From NCBI GenBank assembly GCA_010015585.1, contig ML975160.1: a stretch of DNA of 64,000 bases. One strand, given 5' to 3'. How positions within the stretch are numbered: the first letter of the stretch is position 1; each line of letters begins with the position of its first letter. The notes under the pieces are model-generated. The model was not told where the DNA came from and did no database searches. It worked only from the letters and a program-made list of their open reading frames with translations. This document shows, piece by piece, positions 1-64,000 of the stretch. The DNA comes from Eremomyces bilateralis CBS 781.70. Taxonomy: Eukaryota. The translations under genes and the position numbers were made by a program.

Positions 1-438
1 AGCATGGCCAACCTGGCGTCGACGTACCGGAGTCAAGGCCGATGGGAGGCGGCCGAAGAGCTAGAGGTACAAGTGATGGAGACTCGCAAGGAGAAGCTCG
101 GAGCCGACCATCTCTATACGCTAAACGGCATGGCCGACCTGGCGTCGACGTACAGGAATCAAGGCCGATGGAAGGAGGCCGAAGAGCTGGATGTACAAGT
201 GATGGAGACTCGTAAGGAGAAGCTCGGAGCCGACCATCCTTCTACGCTAAACGGCATGGTCAACCTGGCGTCGACGTGGAAAACGCAGGGCCGAGATATG
301 GAGGCTATAGGTCTAATGGTGGAGTCTGCATGGCTTCAAGAACAGGTTCTAGGTAATAGCCACACGGACTTCATTTCTTCCTCGAATATATTGGCGGATT
401 GGGAGGCAGAACAACGAGGCCCTCGCAAAATAGAATAG
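1..438 (+). CDS. 3' end (5'-partial) of a TPR-repeat protein, kinesin-light-chain-like TPRs typical of fungal NLR (NB-ARC/NACHT-TPR) proteins
   Basis: 42-aa repeats MANLASTY.NQGRW.EAEEL.VQVMETRKEKLGADH.; the frame is open to the window edge; stop TAG at 436-438. The NOD domain is not visible in this window. Confidence 0.85.
   Translation, partial: SMANLASTYRSQGRWEAAEELEVQVMETRKEKLGADHLYTLNGMADLASTYRNQGRWKEAEELDVQVMETRKEKLGADHPSTLNGMVNLASTWKTQGRDMEAIGLMVESAWLQEQVLGNSHTDFISSSNILADWEAEQRGPRKIE
4..277 (+). repeat. 126-bp tandem TPR-coding repeat (2 full copies plus a partial third)
   Basis: Copies 4-129 and 130-255 differ at 11 of 126 positions by my manual alignment; a third copy starts at 256 and diverges after about 277. 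Confidence 0.9.
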
Positions 439-1158
439 GGCAGAGAGCAGGAGGACGCTGACGCTGTCGGCTAGGGTTGCTATGGCTGAAAAGCACCCGC
501 TTTGATTATCCATAGTCGGAAGGAATAGATGATCGCTCGTTAGTCTGGGCCAATATTAGAGTCTGAATTGCTTCTAATTAACACCACATACAACTTGGGC
601 GAAGGCTTTTCTAGCATCATAACGAGATTATGTGACTTGGGTTGACCCGTTTTATGACCTTTTAAAAAGAAAAAAAATATGATGGTGGCGTTGTAGCATG
701 GAAATATTGTCGCGGTGTCTAAGGTGCACTCTGATGCACTCCGCAGAAATTAGCTGACTAGTAGCTAGGCTTTTGTAATATTTAAAGTAGACACAATCCG
801 GGTATTGGCAAGTGGCTGAAGAGCACAAGGAATATAGAACTGTAAAATTATAATGTGTGGAGAGACTCTGAGTTGGTTTGAAGTCAAAGTACCTCGAATT
901 CGTCCCATCACGCAAGGGGGAGTGTACTGCGCATAGAACCATGCGGATAGGGGTATATCAGATGTTGGGCGGATCACGAGATTGAACCCTGAGATATTGT
1001 CCGACGATCCCACCGTAGATACAATGCCATATATATATAGTCTGCTTCATGATAGCCACCGCTACAAACTTGGTACCTAATAATCTACAGTATCTAAAAC
1101 AGAAGTTGTGTATCAACAGAGCAACCGACCCAAAACGCCTTCGTCAACCCGACCAACC

Positions 1159-2640
1159 CTACAACTGGGCCGTGACCGGCTTTACGTATTCCAACCCGTC
1201 ATACACGCTTCCGTACCGCGAATTCCAATAGTCCACAAAGTAATTCTCCCTCGGTTTCCACGGGCCGCTGTTCCCCACTTTCGGCAACCGCTCCATCGCC
1301 CGCACCACGTACGTGCTATTCAAGTTCAGCACCGGTGTCTGGGTCATCTTCTCAGGATGCGGCACCCGCGGAACGACGCTCGTGGCGCCGTCTTTCTTCA
1401 TCCGGTTGAGCAGCCGCACGATCACTTGGGCCGTCGTATCGGCGCCGAGAGTCCAGGACGCGTTGGTGTAGCCGATGACGAACGCGGCGTTGGGGAGATC
1501 CTGCAGCATCATGCCCTTCCACATGAACTTCTCGGACACCTGGAAGGATGCGCCGTCGACTCGGAGATCCGCACCGCCGGCGAGTTGGATCTTCAGGCCG
1601 GTGGCGGTCACGATCATGTCGCATGGAAGCTCCTGGCCGCTTTCGAGTGTGATGCCGGTCTCGGTGACGGACTTGATGACTCCCGTCGCTACGCTCGCTT
1701 TGCCTCGCCGCAAGGCTTTGAAGAAGTCTCCATCTGGACAGGCGCACAGTCTTTGCTCCCAAGGGTTGTATTTGGGTACAAAATGCGGGTCGTGGGGAAC
1801 GGACTTTGGCAGCTGGCGGGTTGTCAAGAGCCGTAGGATGGAGCGGGCGACGGTAGGGTAGGCTCGGCAGAAGCGGAAGAATAGGAACGGCACGGTCAGG
1901 AACCAGAGGCGGTCGAATCGAGAGGCCAGCCATTTCGGAAGGATCATATGGGACAAGCTCCATTTCCTATTCGGGATGCTGAAGAGATATGTCGGCGATC
2001 GTTGCAGCATGGTGACATGTTCGGCCTTTTCCGCCAGGTTGGGGACCAGAGTGACGGCGGTCGCACCGCTGCCGATGACCACGATGCGTTTGTTCGAGTA
2101 ATCCTGACCTTCGGGCCAGAATTGCGGGTGGATGACCTTACCCTTAAAGTTCTCGATGCCAGGAATGACGACTGGAAGGGGCTCCTTGTAGTCGTAGTAG
2201 CCCGTGCTGAGGATGAGAAAGTTGCCGGTATAGTAACGTTCTTCACCGTCAACAATGGTGGTCACTGTCCACTTTTGCTCCTCTGTTGACCAATTGGCCG
2301 ACTGGAAAAAATGCTTGTATCGAATGTGCTTATCGATGCCGTGAATACCTGCGGTCTCCGTGAGGTACTTCATGATATCGGGCCCATCGGCGATGGGCTT
2401 CCTGTCCGTCCATGGCCGCCATGGGAATCCGAAGGTGTGTAGGTCCGAATCCGATCTGATTCCAGGGTATTTCCAGAAATCCCAGGTGCCTCCAAGGTGC
2501 TCGCGCGTCTCGAGGATCGTGTAGGTTGCCCCAGGTACTTCCGATTGTACTCGATATGCGGAGTTGATTCCAGATACTCCAGCTCCGATGATCAAGACAT
2601 CGAAGTAGTTGCTCTCCATTTTATTGGAGGTGCCGTTCAT
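1159..2640 (-). CDS. FAD/NAD(P)H-dependent Baeyer-Villiger-type monooxygenase (EthA-like)
   Basis: Intronless 493-aa ORF; GAGVSG FAD motif, GGTW...YPGIRSDSD, FKGKVIHPQFWP (FxGxxxHxxxW fingerprint), GSGATAVT NADP motif. Confidence 0.9.
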   Translation of the reverse strand: MNGTSNKMESNYFDVLIIGAGVSGINSAYRVQSEVPGATYTILETREHLGGTWDFWKYPGIRSDSDLHTFGFPWRPWTDRKPIADGPDIMKYLTETAGIHGIDKHIRYKHFFQSANWSTEEQKWTVTTIVDGEERYYTGNFLILSTGYYDYKEPLPVVIPGIENFKGKVIHPQFWPEGQDYSNKRIVVIGSGATAVTLVPNLAEKAEHVTMLQRSPTYLFSIPNRKWSLSHMILPKWLASRFDRLWFLTVPFLFFRFCRAYPTVARSILRLLTTRQLPKSVPHDPHFVPKYNPWEQRLCACPDGDFFKALRRGKASVATGVIKSVTETGITLESGQELPCDMIVTATGLKIQLAGGADLRVDGASFQVSEKFMWKGMMLQDLPNAAFVIGYTNASWTLGADTTAQVIVRLLNRMKKDGATSVVPRVPHPEKMTQTPVLNLNSTYVVRAMERLPKVGNSGPWKPRENYFVDYWNSRYGSVYDGLEYVKPVTAQL

Positions 2641-3650
2641 CCTTACAATGGATCTGACCTCAGCTTAGCATCCAGCGCTTGAGGAATGTCCGCGGCGATT
2701 CGTACCAACTATTTAGATTGGATCGTATTGACAAACGTATGCGCGCCTGATACAGCATCAACGAGCAGAACGTGAAGTTAAATGCGATTCCGCGGTGACA
2801 ATTGATAAAGCTATGAACATGTGGCAAGGCAGCCTCGGTTTCACGCGCGATGCCGCAAATCTGGGATTGCACTTGCGATGGAACAACCTGACTAGGGCGG
2901 GAAGAGCCCGCGGCTTGCCTCCGGGTTCAACTTAATCGCGCTCGACAATTGGAAATCCGAATGGACTGGGATCCTAAGGAGCGGTAACGAGATATTTGAT
3001 GGACAACATGTCCAATTAGCCTTTCAAGATCCATATTCAGGTTTTATGGTGGTGGCTAAGTCGGGCGAATTCAGCTGTCCGCCTCCGACTTCCAGACTGA
3101 GCCCTACATCTGAAGTCAAACTAAACAAACCCATCCTCGTTCCTCGTACGTACGTTCGTACGTAACAACCGGCTGGGGCAGTTGCCATGAGATTTATTTC
3201 GTGATGGCGCCATGGTCATCTAATGTGCGCGAGATCAGGTCGATAACTATGGCAGGTGCCGTTATGGCCAACCCTTGGATGCGAAGTCGGGCGCGATATA
3301 CCGACACTCACGCTTTCGGAAACGCGGAACCAATAATTAATGTCGGTGGGGTGGACATGAGCTTCCATGTCGTTGACAGCTCTCTCACTATCGCTGCAGA
3401 TACCTGGAACTAGTAGGTGATACAGCGATACAGGAGAAGATGTGCCTGTCGCACATGTGGATCATTAGGTCACCACATTCCCTATCCGAAACCCGCAAGC
3501 TCTATTCAAAAAACGCTTGATCCTAACGTACATTGAAGATTGGAGAACGTCACCGTCTATCATGAGGGATACTTAATATGCAGTTTGGATGCTCCCAGAT
3601 GTAAGGAAACCCGGCCACATATACAGTATTTTATACACAATCCTGCTTGA

Positions 3651-4716
3651 TCATTTCTGTGCATCGGTGGTCGCATCAGGTTCGCCCGGTGTAACACCCT
3701 TTGGATCCTCATCTCTCGCTGATTCCGCCGGCCCCTTCTCCGCTGATTCCCTTGCCGGTGCTTGTGGAGGGTTGACGTCGTTCGTGGCATCGGTTCGCGC
3801 TGCAACTGCTCCAACAACATCGGCATCGTTCTTTGGTGGCTTCACGCCGCCAGCCACGTCCATCGCGGCGAGTTCAGGGGGCTCCACCGCCGCTCCAGCA
3901 GCCGCCGCTTCTTTCTCTCCCATCTCTATCCCCTCTAGCTCCTCATCGTCCTCGAGTTCGGCGCCGTAGATGTCGGGGTATTGCCGGAAGCAATCCTGCA
4001 TGTTCCTGGGTCTGTCAGTTCCGAGGGGATGGCGGAAATGTAGAAATTGGAACGTACTTGAACTTGTCTATGCAATCCACACCCTTGGGCTCTTCGTTGC
4101 TGTAGACGAAGCAGCTGAATGCCGCTTTGAAATTCTCTCCACATGGGCCATCGGCCATGCCGCCCAGACAAGGACAGTCCCAATTGATTTCTCCGGTCTC
4201 CTCATTAAACGCCCCTTGTTGGCCGGCCTCTTCTTCTAGGCCTTCGATGCCACCGGCCACTTCTTCCACGGCTCCAGTTGCTCCAGCGACTGCTGTCCGC
4301 TCCGAGTCCGAGTCTGATGGTGGCGGCGCATCTGCTTTCTGAACTTCAGCATTGCGTTTGCGTCGCTCCGCTGAGATGTCCTCGACGGACCGCAATGTCT
4401 CGGGTTCGTTCTGTTCGGGCTGGGTGTTGGAAGGGATTATCGGATGTGGGGTGACAGCATCTAAGATATCGTCAGCGGAATACATTTGACCTACGGTGCA
4501 ATTCCGAAACTCACACTCCGCCTGCTCAGCAAAAGCACTGTTGGTGTTGTAAAGATAGACTGCGCCGCCAGCCAGGCCGAGGCGAGCCGCGAAGTTCTTC
4601 CAGCTTCGGGGTTTCGCCGCGCCGGAGCTTGCGAATCGACGACCGGCCACGCGGGTTGCGGGCTGTACGGAGCGGGACGAAGCTCTCGCGAGCTGATGCG
4701 ACGCAAGCCGTAACAT
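3651..4716 (-). CDS. MIA40: Mitochondrial intermembrane space import and assembly protein 40; exons 4716-4515, 4460-4058, 4005-3651
   Basis: Arg-rich presequence plus hydrophobic anchor; [25 protein letters not shown] (CPC motif) and twin CX9C; GT-AG introns restore [13 protein letters not shown]. Confidence 0.93.
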
Positions 4717-5316
4717 CTTTGAAGGAACGTAAAGCGAGGGTGAGGTGGAGTGGGAATTGAGAAAGGAGGCGTCGGAAACAATCGAGATGAAATGTTGGTT
4801 ATTGGAGATTTTGTCAGCAAAGCAAGTGGAGCCGAACGGAACTGAAAGGGTTGCCACCCACGGCAGTATTAGCCGGCGATATCAATTGAAGATATTCCGA
4901 GGACGGGTCTTCAACATACACAATTTAACCCAATTAACCTATAGATATTATTTCCGATCAAAGAGATGTTGATACTCTATTAGAAGATACTTGTACTTAC
5001 TCGTACTGCTACTTATTCTCACGATTCTTGCCCTCCAATTGCGATCCCCCCTCTGCCAGCGTTCGAGCTTGTAGACAGGAATCGACAAGTATGTATACGG
5101 AGTATGTCGTACCACACTGGTCATTGATGACGGAGGGGTGCGGAGAAGCATCCTCCAACTGATATGAGGCCAATTCTATCATTACCCGGTGATAGGCATC
5201 CAGCTAAATGCTTCATCAAACTATACACGCTCCAATCGCAGAGTCCATGTCGAAATCAAATTCCGCTCGCCCATCGCACCGTTTACAGGTCATACGCCGA
5301 TCCAACACAATTGATC

Positions 5317-6599
5317 TCATCGGCCCGCTCGTTCAGCTTCAATCTGCCGCTTCAGATCTGCCAGCACCCCCTCTCTGGTCTTTAAATGCCCCTCCAGCCC
5401 CTCCACCTGTTCCCGCACCGTCTGAATGTCATCTGATACGCTCTTAAGGCTCTGCGCTTCCTTCGCCGTCCCCTCCCCGAGCTCCAGGTCCCGCAATTCC
5501 CGCCGCTTGTAGTCCAGCAGCTGCTCCAACTCCCGCTTGACCAGTACCGGCTTCCCCTGATCCCGCCGCGACCCGGACCGGCTATTCGCCGCCGTCTCCA
5601 CCCTCTCGATCTTCTCCTCGAGCTCCTTCAGCTGCTTCTTGAGCCGTACCTCTTCCCAGTCTTCCGTGGTGTGCGTGCCGCTAAAGTCCGTGCCTTTCGG
5701 TCGGTAGGCGGTGCGGTCGCCGACGCCCAGTCGACTGAGATACGCGTCGCCGAATTTGGCTTTACGGCCCGTCACCGTGCTGTCGTCCGACTTGGTCCCC
5801 CACCGTTGCGCGGACGTCTGCACGCGGTCCACGTTGTAGTCGATCTGATTGCGCTCGAACGACGCGCGTAGGCTGGCAGGAACGCTGCGGGGGATGCGGA
5901 ATCCTTCGTGGCGCTGGGCGAGGATGTGGAGGAAGGCGAGGGAGGCGTCTTTGCCGATGGTGGACGAGGCGGAGGGGTTGATCAGGTTCCAGGCCGATCG
6001 GACGTCGGTGTCGGGGACGTCTAGAGAAGAGAAGAGAGGTTCGAGGGCGTGGAACGTGATATCGCCCCGGCCGTCTCGGTTTGCGTCGTAGATCTCCTCG
6101 TATCTTGACTTGTCGGCTGGGGACATGTACCAGTCGAATCCATCTTTTAGGCCTGGTGTGTCGTCTTCGTCATCCTCGACCCGTTCGAACTGCGGCTGTC
6201 GGCCGGTGAGTGCGCGGTTCGCTTGGACCAGGTGGGACTTCGATTCGGGAACGAGCCAGTCTGGTAACGCTTGCGGCACATCTAATAGATCCTGAATCCG
6301 GTGAATAAGCGCAAGTCTAGGAATAAGGAGCGGTCTTGTAAGACACAAAGGGGACATACCCCATTTACAAGATCAAAGATCAGACGCATCGCCACGCAAA
6401 ACTCCTCGAAGTCCAGATTCCCATCATTGTCCACATCCGCCAGATCCCACACCTTCTCGAGCTGATCATCTCGCAGCTGGCTGTTCTTGAGGACAGGTGC
6501 GGCTTGAGCGCCAGTCAGATGCGAGCCCCCGTTGGTGAGGGAGGAGAAGATCTCCCAGTATTTCTCGATTTCGCTTTGCTCTATTTTTTTATTCGACAT
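5317..6599 (-). CDS. END3: Actin cytoskeleton/endocytosis EH-domain protein End3; exons 6599-6360, 6291-5317
   Basis: Two EH domains ([36 protein letters not shown]), [21 protein letters not shown] coiled-coil C-terminus. Confidence 0.93.
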
Positions 6600-6949
6600 G
6601 GTCGTTGGGAATCTGACGGCGTTGTAGGTGCAGTTCCCAAGTCTCAGTCGTCTGGTCGTTGGAAGTTGAATCACGTTTAGACTTCGGAGTATGGAGCTCT
6701 CATTGCTACGAATTGATTCATGGTCGGGTTGGTTACGCATGCTGCGCCATCGGATGGGCAAGGATAAAAGTTCGCGCCTTGTTGCCTGGATATCTCATTC
6801 GTGATTTGCATGCGTAGAACGAACAGGGGCTTGACTGAATCCAGTCAGTCCTGTGGAAATATTGCGAGGCATAGGATAGCTCTACGAGAGACTCTGTAGT
6901 TATACGCTTATAGATGTATTCATATGGTAATATTTCATATGTCTTGTAA

Positions 6950-8191
6950 TTACAGTTCTAACCACTGCTGGAGTTCTGTCAGTCTGTCGGCTACTCGGAT
7001 CCCATTCCAGGTCTCCGAACCGTCAGTCTCATACGCCAGCGTCGGCATACCCACTTGCTCGATAGCAAAGCTTGCAGAAACACCAGCCATAATCGAGGCT
7101 TCGATTAAGCTTTCTCCACGGGTCAGCGCAACAATGAGTCCACCTAAGAAGGTGTTCCCTCCCCCCGTTGGATCAACGACTCTCTCAGCGGAGCGGTGGT
7201 ATGGCGGGATCCACCGCCCGGTCGTGTTCTGCGACGCCACATAGCACCCATCTTTGCCAGCCCGAATTACTACGCCTCCTATTCTTGATCCTCCCAGGTC
7301 CGTTCCAATGGTAGACGAAAGCCAATCCTGGGTAAGTTCTTCCACAAGAGGCCGATCCACATCGCCTATCGACGTGTTTCCGCTCTTGTCCCAAAACGCG
7401 GCTAGCTCCTGGTGATTGGGGCTCACCACGTCGACCACCTGCAGAGCTTTGCGGCAGTTTTCTAGCTCGGACGGTAGGCAGAGGTCTGGGACGGGTTCCC
7501 AGACGAAGATTGGCCGAGGCAGCTCCTCACTGGTGTTTCGAAGCTTCAGGATATTCTCAACGAGATCGATGCAGCGGGCTGGAGAGCAAATGAGGTGGAA
7601 CGATTTCGACTTCAGCAGCCTTGGGGAGAGGGACGTGTGATCGAGACGTATTTTCTCAGTCAAGTATTTGAAAGCTGCTCTCTCTTAGTCCTATGTTGGT
7701 GCAACCAGAGCAGAAGCATATTAGAAGCAAAAGAGCAAAAAAAGATCAGAAAAATTCACCTCTGTACTCGTTTTCCATATATCCGTTCCATGCTCTTGTA
7801 GTCAGCCGATCCGGCGTCTCTCGAAACACGCAGCTCGTCCGCCAGCGATTGATCTCCTCTCTGAGCTCTACCGGAAAATCGGATCCAGCGTCTACAATCC
7901 AGCCAACGGACCGTGAGAGTGGAGGTGGAGATAGTAAACGGGCTCCTAGAGCCGAGTAGGAACCCGCGCCGCCGAGGATGTTATACACCGGGTCCTTGGG
8001 GGGTGGGAAATGGATCTCATCTGATATTCAAGCAAGGTGTCATCAGATCGATATCATTCATTGAATGGATTCAGCCGGGATAGGTGGCTCCAAGTACCAA
8101 TTATGAACATCCCAAGAGTACAGAAGTCGATATCCTGCTCGGCATCTTGACGTGTTGACTGGACGTCATTTGTGCCTGAGTCTGAACCCAT
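6950..8191 (-). CDS. pfkB/ribokinase-family protein (Mak32-like); exons 8191-8098, 8020-7760, 7674-6950
   Basis: DFCTLGMFIIDEI, ILGGAGSYSALGAR, FVWEPVPD, VVSPN, VVDPTGGGNTFLGG; intron phases join in frame. Confidence 0.85.
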
Positions 8192-8724
8192 TGAGTGTCA
8201 GCAACGTCGAGGACGTATTATGATTGCGTAGACATGTATGTTCAACGTGAATCCATATTCGACCTATTGAGATTTGGTTGATTGTAAGAGGATGGGTCTA
8301 GCGTCAGGATAGAGCAGCGTGAGTGATTACTGATTAGGCGTCCGATCCTTGAGACAGCAGCCCACTGATTGACCAACCAACAGTGGGGAAACTTCGCTGC
8401 CTTGATGTCTTGATACCTCGCTGCCTGAGCTCCGTTCTCCCTAGAAATCATCCACGAGTTCCTTTAGACAACAGCTTATTGTTGGAACAACGTATTAGCT
8501 TTCCAGTGCTTCTCCTATAATTGACGGAATATCATTCCCTTTTGTCCCGTTTGGAATCTTCCCACCTCATCTCTGTGCTTCATTTCTGTACCACATTGAG
8601 CAACGGAGAAGGTCAACCTGCGCGTTCCCGAGCTCCTCCTTGCCTTCACTGGACATATTCGCAAGTTCCACCACGACGGAACTCTGGGTTAGCTCCAATT
8701 CTATAACCACGGACGGTGACGGCA

Positions 8725-10675
8725 ATGGCGACGACTAACATGAACAACCTCACCACCCTCATCAAACGGTTCGTCTATTTCATCATCTCAATTCGAATCT
8801 CCAACTCCTCCAATTCCACCACTCCCTACCGTATCCCCCGGCTTCCACCATGGAAGCGAACCCTCCTGCCAAACTCGCCCGTCCCATCTCGGAATCCTCG
8901 CTTACGGAGCTTCTCCACAGGCTAGAAGCCGCAACGTCGCGGTTAGAAGACATTGCTTCTTCGGCCGCCAGCTATGATCCGGCCGACTCGCAGCCGGGGA
9001 CAACCGCCCCTGCGGCCGCCACCTCCAAGCCCGACTCCTCCGCAAAGCAACCTCCACCATCCGCCGCATCGACTCCACGGCCCGAAACACCATCGGAACC
9101 TTCCATACCGAATGTGGTCGCCTTGTTGGATTCGTTGATGAGCGAAGCCCTCGAGCCGTGGATGGAACTGAGCGAGAAGATAGGTGGCCTGGTCAAGGAA
9201 CAAGTGAGTCGAGAATCATCCCCGTCATGCATGAAACTGGACTGATGCGATGCTCGAACAGTCAGCTGGGGTGGATAAAGCCTTTCAGGAGCAACGGAGC
9301 TTTATCCTGCTTACCACCCAGGCCAAGAACCCGGGTCAAGATTCGGCGACGTATATGGAGTGCCTCGTGGGGATCCAATCCCAGATCATCAAGGTCGACG
9401 AGATGGTGTCGAAGAACTACGGTTCGCAGTTTCGCGATCACCTCGCCATGGTTGCTGGCGGACTTCAATGCCTGAGTTGGGTCACTGTGGACTCGAAACC
9501 GCAAGACTTGGTCAGCGAGCTATTTGGCGGCGCCCAGATGTACGGAAATAAGATCTTGCAGAAGTACAAGACCGAGTAAGTCCCCCTCCATGCTTTTGTG
9601 AAGCGCAGTCGTTCTGAATTCATCCCATTAGGGATCAAACGCAGGTCAAATGGGTCCAAGCCTTCTACAAGCTCTTCAAGATGCTGCAAGAGTATATCCG
9701 GACCAATTTCCCGAAAGGCATTACATGGAATCCCAAGGGTATCGAAGCGTCGGAGGCCTTGAAACAAGCAAAGGCCTCGAAATCAGGAGCCAAAGCGCCT
9801 GGTCCTCCTGGCCCCCCTCCACCACCTGCTGGTGGTGCTCCACCTCCCCCTCCGCCGCCCGCACCCGCACCGCCACCATTCACGGGCGACGTTTCGAAAT
9901 CATCCGCCAAGGAGGGCGACATGGGTGCGGTGTTCCAGGAGTTGAGCAAAGGCGAATCGGTCACCCAAGGGCTTCGCAAAGTGCAAGCATCGCAACAAAC
10001 GCACAAAAACCCGTCGCTCCGAGCCGCCGCCGCCGCGGTGCCAACCCGGAGCGACAGCTCTTCGTCGGCAGGACGGGGTAAGTCGCCGACGCCGCCGGGG
10101 AAGAAGCCGAAGCCGGAGAGCATGCGGACGAAGAAGCCGCCGCGAAAGGAGCTGGATGGGAACAAGTGGATTATCGTACGTACCCCCTACGCCGACCCTC
10201 GGACCGCTCGTTGCTGATCTCTCTGGGTTGATAGGAAAATTACGATTCTCCAGCCGGACCGGTCGAGATCTCGGTCGAACTCAGCCATTCGATCCTCATC
10301 ACGCGCTGCAAGAACACCACGATCCGCATCCACGGTAAGGCGAACGCCATCTCCGCCGACTCCTCGTCACGGCTTTCGATCATCCTCGACTCCCTTGTCT
10401 CCTCCGTCGACGTCATCAAGTGCCCCAACTTCGCCGTGCAGGTGCTCGGGTCGATCCCGACGATCCTGCTCGACCAGGTCGACGGTGCCACCGTCTATCT
10501 GAGCAAGGAGAGCGCAGGCAGCGAGATCTTTTCGAGCAAGTGCTCCAGCGTCAACGTCAATGTTCTGGGTGACGGCGATGACGGCGACTATAAGGAGTGC
10601 CCGGTGCCGGAGCAGATGCGGAGTTTTATCAAGGATGGCAAGTTGGTCACGGAGATTGTCGAGCATGCGGGTTGA
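8725..10675 (+). CDS. SRV2: Adenylyl cyclase-associated protein CAP/Srv2; exons 8725-8768, 8921-9203, 9262-9575, 9632-10175, 10235-10675
   Basis: LIKRLEAATSRLED N-terminal motif, helical domain, polyproline tract, WH2-like GLRKV...THKNPSLR, beta-sheet C-terminus ending IVEHAG; all introns GT-AG and phase-consistent. Confidence 0.95.
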
Positions 10676-11037
10676 GTGCGCATTTCATATCACCAGCGTT
10701 TTTTTAGGAGAAAAAAATAATCATTCCGCGGGCATCAATTCTAGCGAATACCCGATATACTTGGATACGGCGACCGACGGGCGAGGGAATCATGCGCTCT
10801 CCATCTTCTTTAAACCTGTAATTTACATCCGATTACTTGATCTAAATACTACGACCCCGGGGTCGCGTAGAATCTACGACATCCGTGAGCGGACAATCTG
10901 AATTTTAAGGCGTGACAACGAGTTGCAGCAGTGCGATTTAGTAAAAACCCATCATGATATTTTTGAGCGACGAATACACTCCGCGAAACCCAGCCCATGC
11001 AACGGAAAGCAGAAAGCAACGCGACCAATGCCCACGC

Positions 11038-14000
11038 TCACGAAATGTCGAACAGCGGCTTCAGCTTCTTGAGCAGGTGCCACTCGTCCATGCTGACGTC
11101 CTCCTTGTAGAACTCCTTCAGCGTGTCGATGGTCGTCCGCGAGATCTTCGAGTACAGGATGTCCTTCTCCTCCAGCTGGCGGCCGTACAGCGGCTGGTTG
11201 GGCCCTTCGATCTTGACCGCGACGGACGGCTGGCCTTTTTTGCAGATCGGGAGGGCCTTGTGGTCGCGCTCGATGGAGGTGCTGGGACGGTGTTAGCGGT
11301 GATATCACGGGTTAGAAATGGGGAGACTCACACTCGGCCCATATCGATGATCTCCTTCTTCCCCTCCGCGTTCGTCTTGATGGCGCAGATGGGCGTGTGC
11401 ATCTTCAGCGTGCCATCGATGACGTCGACGCCCACCACGATCGGATCCTTGTTGTTGAACACCGCGACGGGCTTCAGCACGCACGGGAACACGGCCAGCA
11501 TCTTGCTCTCCTCCTTCCGCTGCTCCGCTAGCTGCTTTAGATGGTTGGTGAAGTCGTCGAATAGGTGGTAGATGATGTCCGCGGTGAAGATCTTGACCCC
11601 GACGTCGGCGGCGTATTTCTCCGCCTCCTTGTCGACGCGCACGTCGAAGCAGAGCATCACGGCGTATTCCGGAGCGCGCTCCAGCATGACGCCGGCTTGC
11701 ATGACATCACGCTTGTACACGGGCCCGATGCTGATGTTGGCCACTGGGATTTTAGAGACGCGGAGGAACTCGAGCAACGCTTCCAGGGAGCCCAGGGTGG
11801 AAGCCTGCACGCTGACGCCTTTGCCGGTCTTGGAGATGCGGGAGAGCAGGTTCTCGAGATCGGACATGACCTCCTCCTCCAGATCCTCTTCGTCGTCGTC
11901 CTCGCCCACCACGAGGAGGCGGGAACCGGCGATGGCGGAGTCGAGGCCGTCGGCGGATATCTTGATACCCATGGCAGCTTTGATTTCCTTGTTGTGAACG
12001 TACTGTGACTTGACACGGAGCTCTTTCATCTCCGCCGGCGTTAGCAGCGCTCGAATGTTGGTAGTGATGGCTCCGTTGAGACCGCATAGCACTATTCGGT
12101 CGCCTTCGCGCAGAACACCGTTCGACAGGATGACATCGATGGTGGTACCCAGACCCTCGATGACCTTGACTTCAAGGACCGTCGCCTCCACCTCCGACAG
12201 ATACATCAGGGAATTGGTCATCCGCTCCTGTGAAAGATTGACGAGCAGCTTCAGAAGGTCGGGGATACCTTCGCCGGTATGCGCGGACGTCGGGACAAGA
12301 GAGACGTTCCGCGCCATGAACCGGTTCTCGTAGAACAGCTCTGAGTTGAACCCTTGCTCGGCGAACGCCAGCTTGGTCTTCTCCAATCGATCACGGAACT
12401 CGCCCTGGCAGCCCTTGTTCTGCATCGACAAGCTGTTCTGGAAGCCGTTGTTGGCGATCTGCTTCCATCCGAACAGACGATCGATCTTGTTCAACGCCAC
12501 GATGAACGGCGTCTTTCGCTCACGCAGGAGTTTCATCGATTCGAGCGTCTGAGGTTCGAGGCCGTGCATGATATCGACGACGAGAATGGCGATGTTGCAA
12601 AGCGAGGACCCACGAGACCGAAGATTGGTGAAAGACTCGTGACCAGGCGTATCGATGACGAGAAGGCCGGGAACTTTGAACTCGAATTTGCCATCTTGGT
12701 TGACGACGGCCGTCTTCTTCTGCAGGGCCTCCACGGGGAAGTAAGTCGCACCGATCTGTTGAGTGATACCACCAGCCTCGCCTTCTTGGACGTTCGTCTG
12801 TCGGACCTTGTCCAGAAGCTTCGTCTTTCCGGTGTCGACGTGCCCAAGAATACAGCAAATAGGGGATCGAAGGTTGGATGCTGACCGAGCTGCCAATGCT
12901 TCCTCGTGCTTCTTCTTTCGCCGTTCCTCTGCCTCCGCCTTCCTCGCCGAAACGACTTTGGCAGCCACGGATGGCTTCTCTTCGTCTTCTGTCTCCTCTT
13001 CCGAGGACTCTTCTGACGACTCTTCGGCCAGAGCCTTTCCGTTCGCGGCGGCCGCTTTCCCGCGAGCTCCAGGCTTCAGTTCTTCTTCCTCTTCGGATGA
13101 GGCATCCCAGCTATCCTTAACACCCTCCAGCTTGGCTGCCTCGGTCTCCCAATCCTCCAAGCCTGCGTCTTCCTCCTCTGGTTCGACAGGCTCAGGTTCT
13201 TGAACCGGTTCCTCAATGTGTGTCTCCTCGAGCTGTTTGGCGGTTTCATCAACGGGCTCCTCTTTCTTCTCCTGGACACCTTTCTTGCCCCCCTTTCGCT
13301 TCCGATTGTCGTATACGGGCTTTTTCTTCTCAGCGCCCGCCTCCAGTCCAAGGACCTTCGCGCCTCCGCTTTCCAGCATCTGCTGCATTCGGATCTTATT
13401 GCGCTCGGCGGCCTCCTTTTGTGCCTTCGTCATGAACTTGCCCTCTTTCTTGAGCTGTTCGATCTTGGCCCTCTCCTTGGCCTTCTTCGCCGCCTTCTGT
13501 TCTTCCTTCCGTTTATTCTCTTCTTCTTCCAGGCGCATACGTTCGATTTCCTTGGTTTTCTCTTCGGCTTCCAATCTAGCTAGCTGCTCTTCTCTCAAAC
13601 GTCGTTCTTCCTGCTGTTTCTGAAGGGCAGCCAGTGCAGCGGGGACCTTCTTCTTTTTGCCCCCAGCCGCTACATCAGGGGTTGCACTAGGTTCGGGTTT
13701 GGCCTCTTCGGCCTTCGCAGGTTGTGGTGCTGGCGTTCGTATGGGTCCGGCAGTCTTCTTCTTTGCAGCCTGCACGCTGTTAGTATCCGCTTCAGGCCAT
13801 CAAAATGGAGATTCATGAATTTCCCGACGTACCTGTTCCTTCTTCCGCTGCTTTTCCCTTTCCTTCTTCTCCTTTTCCTTTTCCTTCTTGGACTTCATCT
13901 TTCCGCCCGGTTGATCGTCCTCATCGTCATCGGCCGGTTCGGCTTTCTGGTACTTGCCACCGGCTTTCCCGCCCTTGCCCTTCTTCGGTTGGGAATAGAG

Positions 14001-14306
14001 ATCCTCATCGTCCATGCTCGCTTCGACCGGAGCTTTCGATGCCAGATCCACGGGTCCGGTGGCGTCCCCATCTTCGTCCTGATCATCCAAATCGGCAACA
14101 GCCTTGCCCTTCTTCTGCTTCTTACCCCGGTTCTTCTTCAGTGCCGCCAGTAATCCACCTCCTCCAGTGTTGTCACCCTCTTCGGCATCACCGGCGGCTT
14201 CCTCGTCCTTTGCTGCTTGGGTGGCTGCAGCAATGGGGTCGGCGACCTCCCCCAGACCTTCATCCCAATCATCACCACCTTTGCTCCCTTTTGTTTTCGG
14301 AGCCAT
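11038..14306 (-). CDS. FUN12: Eukaryotic translation initiation factor 5B; exons 14306-13833, 13769-11332, 11281-11038
   Basis: Charged N-terminus; [33 protein letters not shown] GTPase motifs; splicing restores [11 protein letters not shown]. Confidence 0.97.
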
Positions 14307-15077
14307 GATTGCTAAGAGTATCTGGAAATTGCTTTCTCGTGTCGATGATCGTCAAACTATATCGAAGTGGTGTAATGGTCGCGTATGGAGTCCGTCTCGC
14401 CTGTAGGTATGATGGAATTGAGGAAAGTTATCTTAGTCCTCCGGTCGTAGTGGGACCGCTCGACGAAATTATGAAGGCAAACTTCACGTGATCGACCGAC
14501 TGTGAGGCTCGCAAATGTCGAGGAGTGTAATAATATGATTCCCAGTACTGGAAAAGCGGTATTAATGGCTTCGTAGATGCGAAATCAACGAGTGACGACT
14601 GTCGAAAATGGGGAACACAAATGCAATTTTGGGGGAGGGTGGTTTAGTGGGGTTCTCTGGTTCTCCATCATTCAGTTGGCGACTTTCACCATTTGCTCCG
14701 ATTGATGCCGTGAATATCAATATTAATGACATCCCTCCAAGCAATCGCCAGGAATACCTGCCGTACACGTACATTATTCTGACTGTTACTATGACATATT
14801 CCTTGGGATACTCTTGTTAATTGAAAATTATTATCATGTGACGGAGTAGCGATTACAATCCCACCTCATTCCGACCAACTGGTACTGGTACCCTAATATA
14901 CACACACTACAGTTCCAAGATCGGACATATTTTCATCATTATTAGAAGGTGTTTGCGTTGTCCATGGAGCGCGCTAAATTCTCATGAGGCTATTACACAG
15001 AAAGTTAAGACGGTACCATATTAATCCTACACTCGGCGGCGTATGCTAGAATCTATCTGCGCAATAGCGGACATCGA

Positions 15078-16160
15078 TCAACCGAAGAGCATCCGCACAG
15101 CATCTTCCGGCGCCGTGTCATCGCCCCCACTGGGCGCATCCTTTCTCAATGGGCTGCCGTGAGCGAAGAAAAGGACTTTGATAGCAATAGCGAGACCAGC
15201 GTGAAGCGCCGCCACAACAATCAGGAGGATCTTCGAGGTGCGGACATCGGTTGCGGATAGAACGGGGTATCTGGGCGTTGTTAGGTCGTCTCTACCGCTA
15301 ATCATGAGAGGCTCGGATCTTACAAATTTCGAAGGATGAAGAAGACCGACAGTGCAAATCCGATGGCAACAAAGATGTAGTTCAGACCTGCAAGGTATCG
15401 TTAGCATGATCAGTCGCCTCCGTGCTGTCCCAGTACGTACTGCTGATGGGCGACCACGAGATAACGGCCACGGGAATCCAAATGAGGTTCGCATATCCGT
15501 AAAGCGCCCAGCATTCCAGAAGGTTGGCGGACTCGCTGCCGAACCATTTGAGCGTCCCCCACAGCCCGATCGGGATGACGCCCGTATACCCGTAGATCAA
15601 TCCCGCCGCTCCGCTCAGCAACCGGAAGTCATACTGGACTCTGTTTCCGTCCCCTCGGAGCGCGATGTACCGCGAGATGGTGCCGGTCAAGAATAGGATC
15701 ATGACGACGGTGGTGGCGATCCAGAAGGGGCCGTAGAGGTCCGGGTTGCCTTCGAGGACATCAAGGAAATTGGCGCGGGGATAGAGCGTGGCCCAACAGC
15801 GCTTTAGGACCTCGTTGGTGTCGACGTCGAAGAACTGGGCGTAGAAGGACAGTGTCCAGAGGAAGCTCTTGGGTTTGCTCGCCGGACCACCAGTCAGCGG
15901 AGTGGAATCGGGGGCAATCTTATTTCGACGCGATGTTGGTTCGTCGAAGTCTAGGATGGATTAGCCATACGATGAGCTTTATGGTGATGTCCAGATACGC
16001 ACTGGATGAGTGGAACTCCAGGTCTTCTTGCAGGTCCGTTCTTCCCAGGTCTTCTCCCTGAAGATAGCATTAGTATTCAGGATTTACCATCCCCGAGCTG
16101 TCCAACGCAGCATACCTCTTGATCCACGTCCACGACGACATCGTAGCCTCTGTTCGCCAT
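15078..16160 (-). CDS. Yip1-domain membrane trafficking protein (Yip5/YIPF1-2-like); exons 16160-16116, 16057-16003, 15950-15441, 15387-15324, 15270-15078
   Basis: MANRGYDVVVDVDQE, FYAQFFDVDT, NPDLYGPFWIATT, LLECWALYGYAN and several TM helices; four phase-consistent introns. Confidence 0.88.
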
Positions 16161-16359
16161 GGTTGAGGAGCGTTGTTAGGTGCAATAGCGGGATCCCAAA
16201 CTCTTGACGTCAAAGGGCTGGACTGGAGCAATTCACAATGCGTGTCCCAACTCCAAACCGGAACGGCGCCAGGGTCCGATGTCATTTGTGTTCACGTGAC
16301 AATGATTCAATCCAAAGACATCACGTGGGGAAACGAATGGTTGGTGCCTGAAATTGTAC

Positions 16360-16392
16360 TTACAGCCTTACAGCCTTACAGCCTTTAAGCCT
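16360..16392. repeat. 8-bp tandem repeat (TACAGCCT) x3 plus a degenerate copy
   Basis: ttacagccttacagccttacagcctttaagcct read directly. Confidence 0.8.
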
Positions 16393-17793
16393 GAGACCTC
16401 ACATCTCTTACACGTGCTCACGATGTGCAACCCAGTCAGGAACTCAGGATAAAGAATGAAGAGTCCAATTGTCTCCCCTCCAAAAAGTGCCAGTCCCATC
16501 TCCTTGGAACCGGACGACGCTTGGGCTCACCTGGTCCCTCTCTTCACTGCTTCATTTCTCCCACCAAGCCACCGTGTTCCAAACTCCATCTCGAAAATGC
16601 CTCCTATCATTTTAAAGAACTGGATCGTTGACCTTCCTTGAAACGATCTATTACTATTTAAACGTGAGTTTGGCTTCGAGCGCCGGCTGCCGGGACCACT
16701 TGTTTGCGCTCGAGTCATCCGGTCTCATGCCGTGTCAGACGCCATCCTGTTTGAAACTGCAGTCCACCGCTGGGTCGAGACGCCCAAGTCCCAACATTTC
16801 GGAGAATGCACGGAAACGAGTCCATAGTTCCTTTGTTGGTTTTCCCGCAGGCATCTCCGTTTCACGGCATGACAGGAAAGTGGAGCGTCCAGCCGTCATT
16901 GTCGTCCGCTTATGCCGCGAGAATCGCGAGACGTCAGCCATGCAAGCCCAATATAGGTAACAGGCCGGCTTACTGCAAATGAGCAAATCTTGAGGTTTCG
17001 TGTCGTTGCTGTCCCCCGATCAACTGTCGCTCTGTTTCCATTCTTCAAGTCGATCTTCCCTGATGTGTCCCGCTGCTCTCCCGCTGAGGGGCTGCAGGGT
17101 ATTATCGTGAGATCGTGTCCGATCGTGAGCCTAGTTTTTCGGGGATGCCCCAGAGAATATCAAGTCGATGGGCTGTCCAGACTCGCTCTGCCCCATTTCT
17201 GGTTCACTTAATTTGCGCGATGGGGCTCGCTGGTGCACATTGCAAGGAAAGTTTAATGACAAAGGACCGAAGGACTCGATCCCCTGCCCCACCCTAGCGG
17301 GATCTGGGCAATTGGTAGATGACAATGCTGGCAGCTTCATGCAATCTTGAAACATATTTCACACATTCGAGCCCTGCTATTTGTCCGTACCTGACATAGT
17401 GGCACCGCTCTAGCCAATAACCACGCTAGCGGCATCAAGCCGATTTCAGGGCCGGGGTTCCTGGCTGATAACGAGTGGACTTGGGGACTTAGCGCTGCCC
17501 GCTGTTGATCAATATCGTATTAACCTCACGGCCTCATCTCGTTCTGCGCTGGGAGCCGGTGTTTCCATGCCATGTGGCGTTTTGTTGGAATGATGGGTCC
17601 AGTAGGGCCGCCTTTTGCTTTTATCTCTCAGGGCTAGCAATTTCCGGCCCTGTTAGTATATGTATAAACCCGACTGGCAATCTATCTGTCTATGTCTTCT
17701 TTCTCTTCACGGCAGGTTCTGACCCAATTCCTTCATTTTCACCACACTCATTGACCATTACGGTCCAGTCACTCTTTTTCCCCACTCGCAAAC

Positions 17794-18672
17794 ATGAAGC
17801 TAGACGATCTCATCAGGCTCTTGACAGCCTACATGGCTGCGCCAGAGATGAACCTCAAGCCTTTCAATCCGGTCCATGGTCCTCGTCCTCCGCTGGTTAC
17901 GGGAACGGGCAGCGCCATCTCCCTCCCGGCTCCCACTCCCGAGCCATCGTTTTCTTCGGTCATCGTCGAACATCATCCTAAGCCCTCGGAGGCACCATCT
18001 TTCATTCCCGCTCCTGTGTGGACCCCTGAACCTTCATCTGAGCCTACTCCTGAGCCTACTCCTGAGCCGACTCTTGAGCCGACTCCTGCACCGTCTTCCG
18101 AGCCTGCTCCTGCACCGTCTTCCGAGCCTGCTCCAGCGCCTACATCTGAGCCTACCCCCGAGCCGACTCCTGAACCGACTCCTGAACCGACTCCCGAGCC
18201 GTCTCAGCCTTCCAGTGGCGGAAGTTATATCGATACCGTCAACAGTTTCCGCAACAAAGCCGGCCTTCCCACGATGACCTGGGATGAGAGCCTGGTTTCC
18301 AACGCGGCGGATGCGGGAGCCGGCACCAAAGGCACCACGCTCGTTCACAAGCTGAACAAGGGAACCGGAGGCCAGGTCATGGTCTTTGGCTTTGAGGACA
18401 ATGCCTCCTGCAACCGCGATACGCTGGACCTGGGCGGCTTCGGCTTGTCGTACTACAGCTGGCTTTGCGAAGTCCCGAGCGACGGCGCGTTGGGCAGTGA
18501 CTTCTGCAGCAAAGTTTTGAGCACGGCCCGGATCAACACGGAGGGACAGACCGGACATTACGATATTCTGTCCAGCTCCAAGTACACCAAAATCGGTTGC
18601 GCCTTTGCCCAGGACTCGAGTGCTTCCACCTGTGCAACATGGACTGGTATCTGGACGTGCGACGTCGCATAG
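17794..18672 (+). CDS. CAP-superfamily (SCP/PR-1-like) protein with a Pro/Glu/Thr repeat linker
   Basis: YIDTVNSFR.KAGLP.MTWDESL..NA, WLCEVP, GHYDIL..SKYTKIGCAF, WTCD; (EPTP)n and (APSSEP)n linker. Confidence 0.8.
   Translation: MKLDDLIRLLTAYMAAPEMNLKPFNPVHGPRPPLVTGTGSAISLPAPTPEPSFSSVIVEHHPKPSEAPSFIPAPVWTPEPSSEPTPEPTPEPTLEPTPAPSSEPAPAPSSEPAPAPTSEPTPEPTPEPTPEPTPEPSQPSSGGSYIDTVNSFRNKAGLPTMTWDESLVSNAADAGAGTKGTTLVHKLNKGTGGQVMVFGFEDNASCNRDTLDLGGFGLSYYSWLCEVPSDGALGSDFCSKVLSTARINTEGQTGHYDILSSSKYTKIGCAFAQDSSASTCATWTGIWTCDVA
18025..18210 (+). repeat. Coding minisatellite (12-bp GAGCCKACTCCT units and 24-bp GCACCGTCTTCCGAGCCTGCTCC(T/A) units)
   Basis: Encodes PEPT/PAPSSE repeats; visible at nucleotide level. 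Confidence 0.8.
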
Positions 18673-18839
18673 GGGAAAGGAGGCTGCTGGCGCGACTCCG
18701 TGGCTTGTCACAGGATTTGACGAGGACCTTGTACTTAACTTCCATTCATGTAAAGCATTATCGATATTGAACATCAGGCACTCGACCTCGTTCGATTTTC
18801 TCGCAAAGCGTCCATCCGGCCAAATCTGTATTGGTGATC

Positions 18840-20564
18840 TTAGGGTTTGGCGGGACTCTCTCCATTCGTCCTCGTCACCACCGGCTTAGCTTTCAAATCT
18901 TGCGCTGTCTCACCACTATCGAAAAGACTCGATGGTTAGCAGAAGTCAAACCGGCCAATCCTGTGTCACTCACCTCCATATCTCCCCCAGCAACACCCTT
19001 TCTGACAACCGCTTCAGGACTTCCGCCCCAAACTCGAAGTCATGCTCGTCCAAGTATATCTGCCCGCTCAACCGGGCCCACCACTCCCCTCCGTAAAGGA
19101 TCAGAGGAATTAACGTGTCATAATCTGCAATCATCGTCTTCATCACCCAGTCCTGGACTTTCATAGCCAGAGCAGTACCCTTCAGGTCAGGACTAGTCCC
19201 CTTCCCACCCGTTACCCGTGCCGCCGTCTGCTCAACCGCAGCCACTGACATCGGAAGCCGCACGTTTGCAAAAGCGCAGTCCCCCAACCGCGACTCCCCT
19301 CGCGCATCCATCGCCGCGCCCAGCACTTCCGTCCCCAAAATCTCCGCGGCTTTCCGACCGCCGTTCCTCGCGAGGTGGAAGACATACTCTCGGATCTTCT
19401 CCTCGCCACCGAGGGACTGGCGGTACTCGATGGCGGCGGGAATGCAGGCGTATGGCGTGTTGTCGGTGGTGCCCACGAACTCGAAATTGACTTCGAAAGC
19501 AGACTTGGTCGGCTCCGGAGTCGGCAATGGACTTCGCGGCTTTTCCTCGCCTTCCTTCAGCAGCGGAATGAGGCCATGGGATGTTGGTATAGTAGACCGG
19601 ATGAGGTGCTGGTTCCGTAGCGGGACGTAAAGCATTGCGCAACCCCTAGGGACGAAAAGCCATCTGCGTATTGCGGCATCAGCAACCGCACCCGGCGCAG
19701 TGGAAAAGAGCAAAAACACAAATCAAGAAGTCCACCCCTTAGGGTGAGATACATGGCCTTACGAGCGGGTTGACTTACTTATGGCAGTTACTCGTGAGGA
19801 AATCACAGTCCAACCTGCTAATATCCAGATCCACGTGTCCGACGCCATGTGCGGCGTCTACACAACTCAGCACTCCCAGCTCTTTACAGGCCTTCGTCAG
19901 ACGCTCGAACGGCACCCTCAGTCCGGGCATCGACACAACCGTATCGAAAATCGCCAACCTTACCCTTCCTCCCTTCGCCGCAACCTCCTTCACCCTCCTC
20001 TTGAACTCGTCCACCAGCCAGTGGTCCGATACAGGGTACGTGTAGTCAACCGTGACCGATTCCGCCGGCGTGGTCTCACAAATGTACCGCACGCTGTTTC
20101 CGCACGCCCCATATATCGTGGAAAAGGTGACTATATGGTCGCCCGGGGCGAAGGTCAACGCCCTTAGAACAGTGTTAATCCCTGTCGTCGCGTTCTTGAC
20201 CAACACCACCGTCTCCACTGGCACTTTCAGCAGCCTCGCGAGGGCGGCCCGAGACTGATCCAGCTTCAGCGGGGACTCATAGCGGATGTACGGGTCAGGT
20301 TGGGCCTCGCAGAATTCTTGCTCGCGGCGACGAACATCCTGCACTTGACGAGGGAATGCGCCGAATGAGCCTGGAATCGGGGGCGTTAGCGCAGTTGCAG
20401 AGTATATGTATGGTCGATTTCCAAAAGCACGGACTGCGATCGAGAGTTGAGAAGGAGTGTCGAGATACCATACCATGGTTCAGATTGATGAACCGTTCAT
20501 CGAACAGAAAATCCTTCTTCAACTCATGACCGAAGCCAGTATTGTCTCGTTTTACCACCGACAT
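18840..20564 (-). CDS. PLP-dependent class V aminotransferase, hercynylcysteine sulfoxide lyase (Egt2)/LolT-like; exons 20564-20474, 20370-19779, 19663-18974, 18915-18840
   Basis: NLNHG|SFGAFP, VKNATTGINTVLR, VDAAHGVG, DFLTSNCHK|WLFVPRG (PLP lysine), FEFVGTTD, WARLSGQIYL. The last intron is inferred from GTGAGT...GCTAAC...TAG. Exact substrate is an inference. Confidence 0.85.
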
Positions 20565-21336
20565 GTTGCAAGACTCGGCGGGGTATTCGTTCAAACAGCT
20601 TGACTTTCTGTCAACGAAACTCCTCGGCTTGACAAAACTGATCCAAGTGGCAAACCTACAAGCCTTTTATTAATTCTAGCCCTTTATGACTCCCAAGATC
20701 AATTATGACTCCAAATTCTACCTCGACTCATATTGTCCCACTAGTTCTTCCGGCCTTTGTCCGTATCAACGTCAGATCGTTACTCAATGAGGCAATCGAA
20801 GGGCGTGAGTTGTATTACCTACTTGGCCAATGAGATGCCCCAATTGAACGGCTATCCACGGTGCTCTGCATTGTGACTCCGATTGCGGGAACCTTGCGCT
20901 TATTTGCACTTTCTAGTGTGGGATACTCGTATATATTGCACGATTGACTAGGATATGGAATGCATCCGGTATCCTGAACTATAGGCGGTGAAGAATTTCC
21001 TCCCAAGTAATCAAGTCGGGAGTTGAAATAGGGCCGCGATTGCTCCATTATTGTTAGAGCCTTGCCAGCGGTGCCCCAACGAGACAGGACAGGAATGAAT
21101 GATATTCATGGAGATAATAATTATCTGCACTAAATAACCCAAAGTCTGCAATCCACCTCTAAAATGACCTTCCTCATCGAAGAAATAAAGCACTAGGGTA
21201 TCAAATGGGCCGACCCGAAGCCAATGTAAAAAAACGCCAGTAGTACCAAAAGAAGATCTTGATGCTCCGTCAATGCGGCTAAGTCAAATCAAACAGGCGA
21301 ACAGTGCCAACAAAGGCAAGCCGAATTTAGCAATCG

Positions 21337-23499
21337 TCATCCTCGACGATAGTATGCTTCCAGTTCGGCCAATTCTTTCCACCTCTTCCCGTCGCCAACC
21401 ACGTTGCTGATGCTGTTCCGTCGCCTCTCCCTTCTCCTTTGCCTCTCGATGTTCCATTCTGCGAACGCTGCCGCACTCCGCTTCATCTTGTCCCGTTTCG
21501 ATGGTTCTGGAGACATCATCCGCTTAACCAACGCGAGAGCCTCCGTGACGTCGGCATCCAAGTTTGCCGCTCCTATCATGATCGGCTGGGACTGACTCGA
21601 TTCAGCTATGCCTTTGATCTGGATGATCCCACTGTGTAGGGATTTAAACCCCCTCTCCACCGCCGTGACGCCGTTTGCTGTGGGCGTCTGGCTGCCGCTT
21701 GATGCATTCGAGCGGGAATTCCGAAGATGACGGATCCACTGGGCGACGCGGCTCAGATTGGCATGGAAGCTGTAATCCCTTGTCTCGGTTGCACGATAGA
21801 CGGCGAAATCCGCTTGATCGTAACCCCGAACCGCCGTCAAGATCGATAAGAATACACACCCAAGACTGAACGAGTCGACTCGTGAACTCGAAAAACCGGC
21901 TCCCGACTCATGTGAGCGGATAATCTCAGGTGCGGCGTAGATGTATGTTTCGGAATCATGCTGTGCCTGGCGGTCGGACTCGGCAACCGTTCCATTGATG
22001 CCATTGGGCCTCGACCAGGCCGCTGCAACGTATGGGTTGTCGCCGACGCCGAAAACGGAGAAGTAGATGCGGTTCGACGAAATGAGAATCTTTCGGGGTC
22101 GGATAGAGCGGTGGGAGATGTTCTTATCGTGCAAGAATGCCAGGGCCTGTGCAAGGTCGTTGATCCAGCCCAGCAGGCGGTTCTGCCGTTGCAAAGCTTC
22201 CGCTGCTAGATCTGCCACCCAAGGATGAGAACCGGAGACGGTCATGGTCGACGAAGAGAAGCGCAGGTATTCTTCTAAATCATACTGCGCGGATTCCGTC
22301 ACGAAACCAATCACATCGTTCTGGGCATACGAGCAGAAAATCTTGTCGAGGTTAGTGTGGTGAACATTGCGGAACTTGGAAATTTGCGCCAGGATGGTTT
22401 TCCTCTGAGAGCTTTGTGAGGGAGGGAGAATCAACTTCTTCCGCACATAAACTCGGTCGGTTTGTGGCGAGTTGTCGGACAGCCATCGGACGCGATCAAG
22501 CGTTTTCTGTATTTGTCGGTGTGAATGGCGGAGGTCCGACGAGCACTCGCCGTACAAGGGACCGAGTGAATGCAGAGGCAACGGTTCCCCGGTTTGATAT
22601 TCAACATGCCCTCCATTTCTTGGGAGGTCCTTGCACATCACTCGCCACTGGGTCGCTAGAACTTTGTCCGGATCTTTCGCAATATTATAGAGCATGTCTT
22701 CTGTGAAGGGAAGCTGCCCATCATGAAGGTCGAAAAAAGCAGCTTGTCGCCAAGCTTCCATGTCGTCACACATCCACAGGAGTAGAGCAGTCTTTGGGTT
22801 CTGAATGGTCCAAACATACGCCAAGCGACGTGACTGCGGATGCCAACGAAGCTGCATGAGGATGGATGGAATGAGTTTGGTCATTTCCTGGATGATGGTG
22901 GGGGTAATGATGGTAACCGTTATCTGTGGAATATCACGCGGGGTACCCCGTGAGGGGATGTCAGCACTCGATTTGCGTGCGTCTCGGTTCTGGAAAGGAT
23001 TGGGCGTTGGAGGAGCATGCGGTATCGAATGCTCGTGGTGATACTTTGGGCTTGAAGACGCGAAGAAGCGTCCTGGAGGCGAACCGGAGATCGAAGACGA
23101 ACTGGCATGGGAACCACTCAGGGTGGATGAGGAGCCGTTGGGTACGGAAAATATCGGCCTCATCGGTCTCGTTGGCACTGGTGCAATCGGCGTAGAACTG
23201 CGACTCGCAGTTGGGGTAGACGTCCTCGATTCAAAATCGTCACTATGCGATGTCGCCGGAGTGATTGGGGTAGCAAGTGAAGTAGTCGATGCATTGGACC
23301 AGGCAAGCTTTGGTGTGGAGCTTCGACTGGCCGTCGAAGACGACTCCGAGGACTCTGCAGGAGAGGAAGGACGGTTACCCCACCTCCATTTCGAGTCGTT
23401 GCCATGAAGATTGAGGTTGGCCATGGATGAGTATGCATGCAAAGACGGATGTCTTGGGGGTGTAGTGGTCGGAGGCCATCCCCACGAAGCGTTTTGCAT
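21337..23499 (-). CDS. Protein kinase-fold protein, probably a catalytically inactive pseudokinase, with a Ser/Pro-rich N-terminus
   Basis: YVRKK, LAFLHDKNISHRSIRPRKILI, FSVFG, YAAPE, DSFSLGCVF, MMSPEPSKR; first in-frame ATG at 23499. Confidence 0.8.
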   Translation of the reverse strand: MQNASWGWPPTTTPPRHPSLHAYSSMANLNLHGNDSKWRWGNRPSSPAESSESSSTASRSSTPKLAWSNASTTSLATPITPATSHSDDFESRTSTPTASRSSTPIAPVPTRPMRPIFSVPNGSSSTLSGSHASSSSISGSPPGRFFASSSPKYHHEHSIPHAPPTPNPFQNRDARKSSADIPSRGTPRDIPQITVTIITPTIIQEMTKLIPSILMQLRWHPQSRRLAYVWTIQNPKTALLLWMCDDMEAWRQAAFFDLHDGQLPFTEDMLYNIAKDPDKVLATQWRVMCKDLPRNGGHVEYQTGEPLPLHSLGPLYGECSSDLRHSHRQIQKTLDRVRWLSDNSPQTDRVYVRKKLILPPSQSSQRKTILAQISKFRNVHHTNLDKIFCSYAQNDVIGFVTESAQYDLEEYLRFSSSTMTVSGSHPWVADLAAEALQRQNRLLGWINDLAQALAFLHDKNISHRSIRPRKILISSNRIYFSVFGVGDNPYVAAAWSRPNGINGTVAESDRQAQHDSETYIYAAPEIIRSHESGAGFSSSRVDSFSLGCVFLSILTAVRGYDQADFAVYRATETRDYSFHANLSRVAQWIRHLRNSRSNASSGSQTPTANGVTAVERGFKSLHSGIIQIKGIAESSQSQPIMIGAANLDADVTEALALVKRMMSPEPSKRDKMKRSAAAFAEWNIERQRRRERRRNSISNVVGDGKRWKELAELEAYYRRG

Positions 23500-25476
23500 C
23501 GTCACCGCCTCGAGCGAGTTTGAACCCACACAGTTGCCGTACGGAGCGGCTCAAGCTCAAACAAATTGTAGGAGAATCAGACCGTTAAGTATATCTCACT
23601 GCAGCTCGAAATTCATCAAGACCAAAACGCCGAAACAAGAAATGCACGATGACTAGTGAAAAAACGAGAAGTGAGGTCGGTTGCAGTTCAACGGCTCAAA
23701 ATGCTGAAAAGAAGAGTAGACTCGCGAATGCCATTCCATCTCGATGAATTCCTCCGAGTACAAATACACTCTCCTCTGCACGATGAGGCCGTCACGCTGG
23801 TTCGGCCCGCTGTCTGGCTGCATCCCTCACGAAATTGGTGTGCCAATGGGAAGCCACGATGCATAGTCTGCCGTTGATGCGTTGGCATCTTCAAATCTGC
23901 ACCATAACCCTCATTCGTTCTGCATCGCCGACACCAGCCAGTGTTGCCCATCGCCTCGGTCGAGCGGGTGAGCAGTGGAAGACTAAGGCTGCAGAGCCAT
24001 GTGGACGTTTAGTACTCGTCCTCACTCAAAAGTCAACATAATACTATCTGACAACGCGAACCTCGTGAACCCCATATGTCGGATACCGGCTTAAATAGCC
24101 GTGCGATTCGCTAGAAATTAATGAACCAGGACCGTTGTGATGACGGATATCCCGCAGGTGAATGGACAACGTTGTGCTAAGATCGAACAATTGCATCTGG
24201 CGTTGCAGGCGCCAGATGAGGTTGCAAAATGGGAGCCTCTGAGGCTGAAATGAGGCGACCATCAGGCCGCGATACGTACCCGACAAATTAAGGGCGTAAT
24301 AGAGTACATCCAAGTGAGCCCTTTGTGTCCCTTGCTGTCTGTTGATGGCTCAGCAATTGGATGCCATCATCCAGATAATATCCAGGACGATTTCTGCAGT
24401 TCAATCGCGCCGCTTCTTCGCCAACCAACGTACGGCGTCAGTGGGCGTAACATAAACCGAGTCTCTGAAATACTTTGCCTTAACACCAGGGCGTGGGCGA
24501 TTCGCCTATGTCACTGCCACGCTATCTCGCGCTTGGAGAGACTGCTGACCGACGATGAACGGCGGAGACGACGGAGACGGCGGTACTGGAAATAGAATAG
24601 CGGTCCTATGATAATGACCGAGTCTCAGGGCAGTGTGAAAGCGCAAGATCAACAGCAACGATGCGACAGGATAAACTCCAGGTTGGTCGCATCTGGCGGT
24701 TCTGAAACCGATTGGTTTGAGCTGTTAGGCCTTGACGGCGATGCGGATCCATAGGGGTTGTGACTTGTGAGGTCGCTTAGTCATCGATATATCTTCCATT
24801 TCTGCACCACTCCTCTCATCCAAAACGCCACAACTTCCAAATCGACTCAGATTCTCCTTCTGTTCCTGTCTCACCATTCCATAAAAAGGATCTTATTATG
24901 AAATGCCATGCGAAGTAGGCGAAGAGCCTCGGACTGTCCCTGGTCACCCGCCTTGCGCATATTGCAGGCCGCCTTGGCAACTGTCAGAGGCTGCTGACTT
25001 TCTTGTCTTTTGGCCATCATGCCGACCCCTTTGATGTCCACAACGTCACATATCCGTATCGCTTCACCCCAATGGGTTTGATATCTTCTCGTTGTATCTC
25101 ACTGATCTTACGGTCTGGCTCCTGAGGGATGCAGTGTTCGAGATCCGGCCATCTAACCCTCGCCAGTATCGCTGCATCGGTTGTTCTCAAGCGCGAGAAG
25201 TATGAAGTCACGCGAGGGTCATGGCACCATGCAATCGTTCTCGATTACCAAGTCCACCTGCTGTTTCCCACCTCCGTTTACTCTTCTCCCTTTTCCCTCA
25301 GCGTTTTGAGGACTTTTGTATAGATTCCCTTGCCAGTCGTTCCTTCGGTCACTACCTTCTCACCTTCGCTATCAAGCTGCTGTGCGGCCTTGAGCCTACA
25401 AATAAATATTGCCAAATTCCGGCTGGACCAGAACAAAATCCATAATACCTAAACCATTATCTCGGCTGTGCGAGCT

Positions 25477-26565
25477 ATGAGACTCGTGTTTGCCGCAGTG
25501 CTGTCTTCCGCGGTCGCCGCCATCGCCTCCAGCGCCGCAACTTGGGGCGATGTTCACACCTATCCTCGCCATGCCGGCCAACGCAGCCGAGTACGAAGCG
25601 ATGTCCTTAAATACTTCAACTCTCTAGCAAAGCGTCAAACCTCGGAAGATGTTCTCCAACCACCTCCATCTCAAGGAGGATCCGCGGCAGATTTCGACAT
25701 GGACAAGTGGAATCAAGAGACGAAGCCGGTATGCACCAACGCCGTTGGTGCACTGGATGGTCAAGCATCAAATTCTGCCGGGATGGCCGTATGTTACAAT
25801 GTGCCATTCTTGGATCAAGCCACCGGTGTCTTTCAGGCCGAGCTCCGAATATTCAACGTTAGCGTACCAGTCAACGAGTGGGTTGGTGTCTCGGCCGCAG
25901 ACATCAGTGTTGCGTTGCGATATTTAGGTGCAACAGTGCAGAGTACGATGGGAATGAGGCAGATCAAGGGAAAGAGACAAGCGGAGAGAGAGGATGTCAT
26001 CTTTCTGGATGCTCTTGGCAATGCTGTGAATCTTCGGTCAAGACAAGTGACATCTGATGGAGGGTCTGTTGGGTCGGAATTGAAGGTTCTGACATATGTT
26101 GGTATGATCAACCGCAATTTGATGGGCCCAGCGATGACATTGTAAGTATCGCACTCCATTAGTTCGAGAACTATCGCTCATGCAGCATCTAGACCTGAAC
26201 TCCAGCCTTTGCTCGTTCCAGAGATCACTCTAATGGCGACCAACCCCGTCACCCAGGCTGTAGTTAATACCACACTATCCAGTACCGAAGCGGGGTTTGT
26301 GTCCGGCGTCTTCGCAAACCAGGGCGCGAGCACGATCGATCCCGCTGCCCAAGCTTCAGCATCGGCGCTGGCTGCGACCGCGACGCCTTTTATCTTGCCA
26401 GGCGTGACTCTGGGCATCTTCCCTACTGGTCTCATCATCACACTTGTATGGACCGCCGCTTTTCTTGCGGCCGTTGGGTTCGGAACTATTAAGCGTGTAC
26501 AGTTCAGGGACCAGTATCGGCGGCGGATGAAGAGGGAGCTTGGTGCCACCGTGAAGCGGATATAG
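25477..26565 (+). CDS. Uncharacterised single-pass membrane protein with signal peptide; exons 25477-26141, 26193-26565
   Basis: MRLVFAAVLSSAVAAIA signal; Cys pair (VCTNA...AVCYNVP); C-terminal TM GLIITLVWTAAFLAAVGFG followed by a basic tail; phase-2 intron joins in frame. Confidence 0.8.
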
Positions 26566-27211
26566 ATTTTAGAATGTTCGATACTTCTTTCCCCAACTTC
26601 GAAATATGTACCGAATATAGCAATGTAATGACGTTCACTTATTCGCCAGGCCGGCCATCGTAGACCAGCCCGACCACTCCCGGTCAAAAGGCCTGGTCGC
26701 ACAGTGTATGCTATCCAACTCCATGGGGTTATGTAACCCCAGCCCTGCAACTGTATGAGGATTGAGGAAGCTCAGCTTCTCCATGAAAAGATGACCGGCT
26801 GTTGTGGCACGAGATTCGTCTCTCATGGCCGGCTAACATCATTTCATCAACCGATACGGTGCGAAAAATGAAGCGTGAATAGTAATCAAGAAGGTTCAAG
26901 TTGCTGAGATATTAACCGAAACACAGTTGGAATGGGCTCCTTGCCGCCCATCTCCAACTTGTCCCTCGGCCCATTAGTGGCTTCTCATTGGGTAATTGGT
27001 GCAGCCCCTTCGAGCAACCTTTCTGTCCGAACTTCAGTCACGGCAACTCGCGACATACAGCCGTGAATTTAATATATTTGACATTTTCCATACAAGTTAT
27101 ACATACCTTTACATATATTTCCAAGTCACGGGGAAGTTTTTTTATCGATCCGGTAGTTTTGGACTAATTTCGCTCTGTCCTTATCGAATCCATCTCGAAT
27201 CCCTCATCAAG

Positions 27212-28252
27212 ATGGCTGCCCAAAGCGTGGAACCGGCACCAAAATCGCTGAGCACCCAATTGGCTTTCCGGCCGATTGGAGATGATCAGTTCATCAGTGT
27301 GATTCCTCCGGATCAGATGGGCAACTCAAAGAGCATCGCGTACGGCGGCTGTACCATTTCCGCCTCGCTTCACGCCGCCTTCCAAACCGTCGGCCCAAAT
27401 TACGCCCTCTATTCTGCAACTGGAAGCTTCTTGGGCCCTTCATTGATTGATCGGCCGTTCATTGCGCGAGTCCGACGCGTGCGCGACACGAGATCATTTG
27501 CAACTCGCGTCATCGACTTGAGCCAAAGCACCGAGGCTCTCCCCTACGAAACCCTCGCGAGGGCCGCGAAGGAAAAGCCGGAGAAGAATGAGCGGAAGGT
27601 GATGATCATGATTGCGGATTTCCAAACCCCTGAACCGGAGACGATGCTCCAGTATTCCGTTAAGCCTTTCAGGCAATATTCTCCGGTCGAGATATGCAAG
27701 CCCAATGATCAAACCGCTCTGGAGATGGAAGAGAAGGGATTACTCCCACCGGGAGTATCAGAAGGACTGAAGAAGGGATTCGGGTTGATCAAGAAACTGG
27801 AATTCGAACAGCGCGCCGCGCCAGAAGGAGTCATGGGCCAGAACTTTGGGGCGGCGGCGAAGTGGTTGAAGACTAGCCAGGATGATTTGGATGTTACAGA
27901 GAAGACATCGGCCGACTATTTTCGACACATTGGAACGACCCAAACCCAAGCCGAGAACGTGTGCGGACTATCATTCATGATGGACGGGGCGCTGTCGTTC
28001 ATCCCGTTGGCGCATAGCGGCATGTGGTTCGATGAAACCGGTCCTTGCTCGACGCTGGACTTCGCCTTAAGACTATACGTCACTAAAATCGACCTCAGTA
28101 AGTGGCACCTCAGGGAATGGCGAACGATGGTTGCCGATCATGCGAGGACGTACACCGAGTCGAGGCTCTTTGATGAGACAGGGACGAAGTTAGTGGCCAA
28201 TATGACACAACAGTGCATTCTGAGACCAGCACCGAAGAAGGAGAAGTTATAG
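27212..28252 (+). CDS. Acyl-CoA thioesterase II (TesB-like, double hotdog fold)
   Basis: QMGN...AYGGC, YSATGSFLGP, VRDTRSFATR, FMMDGALSF, STLDFALR, ARTYTESRLFD, MTQQCILR. Confidence 0.88.
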   Translation: MAAQSVEPAPKSLSTQLAFRPIGDDQFISVIPPDQMGNSKSIAYGGCTISASLHAAFQTVGPNYALYSATGSFLGPSLIDRPFIARVRRVRDTRSFATRVIDLSQSTEALPYETLARAAKEKPEKNERKVMIMIADFQTPEPETMLQYSVKPFRQYSPVEICKPNDQTALEMEEKGLLPPGVSEGLKKGFGLIKKLEFEQRAAPEGVMGQNFGAAAKWLKTSQDDLDVTEKTSADYFRHIGTTQTQAENVCGLSFMMDGALSFIPLAHSGMWFDETGPCSTLDFALRLYVTKIDLSKWHLREWRTMVADHARTYTESRLFDETGTKLVANMTQQCILRPAPKKEKL

Positions 28253-28689
28253 GGGCAATGTTTTCGAAGTTAGAAAATGAATACCACGTTAGATAGAGAC
28301 TTACCGGTACTTGTATGTGGAGAGTGCTCCCAGGTGCGGTCCACAGACATGGAGCGGGAGTCAACCGAAAAGACTGTATAGTTTACAGTATCATTGCCGG
28401 AGTTGCAAGCTCGCTGTTCCAATCGAATTTAGCCTTTTTCTTATAGTCTACACCAAGTAAAGTCTATTTTACGTTACTATGTTCCACTGCGGTCCAAATT
28501 GACGTTGACGTTGAGTACCTGATCAACGGTACTGGTGGTTTTTGGTAACCAATCAAATGTGCCAGCTTGAGATCACTGGCCATGACGAGGCTTCTCTTAA
28601 CTCCCAGTTCGGTTGATATCAAGTACACTCAACACCGGGAACTGAAATAAATTCCGTTCAACGCGTGTTGATATCGCAGAATTGTCGCG

Positions 28690-30572
28690 ATGCACGAGAT
28701 TTTGACGGTCCAGTTAGGCTCTGCAAGCAATCATCTCGGTGCTCATTACTGGAATACCCAAGTAGGTTCGTCCTTGGATGTGCAAAACCAGAACTAATTT
28801 CTTCTCAGGAGTCGTATTTCACGTACGAGGCCAACGACGGAAATGAGAAGCCTGCAGTAGATCACGATATATCATTTCGGGTATGGTCACACACTCGTGT
28901 TCAGATGATTACTCTAACTTACTGAAGGTTGCTCCAGGCTGGAGTTGGTGCGGATGGGTCGGATACCTATCTCCCCCGTGCGCTCATCTACGATCTGAAA
29001 GACAACTTCGGATCTTTGAAGCAAGTAAATGCGCTTTATGAAGTCGAAAATCCATCGCAGGCCGGCAACAGACTGCAGCTTTGGTGAGTAGTACCATAGG
29101 AGAGGTTATGGAACACAGAGACAGTAGTGCTATGTGCCATTCCTCAACGGCCCGTTCTTGGAAACTCCGCCGGGTATTGAACTAAGTATAGCAATCTTGC
29201 TAACCTGACACAGGCATGGTTCCACGGCGACACAATCTACGGCACCGTCGATCTCGCCATCGCCATATTCCCAAGCCCTTGACCAAGGGACTACTACCCC
29301 TTCCCTTTTAACTGATTCAACCGTCCGGTATTGGTCTGACTATCTTCGTGTATACTTTCATCCCCGCACACTACATCAAATTACCATCCCAGGTTTCCGC
29401 GGCCCCAATCAATCTCCCGGTGGTCGACTTCCTGGTCTTTTTTCGAATTCCGCGTTGGGTGACCTGGGGCGATCGACGCAAGAGAAAACCTCCCTTTGGT
29501 CGTCTGGGGAAGATATCTGGGCAGAGCTAGATAGCTCTCCGGATGGGTTCGAGGGGGAAGCCCTCCGTTCATTCCTGGAAGAATGTGATTTGCCTCAGGG
29601 CATCCAAGTCTTTACATCGATTAATGATGCCTGGGGGAACGTTTCAATCAAAGCGGTCGAAAGAATTCGAGATGAAATTGGCTCCAAAACATCCTTATGG
29701 CTTTGGGGACTCGAGGAGAGGATAGATGCTACAGCGGCAGCTCGGACTCAGTCTGCGTTGAATACAGCACGCTGCATGTTCGAAATGGGCCCACACGTGT
29801 CTATGTTTGTTCCTGTCTCTGCACAGCATGCAGGATTCGGAATCGGCCTTCACCCTTGGCGGGTTGCAGCGCTTGAAGCCGCTGCTATCGAATCGTTCTC
29901 CTTGCCTACAAGACTAGGGGAGAGATCAAGCGGACAAGCATTGATGGTTGACATGGAAACGCAGTTAGATTGGAGTGGAAGACGAAAGGCTGCTAAATTG
30001 GCGTTCAGCACTCATGAAGGGGCCGATATAACACTTTGGGGAGACCAAATTCCCTTGGCGGTCACCGCTAGACAAAGGGTAGGCCACAAAACGGAGCATG
30101 TCTTTGGCAAGGTTGAGTGCATCCGCGGCGACTGGGAAGATAAGACCCTAGATGTGGCCAACGGACATGGTAATGGGAATGTTGTTCGGTAAGTCCTCCT
30201 TCCTCTAGTCTATATTACCGACGGGACACCACTTCAGGGGGGCTTTGACTATCATGGGCGACAGACAACACGGACACCCGAGACTTACACATGCTGATTT
30301 TTGCTTACAGACATATGAGCTCAGTCCCATTCCCTATCCTCGACAGCTATCCAACCATCTTCGAGCAGGAATTAGCAGACCAGCGAAGTCTCGCAGTGAA
30401 GACGTCATTGTCCGTGACGGACGAAGTTGCCACGAGGCTTCGGTCACTCTCCATCCTTGCCCGAAGAGCAGCGGAGCTATCTGAACGTGAGACGCTCTCG
30501 AACGGCTTGGAAGGTCTTCGGGAAGAATATGTGGAAGGTTGGGAGGCGGACAGCGATGAAGACGATGACTGA
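28690..30572 (+). CDS. DML1: Misato/Dml1 tubulin-like protein; exons 28690-28761, 28809-28880, 28938-29083, 29214-30188, 30311-30572
   Basis: MHEILTVQLG..SNHLGAHYWNTQ|ESYF, DTYLPRALIYDLK..FGSL, VRYWSDY, LEECDLPQGIQ, FPILDSYP, EEYVEGW. Confidence 0.92.
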
Positions 30573-32347
30573 CAAGTCGACAACCGGTATCTTTTGCTCA
30601 CAGGCTGTATGTACTCAATGCGTTCAATGCCACAATAGGAGGCCTGTCAAAAGGCATCAACATTGCTCCCCCTTCACTCTTCGGTGTCAATTGGAATGGT
30701 GTCGCGTGCTGTGTCCAGGATAGCACAGAGATGTCGTCCGAATCATGCAGGTATTTTGCACCGCCACCAAAAGAATCCAAGGCTTATCATAGCTGCACTG
30801 TGTGCCCGCGCAATGTTTATTCCATGCCCGAATGTTCCATGGACACGTCCGCCTTGTTCGGCTGTCTGGCATTACCTGCTCCTGGCTCTCCAAGTCCCCG
30901 CCTGGTTACCGTCGTTGCCATGTTTCTCGAAATTCGAGGTGTCTGTAAGCTTATATCAACGATCACCATGCATCGAAGCAACTGCCAACTGGTAAGTATT
31001 ACAAAGGGCGACATGAACTGGTAATAACGCTGTCAACATGCTCCAGTCGATCACGAATTCGCGATGTCACCAGGCCCCACATTTTGCTTTCAGCCGGCAA
31101 ACTAAACTTCAGCTTTCCCATGTCAACTTGTCAACACGACAAACTTCGAACTTCTAAACTCATTTCGGAAACATTTGGTAATCCAGGAACATAATTAATA
31201 TGGAGCTGGATACCTGATCCCCCAATCTAGGCCGTATCTGCGGAGATGAGATGAGACATGGAGGCCCACGTATCGTCCACTTCCCGAACGGATCATCCAT
31301 GACGCGAACGGCACCCGCACAAGCCAGCGGGAGATGTTCCCTATGCCGTTAACTACGATCAGAGGAGACAATTTTGGTCTTGAAAGAGCATGGCGGCGAC
31401 GCAACGGTCGCATTTTGAGGAGGCTTGCAAAGAAGTCAGATGCCCGATCGACGAGTACGGAGAGTCTCGTCGACCACGAATCTTACTTTTCCTACGGACA
31501 TCAAAGGCGGAAGGGGGTGCCCTCAAGCTCTTCATGTTGTGGTGAATGTAGTACAGCAATGATTTTCAAAAGGAGAGATGTTGGAAGGTTGGAACAAAGC
31601 TGTGCGTGAGCAGAGCCATAAGTTAACTTACCATAGGGGGCGTAACATGTGGAAACCATTTATTTCCGGTAGTTACTCCAACCTAGCTATGTTCTTTCCT
31701 GTTTCGACATCAAACGCTGCGTTATGGTTATGGTTCTGGGGCATCTCGACATCTCAACATCTCAACAAGTCGACAAGTCGACACGACGTCATACACTCCT
31801 ACTACCCTTCAGGAGCTTGTCCCGCGGGCACTTACTCGCCGCTGTGGACTGCGAAATCTATAAGGTCATATTGCCCATCAATCCGTACCCGATGATACCC
31901 ATGGCAAGGCCTCAACTATCCGCAGCCATACGGTTCACTTCACCTGTTCTCTCTCCGGTTAAGTCTCAGTTGGCATGCTTCAGGTAGCATTGGGTTGCTT
32001 AGTCGCTGGAAGATGTTCAGACAGGGCTAGACGATCCAGTCAGTGGTACACATACTGGATACACTGGTAATTTGTGGGTTCGTCATGGTACCACTCAATC
32101 CAGTTTGTATGAGAGCTTGATTCGGTCATGAGCTTCGCTCCATGTCTTGTAGGTGTAACTATCCCTTTTCCTCACACTTCCTCACACTTTATGCTATTTA
32201 CTCCCAGCTTCCCCCCCAGTCCAAACGCGTCTCTTTCAGTTCCTACTTTGCCTATCCAACAGAGACTCCGTCTTTACGAGTCTATTGTATCCGTCGCGTA
32301 TAGACGTATTTCCTTTCAAGCCAGACATCGGCAACGTTATATTGAAT

Positions 32348-33202
32348 ATGAAGTTCGCATTCGTCCTCCTCGCTCTAACAGGCGAGGTTTTTGGACAGGC
32401 TATAGAGTCTCGTCCCCAGCCGCTCTCCTCAAATCCGCTGCTTTCCTCTCGTCCACCGGTGGACTCCTCTCGTCCGCAAGTGGTCTCCTCTCGCCCGCCA
32501 GAGATCTCCTCTCGTCCGCAAGTGGTCTCCTCTCGCCCGCCAGATATCTCTTCTCGTCCTCCGGTGGTCTCCTCTCGCCCGCCAGAGGTCTCCTCTCGTC
32601 CACCGGCCAACGAAACACAGTCTTCACCGCTCCAGCCGCCAGTCTCCCCAGAGGAATCGGCCGTGGAGTCACATCCAGTGGAATCGGCCGTGGAGCCACA
32701 TCCGGTGGAAACGCCCGCGGCGGAAACTCCCCCAGTCGCCCCTCCGCCGTCCAATGCCACCTATTCTTGGCCAGGGAAGCGTCCGGAAACCTCCACTCGG
32801 TGCCCAGGTGCCCAGGCATCTGACACCAATCAACCCCAACTAGGGAAGCGCCAGAGAATCTCGTGCCCACAGGGTGTTCCTCCGATATCTAATGACACCA
32901 TTCCGGCATCGAACACCACACAGCCGGCATTTAATAGCACTATTCCTCGCTTAAGGAAGCGTGAGGAAACCAAGCCTGGCCGGGAAGATTCTGCTTTGCC
33001 ATCTTCCAACACCCCTCGTGATCAAGAACAGCCCTCGGGAACCCTCGATAACTCAGAGGACTCTACTCCAAAAACTACCAACGCTCATATTGAGCCAGGG
33101 AAGCGTGCGGCAACCTCACTTGCCCAAGACGGTGCTCCGCCTGCACACCAAGCTGCGGGTGCTCTTGTGGCTGGTGCGATTGTGGCATGTCTCTTGTTTT
33201 AA
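32348..33202 (+). CDS. Secreted Ser/Pro-rich repeat protein, probably GPI-anchored, with dibasic KR sites
   Basis: Signal MKFAFVLLALTGEVFG; 8x SSRPxxx repeats; several N-x-S/T sequons; hydrophobic terminus AAGALVAGAIVACLLF with no cytosolic tail. Confidence 0.78.
   Translation: MKFAFVLLALTGEVFGQAIESRPQPLSSNPLLSSRPPVDSSRPQVVSSRPPEISSRPQVVSSRPPDISSRPPVVSSRPPEVSSRPPANETQSSPLQPPVSPEESAVESHPVESAVEPHPVETPAAETPPVAPPPSNATYSWPGKRPETSTRCPGAQASDTNQPQLGKRQRISCPQGVPPISNDTIPASNTTQPAFNSTIPRLRKREETKPGREDSALPSSNTPRDQEQPSGTLDNSEDSTPKTTNAHIEPGKRAATSLAQDGAPPAHQAAGALVAGAIVACLLF
32444..32610 (+). repeat. 21-bp coding tandem repeat x8 (SSRP[PQ]xx)
   Basis: TCCTCTCG(T/C)CC(A/G/T)C... units; also a 27-bp duplication (ESAVE.HPV) at about 32654-32710. 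Confidence 0.9.
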
Positions 33203-34292
33203 ACGACGCGAGACTGGAAGGCCGGAGACCGGTGTCTTTAGCGCAAGGCGGGCATAGGAACAGCGCAAGTGGATGTTAATAATGATTGCTGGATTGTAAT
33301 CCAATTATTATGACACAATATCTGCGCTATATTGTACGCAGTCTACTGCACAAAAGCACCAATCATAAAGGCTCGTTTTCATGGACATACTTATGGTATA
33401 TAGATTAATAATTTGGGAATGTACGATCCTTGCGGAAGACTGCTCTTCCCTTGCCTCGCTTCCTTGACCACGGGGCAAAGGGTTCCTCTTAAACGACATT
33501 GAACCTCCATTTCTTCCCCCAGCATAGGGGGTTCATTCCGGGGACTCATCATCGTGACCGGTAACGCAAGTCTTCCGCTTGGACGGCGGTGGATCTTTCC
33601 ACTAGATCCTCATTTGATGCCTCATTAGGAACAGCCCCATTGCAAATAGGTCATCCAGGATGATTTCCCAAGAGAGATTGATGGAATCTCTATTCAGGAG
33701 AGTGGGAGAGTATGGAGAGCTAGGCTGGAGCGGACAGGTAACCATTGAAACTTGAATGGATGGAGCAAAATGGATGCGACACACCTCGGCGATGCCTTGA
33801 AGCGTACCTGCACACTGTAATAAAGCTCTTGGAGGTGTCAAGGTGCTAATCGGATATGTGGCTTGTGACAACCAACATCGCCAACGGCAGGATCGACTGC
33901 CCCGTAGTCCACGGTCGGAGAGGAAAGTGTGCTCACAAAAGCCTTTTCTGACCTTAAACTCTTGAAACTAGTGTTTAGAGACTTTATCATAGAACTTGAT
34001 GCAGTGCCGTGTTGCCGCCAACTTCGAGCGGCAACTGTGCTAGATGTAGTTTAATTTGAGTACAGGTTGGGCGATGAGAGCAAGTTCGTCAAGGCCTCGC
34101 TATTTCGCTCCAGTAGAGAAAAGGTATTTGTGGCAGGACAGAGGCGTTCCGCAGGCGCAGGGAGGGGCCATTTTCCAATCTTTCATCATTATCCACGTAT
34201 GCGCAGCATTGCAGCATATCTTCCCCATTGCCTTGGCATACCCGATCAGTTCTGCGAAGGAAGCGAACGGTTGGCCCCTCAAATTGCTCTAG

Positions 34293-35913
34293 TTATCCGT
34301 CTAGCACTTCGAGCATTTCTTTTACGCTTGTCAACTTCTCCCTAGGTTTTCCCGACTTCTGGCCTCGCTCTTTCTCAACTTGATCAATCTTCCTCCATTC
34401 AGACCAGCTGACTGGTCTGCAGGCTGCCTTTTCGGCCGCCTCCCGAACGGCTTCCCATCCTGTCCTTGCGCCGTTTGGACTTGGATCCTCCAGCAAGCCT
34501 TGGTTCCAGTCCTCGACTATCGAGTCGGCTGTGGCGAATGCATCTTGCATGGTGCTAGCAATAACACCGACAGGTCCTCGTTTGACCCAACCAGCACAGT
34601 ACACCCCGCGGATGGCTGTAAAGGCTTCGTGATCGCTGGCAGATTCTCGAATTGCACGGCCAAGGCCGTCATTGATGATGATTCCTCTTCCCAGATCAAA
34701 TGAAACACCAAGATGGTCCATTCCCGGCAATGGCAGAGACTTGTACCCAACCGACCTGAAAGCTGCCGACGCAGGAATGTCATCACCGGGAACTAATGCT
34801 TGAACACGAGCACTCTTGTCGAGGGGATCAGCGCCTGATCTGAACTCATTTTTCATGAAAGATACACTGGCTAGCTGTTCTGCATTTCCTGGACTCGGAT
34901 GAAACGAAGTTGGAGACATGAGAAAGTCAAGGTCCCAATTCTTTGAGGATACATGATTCGTCGAGCCTTTCGCAAGGAGCTGCATAAGACGTTTCGATTG
35001 GCGAGGAAGTCTAGCTGGATCCTGGGGCAATAGATGCGGTGGTATAGAAGTGAACGATACCGAAGGCAGCTGAAGGAGTTCGCGGAGTTCTTTAATTGTG
35101 AATGACGCCTTTGGATATATTGTTAACATGGGATTCGGTGCCGGGTCATAGGCGTAACGGACGTACCTGCATTGGGCCTCGTCTGCCGACAACTTTCACG
35201 CTTCTTATCCGACTCCGTGATAACGTGTCAATGGCGTTTTCCGCCATATCAGTCCCTCGTAACTGATCTGGGGGGGTGAGCAATACCCTGGCCACGTCCA
35301 GAGCGACATTACCCTGACCTATCACCACCGCTTGTTCGCCATTGTCAAGCCGTGGATTCAGGTCAGCGAACTCCGGGAGGCCATTATACCAACCGACGAA
35401 TTCGCGGGCAGAATAGATCCCATTCAGGTGCTCTCCCGGGATGTCGAGCTTATTGTCTTTCGCAGCCCCATAAGCAAAGACGATGGCATCATAGTGTGGT
35501 GCTAAAGCTGATAGGGAGATCTGATGGCCAACATCTACGTTGCCGATGAAGTTGAACCGGGCCGAATCGGCCACTTCTTCAAATTTGTCCTGGCAATTCT
35601 TGACTTCTGGGTGGTCTGGTGCAACGCCATATCGGACCAGACCAAATGGCACCGGAAGATGTTCATACATATCAATGACAGAAGACTCAATTCTCTGCAT
35701 CACCCGATAAGCAGTATAGAAGCCTGCCGGGCCCGAGCCAATGATGGCTGCTCGAAATGGCCTTTGCGTGGCCGAACTGTATGCTCTTGAGGACGCATGC
35801 CGGTGGAACTGTGCGATGAAACGAGAGCAGTATGAGAAACCCTTAAGCTGGGCAACCTTTGATGTTGGCCTCCACAGCCATTGTCTGGCTACTCGTGATA
35901 GACGTGATTCCAT
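34293..35913 (-). CDS. ARH1: Mitochondrial NADPH:adrenodoxin (ferredoxin) oxidoreductase; exons 35913-35167, 35108-34293
   Basis: Presequence; IIGSGPAGFY, PFGLVRYGVAPDHPEVKN, GQGNVALDVAR, GRRGPMQ|ASFTIKELREL, GWVKRGPVGVIASTM. Confidence 0.95.
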
Positions 35914-36504
35914 CGTTAATCTAGCTCTTCTAAAGAATGAAGAAGACGTCGATTCGAGATAAGAAAGAAGGATCAACCACACACGAAAACAGACCTATCA
36001 ACACCGGCCATGAAGCGCGCATTACCATAAATAGTCTGCCACTTTTGAAGCCATCGAATATTGAAATATAACTAACTGACGCGACATTGACAGGAGCTGG
36101 AGAAACGAAACACTCGGAGTCACTGATGACTCCAGTGAGGTTTAGTTCCGACAGGGGTTTGGGTGTGGCTCCTGTGGCTGGAGAATAAAAAGTGGCTGGA
36201 GGGACCCGACGAAACGGAAGGCACGACCGGATCCCTGCAACGCCAAGATTTCGCGGTTTCTGTGACATCGCGAAATCTCGAAATCTCGAAATTTTGAGAT
36301 GGCGATGCTCCAAAATTTCTGTCTTGTCCGTCATAACTATAACCTACGGCCACAACACTATTTCTTGTACACGCTGTTACCTCGGTTCTGAGCGTTTGCC
36401 CTGATGTATATTCTTGGATAGTTGTAGTTGTCATTCGACTGCTACCGAAAGATTCGCGTTGAGCCTCTCGTTCAACCACCGCAGAATCCTTGAATTGGCC
36501 CAAT

Positions 36505-39500
36505 ATGCCGAGCTCACTCCAACAGCAGCTCGCGCAAATTGCGCAGAACTCTACCCGCCAACTTGACCTAAAGGCTCAGAAAGTTGGCCATTCCAAATCT
36601 TTCCTGTTCGAGCCGAAAGTCGCCGCGAAACAGGACTTCAACACTATCTTCCAAATATGCATAGAAGGCTTCGAAGAGATATGCGCCCTGGACAGGACTT
36701 TTGGAGAGTACCGGGAGACCCTCTTTAGCGAACAAAGCAAGGTCGAGGATCGAACACAAATGAATGCGGAAGAACAGTCTCAATTGAATGAGACCTTGGC
36801 GACATTTTTGATCCGGATATCATCAAAGCTGTTACTCAAGCCAGGTCTAAAATGCGTCGAGTGGCTCGTGAGGCGATTCAGGTACAGCATACTGGTTATT
36901 TGTATAATATGGCGCTAACATGCAATAGGGTCCACGAGTACAACACTGAACGGTTACTGTTCGCATTTCTCCCCTACTTCGAATCTCCCATATTTCCCCT
37001 GGTCCTATCTATAATACCCGAAAGGAATTTATCCGAGCCCGTACGATTCCTCTATCCATACATCCAAGCCCGAGAAAATCCCCGTATGACTGCGATCCAA
37101 TACACAGCTGCAAATAACCGCTCTTTCTTCAGAACACTGAATAACTATGTGTTGGAGGTCGTCAAGACCGGATATCACTTCCCCACACTGCTCTCTTTCT
37201 GGACCTGCGTCATAGTCCACGGGATTGATGGAAGACTCGAATCCGCAAGAGCTGGGGTCGAGAATGTTCGCCGACAGAAGCAGGAGGACGCCCTTCTTGA
37301 AATTATACCGGTGTTGAACGAAGGCTTCGCGTTGACTCACGCGCCCGACATGATCCTGGCGTGCATTATGATTACAACCGTCCTAGCCTCCAAATCGGCG
37401 CCTGGAGACAAAGTCATCAAGCCGCTGATGTCTGCCGTTGTCGGAGCAAGTACCGAAGATGTGCTAGATGAGAGTTTGATGTGCTTGGTGGTCCTTGCAG
37501 AAGAAATTGAGTCGGAGAAAGTACCGAAATCGGTAATGAAGTTCATACTCGAAACAGATGCGCCTTTGCAGAGCATTCACCGGATTTCGGAGCAAGCTAG
37601 CGTTGACAAGTTTGTGCATGCCTGCATCACCACCGCCCTTGCAAATCCCGACGGACGCTGGATAAACCGAGTTGTTCCTTTCTTCCAGGAGTTGGTGGAG
37701 TCGCATTCAATATCACCCCGCGCTGTCAAGAACAGCCTTTCTCTCCTTATCAACGCTGTGAGGACATCTGGAAGACCAGATGGGAACACCGAGCTTTGCC
37801 AGCAGGTCGGACAGAGCATGCGCCACATAGCGCAAGAACCTTCGGGGGTCGAAATGATCAGGAATTGCGCGGAGTCACAAGGTCTGAGCGTCGGGGAGAT
37901 CGAGCAGGCTACACTCACGCAAATTCTCGGCGATGCTGCCGAAGTCGTTGAGATGGAGGTTGACCCCTTACCCATTGAGGCCCAAGCCGCACTACCCAGC
38001 GATGAACTCTCTGAAAGGCTTGCAAGCGTCCCAGAGGCGAACACCCGATCATTCCTGTCAACCTACAGCTCGGAAACGCTCGATACCTTTGAGGCACTCT
38101 TTCAACAGGTCTACACGGATAGCGATCGGCTTCAGCAACTCTGTGAGGCCCCGTTGTTTTGGCCCAATGACGAATTGAACAACATGCTGTTCATCACCTT
38201 CCTTATCCGGATATGGACTGGAAAAATGCATCCGTCTTGCAAGCAAGCTGCCCTTGCGGTCGGGAAGTTGTGGCTGTCTAGTTCTGCACATCTCGGAAAC
38301 TCTGTGCAGATCGTGGTTCCGTATCTGCTACTCGCACTCACCGATTCGTCCAGGATTGTTCGAGAAGCCGCTGCTGCATTTCTTAAGGACCTGGCCGATA
38401 CATACACTTATTTGTCGTCGGCCAAGGCATCAACAATGGTTGCCCCTTGGACGTTTGATGCAGTGTATAGTCGGTCCCAATCAGCTTGGTCGTCGCTTTC
38501 TACGGAAGAAGCTTCGAAGCTCCTTAACGACCAACTCGTACCAATGCTTGAGGAATGCATCCTAGATCGGGATCTTATTTCGAACGCTCTGATCTCTATC
38601 TTTGGAAGGCAATCCGAGCCGAGCCATAGTCCGAGGCTCAAGCCTGCACATCTCGCCGCCACATATAACTTCCTCAGCAGCCACGCGGTTGCGACGCCAC
38701 TCCTACACATTCGGACAAAGCTTCTCCAATTCCTGCGAAACCCGGGTAAGCCGGGCATAACCGCTCATAAGTCCGTTATCCAACCGGCTTTGAGGCAATG
38801 GGTTGAGCTCGCCCCCTCCGCCGTGAGTGCCGTGGAAGAAGAACAGGGGTCGAGCGTCCCAGAGCTTTCCGACGCCTATTTTGCTACGGTGCCATTCCGA
38901 GACCCGACTGCGCTAGCTTTCCTTCTGGAGCTCATCCGGCCAACGTCTCGACTGCGGCCAGACACAGCAGCGGCCGTTTTCGAGCGCATCAAGACTCTTT
39001 GGAGAGAGATGTCCGATTCGGTGAAAGGTGGATTCGCAAATGCAATGTTCGAGTTGATCATTACCGAGGATGTGCAGACTCCAGAGTTGCCAGCCCATGC
39101 TTACGAGAAGTTCCAATCGCTGTCCATCCCCACCGTCGTGATATTGGACCTTGTGGAGAGTTTACTACGTCATTCAGAGACTCCATCTGGCCAACATCGA
39201 AGGAAGAGAGCTCGGCTTAGCGACGGTGATGGTGCCCGACAGTCTCACTCCGAGACCAGCACTGTGTTGAGGAAGTTTAGCTTTGTCCTCGAATACTTAC
39301 ATAGCTCGTTGGCCAATATGGAAGCTTCCACCACCGAGCTCCTAGGTCTACTCAAAGCTTTGTTTTCCGTGTTGGATGAGCTCTTAGCGTTATCATCCAC
39401 TGTCCACTCCGATCTCGTCTTCCTACAGGTCCTGACCATGGACAGTCTCAAGGGGATTGTCGAGCGGCTTTCGGATCGGAAGTTCAAGCTGGACGATCCA

Positions 39501-42006
39501 AGCTCCGTGCGAATGGACACGCTTGTCAATTGCTTGCGAAAATCGTCCAACCCGCAGGTGCAAACGAATGCACTTGTTCTTGTTACCCATCTTGCGTCAT
39601 GGAATCCAGAGGTGGTCCTGCAAAACGTCATGCCCATATTCACGTTCATGGGACATACGATCTTGAGACAAAGCGACGAGTTCTCTGCTCACGTCATCAA
39701 GCAGATTCTGCGTCAGATCGTTCCACCGTTGGTCATCTCTCTCCAGAGATCTAACGTGGGGATCGTGCAGGGCGCCTCGAGCCTTTTGCACAGCTTTACA
39801 GCAGCATTCGAGCATATTCCATTGCATAGACGCCTAGATCTGTTTCAAAATCTAGCCTTGAATCTTGGTCCCGCCGAATCACTCCATGCAATCATTGCAA
39901 TGCTTGCAGAGAAGTATCCACAAGATGAAACAGTGTATTCATTCTGTTCTTCACTTCTAGCACGCGTTGGTCCATATCAAGCATTGGAGGTGAGTAATTT
40001 GCATAGACACCTGTATGGTAAAGTACAAGCTAACATACTGCAGACGATTGGACGCTACACAAAGCTGCTTTGTGACGCTGCTATGCATCAGCCCGGAGAC
40101 TTGGAGGCGATTCTGGCCATCAAAGGAAAGACGAATGAAGAGTTCGACTCTACCCTTGTTGGCCTACTCCATATGCTGAGTGCTCTGGTCGACAATGAGA
40201 GCTTCCGTGCTCGTCTGAAAAAGAGCGGCAAACCAGTGTCCGGCCAGCATGAGATTTTCTCTGATCTCATTACGGATGCAATCAAGCTCAACCAGGCATG
40301 TCGACGCAGCACAGATGTGTCCACGGCTTGCAGCAAAGCGCTCGCAGGAGTTTTCCGACTTCTGCCAACCGGTGACCTCATCAAGTCTGCTGACATGTTG
40401 CTGCAGAGGGCCAAGGAAGATAGCGACGGTGCTGAAATTCTGCCGATCCTCTTCCGTAGCATCGATGCGCAAGTGAGGCGGCTGAACCAATCCGATCGCA
40501 GCTCAAGTCGCTCGCTGGTGGCCTTCGTGCCGAAGATCGCGACAATTATCTCCATGGAATCCGTGCAGTCAAAGACGTACGCCATTGCTTGCATCGATCA
40601 GATCATTCGAAGGTTCGGCAAGATGAGCCCAGACGCTGTCGCCAGTGCTGCTCAGGTGATTGCTGGAAAGGATGCACTGGGACTTGCGAATCCCAAAGTA
40701 CGAACAGCTGCTCTTTTGTGCCTGTCCTCGTGCGTTGAGGTTCTCCGTGATGACTTCATCTCTTTGGCGCCCGAGGTCCTGTCGGCATTACATCAGTATT
40801 TGAAAGCGGATGGCAACGAGCCAAACTCGCTGTTTGTTCCGGGCTACATGCTTCTTATCTCTCTTTGCGAGCACGCTGCCTTCTTGTTTGCCGGCAGTAT
40901 CCTTGACAAAATCTTGGGTCTGGTTCATGCCTCGTCCGCTGCGTCACTTACGAAAGAAGAGGTCGATATGCGGCAGCATTTCTTGGAAGTCTTGTCTCAG
41001 CGTGTGGATGCAAGAGAACTGTTCCAAGCGATAGATCGCACAATGAATGACGCCATGAGCTCAAATCTGGAGGTAAGTTTTCGTTTATTTGACACTGGTA
41101 GTTCCCTGCTGACGAATTTAGGCAACGACACTGCAGTTGGGTCTGCTTCAGACGACTTTACAGCATCATCCAAATGCGATAGCTATCAAGAATAGCGCTG
41201 TGCTCTTCAGCATTCTTCTGAAGGCATTCAACCTTCGCGCTAGTCGTTCTAGAAACACCCGTCCCGCGGAGATCCAGAAGCTTGAAAATCTGGCTGTCGA
41301 CGTGGCTATGGACATGACCATGAAAGTCAATGATTCGACATTCCGTCCGTTCTTCTCACAGATGATCGAATGGGGCAATGCCCCGCTCGAGGGCGACGAG
41401 GTTCGGATTGCACGGTGGACAACGGTCTTCCGATTCATTGAGACCCTCTTCGCGAGTTTGAAGAGTCTCATGACCTCTTACGCAAGCTATATTCTCGAAC
41501 CGGTATCCAAGCTTTTAGAGATTGCCCCGATAAACACGGATGAAGGAGCCACTTTGGTCAAGGCCGTGATGCAAGCTCTCCAAAGGAATCTGGAACATGA
41601 CCAGGATGACTTCTGGCAAGCGCCCGCCCATTTCAAAGAGCTCATGAATCCGCTTCTCGATCTTTTCACCCGGGCACCACCGAGCATTTTGAACGAGGAT
41701 GTCATTCCTACTGTTGTTGAGTTGGCTGTTACGGCGGCCTCTCCGGACCATCATAAAGAGATCAACTCCCGTCTGATCCAGCATCTGCGGTCAATCCTGA
41801 TCGTTCCGAGACTTGCGGCGGTCAAGTGCGAGCAAGCACTGACTGAAAGGCTAGGAGAGGAGTGGCTGTTGTTGCTGGCTGAGCTGTTGCCGGTGATCAG
41901 TGAACTGCAGGAGGATGACAATGAGACGGTTGAGAAGGAGACGGTTCGGTGGATCAAGATGACTTCAGGGATCCTCGGGGAGGATTTGGATGCCATGTTG
42001 AGATGA
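36505..42006 (+). CDS. UTP10: U3 snoRNA-associated protein 10 (HEAT repeat, BP28CT domain); exons 36505-36881, 36929-39989, 40044-41072, 41122-42006
   Basis: SSLQQQLAQI...SFLFEPK.AA, EWLVRRFR|VHEYN, VMPIFTFMG..ILRQSDEFS, FEHIPLHRRL.LF, KVNDSTFRPFF, LLPVISELQEDD...VE. Confidence 0.95.
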
Positions 42007-42975
42007 TAACTCAATCCATACCAATCCAGTTCGGTATCGTATGAAACTGAAATTCCTTCATGAATCATGATCCTTAGGTATATCGATGGCTCTTGTTTGG
42101 TCCTTGCTGTTGATTCCCATGTGCTTTTCTTTCACGGGACAGCCATGAGTTCATCCATTGGGTTGTTTTGCTTTCCTCACACGCGGCAACCCTTCCAGAT
42201 TCCACTCGATTCTGAGATTCTGCGTGTACCCGTGTTCTTAATACGTTTCTCACTAAATTCGACCGACTCTCACTCTTGTTTTCTCTCTCGCGCAATCATA
42301 ACTTACACCCCGCCTGATTGAGAAGGTTGACTGAACTAATACCATCTCAGTAAGTGACAAGTCATCGATTAAAATTCCTCCATTCTAGCACTTATGGCTG
42401 AAATCAGCACACCCTATGATTTCGCCCGGACAGAAGCCTCCTATTCTACGTTGCTAGATCCTCTTCGCCCATACCACACCGTCACTCCCTTTTATTGTGC
42501 CAGATACAACTATCTGCTTGTTTTGATTCCGCTTCGCGATGCACCATGGCTTGTTTGATATCACTTTAGCAACGGGCATATTTTAGCCGTCTCCGGGTCC
42601 GCTATTACGGGCCCTTCATTTCTTTCGTTTCCAATTATTACACTCAAATAACCTTTTTTGTTTTTTCTTCTACCATTCGATGTCATCGGACCTCCTAGTG
42701 GCCAACTCCTTCCGAGACGTCTACACCATCCTTGACAGTTAGTGACGGTCTTCCGTCAGCCGTGTAGTTATTACGCCCTGCACCCGAATTTCATAGGCGT
42801 GCTTTAGGTCTGGAGCTCCATTTGATAATTTGAAAGAACATCACTGACCGAGCTACAGACCGTCAATCCGAAGCTGAAATCAATGAACGACTGCTTGCGT
42901 TTGTGAAGCGGATCGACATGGGAGGGCTAATTACCCCATATACATTCACTCATTGACCACCTAATCGAGACTGAC

Positions 42976-43848
42976 ATGCACGAGATTCCCTTTGTCTCTT
43001 GGGACGAGCCGGAAGAAGAACCACCAACCACCAAGGATTCCGATCTTCCCGATAATTCTCGTGGTCAAGCACCCAGAGATGTTCAGGGTGATTCCGTTCC
43101 TACTCCAGCGGGAGTGCGTCAAGGTGCTCTCCACCTGCCCATGACTCAAGGTAGTGCTCAGGAAGACGATGTCCCATTCTTCAATTGGGACGACGAAGAT
43201 GTTGACATGAGAGGTAAGTAACATCTCGTAGTGAAAGCTATTTCCATTCGTTCTAACCATGTGATTCTGCAGGCCAATCCAACTTTCCTGGCCACGCAAC
43301 CTAGCTCCGCTACTGCCCCCAGCTCTGCTACTGCTCCCATCAACTCGATTTCAAACGAGGACATGGAGATGATTGCGACCCATCGAGTCAATATGGAGAA
43401 GGCCATCAAAGAACAGGTGAATTATGAACGAGAGGCGCAACAGCGTCGAGAGAGTGTGCGCCGTGAAGCCAATCGATTGCCAAGCCAGGAAGCTTACCAG
43501 GCACGTACACGGCAATTGGCAGTTGAATACGAAGCGGCAGAATAGTACTATAAGAATGCGGTGGCCAAGCATGAAGAGGCGAGAGCGCTTATGCTGGCCA
43601 AAAAACGTGAGCAACATTAGCATTTAGCTAGGCAACTTGCAGGACACCCAGGATTGAAGAAAGCCGAGGAAGAGAAGGATGCGTGCGCATTCTACGTCAG
43701 GTTATCAAAGGAGAGGATGGCTGCGGTAGGCCGCCAGCTTCAAATAAATTTTAGAAAGACCTATGAAGAGGAGGTTTCGAGAGCGGCCACAGCTGTTGGG
43801 CATCCTGAGTACGAGGCTCCGCCGATCGACTACTCGTGCAGGTTTTAA
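42976..43848 (+). pseudogene. Interrupted orphan coiled-coil gene (two in-frame TAG codons; putative intron does not restore frame)
   Basis: The frame from 43273 to TAA at 43846-43848 reads as one helical protein apart from TAG at 43543 and 43618; upstream acidic ORF 42976-43221; GTAAGT(43214)...CTAAC...CAG(43272) is 59 nt. Confidence 0.5.
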
Positions 43849-44953
43849 GGTTGACCAGAAAGCCTGTTGAAAAAGGATCAGACGGTATCCCACCAGCTAT
43901 GTCGAGCCTGATCATGAGTATTGTTGGCACGGGCGGATGAAGGGAATGGGACACAAATTGCAACTGTACTTTATAGCCACATGGCTCTAAAAAGTGCATT
44001 AGGATGTAATTTGCCTCATTGATGCATCTCGTGGACCTAGATACGCAGTATGCCGAGAGTGTCGATGTAATTAATAGTAGACATAGATCCTGTCATTCGA
44101 ACTCGGGTAACAAATGCTGAAGCCGGTATGAACTATTTAGTCCGGCAGGACTTGACTACAATGTATCTAGCCAGACTTCAGGAGCTTTAAGTTTCGACTC
44201 TGATATTCTTCACTAGCAAGAAGGGTACGAACACCGCCAGTTTTCTAAGAACCGGGCTGTAGAAGGTCAGTCGCGAACGGAAGGGACTGAAAACCCTCAG
44301 TACCGCTGTCGCCGAATGGCAATAACCCATGAGAGTATTTTCAATATCAAATGAGAACCAAGTCCACTGATTTATCCCGAGCGGTAGATACTGCCGTTGT
44401 CCTGTGTTGTGATATTATCGACTTAGATGCTGGTTGACCGATATTGCTCCCGGAGCCCGGTCTCATGGAGGGAGAGGATAGGCCACTGTTTCAGTATCGT
44501 ACTTTATGCAATATTTTGTTACGCTCTATTGTATCAAGCTGATGTAAGTGCAAGTAAGGACTTATTTCTTCGGTGATCTGCTTGGTCTGCTTGTTCACCT
44601 TGGAACATAGGGGTCAAAGAAGTCCGCCAGGTTCTATCAAGCTAGAGTATATTAAGATAATGTTAAGTGAATGAACGACTAATGAAGTGATAAGGATGCC
44701 TCAGATTCTTTGGAAGGGCCGTGAATGCCGTTTGTGAATTCGAATTTTCAGTAATAGATAGTGAAATATGCCTACCTTCGAGAAATCAGTCACCGACGAT
44801 AAAGTTCCACCACCAGCTTTACTCCATTTATTTCCAAAGCAGTCTCACAGCTGCAGGCCCATGGTCAGGAACCCTTAAGTCAAACCAAATAACTGTGTCT
44901 AGACTGTGGATAGTACAAAGCCTCTATCAAATCCAGAAAGCTGACACCTCAAC

Positions 44954-45515
44954 ATGACGATGGGAAGTGAGAGACCACGAAAGAAGCGAAGGACCGACGT
45001 CCAGAGTGACGGTAGGCAGATCCCATCCATTAAATATTAACACATTGCTGACTAGAGCTCGAGCAGTATCTGCCACTCCTTACCACGTCGAGCGCCCGTT
45101 CACTCGAGGATCGGCGCGGAGGCAAGCCGCCCAAATTGATGAAGAAAAGTCCAGCGACAACCAAGATTTCGAGAAGATGCTTTCCCTGTACGATCGCTCC
45201 ATGCGAGAGCTGAAATTTGAGCTATACAAAGACATTCTACTCATCCTCGATCGAATGATCGGCCGTCGTCAAGACCTGGCCTCCGATTTGTGCGACGAGA
45301 AGCAACATGACGAGGCAAAGAAAGTCAAGGCTGAGATCACGATCCTAGAAGACGAGTATGTGCAGGCGAAGTATGCATATGATATGTACAAAGAGAATGA
45401 AGGACAACTGGCGGAGAAGAAGGAGTTGTTGATAATTGGGGGCATCCCGCAGATCTTCGCTGACATTGCGCTGGATGCAAGGAACAGGGATGATGGGGAC
45501 TGGGGAATTCTGTGA
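44954..45515 (+). CDS. Small orphan protein with a basic NLS-like motif and helical C-terminal region; exons 44954-45011, 45067-45515
   Basis: MTMGSERPRKKRRTDVQSD, then phase-1 intron GTAGGC...GCTGAC...CAG joining in frame to the ORF ending at 45515. Confidence 0.55.
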
Positions 45516-47160
45516 TGTCGAATGAAACCTGTATGCTGCTTAGAGAAAGGAGCAATCTCGCTATTGGTGCGTAAAATGCTCGGGAACAAGTAAATTCTGT
45601 GCTGTTTCGGAGCAGGGGATACTTTCTCAGACGAATTCTTCGGTCACAGTTCTAACTCTTAGGAGTCATATCACCAATCCATGATACTTCGTCACTTCGG
45701 CTTGTTTGGAAGCGCCCCGGGAGATGGCATGGAAAAGATAAGTATCATTTGGCCGGCCGGGTTTGAGTTCGGAGTGACTGTTCCTGTACAAATATCAAAC
45801 CGTCTCTGTAGACTATTAGAGCCGGAATTCACAAGAACCTATATAACGATTAGCCGGGCAACTCGATCTGGGTTCTTATATATCTTTCAGGACTAACAGT
45901 ATAGCCACTCCATTTCGTGCCATGTGAGGGACCCTGGTGATTGTGATTTACGCTCAACTATCGATACAATCGCTCTTCAGAATCATAGGAGTCAGCTGCA
46001 CCACTGACATGCACTGAACTATAGGCCCCTTAATAATAGCAATGGTAGAAATGGGAATTATAGTTGCCTTATTGAATGGGGACAACGTAACTCAAGTGTC
46101 CCTTCCTCAAACATATAGGTATAATTCTCAGCTCGTCTCCTTTACGAATACCGTCAGACCACTGAGTCTTTGCCCCACACCCTCGACACAATTTCGACGT
46201 AATGTAGTAAACTGCCCTGCATATTTCCACAGTTGAAGTTAGGGCCTCCTTTTCTTAATATAGCTGAGCTCTAATTTGAACAATGAATCACCTTGAATGG
46301 CTTTATAAACTTTCCCGCCGCCTCAGCAGTATACCGGGCCAATAGTCTGCAAAGCCTCGTACACAGGCGAGGTCAGCAACTCCATGCCGCTTCCGCAGTT
46401 CTAACCGTCTTCCAAGAATGAATTCCTCGCGTGACTCTAGATGAGTACCGGCATACATGCTCGAATTGCCTCCGACAGACATATATACTCCATGCTGCGA
46501 TAGGCACGAAGGGTAGACTAAGACGGAGGAAAACATGATTTCCAACCAAGAGCAGAAGCGGATGCGGGAGTTGTTGCAGCTGCATTATGGACAACAGGGG
46601 ATTTCCACTGTCGACATGAGGGAGAAATAGAATCAACAAGAAAGGGGACAGCTCTAAGACGGACAGTGATTGAGGGTCAATAGCCGAGCTTTAGCTGAGG
46701 ACGAAAAATGCCGAACGAAGGAACTATAGAGACAACTTTGAACATCCACAGATCCTTCACTTGCCTAGTTCCGCTCTGGGTCGTCTGCTCAGTTGCTGTC
46801 ATTGGCCTTGGTATCATTCAGTAATATATTAATACTGCGCGAACAACGAAACGGTTAGAAGTGACGATAGCAGTGACGATCGCAATACGACTCTCACCTC
46901 CACTATACCGTGGGAAAAGGACTCCGACCAAGTCGAAAAGGTGATTCATGAATCTTGTTTATATTCCACCCCAGGCCCGATCGCGCCAGATTATATATCC
47001 ATGAGCCGACGATACCGCCGACCCAGCTACGAAAAACGCTCAAATAAACATTAAACAGCAAGATATTCGGTGGTTGTCCTTTCCTTCGCTACACGCAAAA
47101 CCGATCCGTCCCAAATTTCAGCATATTTCTCATCATCGTCAACGCGCTAGGCGACAGCCT

Positions 47161-50100
47161 CTACGACCCCCGACTTCCCCCACCGGGATACTGCTTCGTC
47201 AACCGCTTTCTCCTCCTCTTCTCCCCGCTCCCCTCCCCTCCGCTCTCCGTAGCCCCGCCCACACTCCCACCCCCACTACTCCCCCTCCGCTCCGCCGCCT
47301 CCGCGAACGGCCGCCGCGGCGCCGCCATCTCTGTCACCGATCCGTCGCTCTCGTACCCGCCCGCCCGATTCCGACTCCGACTTCCCTCACGAGAGTGCGT
47401 CGAGGCGTCGTCTCGCGTGGGAGCGAAGGTCGGTGGCGCGTGCGGATGCGCCGGGTTCTCGTCCATTTCAATCGCTACCATGCGCGGTGCGGGCGCGCCC
47501 TCGGTTTCGCCGCCCGGCGCCGTGTGCATGAAGCTCTGGCGAGCCAGCGGGCTGCGGCTGGAGCGGTTGCTAGCGGAGTTCGACGGGACGCCGAGGTTGG
47601 CGTCGGGGTTGAGGCCGGACTGGCCGAGGGCTTGTCGTGCGGCGAGGGAGCGCGCAGGGGAGCGCGACCGAGGTCGCTGGTTGCTGTACTGGACGGGGGA
47701 TTGTGATCGAGGAGAGGCATTGTGGCGGGGTTGCGCGGAGTGTGGTGCGGTTGGCGAGGATGATCGGGGTTGGGGTCGAGAGGGGGGGCCATGCTTGTCG
47801 TCGAAAGAGATGCCCATGGTGGGAGACTCGGGCGAGTTGAGAGATTCAATGCTATCGCTGAACTCGGTCTTCGGGGCGCCGCCGTAGGGATGGCTGCCTT
47901 TGTTGCCCGGATGGTTACCACCGCCGTAGGGTCGGGTGGTATGGTCGCTCTCGTAAAAGGCGCCACCGGCGGGACGTTGCTCCGCCTGGCGGCTGTGGTA
48001 TAATCGGGCATCTTCCGGGGGAAGGAAGGACTCGACGCGGCGGGGGATGTAGATGGAGTTGCCGGCCGAGGTGGCCGATGCCAGGGAATCGATCGACGTG
48101 CGGGGATGCAGCGGGATCCGGGGAACGCCTTGGTTTCGATTGAAATGGTCGGGGATGGTGAGACCCGAATCGTTCGGATGATGGTACCAGCCACCGGCCA
48201 CCGGTTGCGCGGCGTCGAAGCGACCCACGATCCTGTCGGACGGCTGGAGAGCCATTTGCGCCGGGCGATGGTGCGCCGGTTTATCTCCAACTTCGGCGGT
48301 CTCCGCGTTGGCCGGTTTGAACGTCTCCGGAATGATGTTGAGGTCGTCGCCGGTCGCTTCAGCGTGCTCGATGGCCTGTTGTGGCGTCGTGTTGGGGTCG
48401 GCCTTGCCAGCATCAGCCCGAGGGCCACCCCAGGTCCGCTGACCGGCGGTGAAAATGCCGTAGACCATGTAGACCCAATTGAAGAAGGGGTTGATGAGAA
48501 ACATGACCGGGTACAGCATGATCTTGTAACGGCCGAGGCGGGCGCCGAAGTAGAGCATGAGAATCCAGTTAAGACCGAGGGACACGGCGATGAAGCCGAC
48601 AGGGAGCTGATCGATACGTTGCGAGGTGGTCAGCAACGAGATAACCATGATGAAGAATAGCAGCGCGGTCGTTCGAATAGTGTTCTGCATGAATCGCACG
48701 ATACAGAGAATGGGATACCGTCGCCAAAGTCGAACGTCCGTCAACATGCACACTTCGTTAGTGATGAAGCCCAAGAACCATCGTCGTCGTTGCTTCAACA
48801 AACTGGCGTAGGTTTGCACGGCCTCGGTTTTGCAGAAGGCACCGGTGTTCATCTGGATCTGATATCGCTCCTTCGCCCCGATCATGAACAAGTGGGTCAA
48901 CCATCGATCTTCGCCCAAGTGACATTTTCCGTAGTCGAACAGGTCGTCGCACTGTTCGGCTTTGTCGGCGAAATAGAACTTCGACATTCGTCGGAAGGCG
49001 GAGAATCGTAGGATGGTCAAGGCACCGGGCAAGCAAGTGACGGCACCGCATCCCGATTCCACGGATCGCTCGAATAGCTGGCCATGGATATATTCCATGT
49101 CTTGCAGCAGCGTGATTAGCGAGTTCTTCTCGGTGGTCGACGTGATGACCCCCGTCATGGCCAACATGTTCTTCTTGCTTCCGGGTTTCAACTCCATCTC
49201 GTACATGAAGTTCTGAATGCAGTTCTTGTCCAGGATGCAGTCGGAGTCGATGAAGAGGATGAACAGATTGTCATTTCGCTTCAGGTATTCGGTGTAAATT
49301 CGGTCGATGAGTCGGAACGTCCGCTTCTGGCAATGTCGCTTGCCGCCGTGCGGGAACCGGGAGATGGTGATGCGCGTGTTCCGGTAGACGACATCGATAC
49401 TCTTCGGATACGTGTCGAGGGTAAGTGGTACCCCGCATTTCTCGATCGTGTTCAGATACAATTCATCCTCTTGGTCGCCGTCGAAGGATAGGAAGACGTG
49501 CATGCACGACGGGGGGTATTCGCAATCGACGATCGAATCGACGGTTCGAATGAGCACTTCCGGGATTTCCTGGTAGCATGGCATGACGATCACCACCTTC
49601 GGTGCCGATTGCTCGTCGAGGACGTGCTTGATGCGGCTTGTGCGGCCAAGTGAGTGGGTGACCAGTTGGTAGACGCAGAAGAGCCACGGGATGGTGAGGA
49701 GACCGGCAAAGGACCAGAAAGCGAACCATTGCAGGAACGTGACCATCATGATAGGGAAGTGCTGGGTAACCTGCGACGGGAGTGGCAAGGTGACCACCAT
49801 AATCGGAAGGAAAATGCCTCTGTGACGCATTAGTCGGGAGGCGGGGATGAGATACCCAAGGGAAGCGCATACCTAAACCCGGTGAAAAGGACCATCATTA
49901 TTATCGCCATAAACCGTGTCGCTATATTCTCCGCCTTTTGGAATACCTTGACTAGGCAGTAAAGAAACGCGGCCAGCCACAGAAACCATTCGAGTAATGC
50001 TGCGACCATGAGGGTGCCGACAATGGCAACGTAGACAATCTGTGGACCACGGTCAGTGTTTCGCTCTATCTTGACATCCACGTCGAGAACTCACATCTTT

Positions 50101-50172
50101 GACCGGCCATGGCTCAGTGATCGCTGGGATACTGCCATCTTCACTGGCGCGAGCGAGAAGTTCGCCCCACAT
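47161..50172 (-). CDS. Chitin synthase, Aspergillus ChsD-like class (called VI or VII depending on nomenclature); exons 50172-50095, 50039-49873, 49819-47161
   Basis: N-terminal TM helices, FIDSD, QDMEY, TCLPG, LGEDRWL, QRRRW; long low-complexity C-terminus; first exon MWGELL...PWPVKD joins IVYVAIVG in phase 0. Confidence 0.93.
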
Positions 50173-51361
50173 TGTGTCTAGAGATACCGCAGTGGCGTCG
50201 CGAGACTGCGAGCGAGACTTGTGGTTACTCTGCTACGAGTGCAAGTGAACTCAGGAGGGAAGTTCGAGTAGAGGTGCAGTTACAGGTATATTGCTAATTG
50301 AGTCGTTGCATGGACGGTGGTAATGGAAACGAACGTTGAAGGTAGAAGCGAGAGTCGAAGCGATCTGGATCCTGATGTCAAAGGTACATCCTTAGGTCTT
50401 GACTGAGGTTTGTCTTGTTTCTCTTTCGCGAGTGACAAGTCGATCAGAACTTCAGAAGTGATTGGTGATCCAGCGTACCGTGTTCCACTTTTGCTATTCT
50501 GAAGCCGAGCAGTGGTTGCTCTGGCGGTGGGATGGCTCCGGACAGGACGGTTGAGTTCGAGCGCTACCGGTACTGGATGCTTATGGGCATAATTATATTG
50601 CAGTTCCCGATGCTATCACGAGGGGTTTGAGATTCGACGAAAAGCGGCCCGACTTTGATGAAAGGCGAATTAACGGATTTTCCACGCCAGAGCGATGGAC
50701 GTGGACGGGTAGAGGTAACGGAGCACAGCACACAAAGAACGAGTGAGACAAACAGCAGAAGCACAATTGAGGCTCTGGAACGAACGATGCAAGGAAAACT
50801 AAGGATCTGGGAGGGGAGAAGGGAAGGAAAAACGGCGAAGGCGGGTTTGTTCCGATGGTGAAGTCCCATTCAGTCAATGGTTTCAGACTCCAAGGCGATG
50901 AAGCAAGCCCGAGCGGAAACCAGATGTCTCCACCAAGGAGGCGGGAGCATGGAAGGGCCTCAAACTATACTATGGGGCATGGTCCATGGAACACAGCCAA
51001 CTATTTGCTTGGGCACAACTTCGGCTACAGGTTAATGGCGAGATACTTTGGCCATTGAATCAGGCTAAGCGACCATTCGGACGACCCATCTCGGCCATTC
51101 GGCTAGGGTCCAGCAATGGAGCATGGGCGAGACGCGGAGGAGAGTTGGCCACCACTGGTCACAGTGAATCCCCCTTAAAGCGCTGGCGGTTTCCTATTGG
51201 GAGCAAACGTGTTTCCAGAACGACGCCGTATGTAGTATCACCGGAGCAGGGCACGTAAAGCACAGGTATTGGGACCGCAGAAACGCGGGTAACCGTCAGT
51301 TGGGCCTTGTATTGGGGTGTAACCAGTGGAGCATCCGAGCCAAGGAGATCGGTAGGCAGCG

Positions 51362-51415
51362 GAGAGTAGAGAGTTGGCCGCCAAACGAGAGAGTAGAGAG
51401 TTGGCCGCCAAACGA
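51362..51415. repeat. Perfect 27-bp tandem duplication
   Basis: GAGAGTAGAGAGTTGGCCGCCAAACGA at 51362-51388 and 51389-51415. Confidence 0.95.
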
Positions 51416-54400
51416 AGGACCTAAACTCCCTAAAGCGTAAAGGAACGTCTACAGGAGTCTGGAGCAAACACGGGACCAGACACAACCCAAGCTTTCAGGA
51501 TGTTGATATTGGGTGAGTTTCGGTTTGGAAACATGGAAGAAAATATCGACGACAGGGATCCGGGGGGCGGCTAGGGATGGGGCAGGGAAGGCGCCAATTG
51601 CCAGGGATTGACCAAGGATTGGCCCTTGGTCTTCAAATCGAAATGCAAGAAAAATGAATGATGCGGCACATATTGGATCCGTGCGCCCGCTTCTCCTGAA
51701 ACCTTGTTGCCATTTGCACTTTGGCCGAATGGCGTTCATGGTTCACTGTTGAGCCTCCGGAATGCACTTGCACAATTGCATTTTCTTGGCTAACGAAACT
51801 TTTTTATGGTGGAGGCCGGCTGCAGTCCGGCACTAACGGACGGAGCCCAGGCATCCAGACTCCCGACGGTCGATGGTTTTCGCCCCTCTCGTATTGTTGG
51901 GTTTTCAAGCGACACTTCCTGATTTCGGTCCATTATTGGCGGTCTCGGAAGCCCAAAATAGAAAATATTAATATCCGATCTATGGTTCCATTTTTCTCGA
52001 TGCCTATTGACAGTTGTGTTACATGATATCGGTATTATTCCACATGCTGTGGTGTGATAGACAAGTCCGTGATCTTATGCCCAACCGGCTGATTGAACTT
52101 CAAAGTTCCCCCATTTACGAAGAATTCTGATGTACATCCCCTATCTTTCTCAGGCTCAACTCTGAGCTCTCGTGTATCTCATGTATGGATACCTTGTGGG
52201 TACAAGGCTACAAGCAGGATCGAAATTCGAAAACCTCTGCTACTGCTATGCTCCGCATCTCGATTTCAGTGCGCGGGATGCCACGCAATTTGACACATCT
52301 TTCATGGAGTCGCGGATCGGCAACCCAATGGGATGCGCCGGAGATGCCACATCCCTGACGGCATCCCGTTTTCCTAAGAGATGATCAGCGGCGGGGGATT
52401 CATGTTGACTTTTAAAGTTTTAATCAAGGCCCAGCCATCAAGAACGAAGAAAGATGCTGGGTCCTTACCTCAGTTACTCATGCTTCTATTCTTCCAGGCT
52501 ACATTATTATCAAGTCAAAAATCGTCATGTGCAAACTGTCCACTGCCGACGTCGCTTTGCCCGATGCGGGACAAGTGACAGAATGGGTCCTAGGCCAGCG
52601 GCAGGGGGCGGCTCGAGATTTCCTGATGCAGGAAAAGGTGGGCACGATTCCGGGAAGACGCCCAGGGCCACGGTGCTGATTGACAGTCACTGACAAAGTG
52701 ACAAGGGCACAAGGCACTATCCCTCTCTCCTTGAAACATCACACAATGTAACCTCATGTGATTCGTGCTCATGCCGGTCCGTGCCTGCATTCCTCTTCCC
52801 CTTAACCCCTTGTAGGTGGTGGCTTTTCCATTGGCTTTCCCTCCCCGGATTTTCCGCTGGTCCAGTGTGCTGGCTGTCAGCACCTTAACATTACTTCAGT
52901 GAAAATTGAAAACTGAAAAGTCATCTCGTCAGACGTCCACAGGGTGCGTATATACTCCTAAAGAGGGAGCAGAGGACAGCTATTTGTTCTTACTTCTTCC
53001 ATTTCCTTGTCTGTTACACGTGATGTAGTGTGTACCAAGAATAGATCTTTATTCTTGTCTCCTCTGAGCCGGAAATCGGTCTTGTCCCTTGCATTGTCCC
53101 TGAGAAAGCTTCCGAGGCGGGAGGTGGTGATTGGTTGCGGTTAACCCTAACTGCCACCTTTCATTGAGCACAGAATCTCCTGAAGCCGCCACTTCCGAAA
53201 TTTCCAATTGTGAATTTGTGATGGCATCATGGCAGATGGACTGACGGGACCATACACCGCGTCAGTGCTGGTATTGGTGCCTGGCCGCCCTGGCGGAGTG
53301 GCGAATCCCCAGCGCCTCCTCGAACCTTTCCAAGACATCTTCTCTGCTGTTTGATCTCCTCAACATCCCGCTGGTCGAGTTCCATTTGAACAGCGTGTCC
53401 CTGACCAAACCGTCAGTAGGGACCCCTCAGTCGCTCCCCGAACCGCAGTGCTACCAATTCATCGATGCGTGTCTTGTAGTCACTGCTGTAGCCAGGAACG
53501 ATTCCTATCGTCCCCTTATTAAGTCGTTAGGGGCCTTCCCCCAATTCCATGATGAACAAAACATGGGTAATATCGATATTCGGACGCTGTATTTCTCTTG
53601 AAGAAGAATTTTTATGCCCTCTCTCCACGCCTCGCGTAAAATTGGACTATTGGAGCTACTGCGTAGAAGGCCTAGAAGCCCAAGCTACATCCAGATCTCC
53701 ACATCCTGCCTCCGTTCGGCTGTCCACATATCATGACGACAGGTGGCCAGCCACATCCATAGGGCGTCAGCTGAGGTTCTCCAATAGCACAATATACTTA
53801 CTCATACCACAAGCTACGCCATCAATGGATGTACTTTCATTGAGCAAGGAAACTGAATTCCAATTCCCCTAGCGAAATGGCTTCTCTCATTGCGCTGTTC
53901 AGCTCGCCAATACAGGGGATTCGCCTCTCCCAGGAGTCCCCTGCGTCGCATCAAGTGTCCTGATCGTTCGCTTAACGGTTCGCATCAGGAATTCAGAATT
54001 CAGAATCCATATTCCCAAACTCTCCAGCCCAGACTAGTGCCGTGGCCAAAGTCCATCAAGTTGGTCATCGCTAGTTTTGAAATGGCCCGGCCTTATATCA
54101 ATACCTAGATGATTGTGGTTCGACATAACATTGGCATAGGCTCAAGAGGCGGCGCTTTGGTTAAGCGCTCCGGTCCTGGTCAAGGAACATTGAACAGCAC
54201 TGGGACATCGTGACTTGGAAATTCATGACCGCCTCCACCTGTGGTGTATTATCTGATTCTAAGCAAGAAATCAGGAGCAAGCTTTTGATGCGTAGTCGGC
54301 CGGGAGACCAATCTGATTCGACAACCAAGGTAGGTGAACGATATGGATAGGAAGGCATGGACTTGGACAACGTATGTTCCTGATTGAGAGCCGCGAAACT

Positions 54401-54967
54401 AAAAAATGTCTGAGTACAAGAAGGTTGACTACCTAGCCTGGGACGACAAGAGCATAACGTTGTGAATACAGTGGTCCGTATTTAACGCGGGATATAATAA
54501 GCATTTTCATGGTTGCTCATCGAAGTACTAGCAAGACATATTGTGAATCCACAATGTGACTGGAGCTGCTTAAAGGGATATAGTAACATGATGAAAGATA
54601 AACATCCTGATGACCTAGAATTTTCAAGTGTTTTCAAGATGCGAATAGAAGTTGCTGCCAGGTGTGAACTGAGGCATCCTTCGGTTTTGATATCGATATC
54701 GGTTGTGGCGCAGTATGCCCCACCAAACCGTGGCGGTGATCTTTGACTTCATGGTCCGGGTACATGATGACACGGGAAGACATGCTCAGTGACTGGAGAA
54801 ATCACATTACTTTCGCTCTCCTCTAACGCGGGATTTCTAGAGCATTTGGGAGAATTTCTAATGACTCTCTCATCTGCCTATTACATCCCGGAGTCATACA
54901 CATGGTCGACCCATAACTGGTTCGCACCTTTTTCCCTCTTCTTCAACCCCTCCGCGTGGATAGGACT

Positions 54968-57900
54968 ATGGAGAAGCCAAGAAAGCGTATGTCTCTGTTA
55001 CATATTTGTAGATCGGTCTCATAGCTAACTCGGATCTTTTCAGGCGAATTGCGCGACCTCAATGCCGGAGCATGGACAGGAGAGAAAGGTTGGTATTCCA
55101 GCGCTCTCGAGAGATCTTCTGGAGTTCAGAATGCTAAGTTTACCTCTCACCACCAGATCTCTATCCCGTACATGCGACCCTCGACTCTTCCATGAAGAAA
55201 AACACCACCTTCATCAAACGGCTACGCACTTCAATCACTGCCTCAACGCAGTCCACCTTCCTTTCCGAGGTCTCCTCGCTGTCACTCACCAAATACCTCT
55301 CTGAGATCCTCTCCGCCTGTTATGAAGGACTCTGCAAGCTCAAAAACCCCGCCGACATCGCCGCTGCTGTGGAGATCGTCTCCGCGTTGCATCAACGTTT
55401 CGGCCCCGACGACTTCACCAAATACCTTGGCTGGTTTCTAGGACGAGGGCTCGCGACACCAGAGAGGACGGTTCTGAAGGCGTTGGCGCCAGATGTCAGG
55501 GAAAAGGAAGAAAAGGAACGACTTGCCAGGCAGCGCGTGCTGCTGAGGGTCGTTACGGAGCTATGGCTGGTTGGCGTGCTCAGGAGTTTGGAGGATGTGG
55601 CCAGGCCGGAAGAGGCGGCTGCCGCTTCGGCGGGTAAGGGCAAAGACGGACCGTTGCCCGGGGAGAGCCTCGGTGGGAAGAAGTCAATTCCAAACGGTGC
55701 AAAGGCTCATGGACAACTCGATGCGGAACCGTTCCCACTCGAGGTTCTCAAGGATATGCTAGGTCATGATCGAGACCATGTTAACTTGCCACTTGTGGTA
55801 TTGTTCGTGAAGTCCTTTTCGTGGGATATCCTAGGCGCCAAAATTTCTTCGGCCGACGGTCGAAAGACGGTTAACGAGGATGGTGTTATAGTGGCAGGGA
55901 CCACGGCGAAGGGTGAGGACTCAGCATCTTCTGGCGAGGATGACATAACATCCCAGGACCCGCCTATGACTTCTCCAGAACTTCGAGAGCGGTTCTGCAA
56001 CATCCTCAACCGGTACTTTGAAGACGTCAAGTCGCATATTGTCCGCGACCAGAGGCACCTCAATCAACAAAGCCGTCGAAATGCGGAGGCCTATGTCAAG
56101 TCCGGGGAGGTCTTTGAAGATCGACAGGCTAACTACGAGAAGATGGTAAAAGCACAAGAAAAGCTGATCTCGAACGCTCAAATCCTGGCAGAAGCGGTTG
56201 GTGGTGAGATACCAGATCTGAAAGAGAGGGATGCGTCCCAGCAACTCGGGGACGGCTCGATCGGCCTTGTCAAAGCAGGTGATTATTTGCGAGGCCAGGG
56301 AGATGGCGCTGGGATTTGGGAGGACGAGGAGGAGCGGCGCTTCTACGAAAATCTGATTGACCTCAAAGATCGTGTCCCGGCCATTCTTCTCGAGACGAAA
56401 AAGAAGAAAACCGATGTCGACGAACCAGTCGGAAAGAAAGCGGAGGGCAAGGATAGTGAAGACGCTGATCAGAAACCCACCGGTGAGAGCGAAGATGCCA
56501 AATCAGCGGCCGATACGGAAGACCAGTCCACGGCGATCGCGAACAAATCTGTAGGCGCTCAGGTCGACATCCTGTTGGCTCAGTTGCCGGAAATGACCAA
56601 CAAGGACATGGTTGACGAGATCGCCATTCAGTTCTGCTTCTTGAACTCCAAAGCCTCCCGAAACCGGATGATCAAAGCGGTCCAGGATATTCCCAAGGGC
56701 CGTACCGACCTCCTACCGCTCTACTCGAGGCTCGTTGCTACACTTGCGAAATACATGCCCGACATCTCTCAGGGGATCGTGAGCCATCTGGATGAAGAGT
56801 TCAAAAGTCTTCAGCGCCGCAAGCAGAAGGAGTTCCTTGGTCAAGTGCGAATGATGAACGTTCGGTACCTTGCCGAGCTGACCAAGTTCGGCGTCGTTCC
56901 CGAACACATCATATTCCATTGCCTTCGTGTCTGCCTGGATGACTTCTCTCGCATGAACATCGAGATCATGAGCACTTTGATGGAGAATTGCGGACGATAC
57001 CTGATCAGAAACCCCGACACGTCCGTTCGGATGTCATCGTTCCTGGAGACCGTGCAACGGAAGAAATCGGCCCAACACCTCGGGCAACAAGAGCGGATGT
57101 TGATCGAGAATGCGTGCTACTACGTCAACCCACCTGAGCGAGCGGCGATTGAGCAAAAAGAAAGGACGCCCATCGAGTTGTTCCTCCGGAAATTGATCTA
57201 CTTAGAATTGAAGCGAGGCACATTGGACAAAGTTGGCAAACAGATTCGGAAAATGCACTGGGAAGAGCCTGAGGTTCGTGGGATTGTTTGGGTATGGCAA
57301 GCCTCATTCACTGACAAACACAGGTGGTTGCAGTTTTGCGAAAGATCTTCTCCAGACCGGGAAAGCTAAAGTACAGCAACATCCATCTGCTCGCCGTCAT
57401 GCTAGGCATGTTGAATCGATACCATCAGGACTTTGCCATCTCCGTGGTCGATGATCTGCTCGAGTCTATCATATTCGGGCTGGAGCTAAATGACTTCAAA
57501 TTCAATCAGCGACGGATTGCCGAAGTGAAATATTTGGGAGAGCTCTACATTTACCGAATGGTAGATTCGCCGGTGATCTTCGATACCCTTTACAAGATCG
57601 TCACCTACGGGCATGGTAAGTCTGGCTTGTCTGCATGGATGTATCATGTGCTGATGTGAAGCAGAGGATGGTATTCCGAATCCGGGCAAGTACAGCCCTC
57701 TGGATCAGCAGGATGACTTCTTCAGAATCCGTCTGGTATGCAATGTGCTCGAAACATGTGGCGTGTATTACAGCAAAGGAGCAGCGAAGAAGAAACTCGA
57801 CTTCTTCCTGACCTTCTTTCAGGTATGCCGGCCTGAGCGATTCCGAAGTTGGATGCTAACATTCCTAGTACTACATCCACACGAAAGCACCCATGCCAAT

Positions 57901-59291
57901 GGATATTGAATTTGTCGTGCAAGACGGTTACGCTGCGACACGTCCGCAATGGAAGCTAGCCACATCGATTGAGCAAGCATCCAAAGAGTTTGCCGATGCC
58001 GTCAAGCAAAACTACCAATCCACAGGCCCAGAGAAACCCACAGAGGCAGATGAAGCCGAAGACTCTTCTGCTTCTGAGGACGGCGTGGATGATGACCGAC
58101 TGGATGTTGAAGATATCGACGATGACAACTCGTCTGAGGGCGAAGACGGAGTCAGCTTCATTAGAAACACACTACCCAATTCTTTGCTGACCAATGACAG
58201 AACGAAGTCGAGGAAGAGGTACGGGAGGAGCACGACGAGTCCGAAGATGAAGACGATGAGGATGAAGAAGAAAACATCGTTGTCACTCGACCGGAGGACG
58301 AGCGTGATCCTGAACTCGAGGCGGACTTCGACCGAGAGCTGGCCAAAATGATGGCTGAAAGCTTAGATTCTCGCAAAGCCGACCGGAAGCCGGTATTCGA
58401 TGTTCCGTTGCCTATTCGACGCAGCCAACAACGTGATCCATCCACTGCTTTGGATGAAGGGGCGTCCGAGAAACCTGAGGTTCACGTGGAGCAGTCCACT
58501 ATGGTGAAGTTCTCGCTATTGAGCAAGAGGGGCAATAAGCAACAGGTATTGTCTATAGCACACATCCACTCCCGCGATCCCAGCATTTTCAGAATTTCGG
58601 GGATTGGTTTCTTCGCGGGTGCTGATTATCCCTCCAGACCAAAGCCATCGACCTTCCGTCCGACTCCAGCTTTGCCGTCGCCATGCGTACCCAGCAGCAG
58701 GCCGAGCGGGAAGAACAGCAGCGCATCAAGAACCTTGTGCTCAACTATGATCTCCGCAATGACGACACTGATGGTGAAGACGCCCTTTCTATTCCCCATC
58801 TTCCCCCTAACTTGAACCGGAAACGAAGCCGGCCTGAACCCGCTCAGTGGCGCTCCAGCGCCCGTGGAGTGAAACGCGTCGGTGCCGGACGTGGTGGTGT
58901 GCCGAGTGCTGGGGACGAGAACCGGACTCCCCGTAGTCGCACATCTTCATGATGGTCCGCGGCCCGATAGGCCCCCGGGTATCACTGCCGCGGAGTTCAG
59001 AGCTGTTGTCGTCTAAGCTGGTCCTATTCGTTGCGCCTACGTTTCCGTTTACTCAGCTCAACCCACCAACCACCCAGAACACGTTTACTGAGACATCCTT
59101 ATCGCAGACATCGAAACCCGCCTTCAAAATCCGTACGCCCACCACCAAACCCGCATGGACAAATCCGCAAGCACGCGAAATACTCAGCGTTCGAGAAAGT
59201 TGCAATTGAGCGATGTTGACTGGTATGCATCTATTCCATTGGCTGCAGCCCGGAAACCCTGATATGGATACTTAACTTGCTCAGGACTTGA
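54968..59291 (+). CDS. UPF2: Nonsense-mediated mRNA decay factor Upf2/Nmd2; exons 54968-54986, 55044-55088, 55157-57273, 57324-57615, 57665-57822, 57869-58150, 58201-58545, 58638-58773, 59108-59222, 59285-59291
   Basis: LDSSMKKNT.FIKRLR, three MIF4G domains (IWEDEEERRFYENL; LAELTKFG; KYLGELYIY), acidic tract, DFDRELAKMM helix, FSLLSKRGNKQQ hairpin, RKLQLSDVDW. The last two introns are less certain. Confidence 0.93.
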
Positions 59292-59893
59292 GTGATTCTG
59301 TCTTTGTTTCTGAATCAACTTCCCCAAATATTGGACCCCAACAAAGCGAAACGCTCCTCTGCGTACTGCTAGATCGATGCTCAAGGTGCATCAAGCGCAT
59401 GTGCTGGACATTTTGATCCTAGACGAGTCCACATTCGACGCCGCTGCGTCGAGATGGTCACAAGCCACCGCCTAGCGGCTCCCAGGGGACAGGATGATGC
59501 GAATCGGTGCCACTGATGACTGCACCTGCCCTTGTGGAAAGCCGGCAGGAAGCGGAGGGCGGAGATATTCCAAAGGAAAACACGGTGTCCAGAAGCAGAG
59601 TGGCCGAATCACAACCCGGAGTAGAGAGTGGAGGAAAAGCCGTTCATTCGTGTTTCATAGTCGCCACTCCTTAGGAAACAAAGGATTCCATACTAGTACA
59701 TTCGTTAATCAGAAGTGTATACCCCAATATCCATGACTCCGACTCTTTTCAAAGCACAAGGTAGTTCCGTACCGGAATAAACAGCCGCAAATGGGCCTCA
59801 TGCCACCCGCACTTCCTCCTTTTGTCACTTCTCCGTGAACTGCTCGTGTTTCCATCGTCCGGTGACAGTCAGGTGTCCAGCACACTATCCTGC

Positions 59894-60559
59894 TCACTCC
59901 CCACAACTCTCATACCCCCATTCCATCCCCGCTTTCTCCTCGCTCGACCCTGCTCCGGGACTCTCCATCACAGCCACCATCATCTCCCTCCTCCGATCCT
60001 GCTCGGCCCAACTCATCCGCCTCCCAACCCCTGGTTCCCGATCTCTCCCCTCCCCTCCCCCCTCATCCGCATATTTTCCCCGCTCCGGAATCGCGCCACC
60101 CGCTCTCTCCGCCACAGCCTGGAAGTAGCCTCCGCCACCACTTACCGCGGATTTCGGCGTCTTGGGAGACGATGCCACCCGCTCCGCCACCGCAATCTCG
60201 TAGTTCCAGCTGGTCCGTTTCGGCAGCGGAGGCCGTGTACTGTCCGGCCATGGGTCAGCGGACGGTGGGCCGTTCACGCCAGGTGCCTTGTCTGTATCTG
60301 GTGCGCCATTGTGGCCCTCATTCCGCTGCGTCGTGAGTACCGTGAGTGGGTCTCTGGCGCCAGAGGATGGTATTATCCCGGAGGAGCTGGTATCAGGGGT
60401 GCTGCGGGGGTTCGAGAGGGAGGGGATATTCTGCTCAGCAGTGGAGGAGGGTTCGGAGAGGAGGGCTCGCGTGGCGAGGACTGAGGAGCGCGGGTATGAA
60501 TAGGGGTCATCGCTGGGGGTTTTCGCGCCGTAAGGGGTTGGTGGAGGTTCGGTGGTCAT
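59894..60559 (-). CDS. Hypothetical, largely disordered protein
   Basis: 221-aa ATG-initiated ORF in an otherwise empty interval; Pro/Ser-rich with KRTSW and RRMSW motifs. Confidence 0.6.
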   Translation of the reverse strand: MTTEPPPTPYGAKTPSDDPYSYPRSSVLATRALLSEPSSTAEQNIPSLSNPRSTPDTSSSGIIPSSGARDPLTVLTTQRNEGHNGAPDTDKAPGVNGPPSADPWPDSTRPPLPKRTSWNYEIAVAERVASSPKTPKSAVSGGGGYFQAVAERAGGAIPERGKYADEGGGEGRDREPGVGRRMSWAEQDRRREMMVAVMESPGAGSSEEKAGMEWGYESCGE

Positions 60560-61931
60560 GACAGTGGGTTATAACTTATAAGGGTTGCAGAGTTAGGTCT
60601 GGTGGACGGACTTGGACTAAAGGAGACTGATCTGAAGAACTTCTGGAATTGGAGGTTTTGTAATTCTGCAGTTTGAAATGGAGTAATAGACTAATAGTGC
60701 CCGGAACGGAATGTACAGAGGCAGGTATGCAACGGTTTAAAGCTACCGCGATGGATGGATACTGTAGGAGCCCAGTCTAAACTTTGTTTCCAAACAAACG
60801 CTGAGAAAATGATGTATTGATCGAGTAATTACGAATTTTGGTTGGGAAACTCAACAAGTACAAATCGAATTAAGGAAAATCGACTTTCAAGGCAATTCCA
60901 AGACTGATCATGATGTGATGTGACGTCGAGCGGGGAAAGAAGCTGTAGGCCTGCAAGCCACCAGACATCCCAAGTTGGGAATCGGGGATTAGAGGTCTCG
61001 ATACTACTGTCCTACGAAGGATTTAGGACATGGACCAACACATATGTGGATGTTGGATGTGACTTTAGCTAATGTAAGCCAATTCCGATCCCCAACACAA
61101 GCGTTGTTTTCGTCCCAAAGCCATAGGCGGCTCTTCTTCTGCCGCTGTCCCTGCACTAACGGTCAATCAGCAATCACAGTCGAAGGCAGCAAAGGTAGAT
61201 CTCCAAAATTATCATTAAGGGTGCCTTCTACATCGTGCGTCCCAGTTGACAGCTTTAACGCACTCCCTGTCGACGCCATTTCCACCGCTAGAATCACGAG
61301 GCCCCCCTGAGTTGCTCATGAAAAACCCCTACCCCAAAAGCTGTAGATGAGCCAGAATCGGTCGTAAGCTCATGTGTCACCCGAGAAATGCAAGAGTATT
61401 CGCATGTCAGTCCCAAATGCCTTCGCCAATCCAAAGATGGGGTAAGTTGTACGCCATGAGAATCCTGCCAGTCCACCCCTCCACGTATCGATTGCGACTG
61501 AAGCCGTTTATCGTAACTGTGGCATGCTGCCCTTACCTGAAAAGACCCTGGTGAACAAGCGCCTTCTAATGCAATACGTCAATGACCCTGTGATAGCAAA
61601 TGCTGTTGAAAAACGTGTAGCCCTGAAAGGAAAAGATTTTCAGATCCAACGGGAAACACCGGACACCCTGATTTGCTCTGGATGCACATCGAGGGAAACT
61701 CACCGCGCTCTGAAACGATCGGTCGAAGGGAACTTTTATCGCACCAGCCCATCCAGATGAGGTAATCGAGTGTCGGTTCGAGAGTTTCAGCGCAATGTTC
61801 AGGACCACTCGTGCTTGGTCGTACATGCACAAGTCCAGCCCCACCGAAGTTGCACGAGACGGTGACATGACCTCCCGTCACCATCAACTATTGCGTCTCT
61901 GAGGTGTTTGAAATATCGAGTGCAACAGAGC

Positions 61932-64000
61932 TTAGCACCCATGCATCAAAGTGTTCTTCGGCCACCCATAACCGGTCTGATTCCATTTCTATTCGATCAT
62001 TAGAACACGTCTACTCCTCATGACCGGTTTGTGGTCTTCACTTACCGTCAAGTTTTGATTGTTATAGGGCTCTGGATGGTTCTTGATGTACTCAGTCGTC
62101 TCGAACCCCGGTGGGTCGCACGTCACCATCGTTTTCCCCTTTGGCTGATACCATCGAACATAATCAATCCGCATAATCGTAGGGAATTTCAATTTTGCCC
62201 AGTCGATATTGACCCACGAATTGCTGATGCCAAGATTTAGGACGATGGACATGGGTTCCTCGCTCACGACTCGACTACCAACGTTGCCGTTGGGTCCGAT
62301 TGCCCTTCCATCGACCTGGTACACCATTTCCTCACCGACAAACCAAGAGATTTTTCCCTTAGCACCGGTCCCAGGCGTGTACTCAAAGGCGTATTTTTGG
62401 TAAGCTTGGCCGTCAAACCACCGCTTATTCAGTGACGTGGTGGTCGAGACCGCTTGCTGGAATGGGCCGCCAGTATAACTGTTCGTCAGAGAGACTGCAG
62501 GGTTCGGACAAGCAGTAAATTCATAATCCGGATAGTACTGCAAGTCCATTAGAAATAATGATTGACAAAGGGACTTGGAGGACAAAGGACAAGCATACCC
62601 ATATGTCGAAAGGGGCGACCTGATAAGATTGTGTAGCAACGGGAATACCCGACCAATCTGCGCTGGCTTCAATGATGTCAATTTCTGGAGCTCCACGACC
62701 TCTTCCCGGAGTGGGGTGGTCCGCGCCGGGGCAAGTGCAAGCTGGAAGACGTTGACCGGGGAGACGGGAGGTTCCATCGGTCATGGACTGATTTGGTGTA
62801 ATGCCCACATCGCTATCGCTCATCGTGTCAACGGCAATATAAGAAGGCATTCCAGGTTGCGACTCACCATTCGTCATACGTGTAGGGCCACATGCCTTCG
62901 GTCGTCGCCAAGTAGCCCGGTCGTCCAAGATTGCCCATTGTCCATGCCCCGGGCCACAAGCCCATGACACCGGCTGGACCGGGCAAAGAAATTGAAACCT
63001 CGAACACTCCGCCCTTGAAACAAGCCTGATTCCAGGTGTTCAACATCCCAGAGCGGAATTTGAGGTTGTGGTTGTCGAACTGATCCAGCCGAAGTTCCAG
63101 CACCCCATCCCACGTAGTCACGGCGTCAGGATCATACCATTCCAGATCCTGCGTTGCCCCATACCAAAAATCGGGCGCGAAGAAGTAAGGATCATCGCCA
63201 GGATAAAAAGTGCGGTTATTATCGTTGAACTCGTCGCTGAATACGAGGATGAGATCGCTGCCATCGACGGATTTCCGCGTCTTCGCGTGCGAGGGCGTGT
63301 CGGGGTCAATTAGACCCCTCCGCATATATCTGAGAAGAGGATGGTGGCGGTCGTTGACCGTTGCCCATGGTTGCGGTTCAGGGACCTGGTCAGGCATTTC
63401 GTCAATTGGCGTGTCGTAGCTCCCGCTGAAGTGAACCACACTGGTATAGCTGAGGACGGGGAACACCACAAAAAGGAACAAGATTCCGGATATCATCATA
63501 ATCAGCCCAATGGTGGAGCAGATGTTTGCCCTGGAGAAGTGATCTCTCAATCTCGGTCTGAATCGAACATCGTCGTCCGGATATGGCATATGCATATCGT
63601 CGTCCGGCTCCTTCTCGTCGAGAAAGAGAGGAAAACTGTACATCCCTCTAACAGCGTACGGGGCAGACAATCGGTCGTCGAGCGGGAAGAACTTTTCCAT
63701 TTCGGGGTCAGTAGGCAACTTGGTGGTAGATGCTCCTGGTAATGCTGCTGTCCGGATCGACTCGTCGCTAGATAGAAGAGCGGAGGGAGCCGGGACGCCG
63801 GGGGTAGACAGGAAAGAGCTCCGGCGGCAGTCCGAGAACGGGTTGAAGTATCTCGAATAATCGGAACCCAGCTCGTGCAAGGTCATGGGTATCGGCCGCC
63901 GATCATTTGTCTGGTCAGACTGGCTTGACTCCAGCCCTCGTGATCTCCCTAGGCGTTTGTGAGTGAGAGTCTTTGGCCATGACGGGGTTTGAGTCCGACC
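61932..64000 (-). CDS. Beta-glucan synthesis-associated protein Kre6/Skn1 (GH16), 5'-partial; exons 64000(edge)-62868, 62812-62599, 62537-62046, 61988-61932
   Basis: EPDDDMH, TM helix, [15 protein letters not shown]...[56 protein letters not shown]; frame open to the window edge. Confidence 0.93.

Follow-up and report, generated by a model that had tools for sequence, protein, structure and literature searches.

Why should the first intron of a gene for cyclase-associated protein (CAP/Srv2) carry a start codon that reads in frame into the next exon? The gene lies on the plus strand at 8725-10675 of the window, by which we mean the whole 64,000-nt stretch of Eremomyces bilateralis CBS 781.70 contig ML975160.1 that was analysed; it has five exons and is the only CAP match in its own genome, a second copy being absent. 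Its product is recognised as CAP/Srv2 by Pfam (CAP_N-CM, CAP_N and CAP_C), with matches to the RLE motif region (PF01213; E 7.2e-09, 36.3 bits against a cut-off of 19), the helical folded domain (PF21938; E 1.5e-25) and the C-terminal CARP domain (PF08603; E 2.1e-56). Solved CAP chains match the protein with E values down to 8.8e-77, and in the structure search none of them covers the N-terminal helix as its best stretch. The coding part of exon 1 (8725..8768), with in-frame ATGs at 8725 and 8740, encodes the canonical N-terminal helix of a 541-aa form, and its peptide is also present in relatives. Intron 1 (8769-8920; GT at 8769, AG at 8919-8920) interrupts the Arg codon of the first RLE. Exon 2 (8921..9203), common to both forms discussed here, carries the RLE repeats (CAP_N-CM) and the start of the helical domain, exon 3 (9262..9575) CAP_N, exon 4 (9632..10175) the end of CAP_N and a proline-rich linker, and exon 5 (10235..10675) CAP_C. 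At 152 nt, intron 1 is indeed much longer than introns 2 to 4 (9204-9261, 9576-9631 and 10176-10234; 58, 56 and 59 nt), as the first-pass annotation had remarked, and the coordinates in that annotation were all correct when we re-checked the sequence.

Splicing of exon 1 to exon 2, giving the 541-aa form, is real: in one contig of run X1 the loose end ahead of 8920 consists of 12 letters of exon-1 sequence, and the same contig skips introns 2-4. That X1 is an RNA run is a guess, no listed run being recorded as RNA, and its contigs leave 8303-8908 uncovered, a hole that proves nothing. The X1 contig, 5329 nt long, extends beyond 11000 towards a convergent minus-strand gene (window 10675-13799), which we take to resemble eIF5B, and overlapping 3' ends of the two genes are possible. 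On the other side lies a divergent minus-strand neighbour (6950-8295), presumably resembling a PfkB-type kinase, whose intron at 8021-8097 is spliced in run X1.

The ATG inside intron 1 lies at 8850 in the context CCACCATGG and, as first proposed, opens a frame that runs stop-free into exon 2. This inner ATG and 23 intron-encoded codons (8850..8920) would form the alternative N-terminus of a 550-aa form with the same body as the 541-aa form. The NCBI model P0002 (source name Eremomyces bilateralis; identical protein) begins at the inner ATG, so that, given the exon-1 splice seen in the X1 contig, the database model shows the other form. A C/T-rich tract had been noticed before the inner ATG, and it is there: positions 8775..8849 (75 nt; 34 C, 21 T, 16 A, 4 G), a candidate inner promoter and 5' leader, contain neither AG nor ATG. 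What the first reading overlooked is that the Leu-Thr codons of the inner helix coincide with a branch-like CTTAC (8901..8905), the likely branch site, and that the acceptor sits inside the His-Arg codons with which the helix ends (Leu-Thr-x-Leu-Leu-His-Arg).

A feature of one intron could be chance, and the question is whether relatives share it. Searching with a degenerate pattern built on the exon-2 peptide that both forms share, we recovered at least 114 metagenome loci; the counts cover related loci, which are not independent trials, and P values drawn from them overstate. Among the 114 loci listed, 95 show exon 1 together with an intron placed as in the window; another 17 lack this intron, and 2 stop short of exon 1. 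After removal of near-duplicates, and with the window excluded, 81 introns remained among the matches listed, 56 of them long (at least 85 nt) and 25 shorter. Counting frames that are ATG-led, open, at least 7 aa long and continuous to the acceptor, we found one in the CAP frame in 46 of the 56 long first introns listed, with 4 and 1 in the other two frames, whereas 1000 shuffles that kept the splice signals gave 10.0 ± 2.7 and never more than 19. The 25 short first introns listed gave 6 in the CAP frame and 3 and 2 in the others, and four of those six form a related group. In this group (L021, L039, L040, L041) an 11-aa inner frame is squeezed into a 61-62-nt intron, and Thr is lost in three of the four while Leu is kept, as TTG in two. 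In three Lecanoromycete-like loci (L009, L066, L099) the ATG and frame are kept and Leu-Thr sits one codon nearer the acceptor.

With classes assigned by best hit, labels that are weak for short loci, the frame is present in Dothideomycete-, Leotiomycete-, Lecanoromycete- and Chaetothyriales-like loci. By the same best-hit labels, and among the matches listed, it is absent from 3 of 3 Aspergillus-like, 6 of 6 basidiomycete-like and 7 of 7 Sordariomycete-labelled loci, one of the latter probably mislabelled; annotated Diaporthe and Apiospora proteins show the frame, which is therefore present in some Sordariomycetes. Of the 56 long first introns listed, 10 are without the frame, and these include the 3 Aspergillus-like loci and the long Sordariomycete-like ones. 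Many fungi, to judge from their genes, do without it. In basidiomycete-like loci this intron position is occupied as well, by a short intron that lacks the frame. Two Aspergillus-like loci (L007, L064) have an in-frame Leu-Thr one codon further upstream and no in-frame ATG, perhaps a decayed form of the inner frame, and a group of four (L025, L083, L100, L112) is without intron 1; L025 seems to retain a later intron, which implies that intron 1 was lost in that group. When a Pleosporales inner N-terminus served as query in a region-limited protein search, the query itself was the only hit among 10 candidates.

One might object that the frame is made of splice signals: the branch motif would read as Leu-Thr and the acceptor as His-Arg by chance, and gene callers would choose the nearest ATG. 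All 43 Leu codons at position -6 of the listed inner frames are CTN, in the style of a branch site, against TTR in 8 of 44 listed exon 1s, and splice-unaware callers do yield such N-termini from genomic contigs. A branch site that demands CTN and a protein that needs Leu would, however, both act on this codon, and later introns offer a control. In 64 of them, from 33 of the same listed loci, the branch motif mostly starts 13-16 nt from the intron end and in none 20 nt from it, where it starts in 39 of the 56 long first introns listed. When the motif is read as Leu-Thr, codons +3 and +4 both have a middle T, giving two hydrophobic codons, in 35 of 51 listed first introns and in 0 of 19 controls, and 42 of the 56 long first introns have T at both -10 and -7, compared with 8 of the 64 later introns. 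The neighbouring first codon positions are A-rich, unlike a pyrimidine tract. Of the 46 inner frames listed, 38 have hydrophobic residues at each of -6, -3 and -2 and 45 have one at -3, and position -1 is Arg or His in 40.

Further signals lie away from the splice sites. In 15 disjoint pairs of relatives (215 codons, with the ATG and the last 23 nt left out), differences at codon positions 1, 2 and 3 number 39, 27 and 72, and dN/dS is 0.27 in frame against 1.47 and 1.68 out of frame; the window intron has no close partner, so purifying selection on its own frame is inferred from these relatives. A purine stands at -3 of 47 of 57 in-frame ATGs but of only 19 of 36 other ATGs among the matches listed. 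Gaps add little: within the frame 3 of 5 have a length divisible by three, compared with 10 of 45 upstream. Overall identity is about the same in the two parts, 76% upstream and 78% within the frame. In relatives the stretch before the inner ATG has 66-67% C+T, compared with 51% in control introns, and 11% G, with a slight depletion of ATG (13 observed, 19.6 expected, among the matches listed); no shared promoter motif was found there apart from C/T-rich 6-mers, present in no more than 11 of the 47 listed loci. Frame bias, start context and dN/dS all fall outside the splice signals, and together with the control introns they largely refute the chance reading, which we regard as highly improbable. 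The frame signal appears spread over several lineages. The alignment of intron 1 across relatives that the first-pass annotation had called for thus shows ATG and frame conserved (46 of 56 among the matches listed) and dN/dS below 1, and supports a second, intron-encoded N-terminus that is conserved, held by purifying selection and able to re-supply the helix before the RLE.

In protein databases the two forms compete as alternative gene models. Of 284 full-length proteins, 190 have the exon-1 N-terminus, 89 the other and 5 an unmatched one, and the N-terminus differs even within one species (P0038/P0141, P0165/P0327, P0260/P0261); one Sclerotinia nivalis locus tag bears both products (P0197, P0324). 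The exon-1 form is the commoner: among unannotated full-length proteins it outnumbers the inner form 12 to 2 in the Logan- or JGI-only rows of the 120 proteins listed, and 8 to 0 in a Cenococcum cluster. Two Helotiales clusters point to transcripts of the inner form. In the Cadophora cluster, P0304 (on a 2262-nt contig) and P0305 have the inner N-terminus and continue through all three later intron positions, while P0301 (2027 nt) has the exon-1 N-terminus; the genomic calls P0294 and P0297, which begin with the inner one, run into intron 2 and then stop, and P0296 spans exon 4 only. In the Acephala cluster, P0337 (1978 nt) is the inner and P0336 the exon-1 form, and P0334 breaks at intron 3. 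Since the inner-form contigs are mRNA-sized and the genomic calls are broken at introns, spliced inner-form transcripts likely exist in these relatives, and the full-length inner-form proteins of both clusters likely rest on spliced RNA. P0127 (2275 nt), P0055 and P0179 (1783 nt) hint at the same, but their clusters offer no genomic call for comparison. Full-length inner-form proteins of the Diaporthe type (P0011, P0014, P0018, P0029) come from 14-50-kb contigs, where the genes probably have no later introns, and for this reason P0045 and P0050 were not taken as transcript evidence. Some models (P0269, P0348, P0360, P0117-P0119) fuse exon 1 with a portion of the intronic frame and so contain two tandem helices; these are either alternative acceptors or mis-predictions. 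Unannotated near-full-length proteins that start just inside exon 2 (P0289, P0302, P0303, P0236) fit assemblies forking between two 5' ends, a weak hint. In a splicing study of Sclerotinia sclerotiorum, the available part of PMC7749757 has no CAP_C protein in its isoform Pfam table, and a gene with several isoforms and a CAP_N label in its supplement, Sscle05g044500, is a SAPS-domain gene without CAP_C and not CAP.

How would the inner form be made? We think it probable that intron 1, with its conserved start and selected coding stretch, is an alternative first exon transcribed from downstream of both exon-1 ATGs, and an intronic transcription start is to our minds the likeliest route to the inner form. 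The C/T-rich 5' part of the intron would act as inner promoter and leader, and transcripts begun there would lack the exon-1 donor, such that the 3' part of the intron is kept as a coding exon. Its last six codons would be dual-coded, the branch motif as Leu-Thr, then two hydrophobic codons, then the acceptor in His/Arg-Arg codons, and would rebuild the heptad normally supplied by exon 1. The splice signals of an older intron were probably recruited as codons, because the intron position is found also in basidiomycete-like loci, where the intron is short and without the frame.

It is also possible that transcripts of the normal promoter retain intron 1 and that re-initiation or leaky scanning makes a real second N-terminus from them, with regulated splicing at a weak branch site setting the isoform ratio. 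The spliced inner-form contigs could equally be explained as transcripts of this kind. Yet the exon-1 peptide has two Met in 46 of 47 listed loci, the first with a purine at -3 in 42 of 47, and these mostly well-placed ATGs precede the intron. With intron 1 retained, the exon-1 frame in the window (8725..8925, plus strand, 66 codons, stop at 8923-8925) overlaps the inner ATG out of frame, so that on a retained transcript ribosomes would have to leak past two good ATGs to initiate at 8850. The overlapping upstream frame described in the first-pass annotation is therefore present here, but it is not a conserved device: the exon-1 frame passes the inner ATG, blocking re-initiation, in 17 of the 47 listed loci, the window's arrangement included, and stops before it in 30, and across the 47 its stop lies anywhere between -117 and +260, without a conserved layout. 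Retention as an in-frame coding insert fails as well, the intron being 152 nt here and none of the 56 long introns listed being open throughout (lengths modulo three 16/18/22 among the matches listed), and an alternative 3' splice site upstream of the inner ATG would find no AG in 8775-8849. The two exon-1 Met with good -3 positions, the missing in-frame insert and the overlap here favour a promoter over scanning, and we consider retention, the main rival, unlikely. Less likely still, the arrangement may be real in the lineage and vestigial or silent in this species. Loss of the frame is common, and this copy has no close relative against which to test selection; it nevertheless retains every hallmark (CCACCATGG, an open frame, the branch motif at -20, hydrophobic residues at -6/-3/-2, His at -1 and an ATG-free leader). 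The idea of two isoforms is thus partly supported, by a conserved, selected intron-encoded N-terminus and, indirectly, by probable spliced transcripts of relatives.

What might an exchanged first helix do? We take yeast R19 to be the Arg of the first RLE, which makes L16 position -3, kept hydrophobic in 45 of the 46 inner helices among the matches listed. The yeast changes L16P and R19T weaken cAMP signalling (available part of PMC3435248), and the N-terminal heptad region of CAP binds the cyclase C-terminus and drives oligomerisation, according to the portions available of PMC3435248, PMC7543520 and PMC6888645. The two N-termini had been called interchangeable, which goes too far: among the matches listed, the helix from exon 1 hardly varies (0-0.4 bits at -7 to -1), whereas the inner helix varies by 1.7-3.3 bits at -4 to -1 and keeps only the Leu-Thr and hydrophobic pattern. 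The inner extension is P/A/S/T-rich and has a median of 24 aa in all (47 listed loci). A phosphosite of the RPISES type was suggested for this extension but is not conserved: R..S/T in the window's register occurs in 2 of the 47 listed loci, no fixed register being found, and R..S/T anywhere in the extension occurs in 15 of 47 against 8.3 ± 2.4 in shuffles, related loci among the matches listed being counted separately.

Inner residues 1-42 folded with the C-terminal domain of a relative's cyclase scored 0.60, against 0.02 for the best of three controls, in a benchmark where 51 of 78 solved pairs reached the mark and 2 of 108 mismatched ones did, and where only 5 of the 78 solved pairs, and all 4 passing mismatches, lie at 0.60 or under. 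The runs, which used no alignments, agree in at least 92% of contacts, with a partner pLDDT of 66. This model weakly suggests that the inner form may still bind cyclase; the RLE repeats common to both forms are part of the folded piece, the cyclase is from another species and only the inner form was folded, and the two isoforms are not comparable on this basis. In the cyclase of E. bilateralis itself (G000:C28; L115:2310-2370) the C-terminal domain has a Trp-x7-Arg-Leu-Glu motif, invariant in 31 of 31 aligned sequences, that mirrors the RLE of CAP.

The inner form would keep the hydrophobic face for oligomerisation and probably for cyclase contact, and exchange the invariant exon-1 surface for a variable P/A/S/T-rich extension. 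It is possible, if somewhat short of probable, that it is a separately regulated minor isoform that putatively tunes cyclase coupling or the make-up of oligomers, with no on-off switch. More speculatively, and with somewhat less confidence, in an ancestor of several filamentous ascomycete classes the splice signals of an old intron, its branch point and acceptor, may have become codons for a copy of the exon-1 coiled-coil helix, which would have given a second CAP isoform made from an intronic promoter. The two isoforms would then co-assemble, and their ratio in mixed oligomers would be a putative dial between service to adenylyl cyclase and actin turnover that yeasts lack.

We found no published description of a second CAP start within an intron, and no paper joining alternative transcription start, cyclase-associated protein and fungi, in searches that mostly leave subscription journals outside their coverage; the second-isoform system is apparently real, conserved and undescribed. 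The protein resembles the fungal CAP/Srv2 of the available portions of PMC3435248 (Magnaporthe Cap1), PMC12153005 (Aspergillus fumigatus CAP) and the review PMC7543520 in having CAP_N-CM, CAP_N and CAP_C. Unlike the case here, those portions treat one protein per gene: 'intron' and 'isoform' occur 0 times in those of PMC3435248 and PMC12153005, and 'splice' and 'alternative' 0 times in that of the review, where the known CAP isoforms are paralogous genes (CAP1/CAP2, CAS-1/CAS-2). Going by the partial texts of the next three sources, the closest architecture is that of the fission yeast wtf 'Intron-1-ATG' genes (PMC5478263), where one gene likewise yields two proteins by means of a proposed intron-1 promoter and an in-frame intronic ATG. 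In the wtf genes three residues come from the intron and the short form is merely without exon 1, whereas in CAP about 24 residues rebuild a substitute for the exon-1 helix by way of splice signals, in a conserved housekeeping gene. SKI7/HBS1 (PMC3597508) is similarly an ancient case of two proteins from one gene, which many fungi have kept and some have lost, but it uses alternative 3' splice sites to make two different enzymes, while in CAP only the first helix would be swapped. The 5'-truncated SOD2 transcript of Cryptococcus (PMC7961099) also has a regulated downstream transcription start that gives an alternative N-terminus; in that case a targeting peptide is truncated and no intron-encoded replacement is supplied.

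In the available parts of PMC7543520 and PMC3435248, CAP is the meeting point of Ras-cAMP signalling and actin turnover, and its first helix serves both cyclase binding and oligomerisation. An isoform that swaps exactly this helix would offer a natural test of how CAP divides between its two jobs, and in Dothideomycete, Leotiomycete and lichen fungi, studies that rely on CAP cDNA or on N-terminal tags would cover one form only. A second start would also explain why databases flip between two CAP N-termini, even within one species. More broadly, CAP intron 1 may be a clean case in fungi of splice signals that are conserved as dual-coding sequence, together with a conserved isoform that arises without splicing of that intron.
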